Shown: positions 1 through 64,000 of the stretch, piece by piece
How the letters are laid out: every line of letters starts with the position of its first letter
Numbering within the stretch: the first letter of the stretch is position 1
From: an uncultured Clostridia bacterium
GTDB lineage: Bacteria; Bacillota; Clostridia; TANB77; CAG-508
Direction of reading: 5' to 3'
NCBI GenBank assembly: GCA_947588945.1
Contig: CANPZY010000001.1
Coordinates: forward strand, 17,446-81,445
DNA length: 64,000 bases
Notes under the pieces: generated by a model
Told to the model about the DNA's origin: nothing
Database searches by the model: none
The model's input: the letters and a program-made list of their open reading frames with translations, nothing else
Translations under genes and position numbers: made by a program

Positions 1-72
1 GCGAATGGAGCGCTGAAATGAAATTTCAGCTAGCGACAGCAAGCCACAAAAAGCATTATATTTTTATTTTGC
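1..72 (+). repeat. GC-rich hairpin-embedded repeat, copy A (5' part cut off by window edge)
   Basis: Begins GCGAATGGAGCG, then a perfect hairpin CTGAAAT-gaa-ATTTCAG, then CTAGCGACAGCAAGCCAC and an AT-rich arm. Same order as the copies at 5184, 14931 and 25970. Confidence 0.7.
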
Positions 73-307
73 ATTTAATTTTTTTATTATTTTCAATTAC
101 CTTTCATTTATTTATATAAAATTTTAACTTATTATAATTACTATTTTAATGTTGTAACAAATAAAAAAATATGATAATATTAAAAAAACTAATGAAAAAT
201 TTTTAGAATTAATTTCTATATTATTTTTCTTAATTTGTATTCAATTACAAAATAAGAAAGGAGAAATTCGTATAATAAATTTATTTACATTATACGAAGA
301 ATAACTT

Positions 308-1774
308 ATGAAAAGCAATAATAAAACAATGATACAATATTTTGAGTGGTATCTTCCTAACAATTGCAATTTATGGCAAAAACTAATAAAAAAAGCTCCA
401 GAACTTAAAAAGTTAGGCATCACCTCTATATGGCTTCCCCCAGCTTGTAAATGTGCTGGAGGAATAAATGATACCGGTTATGGTGTGTATGATTTATATG
501 ATTTAGGTGAATTCAATCAAAAGGGAACTGTTAGAACAAAATATGGAACTAAAGATGAATATATTGCAGCAATTAGAGCTCTTCAATTAGAAGGAATTCA
601 AGTTCTAGCTGATATTGTTTTAAATCATAGAATGGGTGCTGATGAAAAACAAGATATTATATCATATAAAATAAATCCAGATAATAGAAACGAGGTAATC
701 GGAGATTTAAGGCATATATCTGCTTGGACTAAATATAATTTTGAGGGCAGACACAATAAGTATTCTGATTTTAAACTTGATTGGTCACATTTTACCTCTA
801 TTGATTATGATGATAACGCAAAAGAAACTGGAATTTTTAGATTTTATGGAAAACATTTTAGTGATGAAGTTGATAAAGAGCTTGGAAATTATGATTACTT
901 AATGGGCTGTGATGTTGACTTTAATAATTTAGATACAGTTGATGATCTTAATTCTTGGGGCAAGTGGTTTTTAACTCAAACAAATGTCGATGGTTTTAGA
1001 TTAGATGCTGTAAAACATATCCGTTCATCATTTTATAAAAGATGGCTTTCTCGATTAAAAAATACTTTTAATAAAGATTTATTTACAGTTGGAGAATATT
1101 TTAGTACAAATGTTGATTCATTAATTAATTACTTAGACTATAATGACCAAGTAGATTCACTTTTTGATGTTCCTTTACATGATCATTTTAAAATAGCTTC
1201 TGAAAGTTCTGGTTATTATGATATGAGACAAATCTTTGAAGATACTCTAGTTGATAGAAGACCATCAAAAACAGTTACTTTTGTTGATAATCATGATACA
1301 GAGCCAGGACAGTCTCTTGAATCATGGATAAAAGATTGGTTTAGACCTCTTGCATACAGCATGATAATGCTTAGAGAAAAAGGAATTCCTTGCATTTTTT
1401 ATGGTGATTATTATGGTGTTCCAGATAAAAATATACCTTCTATGAAAGAATTTTTAGATATTCTTTTACTTGCTAGAAAAAATTTAGCTTATGGAAAACA
1501 ACGAGATTATATAGATGATCCTGATATTATTGGATGGACTCGTGAAGGAGATTACTATCACCAAGATTCTGGTTTAGCTGTAATTCTAAGTGACGGTAAA
1601 GGTGGATGTAAACAAATGAATGTTGGAAAAAATCTTGCAAACACAGTTTTATATGATTGTACTGGTAATATAAAAGAAACTGTATATGTTGATGAAGATG
1701 GAAATGGGATTTTCTATGTAAATGGTGGAAGCGTTTCTGTTTGGATAAAAAAAGATAATATGTATAATTTATAA
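308..1774 (+). CDS. Alpha-amylase, GH13 family, no signal peptide (cytoplasmic type)
   Basis: 488-aa ORF with GH13 motifs MIQYFEWY, DIVLNH, GFRLDAVKH, GEYF and FVDNHD. The N-terminus lacks a hydrophobic leader. Confidence 0.93.
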   Translation: MKSNNKTMIQYFEWYLPNNCNLWQKLIKKAPELKKLGITSIWLPPACKCAGGINDTGYGVYDLYDLGEFNQKGTVRTKYGTKDEYIAAIRALQLEGIQVLADIVLNHRMGADEKQDIISYKINPDNRNEVIGDLRHISAWTKYNFEGRHNKYSDFKLDWSHFTSIDYDDNAKETGIFRFYGKHFSDEVDKELGNYDYLMGCDVDFNNLDTVDDLNSWGKWFLTQTNVDGFRLDAVKHIRSSFYKRWLSRLKNTFNKDLFTVGEYFSTNVDSLINYLDYNDQVDSLFDVPLHDHFKIASESSGYYDMRQIFEDTLVDRRPSKTVTFVDNHDTEPGQSLESWIKDWFRPLAYSMIMLREKGIPCIFYGDYYGVPDKNIPSMKEFLDILLLARKNLAYGKQRDYIDDPDIIGWTREGDYYHQDSGLAVILSDGKGGCKQMNVGKNLANTVLYDCTGNIKETVYVDEDGNGIFYVNGGSVSVWIKKDNMYNL

Positions 1775-1851
1775 TTCTAATATTATATTGTTTATTGTAA
1801 AACATCTGAAGCTAAAAAATGAAAGTAGGCAAAAAGTTTGTAAAATCGAAG

Positions 1852-1892
1852 AATAAATGTAAACACAAAAAAATGTTTACATTTATTTTTTT
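1852..1892 (+). terminator. Intrinsic terminator after the amylase gene
   Basis: AATAAATGTAAACA / TGTTTACATTTATT stem followed by a T-run. Confidence 0.6.
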
Positions 1893-1984
1893 ACACAAAA
1901 ATCAGAAAATATTTTATTGTTTGCGAAATGTCGCAACTATTTAAAAATCTCTTTTGGTATAATTTTGACGAAAAGAGGTGTAAA

Positions 1985-2227
1985 ATGGAATTATGTTACG
2001 CTATACAAAATAGAATAATAGATTTATGTGATGAACAAGACATATCACTAAATAAATTAGCAACAAAATCCGGACTTCCTTTTTCAACAATTTTTAGTAT
2101 ATTTTATGGAAAAAGTAAAAGCCCAAGGCTATCAACTATATTACATATATGCGAGGGTTTTAATATTGACTTATCCGAATTTTTCAATGATCCGATATTT
2201 GATGATGTTGAATACGAAGATGAATAA
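1985..2227 (+). CDS. XRE-family helix-turn-helix transcriptional regulator
   Basis: HTH_3-like core ISLNKLATKSGLPFSTIFSIFYGK. I prefer the ATG at 1985, preceded by AAGAGGTG, over the ORF-track start at 1928. Confidence 0.75.
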   Translation: MELCYAIQNRIIDLCDEQDISLNKLATKSGLPFSTIFSIFYGKSKSPRLSTILHICEGFNIDLSEFFNDPIFDDVEYEDE

Positions 2228-2230
2228 AAC

Positions 2231-2262
2231 TCTATCTAAAAAATGTAGATAGAGTCTTTTTT
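2231..2262. terminator. Bidirectional terminator between convergent genes
   Basis: ACTCTATCTA-aaaaatg-TAGATAGAGT flanked by A/T runs. Confidence 0.55.
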
Positions 2263-2962
2263 ATTGCAAAACGTTTAGTGTATCACTTTCATTAATTCCA
2301 TTTAAATTATAATACGTATCTGGTATATTACCAACTATGACTGCTTCTGCTAATAACACCTGCGTTTGAACATCTTCATCAATATCTTTATAGGGTGAAA
2401 GCATTGTAATATGGCAAGTTATATCTATATAAATTCTATGAAGAGTTTGATTAATACCTGCATCTGAAAATTCTGATTTTATATTTGTTTCTATATTGCC
2501 TTCTGTAACTAAAATTAATCTAATTTTAGGCCCCTTTCCAATAAAAAATTTATTACCTGTAATTGTACCTAAGCTTATATCAAATTTAGAATTTCCTTGC
2601 TTGCTTAATTCTTCCTGAACTTGAAGAGCAATACTTGAGCAAAGTTGATTTATCGTTATTACATCTAACTTTATTAATTTAACATTACCATCTTCATCTT
2701 TTTCTACAGAACATAAATCTTGATAGGATATTCCTTCTGTTTTTTCTTTTGTTGCATTGTTAGAAATTGTAGCTGCTGCTGATCTAGCTAAAACTCTTGA
2801 TTGCCTTTCTATAAATGGAGTAATTCCATCTATTATTTTTACCGCTGAAAAGTATGCAATTATTATAACTATCATTAAAATTATCAAGAATTTTTTATGT
2901 CTATCTATTTTTTTCGTACTAACTATTCTCGGTATTCGAAATCTTGAATAAATCTTATCCAT
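2261..2962 (-). CDS. yunB: Sporulation protein YunB
   Basis: 233 aa with an N-terminal TM segment. The C-terminal part (GTITGNKFFIGKGPKIRL..., INQTLHRIYIDI) resembles B. subtilis YunB. Confidence 0.8.
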   Translation of the reverse strand: MDKIYSRFRIPRIVSTKKIDRHKKFLIILMIVIIIAYFSAVKIIDGITPFIERQSRVLARSAAATISNNATKEKTEGISYQDLCSVEKDEDGNVKLIKLDVITINQLCSSIALQVQEELSKQGNSKFDISLGTITGNKFFIGKGPKIRLILVTEGNIETNIKSEFSDAGINQTLHRIYIDITCHITMLSPYKDIDEDVQTQVLLAEAVIVGNIPDTYYNLNGINESDTLNVLQ

Positions 2963-2963
2963 C

Positions 2964-4490
2964 TTACCCCATATATTTTTCTATAAACAATTGTTGACCT
3001 GGCATTATTTGATTACTTTTTAATTCATTTGTATCAATTATACTTTGAACTGTACTATTAAATTCTTTAGCAATTTTCCATAAACTATCATTTTTTCTTA
3101 CTTGATATATAACCATATTATAATCATCTTGATTTGCATTTTCTATTTCTTGTATATCATTAATTAACCTTAATTGTACATCATTTGAAGATATTATATT
3201 AAAGTTAATATCTAATTTAATATTAATTTCGCCTCCATGCAATATATTAAAATCTTGCAAACTTACATCTGTTTTTAATTTTATATTTGCATCTCTATTT
3301 AACCCATTACAACTAATTTTATTTTCAAAAGGTATACTTAAACTTTTCGTCTGAATTCCTGTATTTCCATTTGATGAACAAATAAATATTAAATTAATAT
3401 TTCCACTAACCCAAACTTCATTATCATTTACTTTTATATCTTCAACAAGAACATTAACATCTACATCATAAACTTTTTCATCTGCCATGCTTAATAGTTC
3501 TTTTTGATTTACATTTAAAGTTCCATTAAACATTGACTTATTTTGTATCATCTGAATATTATTTTGTTTAAAACTTAAATTCGTGCTAGGACTATATAAA
3601 TCTTCAATAACATTTATTTCTTTATTATTATACGCAATTGCATTTATCCCAATCTCCACTTCTGCATATATTGAATGTTCGCTTGCACTATTTGGTTTTA
3701 TCACCATATTCTTTATCTCAAAATCGTATTCACAAGGGTCATTTTCATTAATGTCTTGCATATCAATAAATCCTATAATAGGAAATTTTGCATTAGCTGT
3801 ATTTATTCTTCCATCCTCTGTTAAATATAATATTTTCAAACGTAAATCAGCCTTAGCTAAGATTTTATTATAACTAATTTTTATATTTCTATTTCCTATA
3901 TCACTATTTACCTTTAAAATTTCCGCTAAATTATCATTTGCATCAATTTTTATAGTTTCTTTTACTGTTGACCTAGTTTGACCAACACCTAAAACTGTAT
4001 TAACTTGAATTGTCTTTTCTAATTTCTGTATATCTTTTAAATCAACATTATTAACATATTCAACCTCATTACTTGCTAGCACTTGTATGTCAAAGTTTAA
4101 CATTGCCTTTAAATTTATTTTTCTTTCATTTATTATTCTACTTTCTATTGAAAGTAATTTAACATCTATATTTACATTCATATCAGATGTAATATCTTCT
4201 ATATTAAAACTTTGAGAAAAGTCTAAAACATGATTTACGCTTCTTACACCTTTAGTCTTTCCATCATCTCCAATGTACATAACATATACATTTACTGCAC
4301 CATCAATTCTAATTTTTCCATCCATTACTTCTTTTTTATAAACATTTACTATTCCACTTGTTCCAACAATTTCTAGTATGTCCGGTTTTATGTCAGGAAC
4401 AATGCTATCTCCTTCAATTGTTATTGATTCATTTTGATTTGAAATAATTTGATTGACAGCTAGTTTATTTTTTTCTAACTTTACAGCCAT
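2964..4490 (-). CDS. DUF3794 (SPOCS)-type repeat protein with C-terminal LysM domain
   Basis: 508 aa. The N-terminus (VPDIKPDILEIV) is typical of DUF3794. The C-terminus (YQVRKNDSLWKIAKEFNSTVQSIIDTNEL...GQQLFI) is a LysM motif. RBS GGAGGT is present. Confidence 0.75.
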   Translation of the reverse strand: MAVKLEKNKLAVNQIISNQNESITIEGDSIVPDIKPDILEIVGTSGIVNVYKKEVMDGKIRIDGAVNVYVMYIGDDGKTKGVRSVNHVLDFSQSFNIEDITSDMNVNIDVKLLSIESRIINERKINLKAMLNFDIQVLASNEVEYVNNVDLKDIQKLEKTIQVNTVLGVGQTRSTVKETIKIDANDNLAEILKVNSDIGNRNIKISYNKILAKADLRLKILYLTEDGRINTANAKFPIIGFIDMQDINENDPCEYDFEIKNMVIKPNSASEHSIYAEVEIGINAIAYNNKEINVIEDLYSPSTNLSFKQNNIQMIQNKSMFNGTLNVNQKELLSMADEKVYDVDVNVLVEDIKVNDNEVWVSGNINLIFICSSNGNTGIQTKSLSIPFENKISCNGLNRDANIKLKTDVSLQDFNILHGGEINIKLDINFNIISSNDVQLRLINDIQEIENANQDDYNMVIYQVRKNDSLWKIAKEFNSTVQSIIDTNELKSNQIMPGQQLFIEKYMG

Positions 4491-4554
4491 AGCTTACCTC
4501 CTTAATATTTACTTAAATATATGCGAGGTATGCTAAAATATGATTAGATTTTAA

Positions 4555-4592
4555 AAATAAAAAATACACCTTTATTTAATAAATAAGGTGCA
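4555..4592 (-). terminator. Terminator after veg
   Basis: CACCTTATTT / AAATAAAGGTG stem followed by a U-run on the minus strand. Confidence 0.5.
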
Positions 4593-4619
4593 TTTGAATG
4601 TATATTAAATATACATATT

Positions 4620-4922
4620 TTAGTCTAATGACGTTTTAACTTTCTTTTGAGTTTTAACCATTGGTGGAATAAGTGGGCTATAACTTTCTCCATCAAATAC
4701 GTCAACCTCAACAGTTCTCGTTAGTACATCTTTATATTGGTATGAAACATTTCTTTCGTTTTCTTCATACTTAACCACAAAAATATTAGGATAAGCTTTT
4801 TCTATTGTTGCTTCTTTTTCAAACGATCTACTTCTTCCTAAAGATCCTTTTACTATTATCTTTTGACCAATTTTTTCTTTAATATCTGTCTGTAAGTTAA
4901 TAATATCCTCTTGGTAAATCAT
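4620..4922 (-). CDS. veg: Veg protein
   Basis: 100 aa. GRSRSFEKEATIEKAYPNIFVV...VSYQYKDVLTRTVEV aligns to B. subtilis Veg. RBS AGGTGA is present. Confidence 0.85.
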   Translation of the reverse strand: MIYQEDIINLQTDIKEKIGQKIIVKGSLGRSRSFEKEATIEKAYPNIFVVKYEENERNVSYQYKDVLTRTVEVDVFDGESYSPLIPPMVKTQKKVKTSLD

Positions 4923-5070
4923 TTAATCACCTACTTTTCTTATGATGAATTTATGCTACCATTTTTGTCGAAAAAAGTCAAAAAAAATTATGTCTATTGA
5001 CTATTAATTTTACAGTATTTTCAATACTTTGATGGTATTGTTACAAATATGTTACAATTTGTTTTTTTGC

Positions 5071-5116
5071 AAAAAAATAAACATAATTCCTTATTTCAAA
5101 ATTATGTTTATTTTTA
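5071..5116. terminator. Bidirectional intrinsic terminator
   Basis: ATAAACATAAT / ATTATGTTTAT 11-bp stem with an A-run before and a T-run after. Confidence 0.55.
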
Positions 5117-5183
5117 CTGTAAACTTATTTGAACTATTAATTTGCAATAATATAAAAATATATATAATCTATAAACATATAAA

Positions 5184-5305
5184 ACAAATAAAAATACAAT
5201 AGTTTGCAGTTGTGCGCAGCGACCAAGCGTAAGCGCGAATGGAGCGATAAAACTTTTGTTTTATCTGCGACAGCAAACAACAAAAACTATTGTATTTTTA
5301 TTTGT
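5184..5305 (+). repeat. GC-rich hairpin-embedded repeat, copy B
   Basis: Perfect 22-nt inverted arms (5184-5205 and 5284-5305) enclose a 78-nt GC-rich core. The core contains AAGCGCGAATGGAGCG, the hairpin ATAAAAC-tttt-GTTTTAT and CTGCGACAGCAA. The element lies 13 nt beyond the spoIIQ-like stop. Confidence 0.85.
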
Positions 5306-5317
5306 ATTTTATTTTTT

Positions 5318-6172
5318 TTATTTTATATATATATCCGGATTAACATATTCTCCATCTTTTAGGATTTCAAAATGCAAATGACTTCCATCAAGAGTTTCAA
5401 ATACAGCTGAATTTCCAACTGTTCCAATTGATTGACCTTGTTGAACTTCATCCCCTTCTTTTACAAATTCTGTACTAAGCAAGCTTGAATATACAGTTTG
5501 AAATCCATTTTTATGATCTATTGTTATACTTAGTCCATATCTAGGATCTTCTTTTATATATTTTACAGTTCCTGAAGCTGATGCTTTTACAACTGTAGTT
5601 TTATCTGCTTTTATATCAATTCCTCTATGAGTAATCCATTCTTGAAGCGTATTAGAATAAGTTAAACTATCCATTGAATAACTTGTTATATTTTCTCCAT
5701 CTACTGGCTTTATAAATTGATCTTGAGCCTGATTTTCACCTGTAGCATTTTTATTTGATGTATCCTTTGCGTTTGGATTAAGTTCATCTTCATCATTATT
5801 TTCTTTATTTGTGTTACTGTTATTATTTGAATTATTTTCAGTTACTTGATTATTATTAGTATTTTCATTATCTTCATTTGATTCATTAGTAAAAACTTGA
5901 TTTTGTATCACATTTTCAGAATCACCAGTTGCATTGGTATTTACATTTGTATTATTTTTTATTTCTTCTCTAATTTCATTTACCGTTCTACTAAATTCTG
6001 AACTTGTTTGTTCTACTATTGTTACATTCCTATTTATTTTTGCTTCTCTTGTGGCCTTTTCTTCATTTGCTGATAAAACTATTGCTATTAATAGTAAAAA
6101 AATGGATATTAAAAATCCCGTAATACTAAGCCATTTTTTATTATTTTTTTCTTCATTTTTTCTTTCTCTCAT
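5318..6172 (-). CDS. spoIIQ: M23/LytM-domain sporulation protein, SpoIIQ-like
   Basis: N-terminal TM segment, an N/E-rich linker and a C-terminal M23 domain with HRGIDI and HLHFE metal-ligand motifs. It sits directly downstream of spoIID. I prefer the ATG at 6172, which has an AGGAGG RBS. Confidence 0.7.
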   Translation of the reverse strand: MRERKNEEKNNKKWLSITGFLISIFLLLIAIVLSANEEKATREAKINRNVTIVEQTSSEFSRTVNEIREEIKNNTNVNTNATGDSENVIQNQVFTNESNEDNENTNNNQVTENNSNNNSNTNKENNDEDELNPNAKDTSNKNATGENQAQDQFIKPVDGENITSYSMDSLTYSNTLQEWITHRGIDIKADKTTVVKASASGTVKYIKEDPRYGLSITIDHKNGFQTVYSSLLSTEFVKEGDEVQQGQSIGTVGNSAVFETLDGSHLHFEILKDGEYVNPDIYIK

Positions 6173-6312
6173 ATATATCCTCCTAAAAAATTTCTTAATT
6201 GAATTATTTCCATTTTTTAGGCTTATATACATTTATTTACAAATAAAATTGACATATATAATTAATACACAAAAAAGAATATATACACATATAATAACCA
6301 GAAAATCACTAC

Positions 6313-7312
6313 CTACATATCCACAATTTCTACACCTGTGTAAAAATGCTTAATAATATCTTCGTAGTTACTGCCATTCTTCGCCATACTATCTGCACCT
6401 GTTTGACTCATTCCTACTCCATGCCCATAACCAATAACACTAAATTTAATATTATCTCCATCAATTTGTACATTAAAATTAGCTGATCTTAGCCCTAACA
6501 TAGTTCTAACTTCCACACCTGATAAATTTAAGTTTCCTATTTTTATAGTTTTAACTCTCTGCCCCTCTGTATAATCTAAAATTTTTATGCAATCTTCTTG
6601 ATTATAATCTATATTAAAATCTTGGTGTTTTTCTAAAAGCTTTTCCTTCAATTCTTCTTTAGATAATATAACCTCAGAGCTGTATTGAGAATATGCATCT
6701 TCTCCAGCTGTTTCAACTGATTGTAAATATGGATAATTTGTTCCTCCCCAAACTTCTTTTGGACTTTCAGTAATTCCACCACTATTTGAATGGAAAAAAG
6801 CATCTATAACTTCCCCTTCATATACAATCATCTTTCCTTTCGTTTCATTCACAGCTTTTACAATTTTATTCCAGTTTTCTTCCCTTACTCCTTCATCCCA
6901 TCTTGCCATTCTATCTTCTTTTGAAATCCATGCTTGACAGCAATTTGAATCATCACAAATATCTGCATTTTCATGTTTCTTTCCATTTTTAATTGTATAT
7001 AATGTATATGTTCTTGCAACAACAGCCTGTGCTTTTAAAGCCTCTAATTCAAAGGTTGCTGGCATTTCACTTGAAACGACACCTAATAAATATTCATCTA
7101 ATCCGCATTTCTTCAACTCTATCTTCATTTTTATGTAATAATTTTATAGTTCCATGTTCCTTATAATTATATGGTTCAACTTTTTCTTCCACCACATTTG
7201 TAATATTTTCTGGCTCTTTCACAGCAGTACTATAAAAAGAATTTGCAAATATTGCCGGAATAATAAATATTAATATAATAAAAATAAAAAATAATAAAAA
7301 AAATTTTTTCAT
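6313..7312 (-). pseudogene. spoIID: Stage II sporulation protein D (SpoIID), split by an apparent +1 frameshift
   Basis: ORF 7094-7312 encodes the signal-anchor N-terminus. ORF 6313-7128 encodes the SpoIID domain (ARTYTL, HSNSGGITES, GHGVGMSQ). The two frames meet at an A5 run (plus strand T5, 7128-7132). Confidence 0.85.
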
Positions 7313-8013
7313 TATGCTTCTTTTAATTCCTTACTTAAATTTTCTAAAACTCTTTTTTCTATTCTTGAAACTTGTACTTGGCTAATTCCAATAATGTCAG
7401 CTACCTTTTTTTGAGTTTGACATTTATAATATCGTAAAAAAATTATCTTTTTTTCTCTTGGTTCTAAATTATTTATGCATTGCTTTAATGCTAGTTTATT
7501 AACTATTATTTCTTCGTTATTTTCCTTTGAAGCGAGTCTATCTATTAAAGTAATGTCATCATCATCTGACTTATCATATATTGACTTTATAGATTGTTTA
7601 CTGTCAAGTGCTATTGCTATTTCTTCTTTTTCAACCTTTAATTTTTTTGCTAAATCTTCAATGCTTATATCAGGATTTTGTTTTTGCTCTATGGCAATTT
7701 TGCTTGATAATTCTTGTATTTGCCTAGAAATTTTTATTGGTCCATTATCTCTTAAAAATCTTTTTATTTCTCCTATTATATATGTTACAGCAAAAGTTGA
7801 AAGCATCACATTATAAGAAAAATCAAATTTTTGAACTGCTTTTATAAAACCTATTGCCCCAATCTGATATATATCTTCAAATTCATAACCTCTATTTTCA
7901 AATCTTTTTGCTATATTTACAATTAATCCTTTATTTTCCAAGACAAGTTCATTAAGCACATTCTTGTTTCCATTCTGTGCTTCTAATATTTTTATCTTAA
8001 GATTTTCGTCCAC
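7312..8013 (-). CDS. sigF: Sporulation sigma factor SigF
   Basis: 233-aa sigma-70-family protein immediately after spoIIAA-spoIIAB. GTG start with an AGGAGAAG RBS. Region 4 reads VADIIGISQVQVSRIEKR. Confidence 0.9.
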   Translation of the reverse strand: MDENLKIKILEAQNGNKNVLNELVLENKGLIVNIAKRFENRGYEFEDIYQIGAIGFIKAVQKFDFSYNVMLSTFAVTYIIGEIKRFLRDNGPIKISRQIQELSSKIAIEQKQNPDISIEDLAKKLKVEKEEIAIALDSKQSIKSIYDKSDDDDITLIDRLASKENNEEIIVNKLALKQCINNLEPREKKIIFLRYYKCQTQKKVADIIGISQVQVSRIEKRVLENLSKELKEA

Positions 8014-8030
8014 TTATCTTCTCCTATTTT

Positions 8031-8534
8031 CTATGCTCCTAATGTATTTTTTATGTCTTCTTTTTGTTTTTCATCTGATAAATTATCTTCTTTTAAATCT
8101 TCTTTAGGAGTAATTTTCTTTTTCATAATAACCCTTGTGCCAAATCCTAAAGCTGATTCAACCTTTACTTCGTCCATAAAACTTTCCATTATTGTAAAGC
8201 CCATTCCTGACCTTTCTAAATCTGGCTTAGATGTATATAATGGTTTCATTGCCATCTCAACATTTTCAATTCCTTTACCGTTATCTATGATTTCAATTTG
8301 AACTGTATCTAAATAAATTCTTGCTTCAATTTTTACAGTGCCCTCTCCTTCTTCATAACCATGAATAATACTATTTGTTACAGCCTCTGAAATTGCCGTT
8401 TTTATATCTGATAATTCATCAATAGTAGGATCCAGCTGTGATACAAATGCTGCAACTGCTATTCTTGCAAATGCTTCATTACAAGTTTTACTTGAAAATT
8501 CTAATTTCATTTCATTATCATATAGCCTCTTCAT
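8031..8534 (-). CDS. spoIIAB: Anti-sigma F factor (serine kinase) SpoIIAB
   Basis: GHKL motifs [16 protein letters not shown] and GMGFTIM. Overlaps the end of spoIIAA. Confidence 0.9.
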
Positions 8535-8868
8535 TGTTTTCCTCCTTTGCTATTAAACCTTCATTATTAATTTTAATTATTCTTGATACTCCACTCATAT
8601 CAAATATTTTTTTAAGCCTTCTATTTACATTAATTAATTCAAATTCTCCTCCTAACATCTTTACTAATTTATATCTTCCAAGTACCATTCCTATTCCTGA
8701 ACTATCCATAAATGTTATATTTGTAAAATCAAAAATTACCTTTTTTGAATTATAAATTTCTATTTCATTATCTAATTTTCTTCTAATATTATCTGCTGTA
8801 TGTTGGTCAATTTCTTCTGTTATTATTAATGTAAGTATTTTATTTTCTTTGTCATACTTCGAAATCAT
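8518..8868 (-). CDS. spoIIAA: Anti-sigma F factor antagonist SpoIIAA (STAS)
   Basis: STAS domain with the phosphorylatable motif [19 protein letters not shown]. Confidence 0.9.
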
Positions 8869-8932
8869 CTTACTCCCTCCTTTGTTTAAAATTATTTTTT
8901 ATAATTTAAGATTTTATTTTTGCTCAAACTAT

Positions 8933-8967
8933 AAAAAAAGAAACTATAAATATTATAGTTTCTTTTT
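8933..8967. terminator. Bidirectional terminator-like hairpin upstream of spoIIAA
   Basis: GAAACTATAA-ata-TTATAGTTTC stem with an A7 run before and a T5 run after. Confidence 0.55.
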
Positions 8968-8990
8968 CCATTTATTTCCATAGTAAGTTT

Positions 8991-9016
8991 TGTCGATTTA
9001 TAAAAAGTTTTCGACA
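8991..9016. promoter_or_regulatory. Inverted pair of Spo0A-box-like heptamers
   Basis: TGTCGAT (plus strand, 8991-8997) and TGTCGAA (minus strand, 9010-9016) form the palindrome TTGTCGA-N12-TCGACAA upstream of the spoIIA operon. The 0A-box consensus is TGTCGAA. Confidence 0.35.
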
Positions 9017-9058
9017 AGAAATCTATTTTAAAGTTTTTTTATTCATATTACTATTAGT

Positions 9059-9445
9059 TTAAAATAAAATATCTATATTCTTAATATGATTAATATAAAA
9101 TTTATCTTTTTTATAAATTTCAATTATATCAAATCTTATACTTCTTCCTTCTAACTTGTTAAAATAAATAAAATATTTACTTGCCTTTAAAATATGTTTT
9201 TTCTTCTGTTTGTTTACCGCTTCTGATGGCAAACCACAATTTAAACTCATCCTTGTTTTTACTTCTATAAATACAATTTCCTTCTTGTCTTGTGCAATTA
9301 TATCAATTTCTCCTTGCCTACATCTAAAATTCCTACATAAAATTTTATATCCTTTTTCTCTTAAATATCTACATGCAAAATTTTCTCCTATCTTTCCTAA
9401 TTCTTGATTTTCACTCATATTCCACTTCTTCTTATCTTTTTTCAA
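9059..9445 (-). CDS. yraN: YraN-family (UPF0102) endonuclease-like protein
   Basis: 128 aa with GEIDIIA...IVFIEVKTR, typical of the YraN family. Confidence 0.85.
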   Translation of the reverse strand: MKKDKKKWNMSENQELGKIGENFACRYLREKGYKILCRNFRCRQGEIDIIAQDKKEIVFIEVKTRMSLNCGLPSEAVNKQKKKHILKASKYFIYFNKLEGRSIRFDIIEIYKKDKFYINHIKNIDILF

Positions 9446-9469
9446 ATTAATATTTTATTAAATAATTTT

Positions 9470-10312
9470 TTATTCTTTTACCACATATTTATCTCCTGGC
9501 AAACTTTTTATAAATCCATCAACTTCAAGCATAAATAATATCTCATTTATTTCTTGAATCGTTCTATTAGCTCTTTTTGAGATTTCATTAACTGATACTG
9601 GAATTGTTCCAATATTTTCATATACTTCTTTATATTTTCCATCAATATTTATTTTTTCATCACACTCATCATAATTTAAACTATTTAATATATCCATTGG
9701 CGAGATTACAAGACTTGCTCCTTCTTGTATTAATTTATTTGTTCCATAACTATTTTTTTCACTTATATTCCCTGGAATACAAAATACCTCTTTATTTTGT
9801 CTAAATCCATATCTAGCTGTAATTGTACTTCCACTCCTATATTTAGCTTCTATCACTAAAATTGCATCAGCTAGTCCACTTATTATTCTATTTCTTCTAG
9901 GAAACTTACTCATATCAATTTCTTCATCTGGTTGAAATTCAGAAATTACAGCTCCACCTGAGTTTACAATTTTTTCTACTAAGATTTTATTTTCTGGTGG
10001 ATAAATATTTTTAAATCCAGAAGCTAAGACCGCAATAGTTTTTCCCTCTTTTTCAATTGAATTAATATGTGCAATTGTATCTATTCCTCTAGCTAATCCA
10101 CTTATTATGCATATACCTTTTTTTGATAATTCTTCCGAAAATCTTTTTGCTTGTTCTTTTCCATATTCACTGCAATCTCTTGAACCAACAATTGCAACTA
10201 TTGGTTTATCAAATAATTCTAAATTTCCTTCTACATATAATTTTTTTGGATAGTTTTTTATCTTTAATAACTTTTCTGGATAATTTTTCTGCGTTGATTT
10301 TATTATTTTCAT
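9470..10312 (-). CDS. dprA: DNA-processing protein DprA
   Basis: 280 aa. Rossmann-like DprA core VAIVGSRDCSEYG...SGLARGIDTIAH and a C-terminal winged-helix region. Confidence 0.9.
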   Translation of the reverse strand: MKIIKSTQKNYPEKLLKIKNYPKKLYVEGNLELFDKPIVAIVGSRDCSEYGKEQAKRFSEELSKKGICIISGLARGIDTIAHINSIEKEGKTIAVLASGFKNIYPPENKILVEKIVNSGGAVISEFQPDEEIDMSKFPRRNRIISGLADAILVIEAKYRSGSTITARYGFRQNKEVFCIPGNISEKNSYGTNKLIQEGASLVISPMDILNSLNYDECDEKINIDGKYKEVYENIGTIPVSVNEISKRANRTIQEINEILFMLEVDGFIKSLPGDKYVVKE

Positions 10313-10334
10313 AGTTATTACTTTTTTCTCCTTT

Positions 10335-11991
10335 TTAATTTTTAAAAAAGTTTTTGTCTAAACTTCTATATTGTATTGCTTCTGAAATATGTCTTTTTTC
10401 AATATTTTCGCTACCTTCTAAATCTGCTATTGTTCTAGCTACTTTTAAAATTTTCAAATAAGCTCTAGAAGTTAATCCTAGATTTATAAAAGCTTTTTTT
10501 AATAATTCTTTGCTTTCTTCATCTATTTTGCAATATTTTTCACACTGCTTATGATTTAATTCGGAGTTTGAAAATATATTTTCATTTTCATATCTTTTTT
10601 GTTGAATTAATCTTGCCTTTTCAACTCTTTGCTTTATTTCACTAGAACTCTCCTCTTTACTTTTATTTGATAATTTATCATAGTTTACTCTTTCAACTTC
10701 AATTTGAATATCTATTCTATCTAAAAGAGGCCCACTAAGTTTTCCTAAATATTTCTTAATTAAAATTGGCGTACACGTACATTGTTTATAATTTGAACCA
10801 TAATAACCACAAGGACATGGATTCATAGATGCTACCAACATAAAATTACAAGGATAAGTTAATACCTGATTTAATCTTGCTATTGTTATCTTTTTATCTT
10901 CTAGTGGCTCTCTTAATACCTCTAAAGTATCTTTGTCAAACTCTGCTATTTCATCTAAAAATAATACTCCATTGTGTGCTAAACTTATCTCTCCCGGCTT
11001 TGGCACTCTTCCACCACCTATCAATGCTACTTTAGTTATTGTGTGATGTGGATTTCTAAATGGTCTTGATACAATTATCTTCTCATCATTTTTTAATGTT
11101 CCTGCTATACTATGAATCTTTGTTGTTTCAAGAGATTCTTCAAAAGTTAAATTTGGTAAAATTGTTGTTAATCTTTGTGCAAGCATTGTTTTTCCGAGAT
11201 CCAGGACTTCCTATAAGTAGAATATTATGCCCACCTGCTGCTGCAATTTCTAGTGCTCTTTTAACATTTTCTTGACCTTTTACTTCATTAAAATCTATAT
11301 TATATTTATTTATGTTTTTGTTTATTTCTTCCCATGTTGTTTTTATTTCTTTTAATTTAATATTTCCATTCAAATATTCTATTATTTCTTTTAATGTTTT
11401 TGCTCCTAGTATTTCTATCCCTTCAACAATTCCTACCTCATCTAAATTTTCATAAGGTATAATTATTTTTTTCATACCTAATCTTTTTGCTTCTATGCAT
11501 ATTGGCAAAATTCCATTAATTTTATTTATTTTTCCATCAAGAGAAAGTTCACCAATAAAAGCTGTTTTTCTGTTTTTTAAATAATTTCTTATTTCTATTT
11601 CGCCAAGATAATCTTCGTTATCAACTGAAGTCTCATTTATATTTTTCTCACCTTCATTACTAAAAATATCAATCTTATTTTTTGAATAATTTTCTTTTTT
11701 ACTTTTTATTACTCCTATACAATATAAAACTCCAATAGCTATTGGTAAATCTAAATAAGATCCTTCTTTTCTTATGTCTGCTGGAGCTAAGTTTACTAAT
11801 ACCTTTCTACTAAATAATTCATATCCTGAATTTTTAATTGCAGTTTTTACTCTTTCTTTTGATTCTTTTATACTTATATCTGGCAAACCTACAATATCCC
11901 ATTCCGGAATACCTGCAGATACATCAACTTGCACATCAATAATATATCCCTCTAATCCTTTTAGAGACATACTTTTAACTATCGAAAGCAA
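10335..11991 (-). pseudogene. comM: ComM/YifB Mg-chelatase-like AAA+ ATPase, split by a 1-nt frameshift inside the Walker A motif
   Basis: Two 283-aa ORFs overlap at 11140-11186. The coding strand reads GGA TCT CGG AAA AAC AAT. Removing the C (plus-strand g at 11196) restores GSPGSGKTMLAQRL. Confidence 0.85.
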
Positions 11992-12202
11992 TTTTTTTCT
12001 CCTTTCATTTATTAAATTTATTTGGAATTTTGTAATTAGATTTAATTACAATAGAATTAATTTTATATCCATATTTTACCATAACATTTTAAAAAATGCA
12101 ATACTTTTTTATTATTTACATGTATATTTTTCATAATTGCATTTAATTTTTCACTTAGACTTTATTTTATAATTGTCGCTTTTTATTTATACTTTCATTA
12201 CA

Positions 12203-12247
12203 AAAAAATTAGAGAGAAATTTAATTTAGATATTTCTCTCTAATTTT
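12203..12247 (-). terminator. Terminator after trmB
   Basis: TTAGAGAGAAAT / ATTTCTCTCTAA stem flanked by A/T runs. Confidence 0.55.
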
Positions 12248-12955
12248 TTAAGTATTTATTTTAGCAATCAATGCTTTTATTTTTATTCCTTCTGCTTTAA
12301 ACATTTTTTCATGTTCTGTTTCTATATTTTCTTCACCATTCCAGAAATTTGTTTCATTAGATAAATCATAAGTTATCTTTTCAATTTTATATCCAGTATC
12401 ATTAAAGTATTTCTGAGATTGTTCAAATAAATCATCATCATCTGTTTTAAAAAATATCTCACCTTTTAAGAATTTTTTGTATTGTTCTAGTTGTCTTTCA
12501 TGAGTCAATCTTTTTTTATGATGTTTGCCTCTTGGCCAAGGATTACAGAAATTAATATATATTCTTTCTATTTCGTCATCTTCTCCAAAGACGTCTGTAA
12601 TTCTTGCTATATCATATCTTGTAAGTTTTAAATTTTTTACTACTTTTTGTTTTTCTATTTCGTTTTCTATAACTTCTGCTATAGTTGATTCTCTAATTCC
12701 ATATTCTGCTTCTACATTTCTTTTTGCCATTCCAAGCATTGCATCAACTAAATCTATTGCAATGTAATTTATATTTTGATTTTGTTTTGAAAGCTTTGCT
12801 ATAAAGTTTCCTTTCCCACAACCAAGTTCTAAATACAATTTTTGCTCTTTTTCAAATACAGTTTTCCACTTATTTTTATAATCTTGTGGATTATCTATGT
12901 AAAATGGGCTTGTTTCTAATTCTTCTCTCGCCCAAGGTTTAAATTTCATTCTCAT
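12248..12955 (-). CDS. trmB: tRNA (guanine46-N7)-methyltransferase TrmB
   Basis: 235 aa with LELGCGKGNF and NFCNPWP...HHKKRL, typical of TrmB. Confidence 0.88.
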   Translation of the reverse strand: MRMKFKPWAREELETSPFYIDNPQDYKNKWKTVFEKEQKLYLELGCGKGNFIAKLSKQNQNINYIAIDLVDAMLGMAKRNVEAEYGIRESTIAEVIENEIEKQKVVKNLKLTRYDIARITDVFGEDDEIERIYINFCNPWPRGKHHKKRLTHERQLEQYKKFLKGEIFFKTDDDDLFEQSQKYFNDTGYKIEKITYDLSNETNFWNGEENIETEHEKMFKAEGIKIKALIAKINT

Positions 12956-13055
12956 TTTTTTTTTCCTCGTATAATATGTTTATAAGTTTCATTTAATATA
13001 AATTTTTTTAATATTATTAATTTCTATTTAAAGAAATTTTTTATAACTTATATAA

Positions 13056-13736
13056 TTATTTTAAATCAACTCCAGATAATTCTTTCCAATTTCCTTTCAT
13101 ATCTGGTACATCGCTAAATGTAATTTTTTCTTTTGTAATTGGATGCTCTATTGTAAGCTTATATGACCACAAGCATAAACCTTTATCTATATTCTTTCCA
13201 TGATATTTTGAATCTCCAACTATGCTATGTCCTCTGCTTGAAAGTTGCACCCTTATTTGATGATGTCTTCCTGTATGTAAATCAATTTCAATAATTGAAA
13301 TATTTTTTTCTTTATCATATTTTAAAACTCTATAATCAAGTTCTGCTCTTTTAGCATTCTTTTTTGTTTCTTTCACCACATAACTTGTATTATTCTTTTC
13401 GTCCTTCCATAAATAGTCTACTAATGTATCTTCATCTTTTTCCATTTTTCCATTTACTATTGCTATATAACTTTTCTTAAATGTTTTATTTCTAACTTGT
13501 TCACTTAATCTTGATGCTGCTTTTGAAGTTTTTGCAAACACCATCACACCACCTACTGGTCTATCTAATCTATGAACTAATCCTAAATAAACATTTCCCG
13601 GCTTTTGATATTTTTCTTTTAAATAAGCCTTTATTATTGTAAGCATATCTTCATCTTCCGTTTTATCAGCTTGTGAAGGTATACCTGCTTCTTTCCTAAC
13701 TACAATTATGTGATTATCTTCATATATTACTTTCAT
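13056..13736 (-). CDS. RluA-family pseudouridine synthase
   Basis: Catalytic motif HRLDRPVGGV and HTGRHHQIRVQL. Confidence 0.88.
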   Translation of the reverse strand: MKVIYEDNHIIVVRKEAGIPSQADKTEDEDMLTIIKAYLKEKYQKPGNVYLGLVHRLDRPVGGVMVFAKTSKAASRLSEQVRNKTFKKSYIAIVNGKMEKDEDTLVDYLWKDEKNNTSYVVKETKKNAKRAELDYRVLKYDKEKNISIIEIDLHTGRHHQIRVQLSSRGHSIVGDSKYHGKNIDKGLCLWSYKLTIEHPITKEKITFSDVPDMKGNWKELSGVDLK

Positions 13737-13781
13737 TAAAACTACATCCTTTATTATAAAACTATAGTAATTTTAGTGCAA

Positions 13782-14660
13782 TTAACTTTCCCATCTTCCA
13801 TAAATTCCACAAGGTAACACTAATTCTGAATTAGTCATTGGTAATCCTACTTCTCCATTCGAGAATTTTCCTTTTACATTTTTAGGCATACAAACTCTTA
13901 GCATATTTTCTAAAACTCTACTTGATATTCCTGTTGTGTATGAATTAATAAGGAAAAATAAAGGCTTATCTGATAATACATTTGTGCATAATTTAATTAG
14001 TTCAAATATATTTTCTTCAAACTTCCATACTTCTCCATTTGCACCTCTTCCATAAGATGGAGGATCCATTATTATTGCATCATATTTGTTATTTCTTCTA
14101 ATTTCTCTATTTACAAATTTTACAACATCATCAATTAAAAATCTAACCTTTTTATCTCTTAAATTAGATGAAGTTACATTTTCTTTTGCCCATTCTACCA
14201 TTCCCTTTGAACTATCCACATGACAAACAGATGCACCTGCATAAAGACAACTTACAGTTGCACCTCCAGTATATGCAAAAAGATTTAAAACCTTTATTTC
14301 TCTATTTGCACCTTTTATTTTATTAATCATCCAGTCCCAGTTTACAGCTTGCTCAGGAAATAAACCAGTGTGTTTAAATCCCATTGGCTTAATATTAAAC
14401 TCTAAATCTTTATATCTAACTTGCCAGTTTTTAGGAAGCTTATTATTGTATTTCCATGCTCCACCACCAGTCGCACTTCTTTCATATCTAGCATCAGCCT
14501 TTTTCCATAATTCAGGAAATGTTTTTTCTTTCCAAATTATTTGTGGATCAGGTCTTATTAAAATAATATCTTTCCATCTTTCTAATTTTTCGCCATTTGC
14601 CATATCTAGTATTTCGTAATCATTCCAATTATTTGCTATATCCATTTCTTTACCTTTCAC
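13782..14660 (-). CDS. Class I SAM-dependent methyltransferase (RlmI/RlmK-like catalytic domain)
   Basis: 292 aa with VLNLFAYTGG, IIMDPPSYGRG and a GLFPEQ motif. Confidence 0.75.
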   Translation of the reverse strand: MKGKEMDIANNWNDYEILDMANGEKLERWKDIILIRPDPQIIWKEKTFPELWKKADARYERSATGGGAWKYNNKLPKNWQVRYKDLEFNIKPMGFKHTGLFPEQAVNWDWMINKIKGANREIKVLNLFAYTGGATVSCLYAGASVCHVDSSKGMVEWAKENVTSSNLRDKKVRFLIDDVVKFVNREIRRNNKYDAIIMDPPSYGRGANGEVWKFEENIFELIKLCTNVLSDKPLFFLINSYTTGISSRVLENMLRVCMPKNVKGKFSNGEVGLPMTNSELVLPCGIYGRWES

Positions 14661-14717
14661 TTCATTTTTACAACATTATTTAAAGCTTGTCTATAAAATT
14701 TATCTTTTTTTATAAAA

Positions 14718-14822
14718 TTATATTAATTTAAGTAGCATTACAAAATTATAAATCAATACTCCCAAAAAAGCTTGTACAATTATTGCCAATACGACAAAAA
14801 ATATAAAAAACTTCTTTCCCAT
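14718..14822 (-). CDS. Possible 34-aa hydrophobic small protein
   Basis: Below the ORF-track cutoff. AGGAGAGAG lies 4 nt before the ATG. Product MGKKFFIFFVVLAIIVQAFLGVLIYNFVMLLKLI is a single TM helix. Confidence 0.35.
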   Translation of the reverse strand: MGKKFFIFFVVLAIIVQAFLGVLIYNFVMLLKLI

Positions 14823-14930
14823 AACTCTCTCCTATTTTAATAATATACTATTTAAAATATATTCGAGAATTACCAATTTATTCCACAAATCGTATTACAA
14901 CTTTTTATATTTTTTTACAAAATTTATAAT

Positions 14931-15057
14931 TACAATAAAAATAGTTATAATTCTGCAGTGGCGCGTAGCGCTCAAGCAAAGCGCGAATGGAGCGAAAGTG
15001 ATGAAATCACTTTCTAGCGACAACAAGCCACAAAAAATTATAAGTATTTTTATTGTA
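14931..15057 (+). repeat. GC-rich hairpin-embedded repeat, copy C
   Basis: 22-nt inverted arms (14931-14952 and 15036-15057, one mismatch) enclose an 83-nt core. The core contains AAGCGCGAATGGAGCG, the hairpin AAAGTGAT-gaa-ATCACTTT and CTAGCGACAACAAGCCAC. The element ends 9 nt from the uvrC stop. Confidence 0.85.
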
Positions 15058-15065
15058 TTAATAAA

Positions 15066-16919
15066 TCATAAGCTTTCCTTTATTTTTTTAGCCAGTTCTT
15101 CATTTATTCCTTTTACTTCCGCAATCTCACTAACATCTGCATTTTTAATATTTTCTACACTATTAAATTTCTTTAAAAGTGCTAGTTTTTTTACAGTTCC
15201 TATTCCACTAATTTCATCTAGTTTAGATTTAGTCATAGATTTATCTCTTAAGAATTTGTGATATCCAATTGCGTTATCATGAACTGCATTTTGAAAATTA
15301 GTTATCAAATTAAATAAATCTTCTGAAATATTAATTACTTTTCTATTTTCATCAATTAATGCTCTTGTTTCATGCTTATCATTTTTTACCATACCAAAAA
15401 CACTAATATCTAAGCTCTTGTTTATTTTATTTTCAACATTTTTTATTGCTTGTTTTATAGCTCTTATCTGTGTTATTCCACCATCAGCTAAAATCAAATC
15501 TGGTAATTTTCCAAATCCTTTTGAATCTCCAATTTTTTCTATATCTACATCTTTTAATTTTCCTTTTTCTTCATCAGTTAACTCTATTGAATGATAAAGT
15601 CTCCTAGTTACAACTTCTTCCATACATTTTGGATCATCTTGTCCATATACAGTTTTTATTTTAAATCTTCTTGATAAATTTTTCTTAATCACTCCATCAA
15701 TCATAACACACATTCCTGCTACCATATATTCACCAGAAATGTTTGATATATCAAAACTTTCTATTTTTCTTGGAAGATTTTCTAATCCTAATACTTCTTT
15801 TAATTCTAAAACTAAATTTTTATTTGATTTTTCTTTATTATCCAATGTTATTTTGGCATTATTTTCTGCCATTTCTACTAATTTTATTTTCTTTCCTTTT
15901 TGTGGAACTTTAATTTCAACTTTTCTTTCACTTTCATTAGTAAGCCAGATTTCTAAAAGTTTTCTTTCTTCAAAATCTTCTTTTACCATTATTTTGTTAG
16001 GAAAAAATTTTCTTCCTGTATAATATTGCTTTATAAAATTAGAAATTATTTCTTTATCATCTTCATCATTTAATCCTTTTAAGAAAAAATGATCTCTGCC
16101 AATCATTTTGCTATTTCTAATGTAAAAAATTTCTACACATATTTCATATTCATTTCTAGCTATTCCAATTACATCAATGTCATTATCTGAAATATTTGAG
16201 ACTTTCTGTCTTTGTGAAATTCTTTGTGTTGCTAAAAGTTCATCTCTTATTTGTGCTGCTTTTTCAAATTCTTGTTTTTCTGATGCTTCTAGCATTTCAT
16301 TTTTTAATTCTTTTTGTACTTCATCAATATTTCCATCTAATATTGATATAATCTGATTTATCTGCTTTCTATAATCATCTTTTGAAATATATCCCATACA
16401 TGGTGCCATACATTTTTTTATATGATAATTCAAGCATGCCCTATCCTTATATTTAAAAGTTCTGCATTGTCTGATTTTAAATTTTGATTTTATAAAATCC
16501 ACCATTTCTTTTGCAGCACCTGCATTTGCATAAGGTCCAAAATATCTTGCTCCATCATTTAAAATTTTCCTAGTTATATAAATATCTGGAAAATCAGCTT
16601 TTACATTTATTTTTATGTATGGATATGTTTTATCATCTTTTAAAAGCACGTTAAATTTAGGCATATTTTTCTTTATTAGATTACATTCTAATATAAGTGC
16701 CTCTGCCTCATTTTCACAAACAATATACTCAAAATGATCTATTAATGCTACCATATTTAGTATTCTTTGAGTTTTATTTGTTTTTCTAAAATATGAAGTT
16801 ACTCTCCTTTTTAAATTAATTGCCTTTCCAACATAAATAATCTTATCTGATTTATCATGCATAATATATACACCAGGTTTTTGAGGCAATTTTTTTAATT
16901 CTTCTTCTATATTAAACAT
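15066..16919 (-). CDS. uvrC: Excinuclease ABC subunit C (UvrC)
   Basis: GIY-YIG motif PGVYIMHDKSDKIIYVGKA and a C-terminal HhH pair. I prefer the ATG at 16919 (RBS GGAGAAAG) over the ORF-track start at 16967. Confidence 0.92.
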   Translation of the reverse strand: MFNIEEELKKLPQKPGVYIMHDKSDKIIYVGKAINLKRRVTSYFRKTNKTQRILNMVALIDHFEYIVCENEAEALILECNLIKKNMPKFNVLLKDDKTYPYIKINVKADFPDIYITRKILNDGARYFGPYANAGAAKEMVDFIKSKFKIRQCRTFKYKDRACLNYHIKKCMAPCMGYISKDDYRKQINQIISILDGNIDEVQKELKNEMLEASEKQEFEKAAQIRDELLATQRISQRQKVSNISDNDIDVIGIARNEYEICVEIFYIRNSKMIGRDHFFLKGLNDEDDKEIISNFIKQYYTGRKFFPNKIMVKEDFEERKLLEIWLTNESERKVEIKVPQKGKKIKLVEMAENNAKITLDNKEKSNKNLVLELKEVLGLENLPRKIESFDISNISGEYMVAGMCVMIDGVIKKNLSRRFKIKTVYGQDDPKCMEEVVTRRLYHSIELTDEEKGKLKDVDIEKIGDSKGFGKLPDLILADGGITQIRAIKQAIKNVENKINKSLDISVFGMVKNDKHETRALIDENRKVINISEDLFNLITNFQNAVHDNAIGYHKFLRDKSMTKSKLDEISGIGTVKKLALLKKFNSVENIKNADVSEIAEVKGINEELAKKIKESL

Positions 16920-17145
16920 TACTTTCTCCAACATATAAATTATATCAAAATATACATAAAAAAGCAATTTTTGAAAAAAATATCAATTTATTTTATACAC
17001 TCGCACTTACTTTTTCACTTAACCCATTTTATACACTATATGAAATCTTTAATAATTGTTTTTATAAAAAATTTATTGTATAATAATTTCTAGAATTTAA
17101 AACATAATACAATTTTATAGAAAAATTAATTTTTCATTTTTTATA

Positions 17146-17832
17146 GTGAAAGAAAGGAAAATTTCTATGAATGAAAATAAATTATTTGATTTAGGACTTA
17201 TCTGTGGCAGATTTTCACATGCACATTTAGGACATCTACAACTATTTCAATCTTGTATGGCACTTTGTAAGCGTACACTTATATTGGTATCTTCTGCGCA
17301 AGAATCTAAAACATTAAGAAATCCTTTTTCTATTGATACTAGAATAAACGTGATAAAACAATGTCTTCGAGATATTTCAGAAGATAATCTTATTATAAAA
17401 GGGCTAGATGACCTCACAAATGAATATGATTTTAATGTAGATTGGGGCGGATATGTTAAGAAAAATGTAGAAAAAATAACAGGAAAATTTGCAGACCTTA
17501 TGGTTTATGGAAATGAAGAAGCTCGCAATAAATGGTTTAAATCAGAAGATATAGAAAAAACCGCAGAGCTAATTTTACCACGAATTTTATCAGCAACTCT
17601 TGTTAGAGGAATGCTTATTATAGATAATGAAAAGGCTTGGAAAGAATCTACTCCTAATAACATTCACCATTTATATAAAGATTTACAAAATGAAATTTTA
17701 GATGTTCCTATTTATCAAAAAATATATAATGAGATAAATAGAACACCTAAAACTATTGACGATTTTATGAATGTTTATAAAATTTATGAAACAGAAGATA
17801 AGAATAAAAAGCTCGAATCAATAAAAAGTTAA
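17146..17832 (+). CDS. Cytidylyltransferase-family protein (NMN adenylyltransferase-like)
   Basis: N-terminal nucleotidyltransferase motif GLICGRFSHAHLGHL (HxGH type). The start may be the ATG at 17167. Confidence 0.65.
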   Translation: MKERKISMNENKLFDLGLICGRFSHAHLGHLQLFQSCMALCKRTLILVSSAQESKTLRNPFSIDTRINVIKQCLRDISEDNLIIKGLDDLTNEYDFNVDWGGYVKKNVEKITGKFADLMVYGNEEARNKWFKSEDIEKTAELILPRILSATLVRGMLIIDNEKAWKESTPNNIHHLYKDLQNEILDVPIYQKIYNEINRTPKTIDDFMNVYKIYETEDKNKKLESIKS

Positions 17833-18744
17833 TTTTTTTATTAAAAGCTTCTTGAACTTCCGCCTCCTCCAGAAGAGCCTCCGCCTCCTGAGAAGCCACC
17901 ACCTGAAAAACCTCCTGATGAACCTCCATGTCCACCACCGTATATACCAACCTCCGCTTCCTGTTCTTCTTGAAAAGCAAGAAACTGCATATATAAACAA
18001 ACAAAATAATGTCATCATTGTTGATGAAAATATATCTTTTAAAACTAAAACATTTAAAAACTCAGCAACAATTCCAAAAATTATTATAGATAGCCATTTC
18101 CATTTTTTCTTAACTCCATACATGCTTGCACCAATTATACTTGAAAGAAATGGAAATACCATAAATGAGCTAAAATAATATCCATAATCATCTGTACTTT
18201 CTCTTGCGACTGCTTCTTGTGCATTAACTTCTACTCCATATTCTTCTGCAACAATATTTACTATTGCACTAAAACCATTTTTTATTCCATCATTCCAGTT
18301 GTCTTCTTTTAAATATGGAATTATATATTCATCTTGAATTCTACCAGTTTTCCCGTCTGGTAAAATTCCTTCTAAGCCATATCCAACTTCTACTCTAAAC
18401 TCTCTTTCTTCTAATGCAAGTAGAAGTAAAACTCCATTATTTTTGCTTTTATCCCCTATTCCAAAACTTCTAAAAAGTTCTGTTGCATAGTCTTCTAGAG
18501 AATTTCCTTCTAAATTTTCTACAGTTACTACTACAATCTGTGCTCCTGTCTGACTATGTAGACTAACATTTGTATTTATTATATATTCTTTAGTTTCTTC
18601 ACTAAGTAGATTTGCATAATCATTAACATAGAATTCTGCCGTTGGACTTATAATAGCTAATGCTTTAATTGGTAATAAATTAAATATTATAAAAAATATT
18701 AACAATACTTTTATAATTATTTTTTTCTTACTCGAAATTAACAC
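17818..18744 (-). pseudogene. TPM-domain (YgcG-like) membrane protein, with its Gly-rich tail in the +1 frame
   Basis: TPM domain (YVNDYANLLS...QIVVVTV...GVLLLLAL). Likely GTG start at 18744 with an AGGAGG RBS. The body frame ends in a W/R-rich string. The +1 frame instead reads GIYGGGHGGSSGGFSGGGFSGGGGSSGGGGSSRSF and stops at 17841. Confidence 0.75.
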
Positions 18745-19294
18745 TAGGAACCTCCTGACTTCCTTCATCTGCTTCAAAATATTCTGCTTCGTTAAATCCA
18801 AACATGCCGGCTAATAAATTATTAGGAAATCTTTTTATTGACATATTTAGTGTTCTTACTGCATCATTATAATCCTTTCTTGCTACTGCAATTCTGTTTT
18901 CCGTTCCTGCTAATTCATCTGATAATTGAGTAAAGTTTGCAGATGATTTTAAATCAGGATAATTTTCAACTACAACCATCAATGCATTTAAAGAACTTGT
19001 TAATTCATTATTTGCTTCTGATTTTTCTTCTAAATTGCTTGCTCCTACTAACTTTGCTCTTGCATCTGTTATTTTATCAATCACTTCATCTTCATGTGAA
19101 GTATATCCCTTTACTGTACTAACTAAATTAGGAATTAAATCTGCTCTTCTCTGTAACATAACATTTAAATTAGCTAAAGAGCTATCTACAGCTTCCTTTT
19201 TTGAAACCATACCATTATATCCACTAATTAATAGTCCTGCAATAGCCACTATTACAACAACTACTACAATTAAAATAATACTTGACTTTTTCAT
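18728..19294 (-). CDS. lemA: LemA-family protein
   Basis: 188 aa with an N-terminal TM segment and LemA core QRRADLIPNLV...ENRIAVARKDYN. Paired with the TPM-domain gene. Confidence 0.88.
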   Translation of the reverse strand: MKKSSIILIVVVVVIVAIAGLLISGYNGMVSKKEAVDSSLANLNVMLQRRADLIPNLVSTVKGYTSHEDEVIDKITDARAKLVGASNLEEKSEANNELTSSLNALMVVVENYPDLKSSANFTQLSDELAGTENRIAVARKDYNDAVRTLNMSIKRFPNNLLAGMFGFNEAEYFEADEGSQEVPSVNFE

Positions 19295-19474
19295 AATAAA
19301 CTTCCTTTCTTTTATATATAATTATTAATAATATTTATAACATGGCAAATTATTCATGTCAATATATATAAGGATTTATGCTTATGTTTCTTATACCAAT
19401 AATCTGCTAAAATAAAATTTTATTTTCACACTTTTAAAAATTAATATATATTATATATCATTAAGGAGGTTATT

Positions 19475-21301
19475 ATGTGTGGAATTGTTGGATACAATGG
19501 TGAAAAAAAAGCTGTTCCTATATTAATAAATGGTTTGCTTTCATTAGAATATAGAGGTTATGATTCAGCTGGAATTGCTGTACTTAATAATTATTCTAAA
19601 GAAAAAAAATATAAATTAGAAATTGTTAAGGATAAAGGTAGAGTTATTAACCTAAAAAATAATGAAAAGACCAAAAACTTAATTGGAAACATTGGTATAG
19701 CTCATACTAGATGGGCAACTCATGGAATTCCATCTAAAGAGAATTCACATCCACATATTGATAATACTGTAAAGTTTGCTGTTGTACATAATGGAATAAT
19801 TGAGAATTATATCTTACTTCGAAAAAAATTAATTAATAATGGTTATAAATTATATTCTGAAACAGATACAGAAGTCATTCCTAATCTAATTAGCATGCAC
19901 TACTCTGGAGATATATTAAAAGCTGTATCTGATACTATGAAAGATTTAAAAGGAAGCTATGCAATAGAAGTTATATCTGAATTTTTTCCAGATAGAATTA
20001 TAATTGCAAAGAAAGATAGTCCTTTAGTTATAGGCTCTGGTGAAAAAGAAAATTACATTGCATCAGATATACCTGCTATTTTATCTTATACAAATAAATT
20101 TTATTTTCTTGATGATGAAGAGATTGCAGTAGTAAAAAAGGATTCTGTAGAATTTTATGATATTAACTTATCTAAAATTCAAAAAACAACTAAAACTATT
20201 GAATGGGATGCCCAAAGTAATGAGAAAAATGGCTATGAAGATTTTATGTTAAAAGAAATTTATGAGCAACCTAATGCTGTTAGAGAAACAATTGGATCTA
20301 GGCTATCTTTATCAGAAAAAACTAATCTTAACCTTGAATATATAGATTTTAAAAAATTTAATAGAATATTTATTGTTGGTTGTGGAACCGCTATGCATGC
20401 TGGTATGGCTGTAAAACCTATTTTTGAAAAATTTTGTAAACTCCCAACCGAAATAGATATCGCATCTGAATTTAGATATAGAAATCCTTTAATTGATGAG
20501 CATACTCTTTGTATTTTTATTTCTCAATCAGGTGAAACTGCTGATACAATTGCTGCTCTAAAATTAGCTAAATCTCTAAATGCAACAACTTTATCTATTG
20601 TAAATGTTATTGGAAGTTCTATTACTAGATTTTCTGACTATACAATCTATACTCATGCTGGACCTGAAATTGCAGTTGCTTCAACAAAAGCTTATACTTG
20701 TCAAATTACACTTTTAAGTATTTTAGCAATATATATATCTGAATTTTTAGGATATGATGATAAAAATTTACAAAGTTTTAAAGCATCTTTATTAAAATTA
20801 CCTGAAAAATTAAAAAAAGTCCTAGAACAATCTGATACAATTAAGAAATACGCAAAAAAATTATATAATCAGCATGATTTATATTTTATTGGAAGAGGAT
20901 CTGATTATGCAGTTTGTATGGAAGGCTCTTTAAAACTCAAAGAAATCTCATATATTCATTCTGAAGCTTATGCATCAGGTGAATTAAAACATGGTCCAAT
21001 TGCTTTAATTGAAAAAAATACCACTATTATAGGAGTTATAACTGACTCAATTACTGCTAAAAAGACTTTAAGCAATTTAGAAGAATCAATTTCACGAGGT
21101 GCAGATGTATTACTCGTTACTAATCAAAATATAGATAATGATAAAATTGATTTTACTGTTAATATTCCATCAACCCATCCTTTGCTTTCGCCTATTTTAT
21201 CAATGGTACCATTACAATTTTTTGCATATTATATTGCAAAATTAAAAAATTTAGATGTAGATAAGCCTCGTAATCTTGCAAAATCTGTAACAGTAGAATA
21301 A
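19475..21301 (+). CDS. glmS: Glutamine--fructose-6-phosphate aminotransferase GlmS
   Basis: 608 aa starting MCGIVGY (N-terminal Cys nucleophile), with two SIS domains and ending KSVTVE. RBS AAGGAGG. Confidence 0.95.
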   Translation: MCGIVGYNGEKKAVPILINGLLSLEYRGYDSAGIAVLNNYSKEKKYKLEIVKDKGRVINLKNNEKTKNLIGNIGIAHTRWATHGIPSKENSHPHIDNTVKFAVVHNGIIENYILLRKKLINNGYKLYSETDTEVIPNLISMHYSGDILKAVSDTMKDLKGSYAIEVISEFFPDRIIIAKKDSPLVIGSGEKENYIASDIPAILSYTNKFYFLDDEEIAVVKKDSVEFYDINLSKIQKTTKTIEWDAQSNEKNGYEDFMLKEIYEQPNAVRETIGSRLSLSEKTNLNLEYIDFKKFNRIFIVGCGTAMHAGMAVKPIFEKFCKLPTEIDIASEFRYRNPLIDEHTLCIFISQSGETADTIAALKLAKSLNATTLSIVNVIGSSITRFSDYTIYTHAGPEIAVASTKAYTCQITLLSILAIYISEFLGYDDKNLQSFKASLLKLPEKLKKVLEQSDTIKKYAKKLYNQHDLYFIGRGSDYAVCMEGSLKLKEISYIHSEAYASGELKHGPIALIEKNTTIIGVITDSITAKKTLSNLEESISRGADVLLVTNQNIDNDKIDFTVNIPSTHPLLSPILSMVPLQFFAYYIAKLKNLDVDKPRNLAKSVTVE

Positions 21302-21369
21302 AATTATTATTAGAACTTAAAAAATATAAATTGTATATAAAAGTTTTTAATGAAAGGAATCTATTTAAA

Positions 21370-21999
21370 ATGAACCAAGAACTCGCAATAAAAATTGTAA
21401 AAAAATTAATAGAAATGTATCCAGATGCAAAATGTAGCTTAGACTTTAAAACACCATTCGAAATGTTAGTTGCAGTATGTTTATCCGCTCAGTGTACTGA
21501 TGATAGAGTAAATCAAGTAACTCCAAAATTGTTCAAAGTTTATGATTCTCCGGAAGATTTTGCAAACTGTGATATAAAAAAATTAGAAGAACTAATACAT
21601 TCTTGTGGCTTTTACAAAAACAAAGCCAAAAATTTAAAATCTGCTGGAGAGAAAATTGTAAAAGATTTTGATGGTAAAGTCCCTCAAACTATTGAAGAAT
21701 TAATCACTATTCCCGGCGTTGGAAGAAAAAGTGCAAATGTAATAATGTTAGAAGCTTTTAATAATCCTCAAGGAATAGCAGTTGATACTCATGCAAGACG
21801 CCTTGCAAATAGGATTGGTTTTTCAAAAGAATCTGATCCAATTAAGGTTGAAAAAGATTTGTGTAAATTAATTCCTAGAGAATATTGGAAAGACATAAAT
21901 CACATATTTATATGGCATGGAAGAAAAACTTGTTCTTCTCAAAAACCAAAATGTGATATTTGTTTAATTAAAGATTCTTGTAAAAATTATATATCCTAA
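21370..21999 (+). CDS. nth: Endonuclease III (Nth)
   Basis: HhH-GPD motif ITIPGVGRKSANVIM...DTH and Fe-S cluster CSSQKPKCDICLIKDSC. Preferred start is MNQELA at 21370. Confidence 0.92.
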   Translation: MNQELAIKIVKKLIEMYPDAKCSLDFKTPFEMLVAVCLSAQCTDDRVNQVTPKLFKVYDSPEDFANCDIKKLEELIHSCGFYKNKAKNLKSAGEKIVKDFDGKVPQTIEELITIPGVGRKSANVIMLEAFNNPQGIAVDTHARRLANRIGFSKESDPIKVEKDLCKLIPREYWKDINHIFIWHGRKTCSSQKPKCDICLIKDSCKNYIS

Positions 22000-22067
22000 T
22001 CTAAATATTGATTATCTTTGATTTTTGTGCTAAAATATAATTAATTACTTTTTCAGGAGGGGATACT

Positions 22068-22412
22068 ATGTCAAAAAAAAGGTATTTTGTAGCTCATTAT
22101 CGGGTGTTTAATGAAGAAGAAGATTTAGAATATAATGAGGGTTATATTTGTATTAATGACGATACTTCGATTATTGGAATATTTACATTTGACACCGTAC
22201 AAATAAATTTTTACAATAGCTCCATGATTTTTTCATTGTTTCTAGATAATGATGATGAGCCTATAGATTTTATCTGTAACGGTTGTGAATATCTTAAACC
22301 AATGACGCGTTACTTTTTGGAATGTGATGAAGTATTTATTTATCTAACAATAGGAAGTGAAATTACTAATCCAACGCCACAAATAAAAGAGTTATTTGCA
22401 AACTTTATTTAA
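22068..22412 (+). CDS. Hypothetical protein (114 aa)
   Basis: ORF with RBS AGGAGGGG. No family recognised. Confidence 0.5.
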   Translation: MSKKRYFVAHYRVFNEEEDLEYNEGYICINDDTSIIGIFTFDTVQINFYNSSMIFSLFLDNDDEPIDFICNGCEYLKPMTRYFLECDEVFIYLTIGSEITNPTPQIKELFANFI

Positions 22413-22427
22413 TTTTAGTGTCACCAT

Positions 22428-22460
22428 ACACAGTTACAATAATTGTAACTGTGTTTTTTT
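22428..22460. terminator. Bidirectional terminator
   Basis: ACACAGTTACA-ataat-TGTAACTGTGT followed by T7. Confidence 0.65.
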
Positions 22461-22725
22461 ATATTATCCCAAATATTTTTAAAAGCACTAATAAAATTGC
22501 TCCTGGAATCCCAAGTATTCCTACAATTATAGAATTAACTATACTAAAACCTATATGAAAATTAAATGAAGTTCCTACTAAATTTATAAAAAAAATAATT
22601 ATTGCTCCTAAAATTGAATTACCTACTAATTTTATTATTTTTTTTATTGGAAATGAGAAATATTTTCCAAAAACTATTAAAATTGCAATACATGCAATAA
22701 ATGTAAAAATTATTCTATTGTCCAT
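22459..22725 (-). CDS. bofA: Pro-sigma-K processing inhibitor BofA
   Basis: 88-aa two-TM protein. GAIIIFFINLVG...IVGILGIPGAILLVLLK aligns to B. subtilis BofA. Confidence 0.85.
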   Translation of the reverse strand: MDNRIIFTFIACIAILIVFGKYFSFPIKKIIKLVGNSILGAIIIFFINLVGTSFNFHIGFSIVNSIIVGILGIPGAILLVLLKIFGII

Positions 22726-22769
22726 CTTTGTCCCACCTTTGATTTAATTTTATGATGGACAAATTATTT

Positions 22770-23018
22770 TTATGCTAATTTTTCTAACTCTATTCCTCTT
22801 TCTTTAGCCAGCTTAATTAAGCTATCTAGCTTTGCTTGAATTGATTTTATCTTATAAATATAATAATCTATTAAATCATTTGTATTTGCAAACTCAAAAT
22901 TTTTATTTGCATTTGTTAGTTGTAATCTCGTATTAATAATGTTCCTTAAAATCTCCTTCTTTTCCTCTTCTTCTGTTATTTGAACAAAAATCTTATCAGA
23001 TATAAATTTTTCTTCCAT
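22770..23018 (-). CDS. yaaL: YaaL-like DUF2508 protein
   Basis: 82-aa helical protein directly upstream of bofA, the same yaaL-bofA synteny as in B. subtilis. Confidence 0.65.
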   Translation of the reverse strand: MEEKFISDKIFVQITEEEEKKEILRNIINTRLQLTNANKNFEFANTNDLIDYYIYKIKSIQAKLDSLIKLAKERGIELEKLA

Positions 23019-23174
23019 ACTTCTCTCCCTTAAAAATTTAGGTCACTATATGCCAACCTATAAACCTTTTTAATTCATTTAATATTATATTCACATTTTT
23101 TTCCTATTATTCATTAACACCTTATGTTAAAAAACTAAATTTATAATTTCAAAATTATATTTCTTCAAGTTATC

Positions 23175-23203
23175 TTGTAATCCACATAAATAAGTGGTAA
23201 AAT
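23175..23203 (+). promoter_or_regulatory. Putative sigma-A promoter of serS
   Basis: TTGTAA, a 17-nt spacer, then TAAAAT with an extended -10 TG (TGgTAAAAT). Confidence 0.4.
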
Positions 23204-23267
23204 ACATGTATATTTGTTAGTAGTTAAAAATAACTCCTAAAACAAATCAACAGAAAGGAAAATTTTT

Positions 23268-24554
23268 ATGATTGATATAAAATTAATTAGAGAAAATCCA
23301 GATATGGTAAAGGAAAACATTAAGAAAAAGTTTCAAGACTCAAAACTTGTCCTTGTTGATGAAATAATTGATTTAGATAAAAAAAATAGAGAAGCAACAT
23401 TAAAAGGTGATACTTTAAGAAGCAATCGTAATTCTTTAAGTAGCCAAATAGGTATGCTTATAAAAAATGGAAAAAAAGATGAAGCTGAAGAAATAAAAAA
23501 GAAAGTTCAAGAAATAAATAACGAGCTTGAGGAAAATGAAAAATTAGAAGAAAAATATAGCGAAGAAATAAAATCTAGAATGATGAAAATACCTAACATT
23601 ATGGATCCTTCTGTTCCAATTGGTAAGGATGATTCTGAAAATGTTGAAATAGAAAGATTTGGAGAACCTAAAGTTCCAGACTATGAAATACCTTATCACG
23701 CTGATATAATTGAATCCCTTGGCGGATTAGATAAAGAATCTGCTGGTCGCACAAGTGGTGTAGGATTTTATTATTTATTAGGAGATGTAGCTAGACTTCA
23801 TGAAGCAGTATTAGCTTATGCTAGAGACTATATGATAGACAATGGTTTTACCTATGCTATACCTCCATTTATGATACGTTCTGACGTTGTAACAGGGGTA
23901 ATGTCTTTTGAAGAAATGGATGCAATGATGTATAAAATCGAAAATGAAGATTTATATTTAATTGGTACATCTGAACATTCAATGATTGGTAAATTTAAAG
24001 ACCAACTTGTAAAAAAAGAGGATTTACCAATAAAAATGACATCATATTCTCCATGTTTTAGAAAAGAAATTGGTTCCCATGGATTAGAAGAAAGAGGCTT
24101 ATATCGCCTTCATCAATTTGAAAAACAAGAAATGATTATTCTTTGTGAACCAGAAGATTCAATGTCTTATTACAACAAAATGTGGAAATTGACAGTTGAT
24201 TTCTTTAGAAGTATGAATGTTCCAGTAAGACAATTAGAATGTTGTTCTGGTGATTTAGCAGATTTAAAAGTTAAATCTTGTGATGTTGAAGCATGGTCTC
24301 CAAGACAACAAAAATATTTTGAAGTTGGAAGCTGTTCTAATTTAAGTGACGCACAAGCTAGAAGACTTGGAATTAGAACTAAAGGAGAAAAAGGTAATTA
24401 CTATGTACACACTTTAAATAATACAGTAGTTGCATCTCCTAGAGGTCTTATTGCAATAATTGAAAATAATTATAATAAAGATGGAAGTGTTACTGTTCCT
24501 GAAGTCTTAAGACCTTATATGGGTGGATTAGAAAAAATAGTTTCAAAAAAATAA
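23268..24554 (+). CDS. serS: Serine--tRNA ligase
   Basis: 428 aa with an N-terminal coiled-coil arm and class II core (FRKEIGSHG, LHQFEKQE, GSCSN). Confidence 0.95.
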   Translation: MIDIKLIRENPDMVKENIKKKFQDSKLVLVDEIIDLDKKNREATLKGDTLRSNRNSLSSQIGMLIKNGKKDEAEEIKKKVQEINNELEENEKLEEKYSEEIKSRMMKIPNIMDPSVPIGKDDSENVEIERFGEPKVPDYEIPYHADIIESLGGLDKESAGRTSGVGFYYLLGDVARLHEAVLAYARDYMIDNGFTYAIPPFMIRSDVVTGVMSFEEMDAMMYKIENEDLYLIGTSEHSMIGKFKDQLVKKEDLPIKMTSYSPCFRKEIGSHGLEERGLYRLHQFEKQEMIILCEPEDSMSYYNKMWKLTVDFFRSMNVPVRQLECCSGDLADLKVKSCDVEAWSPRQQKYFEVGSCSNLSDAQARRLGIRTKGEKGNYYVHTLNNTVVASPRGLIAIIENNYNKDGSVTVPEVLRPYMGGLEKIVSKK

Positions 24555-24567
24555 TTATAATAAAGGA

Positions 24568-25350
24568 ATGAATCTTAATATGAATAATAAGTTCAGCTTT
24601 TTTACTTTACCAAAATCAGCTATAATTGACAATAACAGTCAACTTGAAGAAAATGAAAAATCTGCTAATTCAAATTCTGAGTTTGAAGATATATCACTAT
24701 ATGCATTTGAAGATGATTCTTTTATAGAGGAATACTGCTATAATAATGGTAATTGCAATTTATATTGTGATGTTGGAAATAATTCATTAGCTCTTTTATA
24801 TTCAACTAATAATGACGATTCTATAATTTCTATATATGAACCTGAAGGTGCCTATATTGCTCAACAATCAAATTCAAAGATAGAAAGAGTTGCTTATATA
24901 GATAAAAAACACTTTCTATCTTTAGAAAAAAGCACTATGCTTCCAAAAAAATTATTTACGGTTTTTAATTCTGTAATCGTTGTATATGATGGAGTCCATA
25001 AAATAAAAGAAATGTATGATAAATTTAATAAATTAAACTTAAAATATTCTATTATGTCAAAATATATACCAGCTTCTTGTATTATAGATTCCATAATAGA
25101 TAAGATTAATCATTATATTGTTACAAGAGAATTAAATAAAGATGAATTGTTAGATGATTATAGTAAATTACAAAATTTTCAAGAATTATGCTATGATTCT
25201 ATTTATAGAATATCAGATTTTATTACCAACCCATCACATACTGATTTAAGAAAATTGTCAGATAACCTTTACACTAACTCTACAAATATTTCTAAATTGA
25301 TGGACTTATATTTAATAGATGAATTTGAACAAGCAAATGAAGATAGATGA
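24568..25350 (+). CDS. Hypothetical protein (260 aa)
   Basis: ORF tightly packed between serS and engB. No recognisable motif. Confidence 0.5.
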   Translation: MNLNMNNKFSFFTLPKSAIIDNNSQLEENEKSANSNSEFEDISLYAFEDDSFIEEYCYNNGNCNLYCDVGNNSLALLYSTNNDDSIISIYEPEGAYIAQQSNSKIERVAYIDKKHFLSLEKSTMLPKKLFTVFNSVIVVYDGVHKIKEMYDKFNKLNLKYSIMSKYIPASCIIDSIIDKINHYIVTRELNKDELLDDYSKLQNFQELCYDSIYRISDFITNPSHTDLRKLSDNLYTNSTNISKLMDLYLIDEFEQANEDR

Positions 25351-25378
25351 AAGCTTTGCCTATAGAAAGGAACTTTTT

Positions 25379-25963
25379 ATGATTATTAAAAATCCTAAAT
25401 TTGAAATATCTGCAGTAAACGAAAAACAATATCCAAAAATAAAAATTCCTGAAATTGTATTAGTTGGAAAATCTAATGTTGGGAAGTCAAGTTTTATCAA
25501 TACTATGCTTAATAGAAAAAACTTAGCAAGAACAAGTAATACTCCAGGAAAAACTAGACAAATTAATTTTTATAATATAGACGATATGTTCTACTTTGTT
25601 GATTTACCCGGATATGGTTATAGTAAAATGTCAAAAAATGAACAAATAAAAGTGGGAAATTTTATTGAAGAATATTTACTTAAAAGAGAAAATATTAGCT
25701 TAATTATTTTTTTACTTGATATAAGACATGACCCTTCTGCTAATGATATGTTAATGTATGATTTTATTATCAACCATAATCTACCTTGTATTGTAATTGC
25801 AAATAAGGCAGATAAGATAGCAATAACAAAAGTTGATTCCCAAGTTAAAAGTCTATCAGATAAATTAAATCCTCTTCACGACTTAAAATTTTTACCATTC
25901 TCATCTGAAAGAAAAATATATATTGAAGAAGTATGGAATGTAATAGAATCAACTCTAAAATAA
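25379..25963 (+). CDS. engB: Ribosome-biogenesis GTPase EngB/YsxC
   Basis: G1 motif GKSNVGKSSFIN, G3 DLPGYG and G4 NKADK. I prefer the ATG at 25379 (RBS AAAGGAA). Confidence 0.92.
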   Translation: MIIKNPKFEISAVNEKQYPKIKIPEIVLVGKSNVGKSSFINTMLNRKNLARTSNTPGKTRQINFYNIDDMFYFVDLPGYGYSKMSKNEQIKVGNFIEEYLLKRENISLIIFLLDIRHDPSANDMLMYDFIINHNLPCIVIANKADKIAITKVDSQVKSLSDKLNPLHDLKFLPFSSERKIYIEEVWNVIESTLK

Positions 25964-25969
25964 ATATAT

Positions 25970-26085
25970 AAAAAATAATTTAACTCTTCTTGCCTTCGTT
26001 GTCGCTAGAAATTTGCAAGCAAATTTCGCTCCATTCGCGCTTCGCTTGAGCGTTACGAAGTCTGCGTAGAGTTAAATTATTTTTT
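25970..26085 (-). repeat. GC-rich hairpin-embedded repeat, copy D (inverted orientation)
   Basis: 18-nt perfect inverted arms (25970-25987 and 26068-26085) around an 80-nt core. The reverse complement of the core carries AAGCGCGAATGGAGCG, the hairpin AAATTTGC-tt-GCAAATTT and CTAGCGACAACGAAG. The element starts 7 nt after the engB stop. Confidence 0.85.
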
Positions 26086-26193
26086 TATTTTAATTTCAAC
26101 TTTTATTTTAATTTTTATTATTTATTAAAATTCTTTTGTTTTCTTATTTTATTTTAATCTTTTATATATAATTTTTCCTTTAAAATTCTCTGT

Positions 26194-26610
26194 CTAATCT
26201 TCACATATACATTTAAAAGTATCGCATACTTTTTTATTATCAGCATCATTATTAACTGCTAAATCGCCTAAAGTAAGCATTCCTACTACTTTTCCATCTT
26301 CAACAATTGGTATCCTTCTTATTTGATATTCAGACATTATTTTTTCTGCTTCATCTATATCACATCCACAATCGCAAGAGCATACATCTTCTGTCATAAT
26401 ATCTTTTGCTGTTGTAGTATTTACATCTTTTCCTTCTGCAACAGCTCTTAAAATAATGTCCCTATCTGTAATCATTCCAATTAGCTTATCGCCATCACAA
26501 ACAGGAGTACATCCTATATCATTTTTACTCATCATTTCAGCACATTCTTTTAGTGTAGTTTCTGGTTTTACTGCTGTAACATTACAGCACATACATTCTT
26601 CAACTTTCAT
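26194..26610 (-). CDS. CBS-domain pair protein with Cys-rich insertions
   Basis: 138 aa with two CBS repeats (IGMITDRDI, VGMLTLGDL) and Cys clusters (CMCC, CSCDCGC, CDTFKCIC). Confidence 0.8.
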   Translation of the reverse strand: MKVEECMCCNVTAVKPETTLKECAEMMSKNDIGCTPVCDGDKLIGMITDRDIILRAVAEGKDVNTTTAKDIMTEDVCSCDCGCDIDEAEKIMSEYQIRRIPIVEDGKVVGMLTLGDLAVNNDADNKKVCDTFKCICED

Positions 26611-26704
26611 TTATATATACCACCTTTCAATTTTTTATTATTATTTCACATTTTAATTAATATATACAAATAAATATTTTTTTATTTCAACATTTATTGC
26701 AAAT

Positions 26705-26880
26705 TTTATATATGTCGTTTTGTATATTTGATAATACCCTTTTCTACCATGTTTTCAAGACCTCACGTGGTAAGTCATTTAATTTTTCTCTTTTTACTCG
26801 CTTGATTTACTGCATAAGCTACGTGTATCTTTCGGCCTTTCACCGATTAACTAAACGACATGCCTGTCGTACAGTTATAA
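26705..26880. ncRNA. Candidate structured RNA or leader (unclassified)
   Basis: An intergenic stretch that is visibly more G+C-rich, with stops in all frames. ATGTCGTTT (26712-26720) pairs with AAACGACAT (26853-26861), and CACGTGGT pairs with GCTACGTG. It is bounded by a bidirectional terminator. Confidence 0.3.
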
Positions 26881-26915
26881 AAAAATGATGCTTTAACTAG
26901 CATCATTTTTTATTA
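26880..26915. terminator. Bidirectional terminator
   Basis: A7-ATGATGCT-ttaact-AGCATCAT-T6. Confidence 0.65.
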
Positions 26916-26945
26916 ACTTAATTTTATAATTTTATTTATATAAAA

Positions 26946-27395
26946 TCATAATCTATCATAAATTTTAGCGTCTATTAAACTGCCTTCATTCTTATTCCAT
27001 ATTTCTCTTAGATTGCCATTTTTGTCCTCTAAATAAACTCGATTTATTTTATTATCTATTTTTACAGAACAAGTTTGAGTTGAAGGCATAGTATTATATT
27101 TACCAGTGCATTTAATATGTATATCTTTATTACCTATATTATCAATAACTTCATATTCAGAAAATACTAAATCATATTTTTTATCAGTTATATAATAGCT
27201 TAGTTCTTGCTCCGAATTATTATTTTCTTTGTTTATTATGCTAAGTCCACTTAACTCAACATAAAAATTATTATAAGTTAATAAAAATAATCTAATAATA
27301 GTAAAAATAAATATGATTATAATAGTAATAAAAAATGTAAATTTAAATATTTTTTCTTTTGATATTTCTTTATTAGAAAAAATAGATACTCTCAT
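26946..27395 (-). CDS. Hypothetical membrane-anchored protein (149 aa)
   Basis: ORF with RBS AGGAGG. One N-terminal TM helix, no recognised domain. Confidence 0.55.
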   Translation of the reverse strand: MRVSIFSNKEISKEKIFKFTFFITIIIIFIFTIIRLFLLTYNNFYVELSGLSIINKENNNSEQELSYYITDKKYDLVFSEYEVIDNIGNKDIHIKCTGKYNTMPSTQTCSVKIDNKINRVYLEDKNGNLREIWNKNEGSLIDAKIYDRL

Positions 27396-27492
27396 ATATT
27401 ATTACCTCCTTTCACTAAAAAAATTAATATTATTTTGATTATATACTATAAAAGATTCAAAAATCAACAAAAAAGTTGCAAAAATTTTATTA

Positions 27493-27594
27493 TTAAAATA
27501 AAAAAGCAAGTTCTTCTCTCGACATATTTCGTAAATTTCTGTATTTTTCAATTATTTTACCTGATAAATTTGATTTACCATTATATTTTCTCAT
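27493..27594 (-). pseudogene. Remnant of an XRE-family HTH gene (33 codons)
   Basis: AGGAGC RBS followed by MRKYNGKSNLSGKIIEKYRNLRNMSREELAFLF and a stop. This is only the first helix region of an HTH_3 regulator. Confidence 0.4.
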
Positions 27595-27870
27595 TAAAAG
27601 CTCCTAATAAGTTATTATTCTACTTGATTTTAATATAAAATTTATGTAATATTGTTGTTAAGTTGGCAACAATATTTTTAGAAATTTTGGAAATATACCA
27701 TAGGAGAAAATAAATGAAAGATTATAAGTGTATAAAAAATATCATGTAGAAAATAAATTTATATAATGCTTGTTCCGAATTTTTTCGGATTTACGAATTT
27801 TTTTGGAGAATATCATTGCATTTTATATTAAAATATGTATATAATAATAAAAAGCACTAAGGAGGCATAG

Positions 27871-29124
27871 ATGCAAGAAATAAAAAGAGATTTTTATTTA
27901 AATAAATTAATAAAAAAAGACGGCAATGGTTTAATAAAGGTAATTACAGGAATAAGAAGGTGTGGAAAATCATATTTATTAGGGAAAATATTCTATGATT
28001 ATTTATTAAAAAATAATAAAAAAGACCATATTATATATATTGCGCTAGATATAAAAGAAAATGAAAAATTAAGAGATGGCAATGAATTTATAAAATATAT
28101 ATATTCATTAATTAAAGATGAAGATAAATATTACATTCTTATTGATGAAATTCAATTAATGAGTGATTTTGTGAGTGTTTTAAATTCTTTTTTATATAAG
28201 AAAAATCTAGAAGTATATGTTACTGGTTCAAATGCTAAGTTATTATCTAAAGACATTGTAACTGAATTTAGAGGTAGAGGAGATGTTATCCATATTTATC
28301 CACTTAGTTTTAAAGAATATATGAGTATATATGATGGAGATAAATATGAAGGATATGATAATTATAGTATTTATGGTGGATTACCATTAACTTTATCTTT
28401 TGATAGTGAAAATGAAAAATCCAAATATTTAAAAGACCTTTTTGAAGAAACATATTTAAATGATATTATAGAACGAAATAGAGTTCAAAATAAAGATGAA
28501 TTAGACGAATTATTAAATGTATTATCATCATCTATGGGATCGTTAACAAATCCATATAAATTATCCAATACATTCAACAGTGAAAAAAATCTGAAAATAT
28601 CTGATAAGACTATAAGCAAATATATTGATTACTTTATTGATGCTTTTATAATTAATAAAGCCGAAAGATATAATATAAGAGGAAAAAAATATATAAATAC
28701 TCCTTACAAATATTATTTTGAAGATATAGGGTTAAGAAATGCAAGATTGAATTTTAGGCAATTAGATGATGGACATACGATGGAAAATATTATATTTACT
28801 GAATTGTTGAGGAGAGAATACAATGTAGATATTGGAGTGGTTGAATTAAATGAAAAAGATATAAACGGAAATAATATTAAACCCCAATATGAAGTAGACT
28901 TTGTCTGCAATCAAGGTAGTAAAAAAATTTATATTCAATCAGCTTATGAAATAAAAAATGATTTAAAAGAACAACAAGAAAGAAAATCTCTTTTAAATAT
29001 TAACGATTCATTTAAGAAAATAATTATTATAAATGGATATTCAAAACCAAGAATTGATGAAAATGGAATAATAACTATGGGTGTATTATATTTTTTACTT
29101 GATGAAAATAGTTTAAATTTATAA
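27871..29124 (+). CDS. AAA+ ATPase of the AAA_14/DUF4143 family
   Basis: 417 aa. Walker A GIRRCGKS, Walker B ILIDEIQ, and a C-terminal DUF4143-like region. Confidence 0.8.
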   Translation: MQEIKRDFYLNKLIKKDGNGLIKVITGIRRCGKSYLLGKIFYDYLLKNNKKDHIIYIALDIKENEKLRDGNEFIKYIYSLIKDEDKYYILIDEIQLMSDFVSVLNSFLYKKNLEVYVTGSNAKLLSKDIVTEFRGRGDVIHIYPLSFKEYMSIYDGDKYEGYDNYSIYGGLPLTLSFDSENEKSKYLKDLFEETYLNDIIERNRVQNKDELDELLNVLSSSMGSLTNPYKLSNTFNSEKNLKISDKTISKYIDYFIDAFIINKAERYNIRGKKYINTPYKYYFEDIGLRNARLNFRQLDDGHTMENIIFTELLRREYNVDIGVVELNEKDINGNNIKPQYEVDFVCNQGSKKIYIQSAYEIKNDLKEQQERKSLLNINDSFKKIIIINGYSKPRIDENGIITMGVLYFLLDENSLNL

Positions 29125-29136
29125 ATTTTATTATAC

Positions 29137-29165
29137 AAAAATAGCCTATCTTATAGGCTATTTTT
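29137..29165. terminator. Bidirectional terminator
   Basis: ATAGCCTAT-ctt-ATAGGCTAT flanked by A5/T5. Confidence 0.65.
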
Positions 29166-29197
29166 GATTACATTATTCTAAATTTATTATTATCTTT

Positions 29198-29377
29198 TTA
29201 GTTAGACTCTTTTTTAGTAATTGCTTTTAGAGCTTTTTCTCTTTCTAGAGTCACAATATGTCCACATTTAGTGCATTTTAATTTAAAGTCAACTCCAATT
29301 CTTGTTATTTCCCAGAGCTTGCTACCACAAGGATGTACTTTTTTAGTTCTTACAATATCCCCAACTTGATATTGCAT
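29198..29377 (-). CDS. DUF951-family protein (YyzM-like), 59 aa
   Basis: Below the ORF-track cutoff. RBS AGGAGGT. Product MQYQVGDIVRTKKVHPCGSKLWEITRIGVDFKLKCTKCGHIVTLEREKALKAITKKESN matches the DUF951 pattern HPCG...W...R.G.D...KC..CGH. Confidence 0.8.
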   Translation of the reverse strand: MQYQVGDIVRTKKVHPCGSKLWEITRIGVDFKLKCTKCGHIVTLEREKALKAITKKESN

Positions 29378-29395
29378 ATTTTACCTCCTAGAATA

Positions 29396-31054
29396 TCATT
29401 TTAATTCATTTTTAGCTTTTTCAAATCTTTTTATAATGCTTTCTTTTCCAAGTACTTTCATTATTTCATACATATCAGGTGTATTAGTTCTTCCTGTTAA
29501 AGCAACTCTTAAAACTGTACTTACATCTCCAACATGTGCTTTATATTTATCTGGATTTGCTTTGAATTCTTTTACTTCTTCTGCATAACCCATTTCACCA
29601 GCAAGAGCTTTTATTTTATTAAACCATTCTTGTTTATCATCATTTTCATCATAATATTTTTCTAAGTATAATGTTAAAATCTTTGTTATGCTTTCTTTGT
29701 CTGATATAACTTGATATGGGTACTCTTGTTTTGCATTTAAAAATTTATTATCAAACATATAAATTATATTTTCTTTAACTTCTGACCATTTTGAAATATC
29801 TTTTCTTGGCTTATTTCCGCCTCTTTCAATTCCAAATATTTTTAGCGAATACTCTTTATTTTTCAACATCTCTGCTAATTCTTCATCATATTCTTTTGCC
29901 CATATTAAAGACTTCTCATAAATTTCTTCTGCTGTCATTCTAGATATAACATTTTTTCCTATATCTAAAAGCTTTACCATATCAAAAAGTGCACCACTTA
30001 CACTCATTTTATTTAAATTAAAATCAAATTCATCTATTGATTTATCTGGATTTGCTTTTCTCCAATTCTCAAAAGTAGAGTTTGCAATATTAAGTAAATA
30101 TTCTTTAACAGCTTGTGGAGGAATCCCCTCTTCTTTATAATATGATACTGCTGCTTCTGGGTCTTTTCTCTTACTTAATTTACGTTTATTGCCATTATCA
30201 TTTTTCATAATTGGTGAAATATGTGCATATTTTGGTGCTTTGAAACCAATTTCATTAAATAATTGTAAATGTATAGGCACTGAAGATAGCCATTCATCAC
30301 TTCTTATTACGTGTGTTGTTCTCATTAAATGGTCATCAACAACATGTGCAAAATGGTAAGTTGGAAGTCCATCTGCTTTTATTATAACAATGTCTTGATC
30401 GTTTTCTGGAAATTCCACAACTCCCTTTATTACATCTTTATATTTTATTTTTCTATCTTCTCTTCCTGGAGATTTAAATCTTATAATATACTTTTCTCCA
30501 TTTTTTATTTTTTCTGCCATTTCTTCTAAGGTAAGATTTCTGCATTTTGCCCAAACGCCATAATATCCAGGTCTAATTTTTGCAGATTCTTGCTTTTTTC
30601 TAATCTCTTCTACTTCTTCTGGTGTGCAAAAACAAGGATATGCTTTTCCTAATTCAATCATATATTTTGCAAAAGCTTGATATATATCTTTTCTTAAAGA
30701 TTGTTTATAAGGACCATATTTCCCTTTTTCCTCTGTATCAGAAATCATCCCTTCGTCTGGTTCCATATCAAAATCTTTAAGAGAATTTACTATATCTGTT
30801 ACTCCATTTTCAACTTCTCTTTTTTGGTCTGTATCTTCAACTCTTAGGAAAAATACTCCTTCTGTTTTCTTTGCGGATTGTATTGCAACTAATGCTTGAT
30901 ATAACCCACCTATATGTACAAATCCAGTAGGACTTGGAGCAAATCTTGTAACTATTGCACCTTCCTTTAAATCTCTTGGTTTATATTTTTCTTCATAAAA
31001 TTCTATAGGTTTTGCATCTGGAAAAATCAAATTTGCTAATTCTTTATAATCCAT
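29396..31054 (-). CDS. gltX: Glutamate--tRNA ligase
   Basis: 552 aa. Class I motifs PSPTGFVHIGG and KLSKRK. Confidence 0.93.
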   Translation of the reverse strand: MDYKELANLIFPDAKPIEFYEEKYKPRDLKEGAIVTRFAPSPTGFVHIGGLYQALVAIQSAKKTEGVFFLRVEDTDQKREVENGVTDIVNSLKDFDMEPDEGMISDTEEKGKYGPYKQSLRKDIYQAFAKYMIELGKAYPCFCTPEEVEEIRKKQESAKIRPGYYGVWAKCRNLTLEEMAEKIKNGEKYIIRFKSPGREDRKIKYKDVIKGVVEFPENDQDIVIIKADGLPTYHFAHVVDDHLMRTTHVIRSDEWLSSVPIHLQLFNEIGFKAPKYAHISPIMKNDNGNKRKLSKRKDPEAAVSYYKEEGIPPQAVKEYLLNIANSTFENWRKANPDKSIDEFDFNLNKMSVSGALFDMVKLLDIGKNVISRMTAEEIYEKSLIWAKEYDEELAEMLKNKEYSLKIFGIERGGNKPRKDISKWSEVKENIIYMFDNKFLNAKQEYPYQVISDKESITKILTLYLEKYYDENDDKQEWFNKIKALAGEMGYAEEVKEFKANPDKYKAHVGDVSTVLRVALTGRTNTPDMYEIMKVLGKESIIKRFEKAKNELK

Positions 31055-31081
31055 ATCTTTATCTCCTAACCTCTTTTTTTA

Positions 31082-32926
31082 TTATAATTCCATTATTATA
31101 GGTAAAATCATAGGATTTCTCTTTGTTTTATCAAATATAAAATCTCTAACATCATCTTTTAATGTTGATTTAATTATACTCCAATCTTTTACATGTCTTT
31201 CTTCTAAGTCTCTTATTTCTTCTCTAATAAATGATTTTACTTGCTCCATAAGATTTTCAGATTCTCTAACATATACAAATCCTCTTGAGATTACATCTGG
31301 GCCTGCAACAATTTCGCCAGTTACATTGTTCATTGTCATTACAATTACAATTAAACCATCTTGTGATAAATGTTGTCTATCTCTTAAAACTACATTTCCT
31401 ACATCTCCTACACCTAATCCATCTACCATTACTCTGCCTGATGGTACAGTTCCACCTAGTTTTGCTTCATCTTGATTTAATTCTATTTCTCTACCATTAT
31501 TTGCAATAAATATATTTTCTTTAGGTATTCCCATTTCCATTGCTGTATCTCTATGTGCAATTAACTGTCTATATTCTCCATGTACTGGTATAAAATATTT
31601 TGGTCTTGTTAATGCCATAATAAGTTTTTGTTCCTCTTGACAAGCATGTCCAGAAACGTGAACATCTGCAAGTGTATTATACACAACTTCTGCACCAATC
31701 TTCAATAATTTATCTATTACTTTAGAAACATTTTTTTCATTTCCCGGAATTGGGTTAGCTGAAATTATAATTAAATCATTTCCTGTAATTGTAATTTTTC
31801 TATGCTCTCCATTTGCCATCCTTGTTAAGGCTGACATTGTTTCTCCTTGACTTCCTGTTGTAATAATTACTAATTGACTATCTGTATAGTTTTTTATTAA
31901 ATCAATATCAATAAATAAATCATCTGGCGCATCAATATAATTTAATTCTCTAGCAGCATCAATCATATTCATCATACTTCTTCCTGATACTGCAATTTTT
32001 CTTCCAAACTTAACAGCTGAATTCACAATTTGTTGAACTCTGTGTACATTTGATGCAAATGTTGCAACAACTATTCTTTTTTTGCATCCTTCAAATAAGT
32101 TATCAAATACTGGCCCTACAGATTTTTCGGATAATGTAAATCCCTTTCTTTCAGCATTTGTACTATCTGATAAAAGAGCTAAAACTCCTTCATTTCCTAA
32201 CTCTGCTAATCTTCCTAAATCCATCATCTGACCATCAATTGGTGTATAATCTACTTTAAAATCACCTGTATGAACCACTGTCCCAACTGGTGAATGAATT
32301 GCAAGCATTACTGCATCTGGTATACTATGCGAACTTCTCAAAAATTCTACACTCATTTTTCCTAAATTTATAGTTTTACCTTGCTCAACAATGTGTATTT
32401 TAGTTGTTTTTAATAAGTTATGTTCCTCAAGTTTGTGCTCAATTAATTTAGCTGTTAATCTAGTTGCATAAATTGGCATATTTACTTGTTGTAATACATA
32501 AGGTATAGAACCTATATGATCCTCATGACCATGAGTAATTACTAAGCCTTTAATTTTCTCTTTGTTTCTTACTAAATATGTTACATCTGGAATAACTAAG
32601 TCAACTCCAAGCATATCATCTTCTGGAAATTCTAATCCACAATCTACAAGTACAATTTCATCTTCATATTCAAACACTGTAATGTTCTTTCCAATTTCAT
32701 CAAGTCCACCTAAAGCAATTACCTTTAAATTGCTAGGTTTAAATTTAAAATCTAATATAGATTTATTACTTCCTTGCACTTTTCTACTCTTGTATTTTTC
32801 TTTATAATGTTCATTGTTTTTGTTTTCTTTGCTAATTAAAGATTTATGTGTTGTTTTTCTTCTTTTTTCTGTAACAACATTTTTTCTTTTAGTAGCCTTA
32901 AAATTATCCTTTTGTTTTTCTTCCAT
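31082..32926 (-). CDS. rnj: Ribonuclease J
   Basis: 614 aa. Basic N-terminal extension, metallo-beta-lactamase motif ITHGHEDHIG, and beta-CASP plus C-terminal domain. Confidence 0.93.
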   Translation of the reverse strand: MEEKQKDNFKATKRKNVVTEKRRKTTHKSLISKENKNNEHYKEKYKSRKVQGSNKSILDFKFKPSNLKVIALGGLDEIGKNITVFEYEDEIVLVDCGLEFPEDDMLGVDLVIPDVTYLVRNKEKIKGLVITHGHEDHIGSIPYVLQQVNMPIYATRLTAKLIEHKLEEHNLLKTTKIHIVEQGKTINLGKMSVEFLRSSHSIPDAVMLAIHSPVGTVVHTGDFKVDYTPIDGQMMDLGRLAELGNEGVLALLSDSTNAERKGFTLSEKSVGPVFDNLFEGCKKRIVVATFASNVHRVQQIVNSAVKFGRKIAVSGRSMMNMIDAARELNYIDAPDDLFIDIDLIKNYTDSQLVIITTGSQGETMSALTRMANGEHRKITITGNDLIIISANPIPGNEKNVSKVIDKLLKIGAEVVYNTLADVHVSGHACQEEQKLIMALTRPKYFIPVHGEYRQLIAHRDTAMEMGIPKENIFIANNGREIELNQDEAKLGGTVPSGRVMVDGLGVGDVGNVVLRDRQHLSQDGLIVIVMTMNNVTGEIVAGPDVISRGFVYVRESENLMEQVKSFIREEIRDLEERHVKDWSIIKSTLKDDVRDFIFDKTKRNPMILPIIMEL

Positions 32927-33250
32927 TTTTAATTATGATATATTTTCTCTCTAATATATCACTTTCTCCTTTCTATAATTTAAATTGATTTTTAATACAA
33001 TACATCTAAATTAAGATAGTTTTTATAATAAACTATCTAATATTTTAATATTTATAGCTCTCTTTTGCTATGTACTATTTTTATTCTCTCTTATTTCTTA
33101 AATATATTTTAAAAATCTCTTCTTTATCCATTTGGATAACAACTTTATTTATTATACTATAAATAGTATCAAATGTCAATAATTACTAATTTTTACTTGG
33201 TATAATTTCATAAAAAATTGCTTTGAATATTCAAAGCAATTTTTCATTTT

Positions 33251-33451
33251 TTAATTACTTTCTTTTTTTAACCTTTCCGCATAAGCCTTAGCCATACCTT
33301 CCCCTTGATAAATATCTTGTAAAATCATAGATTCTTGTAATTGAGATCTTCTTTTTGAAGATATAAATATTAAACTCGTTGAAAGCAGTATTAATATAAA
33401 TAATACTGTTACTAATACTATTAAAGTTACAGAACCTTTTTCTCTTTTCAT
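33251..33451 (-). CDS. Hypothetical small membrane protein (66 aa)
   Basis: The N-terminus KGSVTLIVLVTVLFILILL resembles a pseudopilin/PilX-type leader. The RBS is weak. Confidence 0.35.
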   Translation of the reverse strand: MKREKGSVTLIVLVTVLFILILLSTSLIFISSKRRSQLQESMILQDIYQGEGMAKAYAERLKKESN

Positions 33452-33544
33452 AATAATATCAATTCCTTTCTTATTACGTTTAGTAATTATATATAGAATT
33501 AAAAGATTACACTCTTTTAAATTCTTATTCCCTTTTCATTTTTT

Positions 33545-35758
33545 CTATGCTTTCTTTTTAACTGATTTACTTTTAGGTGATTTTGTTGATGTACTAGTTT
33601 TATTGTCTGATTTTTTCTTAGATACGATACTTTTTGTCTCTTTCTTTGTTGATATCGTCTTTTTAGTTGTTGTCGTTTTCTTCTTTCTTGCTTTTTTTCT
33701 TGCATATCTTTTTGCATTTTTCTCTTTTTGATTTTCTTTCTCAATTTCTGGAGTCCATTTTTCTCCAAGCTTTGGTTTATCCCAAGATATATAATTGCAA
33801 GGATTTGGATTATCTTTATTATTATTTTTGCAAATATAATAATTTTTTCCACGTTTTGTTTTTCTTACAAAAACTTCTGCACCACATACAGGGCATGGTA
33901 CATCTATTTTTTCGGCAAATGGAATAATATTTCTACAATCAGGGTATCCTGGACAAGCTAAAAATTTTCCGTATCTACCATATTTTACGACCATCATTCT
34001 TCCGCATTTTTCACATTTTATATCTGTTACTTCATCTTCTAATTTAACATGTTCAAGTTGTTCGTTTGCCTTATCAAGTTCTTCTTTAAATGGTGCATAA
34101 AACTCTCTTATTACTGCTTTCCAACTTTCATTACCTTCAGCAATTTTATCAAAACTATTTTCTATATCTGCTGTAAATTCAACGTTTATAATATCCTTAA
34201 AATTTTCTATTAATAGTTTATTTACTACCTTACCTAACTCAGTTGGAACAAGCTGTTTTTGTTCCTTTTCTATATATCTTCTATCTATAATAGTTGAAAT
34301 AATAGTTGCATACGTACTTGGTCTTCCTATTCCTTTTTCTTCAAGAGTCTTTACAAGACTTGCTTCTGTATATCTTGGTGGTGGTTCTGTAAAACTCTGT
34401 TTTGGTTCTATACTTTCTTCTTTTACTTCTTCTCCAACTTCTAAATTTGGTACACTTGATTCATCATCTTCGTTTGAATTTTCATCTCTATCTTCAACAT
34501 ATAATGTCATAAAACCTTTAAACTTAAGTGTTTGTCCATTTGCTCTAAAATTAAATACTTCTTTTTCTTTATTTACGTCAATATTTGCTGTAATAGTATC
34601 AAATATTGCAGCTGACATTTGACTTGCAATAAATCTATTATAAATTAATCTATAAAGTTTATATTGATCTGGATTTAAAACATCTTTAACCTTTTCTGGT
34701 GTAAGTTCAATATAGGTTGGTCTTATGCCTTCATGTGCATCTTGAGCTCCTGACTTTGTTTTATAATATCTATTTTCATAATATTCTTTGCCATACACTG
34801 CTGTAATATGTGACTTAGCTGCACTTCTTGCTTCTTCTGAAATTCTAGTTGAATCTGTTCTCATATAAGTAATTAATCCAACTGTACCTTTTTCTGGAAC
34901 ATTAACTCCTTCATAAAGCCCTTGTGCTACATTCATTGTTTTTCTAATTGGAAATCCTAGCTTTCTTGATGCTTCTTGTTGCATTGTACTTGTTGTAAAT
35001 GGTGGAGCTGGCGTTCTTTTCTTTTCTCCTTTTTTTACATCAGTAACAATATATTTTCCATTTTCAATTTTATTTAAGATTTCTTTTACTTCTTTTTCAT
35101 TATGAAGTTCTATTTTCTTTCCATCTTTTCCATATAATTTTGCTATAAATTTTTCGTTTTTCTTTAATAGTTTAACATATATATTCCAATATTCTTCTGG
35201 TACAAATTTTTCAATTTCATTTTCTCTATCAACAATTAATTTAACTGCAACTGATTGGACACGACCTGCAGATAACCCTCTTTTTACTTTTTTCCAAAGA
35301 ATTGGACTAATTTGATAACCTACAATTCTATCAAGTACTCTTCTTGCTTGCTGTGCATCAGTTAAGTTTATATCTATAGTTCTAGGTTCTTTTATTGATT
35401 TTTTTACAGTTTCCTTTGTTATTTCATTAAATGTAACTCTACAAACTGAATCTTTTGGTATTCCTAAAATATATGCTAAATGAAAAGCTATTGCTTCCCC
35501 TTCACGATCAGGGTCTGTTGCAAGATATACTATTTTTGCATCTTTCGCATCTTTTTTCAATGAATTTATTAGACTTGCTTTTCCTCTAATGTTAATATAT
35601 TCAGGTTCAAAATCATGCTCAATGTCAACTCCTAATTTTGATTTAGGCAAGTCTCTAACATGCCCCATTGAAGCAACTACTTTATAATCATTTCCTAAAA
35701 ATTTTTTTATAGTATTAGCTTTTGCTGGTGATTCTACAATAATTAATTTGTTTGCCAT
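33545..35758 (-). CDS. topA: DNA topoisomerase I
   Basis: 737 aa. Toprim motif IVESPAKA, active-site ITYMRTDS, Cys4 zinc ribbons and a Lys-rich tail. Confidence 0.95.
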   Translation of the reverse strand: MANKLIIVESPAKANTIKKFLGNDYKVVASMGHVRDLPKSKLGVDIEHDFEPEYINIRGKASLINSLKKDAKDAKIVYLATDPDREGEAIAFHLAYILGIPKDSVCRVTFNEITKETVKKSIKEPRTIDINLTDAQQARRVLDRIVGYQISPILWKKVKRGLSAGRVQSVAVKLIVDRENEIEKFVPEEYWNIYVKLLKKNEKFIAKLYGKDGKKIELHNEKEVKEILNKIENGKYIVTDVKKGEKKRTPAPPFTTSTMQQEASRKLGFPIRKTMNVAQGLYEGVNVPEKGTVGLITYMRTDSTRISEEARSAAKSHITAVYGKEYYENRYYKTKSGAQDAHEGIRPTYIELTPEKVKDVLNPDQYKLYRLIYNRFIASQMSAAIFDTITANIDVNKEKEVFNFRANGQTLKFKGFMTLYVEDRDENSNEDDESSVPNLEVGEEVKEESIEPKQSFTEPPPRYTEASLVKTLEEKGIGRPSTYATIISTIIDRRYIEKEQKQLVPTELGKVVNKLLIENFKDIINVEFTADIENSFDKIAEGNESWKAVIREFYAPFKEELDKANEQLEHVKLEDEVTDIKCEKCGRMMVVKYGRYGKFLACPGYPDCRNIIPFAEKIDVPCPVCGAEVFVRKTKRGKNYYICKNNNKDNPNPCNYISWDKPKLGEKWTPEIEKENQKEKNAKRYARKKARKKKTTTTKKTISTKKETKSIVSKKKSDNKTSTSTKSPKSKSVKKKA

Positions 35759-35906
35759 TATTATTTACCTTGTCTTATTATTTAGGTTTTTAAGGTTTTA
35801 CCTATAAACCTTTAATATGATAATATTTTTTGCTTTGATTTTTTATTTATACTTATTTTATTAAAATCTTTACTATTTTAACTTATAATAATTTTTTTTG
35901 CAAGTT

Positions 35907-37031
35907 TTACTTATATTCATATATCACATTTTTTATTTCTTCATAAATCCTATCTTCTGCATTATACACAGCCATCTTATTTGCCGATTTACCCATTTTA
36001 TCAAGTAATGTATTATTATTTACTATACTACTAATTTCTTTATTTAAATTATCTCCATTTAAATCATTATTTAATATTACTTTAGCAGCTCCTCTTTTTT
36101 CAAATACTCTTGCATTATCTTCTTGTCTATTTGATGAACTACTTGGTAATGGGACAAATATAGCTGGTTTTCCCATTATTGCAAGTTCTGTTAATGTCAT
36201 TGCTCCACTTCTTGCAACTATAAGATTAGACATGCTCAAAATTTCTGTTATATTATATATATATGGACAAATTTTTATATTTTGCAAATTATCTATATCA
36301 AATCCTGCTTCTTTAAGTTCTTGCTTAACTCCTTCATATTGTTCCTGTCCCGTTGCTAAAAGTAATTGATAATTAGTATTTAATTTCTTTTTTGCAATTT
36401 CTACAACTGCATTATTTATAGCTTTAGCTCCTTGACTACCACCAAAAGCAAAAACTAAAGGCAATTCTTGATTTAATTTTAATTCACTTCTTATTTTATT
36501 TTTTTCATTTTCTGATAAACTAATTTGCTTTACTTTTGTAGGAGTTCCTGTATATACTAATCTTTTAGCATTTTTTAAATTATTTTTTGCTTCTTCTATT
36601 CCTAATAAAATTGTATCTGTTTTTTTTGCTAACATTTTTACAGCCAAACCTGGATAAGCATTACTTTCATGTAACATCGTGGGAATCTTTAATTTATGTG
36701 CAGATGATATAACTGCTCCACAAATATAACCACCTGTACCAATTACAATATCTGGTTTAAATTCTTTCAATATTTTTTCTGCTTCTTTAAATCCTTTTAA
36801 GGTTTTTATTGTTTTCTTTATGCTTTCCAAACTTAATTTTCTACTAAATCCATAAGCATTTATTGCTTTTAATTCATATCCTGCTCTTGAAATTAAATCC
36901 TTCTCTAATTTTTTTCCAGTACCTATAAAAATAATTTCAGAATCTGGTTCTTCTTCTTTAATTTTATTTGCTATTGCTATTCCTGGATTTATATGTCCAC
37001 CTGTACCAGCAGCTGCAATTACTACTCTCAA
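35907..37031 (-). CDS. murG: UDP-N-acetylglucosamine--LPS/lipid I N-acetylglucosamine transferase MurG
   Basis: 374 aa with AAGTGGHINPG and a C-terminal GT28 domain. Confidence 0.93.
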   Translation of the reverse strand: MRVVIAAAGTGGHINPGIAIANKIKEEEPDSEIIFIGTGKKLEKDLISRAGYELKAINAYGFSRKLSLESIKKTIKTLKGFKEAEKILKEFKPDIVIGTGGYICGAVISSAHKLKIPTMLHESNAYPGLAVKMLAKKTDTILLGIEEAKNNLKNAKRLVYTGTPTKVKQISLSENEKNKIRSELKLNQELPLVFAFGGSQGAKAINNAVVEIAKKKLNTNYQLLLATGQEQYEGVKQELKEAGFDIDNLQNIKICPYIYNITEILSMSNLIVARSGAMTLTELAIMGKPAIFVPLPSSSSNRQEDNARVFEKRGAAKVILNNDLNGDNLNKEISSIVNNNTLLDKMGKSANKMAVYNAEDRIYEEIKNVIYEYK

Positions 37032-37102
37032 AACATCTTCTCCTTTAAAAATATTTTTAGAATTTCTTTTTATTTTTTATGTTGTAAATATTACTTTTTT
37101 TA

Positions 37103-38362
37103 TTAAATTTTTTTAGCTGTTCGCGAAATATTTAGTACGACTCCTATACTAGCTAATAATATTATCAAAGAACTTCCACCATAACTCAAAAATGGAAGTG
37201 ATATTCCCGTATTTGGAATTGTATTAGTTACAACAGCTATATTAAATAATACTTGTATTGCAATCTGTGCTATTATTCCTGTTACAAGCAAACTTCCAAA
37301 CATATCTTCTGCTCTAATTGCAATTAATATTCCTCTTATAACTAATATTGCAAAAAGTGCTATTACTAAAAAACAACCTACAAATCCTAATTCTTCAGCA
37401 AGTATTGCAAAAATAAAGTCGTTGTGTGCTTCTGGTATGTATAAATATTTTTGTTTACTCTTTCCAAGCCCTACTCCAAATAGTCCTCCAGAACCTATTG
37501 CATACAATCCTTGCACTGTTTGATATGATGTTCCGCTTATATCTTCCCATGGATGAAGCCATGCTACAATTCTGTCTGATCTAAATCCTCCAGATATTTT
37601 GTCTTTAAATATAGCTAATGCTCCTACCAATCCCATGCAAGCAAATCCTGCCATTTCTGCTAGATACTTTAATTGACAACCACTTATAATTATCATTATT
37701 AATGAAAATAATCCTATAATAATTCCCGCACTTAAGTGGTTTTGAACTTTATATAATATAAATATTGGTATTGCTACTGCTATTATTGGCTTTAAACAAC
37801 CACCCCAAAGACTGTCAGTTTTATTTTTGCTGTCTGTAAAATATCCTGCTAAATAAATAATCAGTCCGATTTTCGTAATTTCTGATGGTTGCATTTGAAC
37901 GCCTATATAAATCCATCTTCTAGCACCTGCTGTTTCTCTTCCTAATGGAGTTAAAACTGAAAGTAAAATTAAAACTGAAAACCAATATATTAATTTATAA
38001 AACTTTTTATATATTTTATAATCAACCTTTGATAAAAATATCATCACTACTAAACCAAGTATTGCTGCTATACCTTGCATTTTTACATAGCTATAAACTT
38101 TTCCTGTTTCAGCTAATGATGATGGAGCACTAGCAGAAAGAACCATAACAATTCCAAATGCAACTAATATAAGAACTACTATAAGTAATGGCATATCAAT
38201 TCTATTTGGAAGCTTAAATTGTGCTATTTTACTAACAGTTGATGTTGCTCTAATATTTTGCACATTTCTTTTAGCTTTTTGACTTTTAGTATTTCTCACA
38301 TTATTAATATTGCTTGCTCTTCTAGAAGTTTGCTTTGTGTTCATACTTTTCTTCTGCATCAT
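37103..38362 (-). CDS. ftsW: SEDS-family protein FtsW/SpoVE
   Basis: 419 aa, about 10 TM segments, with motifs PSEITK and LPFLSYGGSS. The N-terminal extension is basic. Confidence 0.9.
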   Translation of the reverse strand: MMQKKSMNTKQTSRRASNINNVRNTKSQKAKRNVQNIRATSTVSKIAQFKLPNRIDMPLLIVVLILVAFGIVMVLSASAPSSLAETGKVYSYVKMQGIAAILGLVVMIFLSKVDYKIYKKFYKLIYWFSVLILLSVLTPLGRETAGARRWIYIGVQMQPSEITKIGLIIYLAGYFTDSKNKTDSLWGGCLKPIIAVAIPIFILYKVQNHLSAGIIIGLFSLIMIIISGCQLKYLAEMAGFACMGLVGALAIFKDKISGGFRSDRIVAWLHPWEDISGTSYQTVQGLYAIGSGGLFGVGLGKSKQKYLYIPEAHNDFIFAILAEELGFVGCFLVIALFAILVIRGILIAIRAEDMFGSLLVTGIIAQIAIQVLFNIAVVTNTIPNTGISLPFLSYGGSSLIILLASIGVVLNISRTAKKI

Positions 38363-38437
38363 TACTCCTTTCTCAAAAATACTTTACTTTAATATAAAAA
38401 TTTATTAGCTCACATTTCTTTATTTATATTTATATTT

Positions 38438-38545
38438 TTATCTTTATTCTTTATATTTCTATTTTTTGTTTTATCTTTATTTTTTATATTTCTTTTTCTA
38501 TTTTTTATCTTATCTTTATTTTTTATATTTCTTTTTCTATTTCTA
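38438..38545. repeat. AT-rich tandem repeat (about 3 units of 33-39 bp) between mraY and ftsW
   Basis: The 33-mer TTATCTTTATTTTTTATATTTCTTTTTCTATTT is identical at 38471-38503 and 38510-38542. A diverged unit starts at 38438. Confidence 0.8.
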
Positions 38546-38558
38546 TTTTATTTATATT

Positions 38559-39536
38559 CTATATTACTAATATTCCTATAACTGAGGCAATAAGTGTTAT
38601 TATGCTAAATGTTGAAACTATTTTATTTTCTTTCCATCCCATCATTTCAAAATGATGATGAATTGGAGCCATTTTAAATAATCTTTTCTTTGTTTTTTTA
38701 TAATATGCAACTTGTAATATTACAGATAATGTTTCTATAATTGGAACTATCGCAATAATAAGTAATAATAATGGTAATTTAAGAAATAGTGAAATTCCTG
38801 CAATTGCACCGCCTAAAAGTAATGATCCTGTATCTCCCATAAATATATGTGCTGGATGCAAATTAAATAACAAAAATCCTAATCCTGCCCCTATTACTAT
38901 ACATCCAAAAATTGTTGTTTCCTTTACTCCCCAAATTATTGAAATTACTGTAAGACAAGTCAAAATTATTGTTGTTATACTTGTTGATAATCCATCTATT
39001 CCATCTGTTAAATTTACTGCATTTGTTGTTCCTAGAATTACTACAATTGCAAAAGGAATATAAATCCAAACTGGCAAAGTTATATATTGTTTTATAAAAG
39101 GTATATAGATGTCTGTTCCATTTTTAAATTGAAATACTAACATTAAAACATAAATTAATGATATTAGGAAAAGTCCAATCATCTTTGTTTTTGGTTTAAT
39201 TCCATCTGTGTTTTTTAATATTACTTTTTTAAAATCATCAATAAATCCTATAATTCCAAATCCTATTGTAACAAATATCATCGGTAATAATCTTGTGGCT
39301 ATTTCTGGTTCATCTGCAGAATAATCAATATATAAAAATGCACTTAACAGTAATGTAGATATTATTAAAATAAGTCCACCCATTGTTGTTGTTCCTTTTT
39401 TTCTAAGATGGCTCTTAGGCCCATCTTCTCTTTCCGACTGTCCAACTCTTAATTTTCTTAATGTAGGTATTACTATTATTGATATGATTACACTAACTGC
39501 AAAGGATAATAGCAATATCTTTATTTGAAAGCTCAT
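38559..39536 (-). CDS. mraY: Phospho-N-acetylmuramoyl-pentapeptide transferase MraY
   Basis: 325 aa, polytopic, with NAVNLTDGIDGL and HHHFE. Confidence 0.95.
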   Translation of the reverse strand: MSFQIKILLLSFAVSVIISIIVIPTLRKLRVGQSEREDGPKSHLRKKGTTTMGGLILIISTLLLSAFLYIDYSADEPEIATRLLPMIFVTIGFGIIGFIDDFKKVILKNTDGIKPKTKMIGLFLISLIYVLMLVFQFKNGTDIYIPFIKQYITLPVWIYIPFAIVVILGTTNAVNLTDGIDGLSTSITTIILTCLTVISIIWGVKETTIFGCIVIGAGLGFLLFNLHPAHIFMGDTGSLLLGGAIAGISLFLKLPLLLLIIAIVPIIETLSVILQVAYYKKTKKRLFKMAPIHHHFEMMGWKENKIVSTFSIITLIASVIGILVI

Positions 39537-39615
39537 TAGTTTTCCCCCTTAAATTCCGGTTAGATTAATCTTAATTTTTATTTTATATATACTTTTTTAT
39601 TATTTCTATTTATTC

Positions 39616-39680
39616 ATCTTTATTTTTTTTATCTTTATTTCTTTTTATTTATCTTTATTTTCTTATATTATCTTTATTTA
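39616..39680. repeat. Short tandem ATCTTTATTT repeats between murE and mraY
   Basis: ATCTTTATTT occurs at 39616, 39631, 39651 and 39670 (period 15-20 nt). It has the same core as the arrays at 38438 and 50497. Confidence 0.7.
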
Positions 39681-41174
39681 TTTGTCTTACTTCTTTCTTC
39701 AATAATCTCATCTATTAAATCTCTTACTATTATTCTTTCATCATAAGGATTTTTCACGTGATTAATTTCTTGATAGGTTTCATGTCCTTTTCCAGCTAAA
39801 ACAATAATATCCTCTTTATTTGCCATCATTATTGCTTTTTTTATTGCTTCTGTCCTATTTACTATACATTCATATTTTCCATTTGTCTTTTTTATTCCTT
39901 CTTCAATTTGTTTAACAATAGAATCAGGATTTTCAGTACGTGGATTATCTGATGTAATTATTGAATAATTAGCAATTCTTCCAGATATTTCACCCATAAT
40001 TGGTCTTTTTCCGCGGATCTCTATCTCCTCCGCAACCAAATACAGATATAACTCTTCCTCGTGTATATGCTTTAACCGCTTGAAGAATACTTTGTAAACT
40101 CTCTGGTGAATGTGCATAATCTAACATTATCGTTAAATCTAATTTATTATCTACAAGTTCACTTCTCCCTGGAACTCTAACTTCTTCTAAAGCTGACTTT
40201 ATATTTTCTGTATCACAGCCTAATCTTTCTGCAACACATATTGCTGCTAAACTATTATACACACTAAATCTTCCTGGTATAAATGTTTTTATTCTTTCAT
40301 TTTTTCCGTTTAACTTTACTCTAAAATCAACATAAGAATTTGTGATTGTAATATCTTTTGCAAGTACATCACACTCATTATCAATTCCATAAGTTTTTAA
40401 ATCACATTCTGGAACTAATTTTGGCAATCTTAATACATTATAATCATCTATATTTATAAATCCAACTGGACACATTTTAAATAATTTTGCTTTTGAATTA
40501 AAGTAATCTTCCATATCTGGATGTTCTTTTTCACTAATATGATCTTCTGAAAAGTTTGTAAATACACCTATATTAAAGTCACATCCATCTACTCTATGTA
40601 ATTTAAGACTTTGTGATGAAACTTCCATAACAACAGCTTTACAATTTTCTTCTACCATTTTTGCAAATAAACTTTGTAATTTTATGCTATCTGGAGTTGT
40701 TCTATCACTATCTTCTAATTTTTTATCTCCAATATACGTTGCAATTGTTCCTATAAGCCCTGTTTTTATACCTTGTCTCTGTAAAATTTCTTTGATCATA
40801 AATGTCGTTGTTGTTTTTCCTTTTGTACCTGTTACTCCTATTAATTGTACTTTTCTTGATGGATTATCATAAAAGTTACAAGCACTTTTAGCCATTGCAA
40901 TTCTTGTATCCGGTGCAGATACTATCGTAACATTTTCTGGTATAATTTTTATAAAATCTTTTGCCCTATCCTCATTTAGTAAAATCGCTTTAGCCCCTGC
41001 TTTTATTGCATTTTCAATGTAGTCATGTCCATCTACTTCAAAGCCTTTTACAGCTATAAATAAATCTCCTTCCTTTATCTCTCGTGAATCACTAGCAATA
41101 TTAGGTATATCAAGTTCTAAATTTCCCTTTGCTTTTAAACCTTGCAACCCCATTAATATATTTTTTAATTCCAT
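39674..41174 (-). pseudogene. murE: UDP-N-acetylmuramoyl-tripeptide synthetase MurE, split by an apparent +1 frameshift
   Basis: ORF 39990-41174 ends ...FGCGGDRDPRKKTNYG*. ORF 39674-40117 continues RGKRPIMGEISG.... The junction reads GAT CCG CGG AAA AAG ACC (plus strand 40006-40019). Removing one A or one C restores the MurE motif GGDRDxxKRPxMG. Confidence 0.88.
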
Positions 41175-41382
41175 AAGTCTTCTCCTTTATGGCTTCGTTC
41201 TTTTTTTTTTTATTCAAGAACTAACAATTTTAAAATATCGTTTTAATTAAAACATTATTTTACTTTTTTATTATATACCTAATATTATGAAAAAAACAAG
41301 ATTATATTCAAATCATTTTTACTTTATTGAATTTTTCATTATATAATTTGTAAAAAATTATTGACTAGTGATTGAACAAAGC

Positions 41383-42657
41383 TTAGTAAATTTCTAATTG
41401 CTGTTTAAATAATTTTCCCCTGCTAGTATATATTTGTAAGTTTTTATTTTTCTTAAGAATTTGTTTTATTTTCCACAAACCTAATCCATGTGAAACTTTA
41501 TCTTTCTTACTTGAAAAGCCTTTTTGATAGATTTTTTTTACATCTATTAAATAATTTTTATATGGGTTTTCAATTATTATTAAATTACGATTATTAAATT
41601 TATCTTTTAAAAATTTTATAGTAATTATTTTTTCATCACACCCACAACTTGCTTCTATTGCATTATCAAGTAATATACCAAGCATTCTACATAAATCATA
41701 ACTAGAAACATTTAGTGAATTCAAGTCAATATATACTTGTACTCTAAGCTCTATTCCACTTTTTTCAGCTAATTTAATTTTATTATTTATTAAATTTAAT
41801 ATTGCTGGATTATTAATAATTTCACTGTTGATGCTTTGTTTATTATTAATTTGCTGACATTCTTTTGATATAGATTTATACATTTTTTCAAGGCCTTCAA
41901 TATCTTTTGCCACAATGTATCCACCTATTCCCTGCATTATGTTATTAAAATCATGTTTGAATGCTCTTACATCATCATAATTCTCTTGAAGTCTTTTATT
42001 GCTTCCCTCAAGATTTTCAATTTCTTCTATTGCACTTTCTTTACTCAAGCTTAATAAAATGCACTTTACTAAAACAGTTAAGTACGCAACAATAAAAAAG
42101 TTTATAAGTAAATAAACATATATGCTCATTTTATTAATATCATCTATTATTTTAATTCTAGCACAAGTTATAACAATAATCGAAATTAAGCTAATTACAT
42201 CAATTTTTATTTTTTCTTTTTCATTTAAGTTTTCTTTGAAATCTAACTTTAGCTTTTTAAAACTTATGATTATATATATAATTGTTTTTATTGCCAATTC
42301 AGTTAATCCAGCTAAAATAAAATTTAAGTTTACAATAATAATACTTTCAGAAACAGTTGTTATTATTAAATTAAATATTATTGATAAATAAAGCTTTTCA
42401 GATTTAAATTTTAAAATCTTATTATACAAAATCAAATCAACAACTAAATTAATAATTTTATAGCAATTAACTGGAAATAAAATTTTTGTGAATAAAGTTA
42501 ATATTCCTTGAATTATAAGTAGTTTTGTTTCATTAATTTTTTTTACATCATCTTTTAATAATTTTATTATTATCTTATTTCCTACTAAAATATTTAGAAA
42601 ATTAAGCAATAAAAATAAAGTTATATTTAATGGATTATATATTAGTTCGTTTAACAT
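41383..42657 (-). CDS. Orphan AgrC/ComD-type (HPK10) membrane histidine kinase
   Basis: 424 aa. Multi-TM N-terminus, H-box FKHDFNNIM, N-box LLDNAIEAS and G-box SHGLGLW. Confidence 0.75.
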   Translation of the reverse strand: MLNELIYNPLNITLFLLLNFLNILVGNKIIIKLLKDDVKKINETKLLIIQGILTLFTKILFPVNCYKIINLVVDLILYNKILKFKSEKLYLSIIFNLIITTVSESIIIVNLNFILAGLTELAIKTIIYIIISFKKLKLDFKENLNEKEKIKIDVISLISIIVITCARIKIIDDINKMSIYVYLLINFFIVAYLTVLVKCILLSLSKESAIEEIENLEGSNKRLQENYDDVRAFKHDFNNIMQGIGGYIVAKDIEGLEKMYKSISKECQQINNKQSINSEIINNPAILNLINNKIKLAEKSGIELRVQVYIDLNSLNVSSYDLCRMLGILLDNAIEASCGCDEKIITIKFLKDKFNNRNLIIIENPYKNYLIDVKKIYQKGFSSKKDKVSHGLGLWKIKQILKKNKNLQIYTSRGKLFKQQLEIY

Positions 42658-42744
42658 TTCTTTCTCCTTTTATTGGTAATATATTCCATATTATAACTTT
42701 ATTTTTTAAAATGCAATAGTTTTTAACAAATTTTGTTAATTTTA

Positions 42745-43536
42745 TTAAAAATATTTTCTAAAATTGTTTTCACCTTTTTCAATTAAATCATTTAATAAAT
42801 CAAGTCTTAGTGGAACTCTATCTGATTTAATTCTATTTAATATATTATTTTTATATTGAGGATATTCAAAACATAAATAATATAACTTTAAGATCTCTAA
42901 TAATACATCTGTCATTATTTTGCCTGACACCTCTTGAGTTGTATTACTATTTTTTACCTTTCTATATGTAAAAAATGGTTCATCTAAATAGTCAAAAGTT
43001 TCGCATTTACACAAACATTCTAAAATAAAATTAACATCTTCATAAGCTGTATATTCTGTATATCTAGTATTTCCTATGATATCTCTTCTATAGCACTTTG
43101 TAGGTCCTGATAAAAATTTTGTATTTTCAATTTTTTCCGCTATAGAACTTTTTTCTTCTTTCTCTATAGATATTTTTCCAAATTCATTTTTAATATATGA
43201 TAAAAATATAACATCTTGTCCCTTAGCTATATTATCTAACTTAGATAATATTTGATTATTTGAAAGAAAATCATCGCTATCTATAAATATAATATATTCT
43301 CCATTAGCATTATCAAGGCCTACGTTTCTTGCTCCTCCCGCACCTTTTCTATTTGTTTGAAAAAATTTAACAGGAAATTCTTTTATAACTTCTACACTAT
43401 TATCTGTACTGCCATCATCAATTACTATAACCTCAAGCTTTTCTTTTTGTATATCTTGATTAAATACACTTTCTAAACATTCTTTTATATAATTTCCTTT
43501 ATTATAATTAGGAATTATAATTGAAAATTTGCACAT
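42745..43536 (-). CDS. Family 2 glycosyltransferase
   Basis: FSIIIPNYNKGNYIKECLESV, DDGSTD and DSDD motifs. Confidence 0.85.
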   Translation of the reverse strand: MCKFSIIIPNYNKGNYIKECLESVFNQDIQKEKLEVIVIDDGSTDNSVEVIKEFPVKFFQTNRKGAGGARNVGLDNANGEYIIFIDSDDFLSNNQILSKLDNIAKGQDVIFLSYIKNEFGKISIEKEEKSSIAEKIENTKFLSGPTKCYRRDIIGNTRYTEYTAYEDVNFILECLCKCETFDYLDEPFFTYRKVKNSNTTQEVSGKIMTDVLLEILKLYYLCFEYPQYKNNILNRIKSDRVPLRLDLLNDLIEKGENNFRKYF

Positions 43537-43551
43537 ATCTTTATTCTCCTT

Positions 43552-44559
43552 CTATAGTATTTTTGCCCATCTTTTTAATGTTTTATCATTTGACCACGTA
43601 AAATCTTTCAAGTTATCTTTGTAAATTTGTTTATTATTAACAATTAAATCAATTTTATCTTCATAACTTTGTATATTATCTCTACTCAAAATTATTCCTG
43701 TTTTATTATCTAAAATCTGCTCATAAGCTACTTCAAAATCTGTTACAATGCAAGGAACTCCTAGAGCTTTAGCCTCTGTTAACACTAATCCCCAAGTTTC
43801 ATTATCACTTAAAAGTGCTAAATAGTCACATTTTTTTATAATATTATATGGATTATCTAAAAAACCTGTAAACACAAAGTTTTCTTTTAATTCTTCATAT
43901 TTATCTCTTATTTCTTTTTCAATATGTTCATAATAGTTCCCACCTATAATGTACCATTTAAAATTTATGTTATGTTTTTTTAATAATTTTGCTAACATTA
44001 ATTGTCTTTCAAAACCTTTTTCATAACAAACCCTTCCTACAGAAACTATATTTAATTCATCTGATAGCTCTAAATCAACGGGTTCATTTGACTTTTCTAT
44101 AATATCCTTAACGTCTATTATATTATATATAACTTTTATTTTATTTTTTATTTTACTAGCATAATCTTGTTTAAGCATTATTTTCTTGCAAGTCTCGCTT
44201 ACTGCAACAACTTCATCTACTACGTCAAAAAATAAATCATCACAAAAAATTGAATCTTCTCTATTTCCAAAATGATGAAACCACAATATAGTTTTATCTC
44301 TTTTAACTCTATCGTTAATTTCTAATGCTGTTTTATAAGGAGAACATAAAACTAATGTATCAATATTTTGTTTATAATTTTCATCAATAAAAACAACTTT
44401 AGCATATTTAGCATATTTCTCCAATAGTTCTTTATTAGATGTTTTATCTGTATATCCTATATATATTTCATAGTCTTTTAAATTTCTTACAAGACTTAAT
44501 ATTGCTATTTCTGTTCCACCAATGTAAAACATTGGTCTAAAAAACATTATTTTTTTCAT
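43552..44559 (-). CDS. GT-B (family 1/4) glycosyltransferase
   Basis: C-terminal E-x7-E-type motif ETWGLVLTEAKALGVPCI. Confidence 0.8.
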   Translation of the reverse strand: MKKIMFFRPMFYIGGTEIAILSLVRNLKDYEIYIGYTDKTSNKELLEKYAKYAKVVFIDENYKQNIDTLVLCSPYKTALEINDRVKRDKTILWFHHFGNREDSIFCDDLFFDVVDEVVAVSETCKKIMLKQDYASKIKNKIKVIYNIIDVKDIIEKSNEPVDLELSDELNIVSVGRVCYEKGFERQLMLAKLLKKHNINFKWYIIGGNYYEHIEKEIRDKYEELKENFVFTGFLDNPYNIIKKCDYLALLSDNETWGLVLTEAKALGVPCIVTDFEVAYEQILDNKTGIILSRDNIQSYEDKIDLIVNNKQIYKDNLKDFTWSNDKTLKRWAKIL

Positions 44560-44854
44560 AATTAAAATTTCCTTTTTATTTATTTTCTTTTAACATCCCC
44601 CAAAAAAGCTGTTTTTATAACATTCTTATTTACATAAATAACATTATAACATTTTTTCCAAAAAAAATAAATATTTTTTGAAAAATATTTTTTGCGACTA
44701 AACTCAAAAAAAGTCGATTTATTTTTTTATTTGTATAATTTTAAATTTTTAAGGATATACTAAAATTATAAAAATGCTATGAACAAAAAAAGTTAAAAAG
44801 CCGTTTTTTTGACAAATAGTATGTTTATAAATTTTAAAGAAAGGATTAATTAAA

Positions 44855-45970
44855 ATGAAAACTAAAACAATTTTATTTTTAATAATATTTTCTGCAATTT
44901 TGCTATTTGTTCCAAGTTTTTGTAATGCCGAAAGTAAAACTGCTAATGATGATACTACATTAAGAAATGCAATGACTCAAGGTGAAGAAGATGTAGAAAT
45001 AACTTTAGAAGGTGATATTGATTTAACTGCTCCTATTGAATTTACAAATAAAACAGTAACTATTAATGGTGGTGGACATACAATATCTACAACTAAAAAA
45101 TTAGCAGATGAATCATGGCCAAAAGTTGGAAATGCTACACTACTTACAGCTGGTACAGAAAATGCAAAATTAATTTTAAATAATGTAAAATTAGAGAATG
45201 CTCCAAAATATGGTGCACAAGCATATAACGGAGGAACTCTTGTATTAAATGGTGTAACTGTATCAGGTTGTGGATATGGTGCAATTATAACAAATGCAGG
45301 TATAGTTGAAGTTGATAGTTTAACTTTAGGAAGAAATGGAGAAAATGAAAATGTTGGTATAGAAATAGCTAAAAGTGCAAGTCTTGGAGAAGGAAAAGAA
45401 CCTAAATTAATAATGAATGGTACTCTTAATTCAGATGAAACAAAAAATGTTGTATATTTAGCAGTAAATGATAATTTAACAACATTTGACGTTGAAAATA
45501 CTGATACTACAACAGATAAAATACTTGTAAACGGAAATACTGTAGTAATTACAGACCCTGAAAATAATGTAAAATTCGTAAGTAATGAAAATTTCAAAGA
45601 AGGTTTAACATTTGAAGGTGATGAATTTGTACCAAACATTACTTTAACTATTCGTGTAATGTATAAAACAGTAGAAACACAAATAATGTCAAATAGCACT
45701 ATATCTATGGATGAACTAAATTCACTAGTAAACTTAGATGAATTAGGTTATGGTGATTATACTTTAGATGGTTTCTATTCTGATGCTGACTTTACACAAA
45801 GTTTCAATTTTGAAACTCCTCTAACTGAAGATACAATAATTTATGCAAAATTAAGTGCAAAAGCTCAAAAAGATGATACTCCAAAAACAGGTGTACAAAA
45901 TTGTGTTGGTTTAGCATTATCTATAATTGCTTTATCTTCATTAGGAATAACAGCATTAAAAAAATATTAA
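44855..45970 (+). CDS. Sortase-anchored surface protein (beta-helix-like region plus Listeria-Bacteroides repeat)
   Basis: Signal peptide ...FCNAES, G/N/T-rich repeats, a Flg_new-like YTLDGFYSDADFTQSFNFETPLTEDTIIYAKL, and a C-terminal TPKTG followed by a hydrophobic stretch and KKY. Confidence 0.8.
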   Translation: MKTKTILFLIIFSAILLFVPSFCNAESKTANDDTTLRNAMTQGEEDVEITLEGDIDLTAPIEFTNKTVTINGGGHTISTTKKLADESWPKVGNATLLTAGTENAKLILNNVKLENAPKYGAQAYNGGTLVLNGVTVSGCGYGAIITNAGIVEVDSLTLGRNGENENVGIEIAKSASLGEGKEPKLIMNGTLNSDETKNVVYLAVNDNLTTFDVENTDTTTDKILVNGNTVVITDPENNVKFVSNENFKEGLTFEGDEFVPNITLTIRVMYKTVETQIMSNSTISMDELNSLVNLDELGYGDYTLDGFYSDADFTQSFNFETPLTEDTIIYAKLSAKAQKDDTPKTGVQNCVGLALSIIALSSLGITALKKY

Positions 45971-45977
45971 TAGCAAC

Positions 45978-46023
45978 TTAACTTTGCCAATTTGATACTT
46001 TAAGTTGGCAAAGTTAAATTTTT
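45978..46023 (+). terminator. Intrinsic terminator
   Basis: 13-bp stem TTAACTTTGCCAA / TTGGCAAAGTTAA followed by a T-run. Confidence 0.7.
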
Positions 46024-46094
46024 ACATACTTAAATTGTTTTATAAAAATTGGTTATAATATAAGTTACATCTTATTTTTGAAGGGAATTTTATT

Positions 46095-46871
46095 ATGAAA
46101 AAAACACTTAAAAATGTTATTATAACAATATTAATAATTGTAATTATTATTTCAATATTATATATAATAAAATATTATTATGATTTAAATAATGCTAAAG
46201 CCCAAACTAATATATTAAATGAAATCCAACTTGATAACTTTATAATTGATGAAAATATTACTAATGCAAATGAGACTAAAAAAACAGAACGAATGCTACA
46301 ACTTGAAGAACTACAAAAGGAAAATAACGAAATAGTTGCATGGATAGAAATTGAAAATACAAATATTAATTATCCTGTACTTCAAGGAACTGATAACGAT
46401 TTTTATATGAATCATGATTACAAAAAAGAATACTCTCTTGCAGGAGCTATTTTTTTAGACAAGTCTTATTCATGGAGTAGACCTAGTAACAATTTGCTAA
46501 TATATGGTCATAACATGAAAAATGGTACAATGTTTGAAAATTTATTAAATTATAAAGATCAAAATTATTTTTTTGAACATCCAAATATAAGATTTACAAC
46601 AAATACAGAAGATTCTATATATGAAATAATCTCTGTTTTTCCTTCAAGAACATATTATAAAAACGAACAAAACGTATTTAGATATTACTTTTTTATAAAT
46701 GCAGAAAATGAAGATGAATATAATGATTTTGTTACAAATGCAAAAAAAGCGTCATTATATGATACTGGAAAAACAGCCAAATATGGTGATAGTTTAATTA
46801 CACTTTCTACTTGTGCATATCATGTTGATGATGGTAAATTCGTAGTTGTTGCAAGAAAAATTAATCAATAA
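46095..46871 (+). CDS. srtB: Class B sortase
   Basis: 258 aa with an N-terminal anchor, YGHNMKNGTMF and the catalytic TLSTC motif. Confidence 0.88.
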   Translation: MKKTLKNVIITILIIVIIISILYIIKYYYDLNNAKAQTNILNEIQLDNFIIDENITNANETKKTERMLQLEELQKENNEIVAWIEIENTNINYPVLQGTDNDFYMNHDYKKEYSLAGAIFLDKSYSWSRPSNNLLIYGHNMKNGTMFENLLNYKDQNYFFEHPNIRFTTNTEDSIYEIISVFPSRTYYKNEQNVFRYYFFINAENEDEYNDFVTNAKKASLYDTGKTAKYGDSLITLSTCAYHVDDGKFVVVARKINQ

Positions 46872-46984
46872 TTAATAAAAAAATAAGTTATAAAATTCCT
46901 ATTATATTAATAATATTTATATAAAAATAATAATTCATAAGGAGTATATTTTCGAATTTTTAAAATTCGTTTATAAATTAAAAT

Positions 46985-48781
46985 ATGATAGGAAAAAAAA
47001 GTATAAAACGAAGAATGAGAAATGCAATGCTCTTAACTCTTTTAGGGCTATGCATTTTATTATTCAGAATTGCATATATTCAATTTATTCAAGGCGGTGA
47101 GCTGAAATTAAAAGCATATCAGCAACAAACATCTGATAGAAGCGTCAATCCTCAAAGAGGAACGATTTATGATGCTACTGGGCAAAAAATTCTAGCCATA
47201 AGTAGCACAGTCGAAACAGTAACAGTAAATCCTACTACTATAGATGAAAAAGAAAAAGTGGCTCAAAAATTATCAGAATTATTTGAATTAGATTATGAAA
47301 CAGTATTAAAAAAAGTTAAAAAACATTCTTCTATTGAAACTATTGTACGTAAAGTAGATAAAGATAAAACAAATGAGCTTAGAACTTGGCTTGAAGAAAA
47401 CAATATACTTCAAGGTGTGAATATTGATGAAGATACCAAAAGATATTACCCATATAATAATCTAGCTTCTCAAGTAATCGGATTTTGTGGTAGTGATAAT
47501 CAAGGTTTATATGGAATTGAAGCAAAATACGAAGACATTTTAAAAGGCACTAAAGGTTCAATTAGTAGAATAACTGATGCCTCTGGAACTCAGATAGATG
47601 ATACATCTGAAGAATATACTGACCCAATAAATGGCGATAGCCTTGTATTAACTATTGACGCAACTATTCAAGGAATTGCAGAAAAATATTTAAAAGAAGC
47701 TTGTATTGACAATAAGTGTACAGATGGTGGAAATATAATTATAATGAATCCTCAAACTGGAGATATATTAGCTTTAGCCGGCTATCCTGACTTTAACTTA
47801 AATGATCCATTTGCCAAAGATGAAAGCTTACCAAAGGAAGAACAATCAAAACAAATGCAAGCACTTTGGAGAAATAAAGCAATTTCTGACACTTATGAAC
47901 CAGGATCTACATTTAAATTAGTCACAGCATCAAGTGCATTAGAAGAAGGTATAACAACCCCTGACAAAGAAGGTGAATTTACATGTATTGGATATATTGA
48001 TGTTGCTGGAGTAAAAATGAAATGTTGGAGATATTATAGGCCTCATGGTAGTGAAAGTTTAAGGCAAGCATTAATGAATTCGTGTAATCCAGTCTTTATT
48101 GGACTAGGTGGAAAAATTGGAGTAACTAAATATTATTCTTATCTTAGAAAATTTGGATTTTTCAAAACAACTGGTATTGATTTACCTGGAGAAGCCGGTT
48201 CAATTTTTCTTGCAGAAGATAAAGTTGGTCCTGTTGAACTTGGAACTATTGCATTTGGTCAAAGATTTGAAATAACTCCAATTCAAATGGTAACAATGCT
48301 TTCTACTATTGCAAATAAAGGAGTATATATAAAACCACACTTAGTAAAAAAAATTATAAGTAGCAGTGAATTTGATGAGAATGGAAATCCAAAAGAAACA
48401 ATAATTAATCCTGAAACTGGCGAACAAGTTATTTCAGAAGAAACATCAAAAAATGTATTAAGTATGATGCAAACAGTAGTTGAAGAAGGCACTGGAAAAA
48501 ATGCAGGTGTTGAAGGATATAATATAGGTGGAAAAACTGGTACATCAGAAGATGGCGTAAATACTGGAAAGTATGTAACTTCTTTTATCGGAGTTGCTCC
48601 TGTAGAAAATCCTCAAGTTGTTGTTTTAGTAACTTTATATAATCCAACTGGCGAAGGTGGTCACCAAGGCGGAGGTGTTGCAGCACCAGTTGGAGGGCAA
48701 ATTTTTAAAGAAGTATTAGAATATCTAAACATTCCTAAAAATGATACAACTCAAAATAGCACCAAAAATTCCAGTCAATAG
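46985..48781 (+). CDS. Class B penicillin-binding protein (FtsI/SpoVD-like)
   Basis: 598 aa. TM anchor, dimerisation domain, and SxxK (GSTFK), SxN (NSCN) and KTGT motifs. No PASTA domain seen. Confidence 0.9.
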   Translation: MIGKKSIKRRMRNAMLLTLLGLCILLFRIAYIQFIQGGELKLKAYQQQTSDRSVNPQRGTIYDATGQKILAISSTVETVTVNPTTIDEKEKVAQKLSELFELDYETVLKKVKKHSSIETIVRKVDKDKTNELRTWLEENNILQGVNIDEDTKRYYPYNNLASQVIGFCGSDNQGLYGIEAKYEDILKGTKGSISRITDASGTQIDDTSEEYTDPINGDSLVLTIDATIQGIAEKYLKEACIDNKCTDGGNIIIMNPQTGDILALAGYPDFNLNDPFAKDESLPKEEQSKQMQALWRNKAISDTYEPGSTFKLVTASSALEEGITTPDKEGEFTCIGYIDVAGVKMKCWRYYRPHGSESLRQALMNSCNPVFIGLGGKIGVTKYYSYLRKFGFFKTTGIDLPGEAGSIFLAEDKVGPVELGTIAFGQRFEITPIQMVTMLSTIANKGVYIKPHLVKKIISSSEFDENGNPKETIINPETGEQVISEETSKNVLSMMQTVVEEGTGKNAGVEGYNIGGKTGTSEDGVNTGKYVTSFIGVAPVENPQVVVLVTLYNPTGEGGHQGGGVAAPVGGQIFKEVLEYLNIPKNDTTQNSTKNSSQ

Positions 48782-48788
48782 TTGGAGA

Positions 48789-48826
48789 TAAAATGAAAGT
48801 AGATTTTTGTGTCTACTTTCATTTTA
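48789..48826. terminator. Bidirectional terminator between the PBP gene and ftsL
   Basis: AATGAAAGTAGA / TCTACTTTCATT 12-bp stem flanked by A/T runs. Confidence 0.65.
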
Positions 48827-48840
48827 TCACTCCACTATTT

Positions 48841-49341
48841 TTATTCTCCTTTAAGTGTTTTTAAAAACTTTTGCCACCATGTTTCTGTTTTGTTTTCATC
48901 TACATTTGTAGCAGATTCAACATAATCCTTTTTTTGAAGATTTATATATACTTTTTGATTATTATCTAATTTTTGCATTCCTAATTTTTCTTTTGCAGCC
49001 TGTTCTATATTATTTATATTCATTCCTTGCTCAATGCTTACCTGTAATTGAGCATTTTGTTTTTGAAGATTTGCTAAACTTGCTTTCAAATTTTCTTTTT
49101 CTGAAAAACGCGAATTTATTATGGCATACCTATAACTTATTGCTAAAAATACTATAAATCCTATACCAATCTCTAGAATATGTTTAATATTTTTTCTAGT
49201 CTGAATTAACTGAGCCTTTTTTATTTTTCTTTTTAATTCTTCTCTATTATGAATTGTATTATGAGTATTTTTTCTTTTTCTATTTACATACTCTGTTTCT
49301 TCTTTTCTAGGACTAGTTTCATATTCATAGTAATTTATCAT
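48841..49341 (-). CDS. ftsL: FtsL/DivIC-like septum-formation protein
   Basis: 166 aa with a basic N-terminus, a single TM segment and a coiled coil (LKASLANLQKQNAQLQ). Located after rsmH. Confidence 0.7.
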   Translation of the reverse strand: MINYYEYETSPRKEETEYVNRKRKNTHNTIHNREELKRKIKKAQLIQTRKNIKHILEIGIGFIVFLAISYRYAIINSRFSEKENLKASLANLQKQNAQLQVSIEQGMNINNIEQAAKEKLGMQKLDNNQKVYINLQKKDYVESATNVDENKTETWWQKFLKTLKGE

Positions 49342-49368
49342 AAGTTATCACCTCCTAACTTTTCAGTT

Positions 49369-50298
49369 TTACTTTTCTTGTTTTTCAAATATTCTAAGTT
49401 TGGCACTCTTAGATCTTGAATTTATTTTTATTTCATCATCGCTTGCTTCTATTGGCTTTTTTGTTATTATTTTTCCTAAAGACTTATATCCACATACACA
49501 ATATGGTAAATCTTTTGGGCAAGTACATTTTCCTTGTGCATCTATAAATGCATCCTTAACAGCTCTATCTTCTAAAGAATGAAAAGTTATAATACAAATC
49601 CTTCCTCCATTTTTTAAACAATCAATAGAGTTTAAAACTGTATTATATAATGGCTTTATTTCATTATTAACTTCTATTCTAATTGCTTGAAATGTTCGTT
49701 TTGCAGGATGTCCATCATTTGAAAATGGTTTCGATTTTTGAACTATTTCTGCTAATCTTTTTGTTGTTGTAATTTTTTCTTTTTTTCTTTCAATGCAAAT
49801 ATTTTTTGCAATAGTCTTAGAAAATCTTTCTTCTCCATATTCAAATATTATTTTTGCTAAATCTTCTTCACTATATTCATTTACAACTTCTAATGCAGAT
49901 AACTTCTGGCTCTGATCCATTCTCATATCTAAAATATTATCACTATTGTAGCTAAATCCTCTTTCTCTTTCATCAAGCTGATATGACGAAACTCCCAAGT
50001 CTAAAAGTATACCATCAACTTTATCTATATTTAAATCAGATAATATTTTATTAATATCATCATGATTTCCATGTACTAATTTATAATTTGTATATGGCAC
50101 TAAATTTTTTTTTGCAGTTTCTATTGCGTCTTTATCTCTATCTATTCCTATAAGTAATCCCTTATCTGACAATTTTTCTATTATTTTTTTACTATGTCCT
50201 GCTCCTCCAATTGTCCCATCTACATATATTCCATCTTTTTTTATATTTAGTCCATTTATACATTCATCTAACAATACAGGAATATGTTTAAATTCCAA
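49369..50298 (-). CDS. rsmH: 16S rRNA (cytosine1402-N4)-methyltransferase RsmH
   Basis: FKHIPVLL and DGTIGGAGHS motifs. The likely start is the TTG at 50298 (RBS AAGAGGTG). The ORF track extends to 50334. Confidence 0.92.
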   Translation of the reverse strand: MEFKHIPVLLDECINGLNIKKDGIYVDGTIGGAGHSKKIIEKLSDKGLLIGIDRDKDAIETAKKNLVPYTNYKLVHGNHDDINKILSDLNIDKVDGILLDLGVSSYQLDERERGFSYNSDNILDMRMDQSQKLSALEVVNEYSEEDLAKIIFEYGEERFSKTIAKNICIERKKEKITTTKRLAEIVQKSKPFSNDGHPAKRTFQAIRIEVNNEIKPLYNTVLNSIDCLKNGGRICIITFHSLEDRAVKDAFIDAQGKCTCPKDLPYCVCGYKSLGKIITKKPIEASDDEIKINSRSKSAKLRIFEKQEK

Positions 50299-50496
50299 AT
50301 TTACACCTCTTTTATATATATTATTTAATGGCATATATCTTAATAATATATGCCATTTTCTCCTTTGTTCATTAAATTTTGTATCATTTGTAAAAATCTA
50401 TAATGTATTTAATTTATGTTTAATTATTAAGACATAATCATTTGTTAATTTACAATTAATCATTTGTAAAATAAAATTATTCCTTAGTATTATCGT

Positions 50497-50812
50497 ATTT
50501 TTATCTTCTGTTCAAATTTTTCTTTCGTAATATTTTTTTATTTTATCTTTTGAACTTTTTTCTTTTGTGAAATTTTTCTTTTCATTTTATCTTTTGTTTA
50601 AAATTTTTTACTTTATCATTTGTTCATATCTTTCTTTAGTTAAATCTTTTTTCATCTTTTCTTTGGTTAAATCTTTTTAAATTTTATCTTTTGTTCACTT
50701 TTTTCTTTTGTTTAAATTTTTTTAATTTTATCTTTTGTTCATTTTTTTCTTTTGTTTAAATCTTTTAATTTTATCTTTTGTTTATCTTTTTCTTTTGTTG
50801 AGATTTTCTTTA
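50497..50812. repeat. Tandem array of about 7-8 units of 43-44 bp in the mraZ-rsmH spacer
   Basis: The unit is ATTTTATCTTTTGTTCAyTTTTTTCTTTTGTTTAAATyTTTTTA. Unit starts lie at 50497, 50540, 50584, 50681, 50725 and 50768, with two degenerate units in between. Confidence 0.85.
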
Positions 50813-50838
50813 GTAAAATTTATATAAACTTTTTCAAG

Positions 50839-51279
50839 TTATATACTAAGCATTCCTAAGTTTGCCATGTTTTCAGCAATTTGATCTGCTGAAATATTCT
50901 CTTCGCTGTTATATTTCTTCCATTTATCTCTATCCCAGATTTCAATACGAGTCCCAACACCTGTAATTACAACTTCTTTATTTAAATCTGAATATTCTCT
51001 CAAATTTGATGAAATTAAAAATCTTCCCTGTTTATCTATTTCGCATTCCATTGCACCTGATAAGAAAAATCTTACAAAGTCTCTCGCATTTTTATTAGTT
51101 AGTGGTAATGTTTTAAGTTTTTCTTGAAAGTTGTCCCATTCTTTTTGTGAAAATCCAAATAAGCATCCATCTAATCCTTTTGTTATTATAAATTTGTCTC
51201 CTATGTCTTCTCTAATCTTAGCTGGCATTATCAATCTACCTTTTGCATCTAGAGAATGCTCATATTCGCCTATTAACAA
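50839..51279 (-). CDS. mraZ: Transcriptional regulator MraZ
   Basis: 146 aa, TTG start with a GGAGGTGA RBS. Two SpoVT-AbrB repeats ([24 protein letters not shown]). Confidence 0.92.
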
Positions 51280-51297
51280 CTTTCTTTCACCTCCTTA

Positions 51298-51324
51298 CCA
51301 CATTACACCACTTTGTTCCACTTT
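51298..51324 (-). promoter_or_regulatory. Putative MraZ operator (three direct repeats, 10-nt period)
   Basis: The minus strand reads AAAGTGG-aac-AAAGTGG-tgt-AATGTGG just upstream of the mraZ RBS. It resembles reported MraZ boxes, which are GTGG-containing direct repeats with 10-nt periodicity. Confidence 0.55.
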
Positions 51325-51510
51325 CAACTAAATTTTAATACAACAAAAAAGAAAATGCAATACTTTTATTAAAATTTTTTTGTAAATTTGCATTTTTCTT
51401 ACAAACAAAATTTACTTTTTTAATTTACTAAATTTGCATTTTCTTCTTTAATTTATATTTATATAATAATTTCTAGAAAATAATATCGTCCTATTTAAAA
51501 CCCAATATAA

Positions 51511-52476
51511 CTAATTAATCTTTTTATTTTCCATGTTTTCAAAAACTTTATCTCTTGATTTTCTTCTATCAATTACATAAGTACTTCCATAAATTGTTTT
51601 TGCTAAATGTTTAACAGACGCTCCTGCCTCTCCAATCTCTAGTATATTTTTAAATCTTTCTTTTGTTACATCTACAATTCCTATTGAAACTGAAGTTAAT
51701 GGATATTGCTCCATTATTCCCTTTCTATTTTCTACTTCTAAGAATCCTTGTTCATAATCTTTTTTGCTAAAAAATTTCGATAGACCTGCATCAAATTCTG
51801 TAATAATTCCTTGTGCAATTTTTTCGTAATCAACTCCCTCTGTTATAGCAATAAAGTCATCTCCTCCAATATGTCCAACAAAATTCTGATCATATTCCTC
51901 TTTTAGAATATTATCTTGTATTACTTTAGCAGTAAATTTTATTACTTCATCTCCATTTGAAAAACCATAAGTATCATTATAAGCTTTAAAATTATCTAAG
52001 TCAACATAAAGTATCGCAAACTCTTTTCCTTTTGATAATCTCTTCTTCATCTCTGCTTGTATTTGAACATTTCCTGGTAATCCAGTTAATGGATTTACCA
52101 TTCTATTGCAATCAAGTAGTCTCATTATATTTTTTACATTATAATATAATATATCATTATCAATAGGCTTTTCTAAATACATTTCTACATCATTTTTTAA
52201 TATTTCTATTATGTGTTCTTTATTATGATTTGAAGAAACCATAATTATTGGCGTTATTGAATTTTCTTCATCATTTCTAACTTTTTTTACATATTCTAAT
52301 ATATTTTTTTCTATACTATCTTCATCTATAACCAAAATATCTGGAATGTTTTTTAGTCCTTTTTCAATCTGATTTTGTGATAATTTTTTTATTTTTATTC
52401 CTTGCTCTTTTTTAAACTTTTCATCTAAACTTAGTTTTATTTTGCCATCTTTATCTAATACATAAATAGATTTCAT
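51511..52476 (-). CDS. Response regulator with a GGDEF-family output domain (GGDDF variant)
   Basis: 321 aa. REC-like N-terminus (VLDKD, ILVIDED, YLEKP), then a GGDEF domain (DPLTGLPGN-like NPLTGLPGN, DLDNFKAYND, HIGGDDF). Confidence 0.85.
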   Translation of the reverse strand: MKSIYVLDKDGKIKLSLDEKFKKEQGIKIKKLSQNQIEKGLKNIPDILVIDEDSIEKNILEYVKKVRNDEENSITPIIMVSSNHNKEHIIEILKNDVEMYLEKPIDNDILYYNVKNIMRLLDCNRMVNPLTGLPGNVQIQAEMKKRLSKGKEFAILYVDLDNFKAYNDTYGFSNGDEVIKFTAKVIQDNILKEEYDQNFVGHIGGDDFIAITEGVDYEKIAQGIITEFDAGLSKFFSKKDYEQGFLEVENRKGIMEQYPLTSVSIGIVDVTKERFKNILEIGEAGASVKHLAKTIYGSTYVIDRRKSRDKVFENMENKKIN

Positions 52477-52500
52477 ATTATACCTTCCTAATTTTTTAAA

Positions 52501-53571
52501 TTAAAATTCTACTGTTGCTGTTTTTGTATCTGATAAACCATTTACATTTGTTACAGTAACTTCCACTGTGTGTGTTCCAGATTCTACTGGTAAACTTGCT
52601 GAAACTTCTTTTAAGTCTAAAGATTCTTCTCCACTATCAACAGTTTCACCATCAATATCTATTACTATTCTACTAATTCCTTGATCATCTTGTGCTTTAA
52701 TAATTAAATTTTGTCCGTCTTTTAATAAATCAAAAATTGGTTTTGTATCACCTATTACATTCTCTGTTCTTGTTTCTCTATTTCCTTGTGCATCAACTGC
52801 AATTATAGTAAGTTTATTTTGACCTTCTGGAACATCTACATCTGTTTCAATATTTTGTTTATCATCATTATCTTCTTCTAAATCAACTCTTGTTGCTTCT
52901 TCATTATTCCAGCTATATGTTATATAATCCATCTCAACATCATCAGTAGCAGTTATTTTAAGCTTTGTTCCTGAAATTGCTATGTCAATACTTGGTTTGT
53001 TAGCATCTGTGCTATCAAATATATATTGACGATGGAAATTATGTTTATTTCCATTAAAGTCTGTTACTGTCATATATAAAATATTATTTCCGTTTGGAAT
53101 TTGTATAGTAGTTTCAAATAATACTGTTCCATTTCCTTCTATATTTACAGATTCACCTTCATTCCATTTATAAGAAAATTCTTTAATTGGATGTTCTGTT
53201 TCTACTGTAATTTTAGTTTCTTTTCCCATTTGAAGAGGATATACTTTAGGATTATCTTCAACTTTTTTTCTTTTTGCAACCATTGCATAAGTTGATTCTC
53301 CTATTAAAAATAAACCAAACAATATTATTATTATACAAAAAATTTTGATAACTTTAGATATCTCTGCTTTATTACTTGTAGCATTTGCTCTTTTAATTGT
53401 ATCATTATATCCTGAATTACGACTTGGCTTAGATTGAACATAATTATAGCCTGGTTGATCTATCGGAAAGCTTTGACTTTTTGGTTGCATATTTATTGGA
53501 TTATTTTGTATATTTTTATCATTTTCTTGCTTTTTATCAGGTTCGTTATTCATTGATAAAATTTGGTTCAT
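52501..53571 (-). CDS. Type II membrane protein with three Ig-like repeats
   Basis: 356 aa. N/Q/P-rich cytoplasmic tail, one TM segment, and three units of about 85 aa with the pattern Y.WN..E...(G.N.L.I...D..GN). Confidence 0.65.
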   Translation of the reverse strand: MNQILSMNNEPDKKQENDKNIQNNPINMQPKSQSFPIDQPGYNYVQSKPSRNSGYNDTIKRANATSNKAEISKVIKIFCIIIILFGLFLIGESTYAMVAKRKKVEDNPKVYPLQMGKETKITVETEHPIKEFSYKWNEGESVNIEGNGTVLFETTIQIPNGNNILYMTVTDFNGNKHNFHRQYIFDSTDANKPSIDIAISGTKLKITATDDVEMDYITYSWNNEEATRVDLEEDNDDKQNIETDVDVPEGQNKLTIIAVDAQGNRETRTENVIGDTKPIFDLLKDGQNLIIKAQDDQGISRIVIDIDGETVDSGEESLDLKEVSASLPVESGTHTVEVTVTNVNGLSDTKTATVEF

Positions 53572-53664
53572 TCTATATTTTCCTTTCTAAATTTTATACA
53601 ATTTAATTGCATTATAGCATACCGTTTTTTTAATGTAAATAATTTTTTTAATTTAAAATATGTG

Positions 53665-53708
53665 CTAAAAAAATAGATATATATTTTTTTCTATATATCT
53701 ATTTTTTA
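53665..53708 (-). terminator. Terminator after the adhesin gene
   Basis: ATAGATATATA / TATATATCTAT stem flanked by A7/T6. Confidence 0.55.
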
Positions 53709-53737
53709 CTTTTTTTATTAAATTATTATATTATCTT

Positions 53738-56700
53738 TTATATAACAAATCTTTTAATTATCAATGCTCCAATTCCTACAATTAGTATTGTTCCTGCTAT
53801 TAAAGAAATATATATTGGTGCTGATCCAGTTACTACTGTTAATACTACTGGTGCATCATCTATATCATCTTCCCCATCTTTCTTATTATTTGGTGTTGAG
53901 TCTATATCTGGTGTATCTGATGGGTTATCATCTTCACTTATTTCTGCTACATTGACCTTCTGACTTAAGTTATTTTCATCATTTATCCATGTTAATGTTA
54001 CTTCTATTGTTGCTGTCTCTCCTGGTTGTAATAATGTGTCTTTTAATTGATCTGTTACTATCTTTCCATTTTCTTCTTTCCATTTTGGATTATCTGCTTG
54101 ATTGAATTTTAATCCTTCTGGTATATAGTCTGATATCTCTGTTGCGTATCCTTCTATCTCTCCTTCATTCTTTATCCTTATTTGATATCTAAACTTGATT
54201 ATTGTGTTTTCTATTCTCTTTTTGTTTAATTCTACCTTTACTACTGGCTCTGGATCTTGTTCTGCATAATGCCCTGTATCCATCTCTTTTTGTACACCAT
54301 CTTCTATTAATATTACTTGACTTACCCATTTCCTTAAGCTTAAATCAAAGTATTTTACATATACTTTTTCTGTATCTTCGTCATCTTCACCTTTCCATTC
54401 GTCCGGTGTCGAATCTTCATCATCTACATCATTTCCATTCTTATCTGTATCTTTGCTTATCTCTGCATGGTTCGTAATTATTCTATCTTCTGTATTTGGC
54501 ATTTCTATTTTAAATGCTACTTTTACATCTCTATAGTCTGGCACGTCCATTGTCTCTCTATCATAGCCTTTTAGTAAGTTTTCTCCTTCTGTTTGTTCTT
54601 TTTCCTTTGATAGATAATCTGTTCTTATTGTTACTGCTTTTTTTACATCTGTTGTTACATTTCCTTCTTCATCATATAATACCCAGCCATATTCATTATT
54701 TATTTCATTGTCTTCTACAAACTCTAATCCATCTGGTATATCATCCTTTATTTCTGCTGCATATCCTGATTTTGTTCCTTCATTATATACTCTTATTGTG
54801 TATATTACTATATCATTTTGACTTACTCTTACTGGTTCTTTTGTATGTTCATAAGTCATTGATGTTATTTCTTTTCCATCCTCTATTGTTCCATATTTTG
54901 ATGTATCTACTCTTGGTATTCTATTTGTTATTTCTTCATCATTGACGCCTGTTATAAACTTTCTTAATGCCAAGTCAAATTTTTCTAAAATTAGTTTTTC
55001 AAAATCATCATCATCTTCTTGTCCTTCATAATAGTAGTCTGAATCTGACAAATCATCTTTATTTGTATCTTTACCTTTATAATTTGGTAAATCTTCATCT
55101 TGTGGTAATATTACATTCTTTTCATTATCTCTATCAACTAAGTTTTCTTCATTACTGCTCTTTGTAATATCAGCTATATTAGTTATTGTTTTTTGAGTTT
55201 GTGCTGTCTTTACAACTCTACATCTTACTTGTATGTCTTTATATGATAACTCACCACTATCTCTGTTAAATGATACTATTATGTTATCTGTATCATGATC
55301 TTTTGATAAATACGTTGTTCTTATAGTTCTTTGAGTAGCATCTGCACTATCTAATAACCATAAATATCTTTGATTTAGCTCATCATCAGGTAAAAACTCC
55401 AATTCTGGTGGTAAATGATCAACAATTTCATCTGCATATCCATCTACTTGTCCCTCATTATATATTCTTAATGTATATGTTACTATATCACCTACTGATA
55501 CACTAATTGGAACTTTTGTATGTTTGTATTTAGCTGTTTTTTCTCCATTTAAAAGTGGTGAAACATCCACTACTGGCTCTCTATCATATTTTCCGTTTTT
55601 ACTTAACTCTACTCCATTTACTTCAGTAATAAATTTTCTTAATGCTAAATCAAAATATTTTCCAGGTAGCACTAAATCTTCATAATCATCATCATCTTCA
55701 TAACCTTTACCTTGTGTTGAAGTTCCAGGATTGTATGAATCCTTTTGATTATCTGTTAAATTATTTGGCTGTGAATCTCTATCTTGTGCATTTTCTGCAT
55801 TATATGCACTTGTTATTTCTGCAACATTTTTTAAATGCTTGTCTGTTGATTGAACTTCTGCATTAACAATACACTCAACTTGTAAATCTTTATAATCTAT
55901 TGTATATTTTCCGTCAGCTCCTGCTGTTTTATTAAATGCTTTTATAATATTATCTTTATTATCTTCTTCGTCAGTAGCTCCCTCATTGTACTTGCCATCT
56001 TTATATTTTCTAGACAAATATTTAGTTCTTATTATTTTTGCATTATCAGCATCTGCTTGCCATCCATACTGAGCATTTATTGTACTTTGGTCAGCTGGAA
56101 CTAAACTTAATCCATCTGGTAAATAATCCATTATCTCTTCTGCATAACCATCAATTTCGCCTTCATTATATACTCTAATTGTATAAACTACTTTATTACC
56201 TGTTTTTACTGATATTGGATCTTTTGTATGAGTTTTTGTACTTGTTGTTCCATTATCTAATATTGATGTTCCATTTGTTGCTAATGCTCTAAGGCTTTCC
56301 TGTGTAATTTCAGGTTCTCTTGAAGGTGATACAGGGTTTCCAGCAACCTGTGTTATAAATTTTCTTAAACTTAAATCAAACTTAGGTTTTGCTATTTGTT
56401 TTGTATCCTCAACAGAAAATTCTTTATCTGTTTTTTCTATTATAACAACTGGCTGATTAGTTTCTACAGATGATTCAGGAGTAGACCAATATGTTAATGT
56501 CTTAACTTCTTTCTTACCTGAAATTTTTATATTAACATTATTTGCTGAAGTTCCAACAGGTAATTTTATATAAAATTGTTCATCTAAAACTGAATTAACT
56601 TTATCAGTAATCGTACTTCCACTAATCTCAGATTTATCTGCCTTAACTAATGTAACATTATCATTTTCTTTATTATCAACTAAAATTTTTACATTAAAGT

Positions 56701-57586
56701 TTAATATATTATCAGCTTTAGTTACTTTGTATGGACCTACATAATAATATCCATTTTCAAGTGTTGATGTTGCATTATTTTTATCTAATGTTATAACATT
56801 ATCCTCATTTAATTCACTTGAAGTATAGTCGTAATCACTTTTACTTTCTAATTGATTTATAAAATATTGGTATAAAGTTACAATTGGACTTTCAATACCA
56901 AAATCATATTTATCATCTATATTTGTTCCTTGTACTGAAGGAGTACTTGAAAAATAAAATGTTCCTAACCCAGATGGTTGATACTTATCTCCTTTGTTAG
57001 TTATATACCATATAGCAGATTGTTGAATCACTTCAATTATATCTTTAAACTCATCATCTGTCATTTTTTTAGTATTAGTTTCAAAATCCGATCTATCTAA
57101 TTCAGCTTTTCCTAATAATTCATCTACTGAATCTGAATCCTCAGGTAAGCATATTGTATCTAATACCCACATTAATTTATTGTATTCACTGTCTGTTGAT
57201 GGTAAAGCACTTTTAAATTTTTCTCCTATTTCACTAGGTTTTCTCATATCAAATCTATTTGTATATTCTACAGTTTTTGCAGTTGAAGCTCCAACATCTG
57301 TTGCTCCAAAACCAACTCCATCTTTTAAGCAATAAATTGCTCTATTAGGTTTAGTTGTTTCAACTGTTCCTTGTTTGTTATACTCAACTATTTTTATTAC
57401 TGGATGACTGTCATTTTTTTGTTCATTTCCTACTGTATAATATCCTGTTTTTCTAGTATTTCCATAATTATACAATCCTAAAGTGATTCCATTAGAATCA
57501 AGGACTGCGAAACTGTAATTACTAAATGTAATTATTGAAAATATAAAAATAGTTATCAATAATAAAGATTTATAGAATTTTCTCAT
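53738..57586 (-). CDS. Large surface adhesin: N-terminal thioester-like domain plus four DUF11-type repeats and a C-terminal anchor
   Basis: 1282 aa with a signal peptide. YCLKDG and QQSAIWY resemble thioester-domain Cys and Gln motifs. The unit FDL(A/S)LRKF...HTK.P..V..GD.V.YT.R.YNEG...GYA.EI.D..P.GLEF occurs four times. The C-terminus is VVTGSAP, then a TM segment, then KRFVI. Confidence 0.85.
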   Translation of the reverse strand: MRKFYKSLLLITIFIFSIITFSNYSFAVLDSNGITLGLYNYGNTRKTGYYTVGNEQKNDSHPVIKIVEYNKQGTVETTKPNRAIYCLKDGVGFGATDVGASTAKTVEYTNRFDMRKPSEIGEKFKSALPSTDSEYNKLMWVLDTICLPEDSDSVDELLGKAELDRSDFETNTKKMTDDEFKDIIEVIQQSAIWYITNKGDKYQPSGLGTFYFSSTPSVQGTNIDDKYDFGIESPIVTLYQYFINQLESKSDYDYTSSELNEDNVITLDKNNATSTLENGYYYVGPYKVTKADNILNFNVKILVDNKENDNVTLVKADKSEISGSTITDKVNSVLDEQFYIKLPVGTSANNVNIKISGKKEVKTLTYWSTPESSVETNQPVVIIEKTDKEFSVEDTKQIAKPKFDLSLRKFITQVAGNPVSPSREPEITQESLRALATNGTSILDNGTTSTKTHTKDPISVKTGNKVVYTIRVYNEGEIDGYAEEIMDYLPDGLSLVPADQSTINAQYGWQADADNAKIIRTKYLSRKYKDGKYNEGATDEEDNKDNIIKAFNKTAGADGKYTIDYKDLQVECIVNAEVQSTDKHLKNVAEITSAYNAENAQDRDSQPNNLTDNQKDSYNPGTSTQGKGYEDDDDYEDLVLPGKYFDLALRKFITEVNGVELSKNGKYDREPVVDVSPLLNGEKTAKYKHTKVPISVSVGDIVTYTLRIYNEGQVDGYADEIVDHLPPELEFLPDDELNQRYLWLLDSADATQRTIRTTYLSKDHDTDNIIVSFNRDSGELSYKDIQVRCRVVKTAQTQKTITNIADITKSSNEENLVDRDNEKNVILPQDEDLPNYKGKDTNKDDLSDSDYYYEGQEDDDDFEKLILEKFDLALRKFITGVNDEEITNRIPRVDTSKYGTIEDGKEITSMTYEHTKEPVRVSQNDIVIYTIRVYNEGTKSGYAAEIKDDIPDGLEFVEDNEINNEYGWVLYDEEGNVTTDVKKAVTIRTDYLSKEKEQTEGENLLKGYDRETMDVPDYRDVKVAFKIEMPNTEDRIITNHAEISKDTDKNGNDVDDEDSTPDEWKGEDDEDTEKVYVKYFDLSLRKWVSQVILIEDGVQKEMDTGHYAEQDPEPVVKVELNKKRIENTIIKFRYQIRIKNEGEIEGYATEISDYIPEGLKFNQADNPKWKEENGKIVTDQLKDTLLQPGETATIEVTLTWINDENNLSQKVNVAEISEDDNPSDTPDIDSTPNNKKDGEDDIDDAPVVLTVVTGSAPIYISLIAGTILIVGIGALIIKRFVI

Positions 57587-57744
57587 TCAATATATCCTCC
57601 AATAAATTTAGACTTTTAATATATTTTTTATATTTAGATTTTATACACACTACATATATATTATATTACAAAAATCGTTTAAAATCAATATTTTGGGCAA
57701 CATTTTAATATTATTTTTAAATTTTTTCTTTTATTATAAAAAAT

Positions 57745-57779
57745 TAAAAAAGCGCATCGGAGAAAATTCTCCAACACGC
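57745..57779 (-). terminator. GC-rich intrinsic terminator
   Basis: The minus strand reads GCGTGTTGGAGA-attt-TCTCCGATGCGC, a 12-bp stem including G-U pairs, followed by T7. Confidence 0.7.
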
Positions 57780-57787
57780 TCGGACTT

Positions 57788-58222
57788 TTAGGCTGTTTTG
57801 TTTTTTAATGCCTCGAACAACTCTTCTTCGGACCATTCGAAGCCATTTTCTTTTTCATTTTCGGGATCAATAAGTTTCGCTAATTCAGTTGCTGAGTATA
57901 TTTTTTCAGCTCTAATTTTCATATTGACTACATTCATAAGCTTTTCAATGTACTTTGACAAATCTTCTGTAGTCTTTTTTATTTCTTCTAGATAAGCTTC
58001 CTTATCTGACATATAAAAAGCTGTTAGTAATGCTTCTGAATATAGCAATTGTTTCTCTGGGTTATCAGAAATCTTCATAATTTCGTTCCAGTCCCTACGA
58101 GTTAACTTTTTAATACCCTCAGCCCATTCAAGAGTTTCTTTTAAATACTCCTTCTTTCTGTAAGCCCCACTTTCCGGGCATCTCACAATCGCGCCTACCC
58201 GGCCACTGTCTGTCTTACTCAT
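57788..58222 (-). CDS. Hypothetical helical protein (144 aa) with atypically high G+C
   Basis: ORF with RBS AAAGGAGAGGGAG. The 5' part reads GACAGTGGCCGGGTAGGCGCGATTGTGAGATGCCCGGAAAGTGGGGC, unlike the surrounding AT-rich DNA. No family recognised. Confidence 0.6.
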   Translation of the reverse strand: MSKTDSGRVGAIVRCPESGAYRKKEYLKETLEWAEGIKKLTRRDWNEIMKISDNPEKQLLYSEALLTAFYMSDKEAYLEEIKKTTEDLSKYIEKLMNVVNMKIRAEKIYSATELAKLIDPENEKENGFEWSEEELFEALKNKTA

Positions 58223-58270
58223 GTTGCTCCCTCTCCTTTGTTTAAAATAAGTATCTCTACTCTATAAAAT

Positions 58271-58299
58271 ATTATACCATAAATTCAATATACTTTCAA
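58271..58299 (-). promoter_or_regulatory. Near-consensus sigma-A promoter for the GC-rich gene
   Basis: TTGAAA, a 17-nt spacer, then TATAAT with an extended -10 TG (TGgTATAAT). Confidence 0.6.
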
Positions 58300-58352
58300 G
58301 TATTTTTAAAATATTTAACATTTTTTTCCATGACGATTTTTTCCATTTTTTA

Positions 58353-59201
58353 TTATTTTTTTGCATATACAAATTTTTTCATGCTAAATGTAACAAAATA
58401 GATAATTCCAGATATAATTACAATCATTGGTCCTGTAGGAATATTAGTATAATACGATATAATTAATCCACAAATTCCTGATATTAAAGCAAATATTACT
58501 GAGCAAGCATGATAACTTCTCATATCTTTTGCTATATTTCTACTTGATGCAGCAGGTAAAATTAACATTGAATTTATAAGTAATATACCGATCCATCTAA
58601 TTGAAATCATTACAATTATAGCAATAGAGATTGCAAAAACATTATCAATTAATTTTGCATTTATCCCTTTACTTTTTGCTAAAACCGGATTTATACTTAC
58701 TGCATTTAATTTATTAAATAATTTTATCCAGAATATTCCCACTAAAATAAATGCGACAACTAAATATATTATTTCAGTTACAGATATACTCAAAATATCT
58801 CCTATTAAATAACTTGAATACTTATTAAAACTTCCACTCTGTGCTAGTATTGCAAGTCCTAACGCAATGGCAATAGAAGAAAATACACTAATTATAGTAT
58901 CTGCACCATAACTAGTTTTATTTTTAACTAAATTTAATAATAGAGCAAAAATTATTGCAAATATTATCATAGATAAGTTCATATTGCTAATTCCTAATAA
59001 TGTACCAATAGCTATTCCTGTTAATGCAGAATGTCCAAGTGCATCTGAAAAAAAAGCCATTTTATTATTAACAATCATTGTTCCTAATACTGCAAATATT
59101 GGTGATACTAATATTATAGCTAAAAAAGCATTTTTCATAAATGTATATTGCATAAACTCAAAAGGTAATATAGTTTCTAAAATATTATATATTACATTCA
59201 T
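58353..59201 (-). CDS. Metal (Zn/Mn-type) ABC transporter permease
   Basis: 282 aa, about 8 TM segments, ZnuB/TroCD-like. Last gene of a three-gene ABC operon. Confidence 0.85.
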   Translation of the reverse strand: MNVIYNILETILPFEFMQYTFMKNAFLAIILVSPIFAVLGTMIVNNKMAFFSDALGHSALTGIAIGTLLGISNMNLSMIIFAIIFALLLNLVKNKTSYGADTIISVFSSIAIALGLAILAQSGSFNKYSSYLIGDILSISVTEIIYLVVAFILVGIFWIKLFNKLNAVSINPVLAKSKGINAKLIDNVFAISIAIIVMISIRWIGILLINSMLILPAASSRNIAKDMRSYHACSVIFALISGICGLIISYYTNIPTGPMIVIISGIIYFVTFSMKKFVYAKK

Positions 59202-59216
59202 TTCAATATTCCCCTT

Positions 59217-59939
59217 CTATATAATTCCAAAACTTTCTTTAAATTCTTTACTTGAAAATACTTCATCAGCACTTCCCTGTTTTTTCACTTCTTTATCTAA
59301 TAAAATAACTTTATCAGCATATTTTTTTACTAATTGTAAATCATGTGAAACTAAAATTATTGACATATCATATTTGTTTTTCAATTTTGATAAAATTTCA
59401 TAAAAATCTTTGGTTCCATTTACATCTATTCCAGATACTGGTTCATCTAGTATAAGTAAATTTGGAATTGGATAAGTTGCAATTGAAAGTAAAATTCTTT
59501 GAAGCTCTCCTCCTGAAAGATTCCCTATTCTATGATCAATTAATTTATCTGCCCCAAAAATTTTTAAACGTTTTTTTATTTCTTCATACAAATTTTTATT
59601 TTTGCTTAAAAATACTGGTTTATTTGAAATATATGAAGCAAACATATCATAAACACTAGTTGGCATATTTCTTTCTATATTAAGCGTTTGAGGAACATAG
59701 CCTATACTTATTTTTTCATTTTTACTTTTTTTCATATCAAAGAATTCCACTTTTCCTGTATGGTCTACTTCATTCAAAAGAGCTTTTAATAAAGTAGATT
59801 TACCCGCACCATTTTTTCCAATAATCATAGTAAGTTCACCACAATGTATATCAAATGTTACATCTTTAATTATGATTTGATTATCTATGTTTACTGATAT
59901 ATTTTCGATTTTTGTTAAGTGCAATCCACAAGCTTCCAT
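59217..59939 (-). CDS. Metal ABC transporter ATP-binding protein
   Basis: Walker A GKNGAGKST, signature LSGGELQR and Walker B LLILDEP. Confidence 0.9.
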   Translation of the reverse strand: MEACGLHLTKIENISVNIDNQIIIKDVTFDIHCGELTMIIGKNGAGKSTLLKALLNEVDHTGKVEFFDMKKSKNEKISIGYVPQTLNIERNMPTSVYDMFASYISNKPVFLSKNKNLYEEIKKRLKIFGADKLIDHRIGNLSGGELQRILLSIATYPIPNLLILDEPVSGIDVNGTKDFYEILSKLKNKYDMSIILVSHDLQLVKKYADKVILLDKEVKKQGSADEVFSSKEFKESFGII

Positions 59940-59962
59940 CTTAAATTCTATTCCTTTCTAAC

Positions 59963-60892
59963 TTACAAATATTTAATATTTTTTAGAATTTCTATATTTT
60001 CTTTCATAATATTTATATAATCATCCTTACTGCCATTTCCATTCATTTCAGAATTCAAAACATATACCCTAGCTCCAGTTTCATTTTCTAATATTTTAGC
60101 AGTTTTTGTATCATCATCTTTATCAATAAATATAACCTTTATATTTTCTCTTTTCATTTTATCAATAATATTTCCTAAAACTTTTGCAGATAAAACAGAT
60201 TGTTCATGGTCAGTCTCTATCGAAGTTACCTCTATTGATGCATCTTTTAACAAATATTCTAAAGATTCATTTAAACATATAGCCTTTTTATCTTTTATAT
60301 TATTTATAACTTCATAATCAGGTTTTAATTCTTCTAACTTTTCTATATAATCATTGCTATTTTTTGAATATACTTCCATATTTTCAGGATTCATTTTTTC
60401 TAACTTTTCTGTTATAGTTCTTATTTGCATAATGTAATTTTCAATGCTAAGCCATACATGTGGATTAATCTCATCATCTTCTTCAATAAAATTAGATATA
60501 TTTTCACTGCTTTCTATAATTTCTACTTTTGGATATATAGATATTATTTTTTCTGTGAAATTCTCTAAATTTCTTCCATTCTCAATAAAGACATTTGCTT
60601 TTTCAAATTTCTTTAAATCTGTTGTTGATATTGTATAATCATGAATACAGCCTGTAAATTTTTCTGCCATGTTGCTAACTTCTACATTATTTGCATCATT
60701 TGTAATATTTTGAACCATTATATATAATGGATAAAATGATGTTAAAATTCTAAATTTATCATCTTTCTCTTCATTATTCTTTTTTAAATTTCCAACAATA
60801 ATCAATATTATTAAAAATATAATTATTATTGAAATAAAACATAATTTAAAAAAATTATTTTTCTTTAAATTTAAGTTAAAATTACGTTCCAT
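59963..60892 (-). CDS. Metal ABC transporter substrate-binding protein (ZnuA/TroA family)
   Basis: 309 aa with an N-terminal anchor, plus FYPLY..., HDY and NPHVWLS motifs typical of cluster A-I SBPs. Confidence 0.85.
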   Translation of the reverse strand: MERNFNLNLKKNNFFKLCFISIIIIFLIILIIVGNLKKNNEEKDDKFRILTSFYPLYIMVQNITNDANNVEVSNMAEKFTGCIHDYTISTTDLKKFEKANVFIENGRNLENFTEKIISIYPKVEIIESSENISNFIEEDDEINPHVWLSIENYIMQIRTITEKLEKMNPENMEVYSKNSNDYIEKLEELKPDYEVINNIKDKKAICLNESLEYLLKDASIEVTSIETDHEQSVLSAKVLGNIIDKMKRENIKVIFIDKDDDTKTAKILENETGARVYVLNSEMNGNGSKDDYINIMKENIEILKNIKYL

Positions 60893-60907
60893 TTCTTATA
60901 TTCCTCG

Positions 60908-60926
60908 TTATAATATGTCATTATAA
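60908..60926. promoter_or_regulatory. Palindrome TTATAAT-N5-ATTATAA upstream of the metal ABC operon
   Basis: Perfect 7-5-7 inverted repeat 16 nt upstream of the SBP start codon. The half-sites resemble Fur-family TGATAAT half-sites, but the spacing differs. Confidence 0.3.
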
Positions 60927-60952
60927 AATACTTTTAGAAAATTACATAAATA

Positions 60953-60992
60953 TACAAAAAAACTGTAATCATTAAAAATACGATTACAGCTT
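60953..60992 (-). terminator. Terminator after rpsR
   Basis: The minus strand reads CTGTAATC-gtatttttaat-GATTACAG followed by T7. Confidence 0.6.
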
Positions 60993-61006
60993 TTACGTTT
61001 TTAAGA

Positions 61007-61279
61007 TTAATCTTGTGAATATGGTAACATTGCAATATGTCTACATCTATTAACAGCTGTAGTTATATCTCTTTGATGTTTTGCACATGCACCTGTAGTT
61101 CTTCTTGGTTGTATTTTTCCTCTTTCATTAATAAACTTTTTAAGTTGTTCTGGATTTTTATAATCAAGAACTAAATTTTTATCACTGCATAATGGACATG
61201 CTTTTTTTCTAATTTTTCTAATTTTATAGTCATCATCATAATCTTTATTATTTCTTTTATTATTTTTTTTGTCTGCCAT
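61007..61279 (-). CDS. rpsR: 30S ribosomal protein S18
   Basis: 90 aa with CPLC...DYKN...[18 protein letters not shown]...KHQR. Confidence 0.93.
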
Positions 61280-61304
61280 GATTTTACCTCCTTTTTTTAT
61301 TTAA

Positions 61305-61739
61305 TTAAAATGGTAGGTCATCTCCTGATGAAACTTCAAAATCTGAAGTATCTCCTTCATTATTTCCACTAGTTTGTGGTGCCCCGAATGTATCTTCAAA
61401 ATTGCTTGAATCATCTGACCTTTTACTATCAGCAAAATATACTTCTTCTGCAACTACATCTGTTGCATATCTTCTTTGTCCTTGTTGATCTTCCCAACTT
61501 CTTGTTTGGATTCTACCAACAACAGCAACTTGTTGTCCTTTCTTAAAATATTTGCTAACAAATTCTCCTGTTTTTGCCCAAGCTGAAACATTAATAAAAT
61601 CAGCTGTTTGGCTTTCTCCTTCTTTAGCAAATCTTCTATTAACAGCTAATGAAAAAGAAGCAACTAGAGTATTATTTGTTTGTGTATATCTAACTTCTGG
61701 ATCTCTTGTTAATCTACCCATTAAAATAACTTTGTTCAT
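61305..61739 (-). CDS. ssb: Single-stranded DNA-binding protein
   Basis: OB fold MNKVILMGRLTRDPEVRYT and acidic tail ending DDLPF. Preferred ATG at 61739. Confidence 0.93.
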   Translation of the reverse strand: MNKVILMGRLTRDPEVRYTQTNNTLVASFSLAVNRRFAKEGESQTADFINVSAWAKTGEFVSKYFKKGQQVAVVGRIQTRSWEDQQGQRRYATDVVAEEVYFADSKRSDDSSNFEDTFGAPQTSGNNEGDTSDFEVSSGDDLPF

Positions 61740-61788
61740 ATTTAGTACCTTACCTTTCTTAAAAAATAAAGCCCCTACATTTAAAATC

Positions 61789-62073
61789 TTATTCTTCTTC
61801 TCTAACAACGATGAATTTTATTATTTCGTCTGTAATTCTGTAATTTCTTTCTAATTCTGCAATTAGTGCTGGCTCTGCCTCAAAATATAAAGTAACATAG
61901 ATACCTTCTTTGTTTTTCTTTATATCATAAGCAAGCTTTTTCTTACCTAATTCATCAATTTTAGTAACATTACCATTTTTATTAATCAAATTTGTAAATG
62001 TTTCTTCTAGTTTTTTAACTTTTTCTTCATCTACATTTGGATTAATAATGATAACACTTTCGTATTTATTCAT
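61789..62073 (-). CDS. rpsF: 30S ribosomal protein S6
   Basis: MNKYESVIIINPN... with RBS GGAGGTGA. The ORF-track start at 62181 is an upstream over-extension. Confidence 0.92.
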   Translation of the reverse strand: MNKYESVIIINPNVDEEKVKKLEETFTNLINKNGNVTKIDELGKKKLAYDIKKNKEGIYVTLYFEAEPALIAELERNYRITDEIIKFIVVREEE

Positions 62074-62152
62074 TATCTTCACCTCCTTCTGGGTATTAAG
62101 CCTATCTCCTAACAGATAAGCAAGGATACTTGTAATTTTTACAAGCATTATT

Positions 62153-62181
62153 ATTGTAACATAAAAAGCCTTGCATTGCAA
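62153..62181 (-). promoter_or_regulatory. Near-consensus sigma-A promoter of rpsF-ssb-rpsR
   Basis: TTGCAA (62176-62181), a 17-nt spacer, then TACAAT (62153-62158). Confidence 0.6.
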
Positions 62182-62272
62182 GACTTTTTTGTAAATTATC
62201 TTTTAAAACTGGAATTTAAATTTTCACTTCACGATAAAATTTTTCTATTTAAACAATTTTTTAACCATAATT

Positions 62273-63853
62273 TTAAATATATTCTTTTAATTTTTTACTT
62301 CTACTAGGATGTCTTAATTTTCTTAAAGCTTTTGCTTCAATTTGTCTAATTCTTTCACGAGTAACATTAAATTGTTTACCAACTTCTTCTAAAGTTCTAG
62401 CTTTTCCATCATCTAATCCAAATCTAAGTCTTAAAACCTTTGCTTCTCTTGGTGTAAGTGTTTTCATAACTTCATCTAATTGTTCTTTAAGCATTGTATA
62501 AGATGCTGCGTCCTGTGGAGATGGTGAATCATCATCTTGTATAAAATCTCCTAAGTGGCTATCATCTTCTTCTCCTATTGGAGTTTCAAGCGAAACAGGA
62601 TCTTGTGCTATTTTTTGTATTTCTAGCACTTTTTCAACAGGTATTTCCATGTCAGTTGCAATTTCCTCTGGTGTAGGTTCCCTACCATTTAATTGTAATA
62701 AATGTCTTGAAGTACGTATTAATTTATTAATCGTTTCTACCATGTGAACTGGAATTCTTATTGTTCTTGCTTGATCTGCAATCGCTCTAGTAATAGCTTG
62801 TCTAATCCACCAAGTCGCATAAGTACTAAATTTAAATCCTTTTGTGTAATCAAATTTATCTACTGCTTTAATTAGTCCCATATTTCCCTCTTGAATTAAA
62901 TCAAGAAATAACATTCCTCTGCCAACATATTTTTTTGCAATACTAACAACTAATCTTAAATTCGATTCTGTTAATTTCTTTTTTGCTTCTTCGTCTCCTT
63001 CAAGTATTTTTTTTGCACATTCTAATTCTTCATCATAAGTCAATAATGGGATTTTTCCTATCTCCCTAAGATACATTCTAACTGGATCATCTATGCTAAT
63101 TCCATCCATGTTATTCATATCAAGGTCTTCAATTGATATGTCTTCAACTTCTTCTAAATCCTCTGCATCTGGTTCAATATCATCATCTTCATCACCAGAT
63201 ACGTTAACTCCCATCTGTTCAAATATATCAAATACTTTTTCTACTTGACTTGAATTTATATTACCAAGTTGAGTTGCAAGATCAGCATAAGTGATTTTTC
63301 CTTTATTTTTTAATTGAGAAATTACCTTTTTAATTTTTTCCGTTTCTTCTAAATCTTTTTTCTTTTCATTATCTAACCCATTATTTGCTTTATCATTAGA
63401 TTCATTTTCTTGTTTATTTTCAACAATTTCTTCTTCTACTTCATTTTTTATTTCTTTATTATCTTTTTTAGCTTTCGTTTCTTTAACACTCTTTTCATTA
63501 TTATCTTCTTTTTTGTCATTAGATTTATCTACTTTTTCATTTTTTAAATTTTCTTTTTTAGTAACTTCTTTTTTAGGTAATTTTTCATTTTTGGATTTTT
63601 TATTACTAACTACAGCTGTTTCTTTGACTTTTACAACTTCCTTTTTATTATTAGCTTTTTTACTATTTGATTTTTTTTCTTCTTTTTTGCTTGCCAAAGT
63701 ATCAGCACTACTTTTCTTTTTTAGTGCTTTTTCTTCTTTTTTATCTCTTGCTAAAATTCTTTTTGCTGCTTCTTTTTCTTCTTTCTTCTTTTTAGCAATA
63801 CGAGCATTATCAATTAAATTTATGACATCTTTTACATTATCTGATTTTTTCAT
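62273..63853 (-). CDS. rpoD: Primary sigma factor RpoD/SigA with a long K/E-rich N-terminal region
   Basis: 526 aa. Region 2 [27 protein letters not shown] and region 4 [19 protein letters not shown]. Confidence 0.95.
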
Positions 63854-63902
63854 TTTAATCTTATTCCTTCCTAAGATTTTTAAATATTTTCTGTATTGTT
63901 AA

Positions 63903-64000
63903 TTAATGCTTGCTATCAATAATTATTTTATTTAATTCTTCTTCTAATTTTTTAATCTGTTCTGAATCAAGATTACCTCTATTATCTAATAAACTAATTA
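63903..64000 (-). CDS. 3' end of an ORF running off the window (possibly dnaG, by synteny with rpoD)
   Basis: An open frame from the window edge to the TAA at 63903-63905 (...LLDNRGNLDSEQIKKLEEELNKIIIDSKH*). The product is assigned only from the conserved dnaG-rpoD gene order. Confidence 0.3.
   Translation of the reverse strand, partial: ISLLDNRGNLDSEQIKKLEEELNKIIIDSKH

Follow-up and report, generated by a model that had tools for sequence, protein, structure and literature searches.

The spoIIQ-veg spacer and copy B

The stretch of DNA analyzed here (the window; 64,000 nucleotides, 26.5% G+C) carries a gene for an M23 peptidase (PF01551) preceded by spoIID (PF08486), a position for which the label spoIIQ-like is reasonable. 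Downstream of this gene lie a long palindromic element, which we call copy B, then a terminator hairpin, and then veg (Table 1). The preliminary description of the locus had reported perfect 22-bp arms around a 78-nt GC-rich core, and the exact complementarity of the arms bears this out: ACAAATAAAAATACAATAGTTT and AAACTATTGTATTTTTATTTGT are reverse complements over 22 nt each, and a repeat search extends the pairing to 33 nt with three mismatches. On the + strand, the first half of the element reads ACAAATAAAAATACAATAGTTT, GCA, GTTGT, GCGCAGCGACCAA, GCGTAAGC and GCGAATGGAGC, and the second half reads G-ATAAAAC-TTTT-GTTTTAT-C, TGCGACAGCAA, ACAAC, AA and AAACTATTGTATTTTTATTTGT. The GTTGT/ACAAC inner helix (P2) and the ATAAAAC/GTTTTAT apical hairpin (P4) claimed earlier are likewise present, differing in their letters from those of other copies but still paired. 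In copy B, one G-C and one Y-R pair (5216-5217 with 5272-5273) lengthen P2.

The core is among only six 60-nt intervals of the window with at least 50% G+C. Folded as RNA, copy B reaches -47.7 kcal/mol (z = -7.5), which none of 200 shuffles equalled; folded as DNA it reaches -33.1 (z = -7.4 against shuffles). Indeed, RNA and DNA folding of both strands gives z of about -7, far beyond the shuffled sequences. The strand that reads GCGCGAATGGAGCG, hereafter the G strand, is the + strand in copy B and is antisense to spoIIQ.

Table 1. Coordinates, in the window, of the palindromic element and its surroundings; P1 to P4 are the helices of copy B
Feature	Position	Strand	Remarks
Copy A	1-68	+	cut by the window start; genome position C1:17398-17513
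Copy B	5184-5305	+	after spoIIQ
Copy C	14936-15052	+	orthologous spacer of G007, G021, G004 and G030 is without the element
Copy D	25971-26084	-	between convergent genes
spoIIQ-like M23 peptidase gene	5318-6232	-	insertion starts right behind its stop codon
Whole insertion relative to the empty allele	5125-5317	-	193 nt: 13 nt AT-rich, 122-nt palindrome, ~58 nt unique AT-rich
Ancestral spoIIQ terminator	5073-5115	-	16-bp AT hairpin (5073-5088/5100-5115), then a T run
Outer arm P1, + strand 5' side	5184-5205		perfect over 22 nt; to 5173 at 91%
Outer arm P1'	5284-5305		perfect complement of 5184-5205; to 5316 at 91%
GC-rich core	5206-5283	+	segment found inverted between the arms in another strain
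Inner helix P2, 5' side GTTGT	5209-5213	+	partner ACAAC at 5277-5281
Helix P3, mini-hairpin GCGTAAGC	5227-5234	+	GC stem, GTAA loop
Unpaired junction strand GCGAATGGAGC	5235-5245	+	invariant in the 41 host-genome copies; at least 95% conserved in the 64-copy cross-species alignment
Apical hairpin P4, G-ATAAAAC-TTTT-GTTTTAT-C	5246-5265	+	letters variable, pairing constant
Junction strand TGCGACAGCAA	5266-5276	+	invariant; consensus T(A)GCGACARCAA

A family of interspersed palindromes in one genus

Copy B is one of four family copies in the window. In the host genome (1.40 Mb, 42 contigs), the motif GCGCGAATGGAGCG with up to two mismatches has 44 matches, and its reversed control has none. There, a covariance model derived from six copies recovers 41 full copies (75-136 bits) and 4 degenerate ones, and decayed and half copies exist besides the full ones. 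All 41 full copies are intergenic, nearly all of them 6-50 nt from a stop codon.

The copies follow a common plan. The arms are AT-rich, with a mean length of 21 bp, and are perfect in 18 of the 41 host-genome copies; their sequences are copy-specific, with only a loose AT-rich similarity inside subfamilies. Between the arms and P2, every copy has an internal loop of 3/2 nt. P2 is 5 bp long (GTATC, GTGGC, GTTGT and others), with one G-C pair and a covarying Y-R pair added to it. It leads into a three-way junction bearing two hairpins, the small P3 and the variable apical P4, and the strands common to all copies are AGCG, GCGAATGGAGC and T(A)GCGACARCAA.

When 60 relatives were searched with the covariance model, matches were found in 19 of the 37 genomes of the genus (host included), with 1-53 copies in each of those 19, and the 24 genomes from the order's other families gave none. 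Scanning species genomes with a pattern placed the family in MAGs of uncultured Clostridia from rabbit and human (Hadza and Nepali) guts. Rfam gave no match at gathering score over the 64 kb and only chance matches at E up to 10 around copy B; ARAGORN found no tRNA or tmRNA; viral contigs, phage records and plasmid records searched with the element gave no match; and a literature search found no description of the repeat family. We file it as a bacterial interspersed palindromic repeat confined to a single genus of uncultured gut Clostridia with small genomes.

Copy B is an insertion upstream of an ancestral terminator

The preliminary description had also placed an ordinary terminator about 70 nt beyond copy B and had proposed that the element may not be needed to end spoIIQ transcription. 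The terminator is real: it is the 16-bp AT hairpin of Table 1, conserved in sister species, among which its stem shows a compensatory change (aaacat/atgttt vs agacat/atgtct). A simple terminator scan requiring three G-C pairs reported no terminator, and it is only this requirement that makes it miss the hairpin. In G007, G006, G021 and G004, gtttaca..aaaaatagacataatt..aattatgtctattttt comes immediately after the spoIIQ stop codon and is the same terminator as in the window. The same terminator follows after 26 extra bases in G023 and after about 90 in G033, and in none of these genomes does an element lie between the spoIIQ stop codon and the terminator.

Closer comparisons came from contigs of other samples that encode an identical Veg protein (L160 to L165). 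At the copy B locus, L160 and L161 are identical to the window. In L162 and L165, the site is exactly empty (..atatataaaaTAA|gtttacag.., with nothing between). In L164, the insertion and its private flanks are those of the window, but everything between the arms is exactly reverse-complemented. L163 has the same flipped core, but its left flank is a fold-back assembly artifact. Because sister species and two near-identical strains pass directly from the stop codon to the conserved terminator, this terminator is ancestral and copy B was inserted upstream of it: the element entered the spoIIQ-veg spacer right behind the stop codon, and the locus is polymorphic among strains, with the element present, absent or flipped.

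The empty allele also disposes of two ways in which the palindrome might have been built in place. Insertion of the core into the loop of a pre-existing terminator hairpin is rejected, as the empty allele is without arms, and so is copying of the arms from the target, as they are unlike the empty-site sequence. The ~58-nt AT-rich part of the insert has no further copy anywhere in the genome. AAATAA stands at both borders of the 193-nt insert and may be a target duplication or a microhomology, although at this one site a chance occurrence is possible in DNA of 26% G+C. Further strains looked up gave no second clean empty site for comparison.

Apparent long arms of 68 nt in L163 were likewise rejected, the entire left flank being the reverse complement of the right flank; the contig (ena:ERZ27249363 NODE_44547) is short, of low coverage, and folds back on itself at the element. 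Another contig, L170, ends inside a copy. The repeat gives assembly breaks and fold-back artifacts in MAGs, as well as new hairpins behind genes.

A long stable hairpin right after a stop codon is what an intrinsic terminator would look like, perhaps a bidirectional one or a duplicate recruited for spoIIQ. Moreover, TTATTTTTTTTA stands behind the arm on the + strand, and decayed, core-less skeletons of the element (see below) resemble AT terminators. However, the tail after the arm on the spoIIQ transcript strand is ATATGTTTATAG, which holds no U-tract, and T is not enriched after the arms family-wide (about 5 of the 10 nt that follow, on either strand). The ancestral terminator 70 nt later suffices in strains and species that lack the element. 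In addition, one copy lies in the spacer of the rpoB-rpoC operon, where an efficient terminator would be harmful. A role as terminator is accordingly very improbable, and the earlier proposal that spoIIQ does not depend on the element holds: the conserved terminator is present wherever the element is missing, in sister species and in two strains, so that spoIIQ terminates without copy B. The element would then be a passenger in the spoIIQ 3' UTR that adds at most a stabilizing hairpin, with the old terminator ending transcription.

Copies flip, exchange parts and decay

A sister MAG, Lapin-028__bin79, has flanks 88-98% identical to those of the host, and the flanks of its copies were mapped onto the host genome. 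About 24 sites are shared, 14-15 with the core in the same orientation and 10 in the opposite one, as called from short-read MAG assemblies in which the arms (20-31 bp) are shorter than typical final k-mers. In four flipped sites inspected by eye, the inversion takes in the internal-loop bases and ends within the arms; at one flipped site, BLAST itself gives a reversed HSP.

DNA segments bounded by inverted repeats and found in both orientations are familiar as invertons (fimS, Hin, Bacteroides promoters). Copy B resembles them in occurring both ways round at one site, in strains as in sister species, by an exact inversion between inverted repeats, and a site-specific recombinase might in principle vary the 3' ends of some 40 transcripts in a programmed manner. 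In an inverton, however, the repeats are a conserved recombinase site, whereas the arms here differ from copy to copy and so hold no common site. The segment contains neither promoter nor gene, and its 78 bp are very short for recombinase synapsis. No recombinase gene adjoins copy B, and the copies are dispensable. Of all the explanations considered, we give this one the least credence.

Orthologous copies can differ by a double compensatory change in P3 (GCGAAGC vs ACGAAGT) or by carrying a different P4 module. A few P4 and P3 modules recur with different arms, from which it follows that copies exchange parts. P4 loops occur as TT or AA (CTTG vs CAAG), and these swaps look like a miniature spacer inversion, the same process at a smaller scale.

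Copies are also lost. Two sites occupied in Lapin-028__bin79 are decayed in the host genome: at C11:21425-21443, only a 16-nt remnant, TTTGCAGTTGTGCGCA, is left, and at C2:~1760-1830 there is a core-less skeleton, arms plus P2 around a 7-nt loop, that resembles a plain AT terminator. In turn, Lapin-028__bin79 has one copy with P4 deleted. Family members are thus gained, lost, decayed and inverted among close relatives, and decaying repeats may seed new terminator-like hairpins.

Four half copies (C7:8967, C18:8879, C20:18557 and C4:49192) break at the base or apex of P4, and all abut a stop codon. Three are left halves ending at the identical base (…GCGCGAATGGAGC|, GGAGC|), beside the stop codons of relA, rpoB and an SNF2 helicase gene; the remaining one is a right half that begins in the P4 3' arm just past another stop codon. 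In transcript direction, what is retained always lies 3' of the P4 apex, and a full copy follows every half copy (4 of 4). The rpoB-rpoC spacer (C18:8716-8892) is an example, holding a full copy and a left half copy that starts at the rpoB stop codon itself (TAG|GGCTCC...). The breakpoint GGAGC| could be a cleavage site or reflect breakage at the center of the palindrome.

An invariant junction with a DNA-type mini-hairpin

The junction strands are unvaried across species in the 64-copy alignment, and the P3 stem covaries (GC..GC, AC..GT, GCAC..GTGC, GGGC..GCCC, GTGC..GCAC). Read on the G strand, P3 has a GNA or GNNA loop with a C-G closing pair in 70 of 88 distinct copies; in most of the longer loop variants, a hairpin of the GNA/GNNA type is nested. 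On that one strand, P3 fits the mini-hairpin DNA consensus GCGNAGC/GCGNNAGC. Such hairpins are extraordinarily stable as DNA and much less so as RNA, and they occur at single-strand priming and initiation sites (the phage G4 origin, ssiA and the N4 promoters) (PMC13037366).

The orientation of the core is biased. In 35 of 44 copies (about 80:20), the G strand runs antisense to the gene at whose stop codon the element lies, and the same antisense bias is seen in 22 of 28 copies between co-directional genes. If each genome stood at an 80:20 equilibrium, 32% of shared sites would be expected to differ in orientation; 40% do, which indicates that flipping is fast and that the bias is maintained. 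Biases of replication and of transcription are inseparable here, since gene strand and GC skew coincide and only one copy is informative. The host genome has a very strong GC skew (about +/-0.2), with 85-90% of the coding length on one strand per contig. An invariant core and a bias of about 80:20 despite fast flipping imply selection or a directional process beyond a purely selfish neutral model.

Pairing is of the kind given by a DNA palindrome

Covariation was assessed in a 64-copy cross-species alignment fitted to the covariance model. Standard pairs make up 97.2% of pair cells, compared with 59% after shuffling, and changes on both sides occur at 35 of 36 pairs, including all five pairs of P2 and all 8 of P4; the Y-R pair is UA in 47 copies and CG in 12. 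RNA under selection usually tolerates many G.U pairs. Here, wobble accounts for 1.5% of cells, with 32 G.T against 14 A.C among 2170 on the G strand, and the arms and P2 of the host-genome copies show 6 G.T and 5 A.C, their remaining mismatches being mostly A.A or T.T. Near-exclusive Watson-Crick pairing, equal on both strands, is what a DNA palindrome gives.

These numbers bear on whether the family might be a structured RNA, a cis-acting 3'-UTR module or a set of small RNAs whose stem and junction are selected in the transcript, for instance for mRNA stabilization, protein binding, or action as a ribozyme or riboswitch-like element. Very strong covariation in all five helices and invariant unpaired junction sequences speak for such a family. 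The confinement of GNRA/GNA loops to one strand would suit RNA as well as DNA, G.T exceeds A.C about 2:1 on the G strand, the elements lie in transcribed 3' regions just past stop codons, and their orientation is biased. However, about 80% of copies have the strand with the GNRA/GNA loop antisense to the gene beside them, and the core flips at the same site between strains and between sister species. The element is absent from half of the genus and from near-identical strains, copies decay by deletion, wobble pairs are scarce, and Rfam has no counterpart even at E = 10. We consider a family of structured RNAs improbable. Taken together, the Watson-Crick pairing, the T content behind the arms, the copy between rpoB and rpoC and the polymorphism speak against a terminator as well as against a dedicated RNA gene. 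Presence/absence polymorphism, core inversion, decay, Watson-Crick pairing and a patchy distribution within one genus favor a mobile DNA repeat over the stable RNA of about 120 nt implied in the preliminary description.

Proposed template switching and a putative recognized core

Copy B is probably the insertion of a non-coding, non-autonomous mobile palindromic DNA repeat, a passenger as far as spoIIQ is concerned, whose arms and core are shaped by template switching and whose core is possibly recognized by a factor. Template switching between short inverted repeats homogenizes the arms and reversibly inverts the spacer (PMC8604942; PMC8794818). Polymerase switching between the two arms during replication would do the same to the element. 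It would leave arms that are perfect within a copy yet different between copies, together with multi-base compensatory changes and flips. Perfect arms, Watson-Crick "covariation" and core inversion, as products of such switching, would not be evidence for selection on an RNA fold. The strong helix covariation of this family probably has that origin, which calls for caution in comparative discovery of non-coding RNAs.

The match to the published Ripley model of template switching extends to perfect arms, multi-nucleotide compensatory changes and a reversible spacer inversion, although the spacers reported there are of a few bases, as against 78 in the element (PMC8604942, PMC8794818). Template switching is a mutational process and not an element family, and it leaves the dispersal and the invariant core unexplained. 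A putative trans-acting factor might recognize the invariant junction and mini-hairpin on the folded G strand, most likely as single-stranded DNA, and so copy or move the element. Propagation would then be limited to copies whose junction is intact, and this would explain why the core alone is conserved. The stable fold of the G strand may also be lost faster from the lagging-strand template, giving the orientation bias.

A bolder form of this proposal, to which we assign a small but real chance, is that the three-way junction and mini-hairpin form a folded single-stranded module read by an enzyme new to bacterial repeats, with the core specifying recognition and the arms left free. The enzyme may be an ssDNA structure-specific nuclease, a transposase, a primase or a relaxase. 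If this were true, it would be the reverse of the logic of MITEs and REPINs, the break at GGAGC| would mark the cleavage site, and the element, gripped at its core by a new enzyme, would represent a new class of mobile DNA. Another possibility is that some 40 transcripts have their 3'-UTR structure toggled by the flip-flop of the core.

RAYT transposases accompany the REP, BIME and REPIN sequences of Proteobacteria (PMC3116915, PMC3337134, PMC8266576). A REP/REPIN-type element moved by a RAYT (Y1 HUH) transposase acting on an ssDNA hairpin would fit a high-copy intergenic hairpin repeat at gene ends with a strand-specific, ssDNA-type mini-hairpin, and some genomes of the genus do have Y1 genes. 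The distribution of the two, however, argues against it. PF01797 (Y1/RAYT) has no match in the host genome (G000; 90.6% complete). G002, G021, G030 and G033 carry 6-23 copies each and no Y1 gene, whereas G012 and G022 lack the element but have strong Y1 genes. Taken over the genus, Y1 occurs in 9 of 19 element-bearing genomes and in 10 of 18 element-free ones. The architecture is also reversed, in that REPINs have conserved arms and a free spacer, whereas here the arms are copy-specific and the center (AGCG, GCGAATGGAGC and GCGACARCAA) is invariant. Movement by a RAYT is thus quite improbable.

Relation to known repeats

Our preferred reading, a mobile DNA repeat, finds its nearest relatives in function among the REP/REPIN, ERIC and MITE repeats. 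Like REP, BIME and REPIN sequences, the elements are short non-coding palindromes, present in tens per genome, intergenic at gene 3' ends and hairpin-forming; they are also lineage-specific and vertically persistent. In contrast to REPIN-RAYT systems, there is no RAYT in the host genome, there is no co-occurrence across the genus, and the host is a low-GC Firmicute MAG lineage.

The enterobacterial ERIC (IRU) sequences, among other palindromes of that group, are about 127 bp long, imperfect, located in transcribed intergenic regions in either orientation, and polymorphic in presence. We know of no transposase for ERIC and of no reported inversion of its core. Our element shares with ERIC a similar size, a long imperfect palindrome, a place in transcribed intergenic DNA in either orientation and presence polymorphism; it bears no sequence relation to ERIC, which is conserved over its whole length and has no three-way junction. 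MITEs (Correia/NEMIS, RUP, bcr1) have conserved terminal inverted repeats matching an IS transposase and clear target duplications. The element is MITE-like as a small non-autonomous insertion with inverted ends and insertion polymorphism that sometimes supplies hairpins to transcripts. Its termini, however, are variable, and a self-BLAST of the genome revealed neither a multi-copy IS transposase nor a parent IS, the repeats found being pilin-like gene families, a serine recombinase and other non-IS genes. It thus works most like these three kinds of repeat while lacking what defines REPIN-RAYT systems and MITEs. Finally, it is like mini-hairpin DNA sites in that P3 has the consensus on one strand in most copies, but, unlike them, it could not be linked to priming or to the origin of a phage or plasmid, and it had no match in the phage, plasmid and viral collections searched.

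Interspersed palindromic repeats are well studied in Proteobacteria and hardly at all in uncultured small-genome gut Clostridia. The family described here is an unusual combination of copy-specific perfect arms, an invariant junction, very frequent inversion, no RAYT and an ssDNA mini-hairpin motif.

Other features of the window

A G+C island (60%, 58141-58249) spans the leader and the 5' end of an open reading frame of 144 aa on the minus strand (57788-58222); an Rfam search of it at E up to 0.1 gave no match. Direct tandem repeats rich in T, with a period of about 12-44 nt, occur at 38414-38563, 39582-39682 and 50517-50797; they are probably repeats of low complexity in coding or spacer DNA. 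At 54105-56380, three to four paralogous segments follow one another in tandem at intervals of about 615-708 nt (families D1, D3 and D10 of the repeat search), which looks like a tandem gene family on the minus strand. Beyond the spoIIQ terminator, alignments across the genus show conservation of the veg promoter region and of a "aaattgtaacatatttgtaaca" box upstream of veg (5029-5058 and 4942-4981); this may be a regulator site.

Follow-up and report, generated by a model that had tools for sequence, protein, structure and literature searches.

A branched G+C-rich hairpin repeat of rabbit-gut Clostridia, probably a mobile DNA element rather than a structured RNA

Introduction

When strong covariation and conserved loops are met in a G+C-rich island of an otherwise A+T-rich genome, they are usually taken as signs of a functional RNA. 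All of these come together just past the uvrC gene in a 64-kb stretch of DNA from an uncultured Clostridia bacterium (hereinafter the window), whose gene content is that of an ordinary chromosome (a sporulation sigma-F operon, a dcw cluster, uvrC, serS and glmS). A sequence-only reading of this DNA had recognized a structured family at this place, attributed it to selection on structure, either in RNA or in a DNA cruciform, and leaned toward an RNA. The question raised by the locus is thus whether its conserved fold is that of an RNA made by the cell or that of a DNA segment with its own means of spreading. The copies in the window and their counterparts in related genomes, compared below, argue for the latter: we posit that the element is probably a mobile DNA hairpin.

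Results and Discussion

Copies of the element in the window

Four copies sharing one architecture had been claimed for the window, and a reading and alignment of the four stretches recovers each of them:

1..72, + strand: partial copy (3′ part), cut by the window start; complete at L128/L129:9640-9765
5184..5305, + strand: complete copy, 12 nt past the stop of an M23 peptidase gene (− strand) and antisense to that gene
14931..15057, + strand: complete copy, the focal one, 127 bp, with a covariance-model score of 131.5 bits; ~9-12 nt past the stop codon of uvrC (− strand), to which the core strand is antisense
25970..26085, − strand: complete copy between the convergent engB (+) and CBS-domain (−) genes, ~4-6 nt past the engB stop

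The placement after stop codons that had been ascribed to the family therefore holds for the three complete copies but not for the first one, which in the sister-strain contigs L128/L129 lies between divergent mscS and alpha-amylase genes. The 16-mer AAGCGCGAATGGAGCG is exact in the three complete copies (at 5231, 14979 and, on the − strand, 26027), as had been noted, with 0.03 matches expected from shuffles; however, its invariance does not extend beyond this species, L117 having GAATGAAGCA and L119 AAACGAAGTGCGAATGG in its stead. A covariance-model search finds the copies unevenly spaced, with four in the first 26 kb and none in the following 38 kb. The resulting density of ~1 copy per 16 kb extrapolates to ~100 per genome.

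Fold and anatomy

The anatomy was established on an alignment of 23 full copies, drawn from the window and from rabbit-gut MAGs related to it, which a covariance model realigned to 24. The element is a non-coding, multi-copy sequence of ~116-130 bp with the shape of a single long imperfect hairpin, in which P1, P2 and an extended P3 are stacked in series. The three complete window copies fold far better than their shuffles, both as RNA (z −6.0 to −7.6) and as DNA (z −4.9 to −7.6), and as DNA both strands fold well. The parts of the focal copy are as follows:

14931..14952, + strand: P1 5′ arm TACAATAAAAATAGTTATAATT, pairing with 15036-15057, with one G·G mismatch
14953..14957, + strand: 5′ internal loop CTGCA (the 'GCAG' loop), opposite AAAA at 15032-15035
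14958..14966, + strand: P2 5′ strand, GTGGC followed by the GC mismatch and GT, pairing with 15023-15031 (AC, AA, GCCAC)
14967..14987, + strand: conserved lateral branch of the 5′ strand, AGCGCTCAA followed by Pa GCAAAGC and GCGAA
14976-14982, + strand: Pa mini-hairpin GCAAAGC
14988..14994, + strand: P3 extension 5′ strand TGGAGCG, pairing with CTAGCGACA at 15014-15022 across the tandem G·A/A·G
14995..15013, + strand: P3 apical hairpin, AAAGTGAT, a GAA loop and ATCACTTT
15014..15035, + strand: 3′ strand, CTAGCGACA (P3 extension), ACAAGCCAC (P2 3′ strand) and the AAAA loop
15036..15057, + strand: P1 3′ arm AATTATAAGTATTTTTATTGTA

Across the family, P1 is an A+T-rich inverted repeat of 19-24 bp that differs in sequence from copy to copy while its arms remain ~98% complementary, and at its outer end an A-tract pairs with a T-tract. 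Between it and P2 lies a small internal loop rich in purines (G[C/A]A opposite [A/G]A); P2 consists of 5 bp followed by a conserved GC/AA mismatch, replaced by Watson-Crick pairs in two copies, and a 2-bp G-Y:R-C step. The extended P3 stacks directly on P2, with UG-GA-GCG opposite CU(A)GC-GA-CA and including the tandem G·A; alignment pairs 73/109, 74/108, 77/105 and 78/104 in this extension are invariant. It is capped by a variable apical hairpin of which ~7-10 types occur across the copies, all of them paired. The sequence-only description of these three helices stands, including the almost perfectly complementary but ever-different P1, the P2 pairs GTGGC/GCCAC, GTTGT/ACAAC and CTTCGT/ACGAAG, and the variable yet perfectly paired P3 with its closing CT(A)GCGACA(A/G)C. 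In addition, the inner sequence of P1 goes together with the type of P2, which defines subfamilies that are present at unrelated loci.

The G+C-rich side branch, of 21-30 nt, is formed by the 5′ strand only and reads A-R-C-G-N-N-C-A-A, the hairpin Pa, and G-C-G-A-A. Most copies have GCGAAGC as Pa, and the others GCGTAGC, GCGTAAGC, GCGCAAGC or GCAC-G(A/T)AA-GTGC (i.e., GCAC-GNRA-GTGC); between orthologous copies it changes from GC…GC to AC…GT. It thus nearly always fits GCGNAGC/GCGNNAGC, and the motif is always on one strand. This is the 'mini-hairpin DNA' motif, which is exceptionally stable, is poorly bound by SSB and, as GCGNAGC, is found at primase-dependent single-strand origins (PMC13037366). 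In all, ~35 positions of the three-way junction that are unpaired or form non-canonical pairs are highly conserved, with covarying helices around them. Its GNRA-like loops and its tandem G·A are of a kind typical of RNA as well, and the sense strand is the more stable one in 21/23 copies, observations that speak against a mobile DNA element.

A new family confined to one gut lineage

A scan of a genome collection with the pattern GCGCGAATGGAGCG-N(12-36)-GCGACA listed at least 102 loci, of which 20 are unmistakable copies, at ~25-29% G+C, in three rabbit-gut 'uncultured Clostridia' MAGs. Among the matches listed, the copy-bearing MAGs are Lapin-028__bin79, Lapin-033__bin63 and Lapin-030__bin100, with at least 15 loci in one MAG, and true copies are limited to such rabbit-gut Clostridia MAGs of ~26% G+C. 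Another 81 loci, whose G+C content is 45% or more, were set aside as chance matches in G+C-rich genomes. The window itself comes from the same species complex as Lapin-028__bin79, as indicated by UvrC proteins that are 99% identical and by a DNA identity of 87-96% along 22 kb. At least four species share the conserved core.

Beyond this lineage, the core pattern retrieves only chance matches in G+C-rich DNA from the JGI metagenomes and IMG/VR, and blastn with the core gives no match in plasmids or phages. A full-text literature search for the core 12-mer returned only unrelated papers. Rfam 15, with its known ribozymes, HEARO/omega RNA and RAGATH motifs, has no match at the gathering threshold in the window or in L117, L119 and L122; at E ≤ 10 the best hit (E = 0.14) is to a snoRNA with 22 bits against a threshold of 100, i.e., chance. 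This agrees with the earlier statement that no Rfam family is recognizable here. The family is new, being absent from Rfam, plasmids, phages and the literature, while its probable kind, the mobile hairpin repeat, is familiar.

Insertion, inversion and decay at orthologous sites

The site 3′ to uvrC can be compared in several related genomes: UvrC of L119, which belongs to the same species complex as the window (~93-96% DNA identity), is 99% identical to that of the window, while those of L117, L120 and L121 are 83-86% identical. The site is filled in the window and in L126, and empty in L119, L117, L120 and L121. Where the window has TGATTTATTAA-[127-bp element]-ATTATAAATTTTGTAAAAAAA, L119 has TGATTTATTA-TAGATATAT-AATTTGTAAAAAAA, although the exact insertion boundaries are unfixed given the diverged A+T-rich flanks. 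With three sister species lacking the element just as L119 does, the ancestral state is the empty one, and as none of these empty sites has a P1-like hairpin, P1 belongs to the element and arrived with it.

A second form of polymorphism concerns orientation. At all three loci that could be compared, strains with identical arms and flanks differ by an exact inversion of the ~80-bp interior that the P1 arms enclose. At uvrC, L126 (UvrC 99% identical) carries a copy of the same subfamily whose interior is opposite to that of the window; at the M23 peptidase and engB loci, the flip separates the window lineage from the Lapin-028 lineage. Thus, the 5184-5305 site is occupied in the same orientation in L128/L129 and flipped in L119, and at 25970-26085 the interior is flipped in L122, L123 and L124 while L125 has the orientation of the window. 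Because the orientation agrees among independent assemblies within each lineage (window/L125/L128/L129 versus L119/L122/L123/L124), these flips are unlikely to be assembly errors.

Finally, copies decay. L123 has lost the 3′ arm through a 52-nt deletion, and L128:69-135 keeps P1 and fragments of P2, the branch and P3 being gone. At the bofA-glmS site, the copy of L117 is full though mutated in its 16-mer, and L121:731-814 retains P1 and the 3′ half but lacks the core's 5′ half. Orthology is accepted there for L117 and L121 alone; L022, which had seemed orthologous to L121, was rejected because the shared flank is the outer P1 extension of that subfamily.

In sum, copies insert at new sites, persist across species, decay by internal deletion and flip their interiors. 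The presence, absence, inversion and decay of copies at the same site in sister strains point to a small selfish mobile repeat and not to a fixed regulatory RNA. They also undercut the sequence-only argument that a decaying repeat would not show this pattern, as insertion polymorphism, flipped interiors and decayed copies are all at hand. Random orientation and position, which had been named there as counting against selection on structure, are in part what is found: insertions are polymorphic between close strains, interiors are flipped at three loci, and one copy lies between divergent genes.

Gene context and a probable role in termination

The copies adjoin ordinary housekeeping genes, in 14-16 codirectional, 7-8 convergent and 1 divergent contexts. 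All but one of the copies for which both neighbors are known adjoin at least one gene 3′ end, usually 4-60 nt from the stop, and the start of the downstream gene is 69-432 nt away. In codirectional contexts the conserved strand is antisense in 12 cases and sense in 2 in the first sample, or 12:4 with flipped orthologues, which amounts to a weak bias. An antisense lean of 12:2 is not predicted for a purely neutral element. GC skew is negative along the whole window, with copies on both strands; hence, in this small sample, orientation does not follow the direction of replication.

The hairpin has a predicted stability of −36 to −51 kcal/mol, with the outer A-tract/T-tract available on both strands. 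A hairpin this stable, held between an A-tract and a T-tract, would terminate transcription both ways, in which case surviving copies would be expected mainly just past stop codons and hardly ever in front of a gene. We accordingly regard the element, on its modeled fold and placement, as probably acting as a bidirectional terminator at gene 3′ ends. A simple terminator consensus scan, which requires a short G+C-rich stem, does not flag the element hairpins. Promoter-like sites number 68, as against 78 in shuffles, and -10-like hexamers occur in the P1 5′ arm.

Helix covariation: DNA or RNA?

The covariation is strong. Paired cells in the 24-copy alignment amount to 93.9%, as compared to 72.7 ± 1.0% in shuffles and 43-57% in slid-partner controls; 31 of the 41 pairs have changes on both sides, and double-sided changes occupy 189 cells versus 58 ± 6.6 in shuffles. 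The Y:R pair (14966:15023; within aligned pairs 38-46/110-118) is C:G or T:A in each of the 25 copies in which both sides are seen, and switches between the two inside four P1/P2 subfamilies. The earlier claim that the copies form a structured family, in which covarying helices surround unpaired sequence that is itself conserved, is thereby supported.

The manner in which the pairs change is more informative. RNA under structural selection normally shows many G:U and no A·C pairs. The P1 cells comprise 502 Watson-Crick, 6 G:U and 3 A·C pairs, and P2 has no G:U at all. As G:U and A·C are equally rare, complementarity appears to be kept at the DNA level. The strand-specific signals are confined to the unpaired parts, namely the G…A loops and tandem G·A, and to the sense-strand stability; such loops and pairs are stable in both DNA and RNA. 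Taken together, the alignment points to helix complementarity maintained in DNA as a better fit than RNA. Of the two forms of structural selection offered by the sequence-only reading, it is thus the DNA alternative that fares better, RNA selection not being demonstrated by pairs in which G:U is no commoner than A·C.

This bears on the explanation preferred in that reading, namely that a structured non-coding RNA core (a 3′-UTR stabilizer or processing signal, sRNA, protein-binding RNA or self-cleaving ribozyme) rides on a repeat. We consider it unlikely, even though a three-way junction with its many conserved unpaired positions and covarying helices, GNRA/GNA loops and a tandem G·A that are limited to one strand, and a sense strand that folds better than the antisense in 21/23 copies are what such an RNA would be expected to show. 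Most copies are also placed for co-transcription with the upstream gene, and an uncultured lineage could explain the absence from Rfam. However, since the core strand is flipped between strains at one and the same locus, the flanking mRNA carries either strand, and most codirectional contexts would place the antisense of the conserved strand in the transcript of the gene. The near absence of G:U from the helices, the gain, loss and decay of copies at single loci, promoter-like sites no commoner than in shuffles, and the lack of any credible match to a known ribozyme or RNA family even at E ≤ 10 all go against it. By eye, the hammerhead and twister cores are likewise rejected (hammerhead being CUGANGA/GAAA, with no CUGANGA in the element and no Rfam score), as is a kink-turn reading of the G·A pairs, beside which there is no 3-nt bulge.

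A probable mobile hairpin and its relation to known repeats

We therefore favor, as probable, the reading of the family as a lineage-restricted, non-autonomous mobile hairpin DNA element of the MITE/REPIN kind, which is recognized as folded ssDNA and serves as a bidirectional terminator. The unit of mobilization would be a folded single strand, most likely ssDNA, and the enzyme acting on it would not be encoded nearby. Such recognition would account for helices of which only the pairing matters, and for a branch, a tandem G·A and a GC/AA mismatch whose sequence is conserved. The near-perfect Watson-Crick arms may be maintained by template switching or recombination from arm to arm, a process that would also flip the interior and would make RNA-level selection unnecessary for explaining the perfect arms.

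No transposase, integrase or recombinase is encoded in the 64-kb window, in keeping with the earlier remark that no transposase is nearby, and no transposase, RAYT or recombinase linked to the element was found in the window plus ~100 kb of annotated related contigs. A Y1_Tnp in the more distant relative L127 was rejected as a candidate: it belongs to a truncated IS200-type element whose end palindromes are unrelated, and no copy of the hairpin lies nearby. The longest flanking direct repeat averages 3.81 nt, versus 3.73 nt in mismatched-flank controls, which gives no target-site duplication above chance, although a 2-bp TA could hide in such A+T-rich DNA. Neither a target-site duplication nor a linked transposase, two of the signs that the sequence-only reading had named as counting against it, was thus found; strict MITE membership is likewise not shown.

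Among known systems, the palindromic repeats of MITE type (Correia/NEMIS of Neisseria, ERIC/IRU of enterobacteria, RUP and BOX of Streptococcus pneumoniae) resemble the element in being ~100-150 bp long, in their tens to hundreds of intergenic copies, in long terminal inverted repeats by which the entire unit folds into a hairpin, in their frequent co-transcription at gene 3′ ends, in presence/absence differences between strains, and in a transposase that is often unknown or elsewhere in the genome. They differ in that the arms of the element vary per copy while the internal, asymmetric G+C-rich branch is its most conserved part, that TA or other target-site duplications were not detected, that its interior flips exactly, and that there is no sequence similarity. 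With respect to MITE features in general, the element is short (<300 bp), non-coding and multi-copy, has terminal inverted repeats and shows filled and empty sites, yet shows no target-site duplication of fixed length; no parent autonomous element or transposase sharing its ends was found in the window, in the ~100 kb of annotated related contigs, or by covariance model. That its terminal sequences vary between copies, unlike the terminal inverted repeats of classical MITEs, weighs against mobility.

REP/REPIN sequences are extragenic and of high copy number, and lie mostly between codirectional or convergent genes, downstream of coding regions; cleavage of E. coli REP needs an AA/GC stem mismatch (PMC3733652). 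REP/REPIN with their RAYT, a Y1 HUH enzyme of the IS200/IS605 type, are like the element in hairpin conservation through compensatory changes and, if our reading of the element is right, in the recognition of folded ssDNA. Their AA/GC mismatch is comparable to the GC/AA mismatch of P2, and in both a G(T/C)AG tetranucleotide lies beside the stem; in the element its second base is T in 17/25 and C in 8/25 copies and pairs with R. However, a REP unit is a simple palindrome of 20-40 bp with an invariant GTAG/CGTC tag, whereas the element is a three-way junction of 120 bp that shares the extragenic downstream placement of REP but not the short palindrome with an invariant tag. No RAYT gene was found in the related loci examined.

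Screens by the Breaker laboratory of G+C-rich intergenic regions in A+T-rich genomes yielded 250 'mobile/repeat sequence candidates' (MRSC; PMC11109978). These are alike in being G+C-rich structured motifs with dozens of copies, strong covariation of a long stem and inconsistent orientation, and they were judged selfish rather than non-coding RNAs. In contrast to MRSC-65-2, which is a single long stem, the core of the element is branched, and its family is absent from that study as well as from Rfam 15. Yeast GC clusters and the repetitive hairpin-forming elements of sponges, in A+T-rich mitochondrial genomes (PMC4478555, PMC2800124), are also described as short G+C-rich mobile hairpins in A+T-rich spacers, with families and subfamilies and no encoded transposase; they differ in being organellar, in their length of 30-60 bp and in having no known sequence relationship to the element.

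A more far-reaching version, to which we give a small chance, would make the three-way-junction core the recognition or catalytic module of an undescribed system. This might be a new class of ssDNA mobile hairpin whose HUH-type or other enzyme needs no particular sequence at the ends, or else a set of ~100 flip-able 3′-end modules that alter the flanking mRNA, for example as a self-cleaving or protein-binding RNA in the 'sense' state only.

Switches, host sites and other identities

The exact inversions raise the prospect that the copies are dispersed programmed switches, i.e., mini-invertons in which the P1 arms are the recombination sites, the core is a directional signal or recombinase-binding module, and flips toggle a 3′-end function. 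As in an inverton, a segment between inverted repeats (here ~80 bp between perfect repeats of 19-24 bp) occurs in both orientations at 3/3 comparable loci, and the core is strongly asymmetric and conserved. But the arms differ per copy and would be unrecognizable to a site-specific invertase, the uniform orientation of each lineage across independent samples means that switching is not visibly fast, and no recombinase gene lies beside any copy in the window and annotated related contigs; we regard this as quite improbable. Moreover, inversion of a hairpin loop through template switching between the stem arms is a known spontaneous mutation, e.g., in chloroplast spacers. Flip/flop hairpins such as the ITRs of parvoviruses and AAV, and the chloroplast-spacer inversions, have the same perfect outer stem around an asymmetric interior with two small hairpins, in two configurations. 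The likeness is one of geometry and mutational behavior only, as the copies are chromosomal and interspersed and are not replication termini.

A DNA site selected by the host, in which a folded strand or cruciform is bound by a host protein for priming or single-strand initiation, as a REP/BIME-like nucleoid or topology site, or as a DNA-uptake signal, strikes us as hardly probable. The presence/absence polymorphism and decay at each locus argue against a need for the element at any given site, and so does the irregular spacing in the window; for an uptake signal, moreover, we know of no precedent for sequence-specific DNA uptake in Firmicutes. The strand symmetry of the helices, the conservation of the core in at least four species, the occurrence of the Pa motif at single-strand origins together with its poor SSB binding, and the competence genes comM and dprA in the genome are the observations that favor such a site. 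Identification with a single-strand origin (CS-6 TAGCG) was rejected, the copies being chromosomal, dispersed and without the defining boxes, and inspection likewise dismissed an integron attC, since the base of the stem shows no GTTRRRY/RYYYAAC, the copies lie among housekeeping genes at distances of ~10 kb, and the window encodes no integrase. That a shorter G+C-rich element entered the loops of pre-existing A+T-rich terminator hairpins, with P1 as host sequence, would suit the differences of P1 between copies and the A/T tracts that bracket it as in a bidirectional terminator, but is scarcely credible, being already contradicted by the empty uvrC sites without a P1-like hairpin, by the linkage of P1 inner sequence and P2 type at unrelated loci, and by decayed copies that retain P1.

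Implications

Returning to the mobile hairpin, the element shows that a selfish DNA hairpin repeat can yield all three of the usual signs of a functional RNA. Filled and empty as well as flipped orthologous sites in sister strains offer a quick test for separating such a DNA repeat from an RNA. With its variable arms around an invariant branched core, its mini-hairpin-DNA motif and its frequent exact flips, the family is a tractable model for how hairpin repeats are recognized and how their perfect pairing is kept up. Should it be true that the mobilizing enzyme reads a three-way DNA junction and not terminal repeats, this would be of wider interest. On the practical side, the element is a nuisance that breaks short-read assemblies of this gut lineage: contigs often end inside the core, which is as expected for a dispersed repeat.

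Distribution of the element and assembly breaks

The approximately 120-base hairpin element fragments short-read assemblies of the Clostridia lineage under study, and its conserved core is the point of contig breakage in several independent assemblies, namely at position 1 of the window and at the ends of L119, from the Lapin-028 strain of the same species complex, and of the related rabbit-gut contigs L124, L125, L126 and L129. Along the window itself the distribution is uneven, all four copies lying within the first 26 kb and none in the last 38 kb (26100-64000).

Palindromes flanking a Y1 transposase in a distant relative

L127, a contig of a more distant relative (UvrC identity 77%), codes for a truncated transposase flanked on both sides by 28-nt palindromes (AACCCAAAAGGGACGTTCCTCTTTGGGT). 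These palindromes show no relationship to the element.

L127:14650-14868, truncated IS200-type Y1 transposase ORF, within the region L127:14484-15149

Termination signals

Window 4500-16000 contains next to no intrinsic terminators of the classical G+C-rich type, a single instance being found as compared to 1.8 expected from shuffles. Termination in this genome may depend on A+T-rich hairpins or on some other mechanism.

The uvrC neighborhood and strain-specific insertions

A small ORF coding for a hydrophobic peptide (MGKKFFIFFVVLAIIVQAFLGVLIYNFVMLLKLI) is conserved in all related species examined. The Lapin-028 strain additionally displays a 200-nt insertion, lacking in the window (equivalent position about 14666-14668), which contains a hairpin (AAACCATT…AATGGTTT), recovered no match in an Rfam search and does not correspond to a copy of the element. 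A further strain-specific insertion of 1.9 kb in L119 (equivalent window position about 17825-17831) contains a 292-aa ORF for which a Pfam search returned no match.

Window 14718-14822, minus strand, 34-aa small ORF between uvrC and the methyltransferase gene
L119:12128-12329, 200-nt insertion, flanked by the conserved 34-aa ORF on one side and the methyltransferase gene on the other
L119:7194-9094, 1.9-kb insertion
L119:7212-7274, A+T-rich terminator-like hairpin adjoining the 292-aa ORF

A split comM-like gene

In both the window and L119, the comM-like gene (ChlI/Mg_chelatase) comprises two overlapping ORFs, a split that could reflect a frameshift, a pseudogene or a gene genuinely made up of two parts.

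Window 10335-11186 and 11140-11991, minus strand, comM-like ORF pair
L119:15067-15906 and 15872-16723, comM-like ORF pair

What the first reader, a model, noticed from the sequence alone, without database searches (positions are those of the whole stretch)
50497..50812. Roughly 316-bp tandem array (43-44-bp units, each with two CTTTTGTT half-sites) inserted between mraZ and rsmH
mraZ and rsmH are normally adjacent, but here they are about 540 nt apart. Most of the gap is 7-8 head-to-tail units of ATTTTATCTTTTGTTCAyTTTTTTCTTTTGTTTAAATyTTTTTA. The three promoter-distal units (50681, 50725, 50768) are nearly identical and the others are progressively diverged. Each unit holds two (A/T)TCTTTTGTT(C/T)A boxes, giving about 14-16 similarly oriented boxes. 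On the transcribed strand this is a purine-rich (A-R-N-like) repeat, GAACAAAAGATAAAAT / AAACAAAAGAAAAAA. The array could be any of several things: a protein-binding platform (MraZ itself binds direct repeats, though its predicted boxes upstream of mraZ are AAAGTGG), an internal promoter or UP-element array, an RNA-chaperone landing pad, or a hypervariable minisatellite. No spacer-like unique segments are present, so it is not a CRISPR array.
Basis: partly seen in the sequence, partly recalled or inferred. Interest (0 to 1): 0.6.

Follow-up and report, generated by a model that had tools for sequence, protein, structure and literature searches.

The report
Conserved ACAAAAGA-box RNA array after mraZ
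The repeat between the cell-division genes mraZ and rsmH is a locally amplified copy of a short A-rich motif array that many gut Clostridia keep, always on the sense strand, inside their division operon; it is probably an undescribed RNA control element whose reader is unknown.

Summary
The array is real. The mraZ-rsmH gap is 543 nt. It holds three near-identical 43-44-nt units, about four decayed units, and 16 sense-strand ACNWAWGA boxes (0.75 expected by shuffling). It is the only such cluster in the 1.4-Mb genome.

It is not a recent insertion. About 95 related uncultured gut Clostridia have a 199-794-nt A-rich spacer with 2-19 forward boxes and almost no reverse boxes. The layout is conserved: a hairpin at the mraZ stop (H1), then the boxes, then a covarying hairpin (H2), then the rsmH ribosome-binding site. 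A strict three-box pattern hits 278 of 401 genomes of the order. Across the class, 18 of 20 inspected arrays lie in the mra operon: before mraZ (downstream of its likely promoter and GTGG boxes), before rsmH, or before ftsL.

Boxes diverge more slowly than the DNA between them (10.8% vs 18.5%). There is no Rfam match. Hfq and CsrA are absent from this genome and many other array-bearing genomes. The boxes are not MraZ operator sites.

Best reading: an RNA element inside the operon, either a processing/stability module or an attenuator, read by an unknown factor. The tandem amplification itself looks like lineage-specific slippage. Earlier notes of this scan describe the same element elsewhere.

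The parts
50839..51279 (-). mraZ coding sequence (146 aa), first gene of the mra operon
   Evidence: ORF; 58-98% identical homologues in 39 of 41 related genomes
51298..51324 (-). Canonical MraZ operator: AAAGTGG / AAAGTGG / AATGTGG at a 10-nt period, just upstream of the mraZ RBS. It is distinct from the array boxes.
   Evidence: Sequence; same design as the GTGG[A/T]G repeats of B. subtilis (bioRxiv 10.1101/2022.02.09.479790); also noted in e1-3176247
50822..50846 (-). H1: weak AT-rich hairpin or inverted repeat spanning the mraZ stop (GUAUAUAACUUGAAAAAGUUUAUAU), ending in the conserved UAUAUAAAU. The first box follows at a fixed distance.
   Evidence: Predicted in most of about 90 relatives, with compensatory variants such as AACTCTTAAGAGGAGTT; present in the MFE fold of the window leader
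50671..50801 (-). Three near-identical 43-44-nt tandem units. Each has two boxes: UAAACAAAAGAAAAAA and UGAACAAAAGAUAAAAU.
   Evidence: TRF period 43/44, 87% matches; D3 family 87-100% identity; unit layout
50496..50670 (-). About four decayed units of the same array. Boxes: ACCAAAGA, ACUAAAGA, ACAAAUGA, ACAAAAGA x2, ACGAAAGA, plus two degenerate boxes.
50384..50814 (-). Whole box cluster: 16 sense-strand AC[N][A/T]A[A/T]GA boxes, including three ACAAAUGA boxes in the non-repetitive 3' part (50384-50467)
   Evidence: 16 observed vs 0.75 +/- 0.84 in shuffles; the only cluster of 3 or more boxes in the genome
50361..50368 (-). Variant last box ACAAAGGA, 3 nt upstream of H2
   Evidence: Sequence; in relatives the last box lies 4-27 nt before the H2 core
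50327..50357 (-). H2: 12-bp hairpin AAUGGCAUAUAU-(7)-AUAUAUGCCAUU. It is the local form of the conserved CAGUUGG...CCAACUG hairpin and lies 28 nt before the rsmH start.
   Evidence: One search finds the stem. On 75 sequences 94% of cells pair (14-42% when slid), 10 of 10 pairs show compensatory change, and 0 of 500 shuffles reach the observed values. RNAalifold gives the same stem. It is the dominant structure in the centroid fold.
50296..50310 (-). rsmH ribosome-binding site AGAGGUG and TTG start codon (50298-50296)
   Evidence: Sequence; homologues align from residue 1 of the TTG-start protein
49369..50298 (-). rsmH (16S rRNA m4C1402 methyltransferase) coding sequence. It is followed by an ftsL-like gene at 48841-49341.
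   Evidence: ORFs; tblastn

Best explanation
The tandem array is a local, recently amplified form of a conserved cis-element of the mra (mraZ-rsmH-ftsL) operon transcript of Clostridia.

The element is an unstructured, about 60% A stretch of RNA. It carries 2-19 copies of the box (U)ACAAAAGA(U)AAA. A hairpin at the end of the upstream gene (H1) and a covarying hairpin just before the next ribosome-binding site (H2) bracket it.

Proposed action, in the RNA: the boxes are recognition sites for a sequence-preferring single-strand RNA factor. The most economical candidate is an endonuclease of the RNase Y type, which would cut at AAAAG|A in AU-rich single strand a few nucleotides before a hairpin. 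Cutting would separate the message of the repressor MraZ from that of rsmH-ftsL. H1 would protect the new 3' end and H2 the new 5' end, so the repressor and the division genes would get independent levels.

Many boxes would make the event robust or cooperative. Box number drifts by replication slippage, and in this genome slippage produced three fresh 43-44-nt double-box units.

Shown here: the array, its conservation, its strand bias, its linkage to the mra operon, constraint on the boxes, and covariation of H2.
For: - Enrichment and uniqueness: 16 boxes vs 0.75 expected. It is the only cluster in the genome, and there is no other copy by blastn or nhmmer.
- Conservation: about 95 loci have 199-794-nt gaps with 2-19 forward and 0-1 reverse boxes. 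The strict three-box pattern hits 278 of 401 genomes of the order, with the reversed-pattern control near zero.
- Linkage: at class level, 18 of 20 inspected arrays lie in the mra operon on the sense strand.
- Likely transcribed: in four loci the array lies downstream of a promoter-like site (read by eye; the automated scan did not flag it) and of the GTGG MraZ boxes, so probably in the transcribed 5' UTR.
- Constraint: boxes diverge 10.8% vs 18.5% for inter-box columns.
- H2 covaries. The distance between its half-sites varies from 6 to 22 nt, which fits an RNA hairpin better than a dimeric DNA site.
- H1 recurs.
- The leader has no other stable structure (z = -1.42).
- The last box sits a few nt before H2.
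- RNase Y is present over the cut-off in 37 of 38 array-bearing genomes, including this one.
- From established knowledge (not tested here): RNase Y prefers to cut after G in AU-rich single strand upstream of a hairpin, as at cggR-gapA in B. subtilis and saePQRS in S. aureus. FtsL is the dose-critical target of MraZ.
Against: - Co-transcription, cleavage and transcript ends are all unobserved.
- RNase Y is near-universal in Firmicutes, so its presence does not discriminate.
- RNase Y is not known to need an 8-nt motif or many copies. The invariant AC of the box is unexplained by it.
- In several families H2 looks like a true intrinsic terminator (GC stem plus U-run; L026 is flagged). That fits attenuation better than processing.
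- In the window's own pair (L001 vs L031), boxes are no more conserved than spacers (0.20 vs 0.19), because unit turnover scrambles the alignment.
- H1 is weak (about -5 kcal/mol) and partly constrained by the mraZ coding end.
Confidence: 0.5

Rival explanations
1. Transcription attenuator of the TRAP/HutP kind. An unknown oligomeric RNA-binding protein binds the repeated boxes in the nascent leader. Through the last box, which sits next to H2, it decides whether H2 forms and stops RNA polymerase before rsmH/ftsL.
For: - Repeated sense-strand boxes in a leader, followed by a hairpin just before the RBS of an essential downstream gene.
- In family f2 and in larger Clostridia, H2 is a GC-rich stem followed by a U-run (L026 flagged as terminator-like; sequences).
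- The H2 covariance model also finds ordinary terminators of the same shape at gene 3' ends.
- The last box lies 3-10 nt from the base of the extended H2.
Against: - In this window H2 has no U-tract on the sense strand and is not flagged as a terminator there.
- In most of the family the tail is CUUGUGCUAUU and pairs with upstream AUAGC, extending the hairpin.
- Boxes spread over 200-500 nt with irregular spacing, unlike the compact TRAP or HutP sites.
- No candidate protein is known, and no alternative antiterminator pairing was found.
Confidence: 0.2
2. DNA-level operator array. A transcription factor (MraZ at secondary sites, or a response regulator recognising TTnACA-like direct repeats) binds the double-stranded boxes and blocks or loops the operon.
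For: - Direct repeats are typical of MraZ and OmpR/PhoB-type sites.
- The boxes with their flanks read T(T/A)(T/A)ACA, which resembles a -35 or PhoP-type hexamer (position matrix).
- The array is always in the operon that MraZ controls.
Against: - There is no GTGG in the gap. The spacing modes of 16-17 and 22 nt are irregular, not a 10-11-nt period.
- The canonical MraZ boxes coexist next to the array in L126-L129.
- Strict sense-strand orientation is kept through three different placements.
- The array is associated with hairpins that covary and have variable half-site distance, which is an RNA signature.
Confidence: 0.1
3. Neutral A-rich minisatellite with no function. Slippage-prone low-complexity DNA happens to persist in a tolerant spacer.
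For: - Unit number and order differ from the nearest species while the flanks are about 95% identical.
- The same genome has other A-rich tandem arrays in the murE-mraY and mraY-ftsW gaps. These are absent from most of the genus.
Against: - The box, not the unit, is conserved across an order and beyond, in non-tandem form and with variable spacers.
- Boxes evolve more slowly than spacers.
- There are almost no reverse-strand boxes.
- The H1-boxes-H2 architecture is fixed.
- This reading holds for the tandem amplification only.
Confidence: 0.07
4. Hypersensitive target for a MazF-type (ACA/UACAU-cutting) toxin endoribonuclease. Under stress the toxin would sever the division operon message.
For: - A strong MazF/PemK homologue is present in all 38 array-bearing genomes tested.
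- Every box holds ACA or ACU in single-stranded context, and 53% of boxes are preceded by U.
Against: - The specificity known for Firmicute MazF is UACAU (established knowledge). UACAU occurs once in this gap, and at 1.3 per kb across the spacers against 22.9 boxes per kb.
- The conserved AAAGA half of the box would be unexplained.
- MazF is widespread in Firmicutes that lack arrays, so its presence is not informative.
Confidence: 0.05

Closest known systems
RNase Y operon-maturation sites (cggR-gapA of Bacillus subtilis; saePQRS of Staphylococcus aureus)
   Same: - Intercistronic site in a polycistronic mRNA whose first gene is the operon's repressor.
- AU-rich single strand with a G before the presumed cut.
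- A hairpin a few nucleotides downstream.
- The expected outcome is different stabilities for the upstream and downstream messages.
   Different: Those sites are single and have no conserved 8-nt motif. Here 2-19 copies of a defined box are conserved across a class. No cleavage has been observed for this element.
TRAP-binding trp leader and HutP-binding hut leader of Bacillus subtilis
   Same: Many copies of a short single-stranded RNA motif in a leader, read (in those systems) by a ring-shaped protein that controls a downstream terminator hairpin.
   Different: Their motifs are 3 nt long and separated by 2-4 nt in a compact site. Here the boxes are 8-12 nt long, spaced 12-60 nt apart over hundreds of nucleotides. 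No cognate protein is known, and the window's H2 is not terminator-like.
mraW RNA motif (Rfam RF01746, Actinobacteria)
   Same: A conserved RNA structure placed between mraZ and mraW/rsmH. It sets a precedent for RNA-level control at this junction.
   Different: There is no sequence or structure match: cmscan finds nothing at E up to 10. That motif is a single hairpin without a repeat array and occurs in a different phylum.
MraZ-binding repeats of the mra promoter
   Same: Direct repeats in the same operon, and the only known repeat-reading regulator of this operon.
   Different: MraZ repeats are GTGG-containing boxes, 3-4 copies at a strict 10-nt period, at the promoter, on double-stranded DNA. 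The array boxes lack GTGG, are irregularly spaced, and coexist with the true MraZ boxes.
UpsM, the extended 5' leader of the dcw cluster in Rhodobacter sphaeroides (PMC5089854)
   Same: A long non-coding RNA segment attached to the dcw/mra operon, reported by title and abstract as a leader featuring a small RNA.
   Different: Alphaproteobacterial, upstream of mraZ only, and not described in the title or abstract as a repeated-box array. I did not read the paper beyond the listing.
CsrB/RsmZ and CrcZ-type multi-site protein sponges
   Same: Many copies of a short motif presented in single-stranded RNA.
   Different: Those are stand-alone small RNAs with GGA or A-rich Hfq motifs. CsrA and Hfq are absent from this genome and from many array-bearing genomes, and this array is part of an mRNA.

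Membership tests
MraZ-binding repeats (operator) | Boxes contain GTGG (GTGG[A/T]G, AAAGTG[T/G], TGGGN) | tested here: not met
   No GTGG anywhere in the 543-nt gap. The box consensus is ACAAAAGA.
MraZ-binding repeats (operator) | 3-4 direct repeats at a strict 10-nt period at the mra promoter | tested here: not met
   Box spacing is 16-61 nt in the window, with modes of 22, 17 and 16 nt across species. The array lies downstream of mraZ. The true operator, with a 10-nt period, is at 51298-51324.
mraW RNA motif (RF01746) or any Rfam family | Match to the covariance model | tested here: not met
   No Rfam hit at gathering score in the window. No relevant hit at E up to 10 on 50200-51400. None at E up to 0.1 on five distant arrays.
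Hfq-binding A-rich (ARN)n platform | Organism encodes Hfq | tested here: not met
   PF17209 is absent from G000 and from 20 other array-bearing genomes (17 of 38 positive). The control genomes ring correctly.
CsrA sponge or CsrA-regulated leader | GGA motifs and a CsrA gene | tested here: not met
   Two GGA in 543 nt. PF02599 is absent from G000 and from 24 other array-bearing genomes.
TRAP/HutP-type attenuation leader | Repeated single-strand motif on the sense strand of a leader | tested here: met
TRAP/HutP-type attenuation leader | Intrinsic terminator immediately downstream of the repeats | tested here: inconclusive
   The window's H2 is not terminator-like on the sense strand. In family f2, H2 is flagged as terminator-like (L026). 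Larger Clostridia have a GC stem plus U-run by eye.
TRAP/HutP-type attenuation leader | Cognate oligomeric RNA-binding protein | not testable with these tools
   No candidate identified. A pull-down or genetics is needed.
RNase Y operon-maturation site | Intercistronic position in an operon mRNA, with an AU-rich single strand containing G | tested here: met
   Position. The array is 66% A and 18% U with isolated G. It is unstructured in the centroid fold.
RNase Y operon-maturation site | Stable hairpin a few nucleotides downstream of the site | tested here: met
   The last box lies 4-27 nt before the H2 core in most loci and 3 nt before it in the window (ACAAAGGA).
RNase Y operon-maturation site | RNase Y encoded | tested here: met
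   TIGR03319 is over the cut-off in 37 of 38 genomes, including G000. This is not discriminating.
RNase Y operon-maturation site | Observed RNase Y-dependent 5'-monophosphate ends | not testable with these tools
Neutral minisatellite / VNTR | Head-to-tail units whose number varies between close relatives | tested here: met
Neutral minisatellite / VNTR | No conservation of content beyond close relatives | tested here: not met
   The box is conserved across the order and class and is slower-evolving than the spacers.
Dispersed repeat / MITE / REP element | Multiple copies scattered in the genome | tested here: not met
   There is a single locus by blastn, nhmmer and cluster scans.

The most novel reading that the evidence does not exclude
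Clostridia may have an undescribed post-transcriptional control system for cell division. An unknown sequence-specific single-strand RNA-binding protein or nuclease would read multivalent (U)ACAAAAGA arrays embedded in the mra operon message, before mraZ, rsmH or ftsL depending on lineage. It would set how much FtsL/RsmH is made relative to the repressor MraZ. Array copy number, which changes by slippage as in this window, would act as an evolvable gain control.
Probability: 0.35. Interest if true: 0.85.

Novelty: new variant of a known kind. Interest (0 to 1): 0.6.

Why it matters
The mra/dcw operon is essential, and FtsL dosage sets when cells divide. Outside MraZ repression, its control in Firmicutes is poorly understood.

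This element is conserved and motif-defined. It sits inside that operon in a large share of Clostridia, including abundant uncultured gut lineages. It is absent from Rfam, and I found no paper describing it.

The question is directly testable:
- The box is short and defined.
- Natural alleles differ in copy number.
- The same architecture occurs in three operon positions.

For this window specifically, the finding adds one more instance. It also gives a clear case in which a conserved box cluster has been overlaid by a fresh tandem amplification.

Tried and rejected
- Coding repeat: rejected. The period is not a multiple of 3, there are stops in all frames, and the longest open stretch is 37 codons.
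- Dispersed repeat or MITE: rejected, single locus.
- Known RNA family: none found.
- Sigma-70 promoter array: at chance level.
- MraZ operator: motif and period do not fit.
- Hfq or CsrA platform: the genes are absent.
- MazF target: UACAU is not enriched.
- H2 as a regulon-wide motif: the covariance model gives essentially one strong locus per genome. The five second-locus hits I inspected are terminator-like hairpins just after a stop codon; a sixth fetched locus (L116) looked the same but is not GTTGG-type.
- Second-locus box clusters in two class-level genomes (L139, L141): 3-4 boxes, not mra-linked, context unclear, left open.
- Literature search for the motif string and for mraZ/mraW RNA elements: nothing on this array. 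One search failed on syntax.
- The simple promoter scan on L127 did not flag the promoter I read by eye (TTGCAT-17-TATTAT), so that promoter call is my own reading.

Full report
**Observation.** The genes lie on the minus strand: mraZ at 51279-50839, rsmH at 50298-49369 (TTG start behind the RBS AGAGGTG), and an ftsL-like gene at 49341-48841. The gap runs 543 nt from the mraZ stop to the rsmH start. Tandem Repeats Finder reports period 43/44 with 3.6-3.8 copies at 87% matches over 50644-50807, and weaker long-period rows reach 50516-50812. The repeat finder confirms a 31-nt core at three positions with 87-100% identity. On the transcript there are three clean double-box units next to mraZ. About four decayed units follow toward rsmH. 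The relaxed box AC[N][A/T]A[A/T]GA occurs 16 times, all on the sense strand. 2000 dinucleotide-preserving shuffles of the gap give 0.75 +/- 0.84. The fresh units are at the 5' end of the spacer. '7-8 units' includes strongly decayed copies.

**It is not a dispersed repeat and not coding.** blastn and nhmmer of the array against the 1.40-Mb, 26.5% GC genome find only the array itself. Box-cluster scans find one cluster in the whole genome. No sense frame stays open for more than 37 codons. No Rfam family matches, including the actinobacterial mraW motif.

**The long spacer is ancestral, not an insertion.** In 22 genomes of the same genus the mraZ-rsmH gap is 199-794 nt, 45-59% A on the sense strand, and filled with the same box in non-tandem arrangement. 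Eighty further loci come from uncultured gut Clostridia. Their record titles include rabbit 'Lapin' MAGs, Clostridium sp. CAG:793, CAG:571, CAG:354 and Candidatus Merdicola. They show the same thing: 2-19 forward boxes and 0-1 reverse boxes. The most frequent 8-mer across the spacers is ACAAAAGA. The extended consensus is T-W-W-ACAAAAGA-W-AAA. Spacing is irregular, with modes of 22, 17 and 16 nt. A strict pattern of three perfect boxes hits 278 of 401 genomes of the order. In almost every genome all hits lie on one strand, and the listed places overlap at one locus. The reversed-pattern control is almost empty.

**Architecture.** Three features recur.
- H1: an AT-rich hairpin spanning the mraZ stop, ending in UAUAUAAAU. 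The first box follows at a fixed distance.
- The box array.
- H2: a hairpin with conserved base CAGUUGG/CCAACUG and a variable top, often nested in AUAGC...GCUAU. It lies 20-90 nt before the rsmH RBS.

On an alignment of 75 distinct H2 sequences, 94% of cells pair, against 14-42% when the partner column is slid. All 10 pairs show compensatory changes, and none of 500 shuffles reaches the observed values. RNAalifold predicts the same stem. The window's H2 (50327-50357, AAUGGCAUAUAU/AUAUAUGCCAUU) carries two compensatory pairs relative to the GUUGGC/GCCAAC consensus. The distance between the conserved half-sites varies from 6 to 22 nt, which fits an RNA hairpin better than a dimeric DNA site. 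Folding the whole leader gives no significant global structure (z = -1.42). Only H1 and H2 are stable, and the array is open in the centroid.

**Wider distribution and the argument for RNA.** At class level the strict pattern hits 49 of 401 genomes. A few of these hits are coding repeats. I fetched 26 loci from those hits. Of the 20 fetched, 18 lie in the mra operon on the sense strand. Most sit between rsmH and ftsL, where the mraZ-rsmH gap is only about 40 nt. Family f2 of the window's own order has this layout too. In four loci of two other families the array lies in the 5' leader of mraZ. There it is downstream of a promoter that I read by eye and of four GTGG boxes at a 10-nt period, and upstream of the mraZ RBS. 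The simple promoter scan did not flag that promoter. So the array occupies any of three positions, always inside what is most simply the operon transcript, always in sense orientation, and with the same hairpin-boxes-hairpin layout. In alignable species pairs, box columns diverge 10.8% against 18.5% for inter-box columns. The pairs are not independent, but the direction is the same in most of them.

**What it is not.**
- MraZ operator. Known MraZ sites are GTGG-type boxes at a 10-nt period on promoter DNA. The gap has no GTGG. The true operator sits at 51298-51324.
- Promoter array. Promoter-like sites are at chance level.
- Hfq platform. Hfq is absent from this genome and 20 other array-bearing genomes.
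- CsrA sponge. CsrA is absent from this genome and 24 others.
- RNase Y (37 of 38 genomes) and a MazF/PemK homologue (38 of 38) are present throughout. Both are widespread in Firmicutes, so they do not discriminate. The UACAU site known for Firmicute MazF is not enriched.

**The tandem overlay.** The nearest species (L031; MraZ 98% identical, RsmH 94%) has flanks about 95% identical. Its array is rearranged, with 19 boxes and different unit boundaries. The same dcw cluster in this window carries two more A-rich tandem arrays, in the murE-mraY gap (39577-39683) and the mraY-ftsW gap (38421-38565). In most of the genus those gaps are only 25-50 nt, and one relative has unrelated expansions. So this lineage tends to grow A-rich repeats in dcw spacers. 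The 43-44-nt amplification in the finding is best read as slippage acting on a conserved, functional box cluster.

**Mechanism.** I favour an RNA-level module inside the operon (confidence about 0.5 for the general reading). Two specific versions remain open.

1. Processing and differential stability. The boxes offer AAAAG|A in open AU-rich RNA. The last box lies a few nucleotides before H2. H1 is followed by A-rich rather than U-rich sequence, as expected for a 3'-protective hairpin and not a terminator. This matches what is known of RNase Y maturation sites, which also separate a repressor cistron from downstream genes (cggR-gapA). That comparison rests on established knowledge and was not tested here.

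2. Attenuation. In several families H2 is a GC-rich stem with a U-run directly before essential ftsL. The H2 covariance model also picks up terminator-like hairpins of the same shape at the ends of other genes. In this window, however, H2 has no U-tract.

Neither version explains the invariant AC of the box or the need for many copies. I therefore expect a dedicated, still unknown reader.

**Comparison and novelty.** The closest known things are RNase Y maturation sites, the TRAP/HutP multi-site leaders, the mraW motif of Actinobacteria, and the UpsM leader of Rhodobacter. The element fails or cannot complete the membership test for each. It is not in Rfam 15, and my literature searches found nothing on it. 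Earlier notes of this scan describe the same array in at least 31 other genomes and reach similar conclusions. I saw those notes only after searches had established the conservation independently. This report adds:
- the three-position rule;
- exclusion of Hfq and CsrA by phyletic absence;
- the box-versus-spacer divergence;
- the H2 pair statistics;
- separation of the conserved cluster from the local tandem amplification.

**Limits.** Family and order labels are anonymous handles. My guess that the clade corresponds to the GTDB TANB77/CAG-508 group is from memory and was not tested.

Noticed in passing
window 39577-39683 and 38421-38565 (minus strand): Two further A-rich tandem arrays (units like AAUAAAGAUAAA) fill the murE-mraY gap (140 nt) and the mraY-ftsW gap (199 nt). 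In most genomes of the genus these gaps are only 25-50 nt, and one relative (L145) has unrelated expansions of 236 and 317 nt. They therefore look like lineage-specific minisatellites rather than conserved elements.
   Followed up: yes
window 50321-50356 (minus strand): An 11-codon mini-ORF (MAYIIKIYAIK) with a strong AAGGAG site coincides with hairpin H2. It is shared with the nearest species (L031) but not with other relatives, so it is probably incidental. The ATG at 50334 that opens the long rsmH ORF lies in the 3' arm of H2. The real start is more likely the TTG at 50298.
   Followed up: partly
window 39990-40117: murE is split into two overlapping ORFs (41174-39990 and 40117-39674). This suggests a frameshift or an assembly error in an essential gene. 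Note e1-3176242 reports the same.
   Followed up: no
window 41383-48781: The dcw cluster is interrupted. After ftsL, the division PBP gene (46985-48781) lies on the opposite strand, convergent with ftsL. About 5 kb of other genes (sortase, a surface protein, an AgrC-like kinase) separate it from murE. Note e1-3176243 reports the same.
   Followed up: no
window 51383-51450: There are three copies of a 22-nt unit (TAAATTTGCATTTTCTTATTTAC on the plus strand) upstream of the mraZ operator. They may be a further regulatory site or part of the promoter region of the mra operon.
   Followed up: no
L126-L129 (G611, G759, G504, G712): In two other Clostridia families the ACAAAAGA array sits in the mraZ 5' leader, directly after four GTGG MraZ boxes. 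Small GC hairpins lie between some of the boxes (for example CCCUUCGGGG).
   Followed up: partly
L134 (G472:C10, about 2518-2593 of the locus): A four-box cluster falls inside the stretch covered by the rsmH tblastn match. That match is about 130 nt longer than usual, so this could be an array-like insertion in or beside the gene. I did not examine it.
   Followed up: no
L139 (G667:C19) and L141 (G626:C94): Small clusters of 3-4 boxes lie outside the mra operon. One is in the 5' leader of a small ORF behind a consensus-like promoter. They could be chance or minor extra targets.
   Followed up: partly
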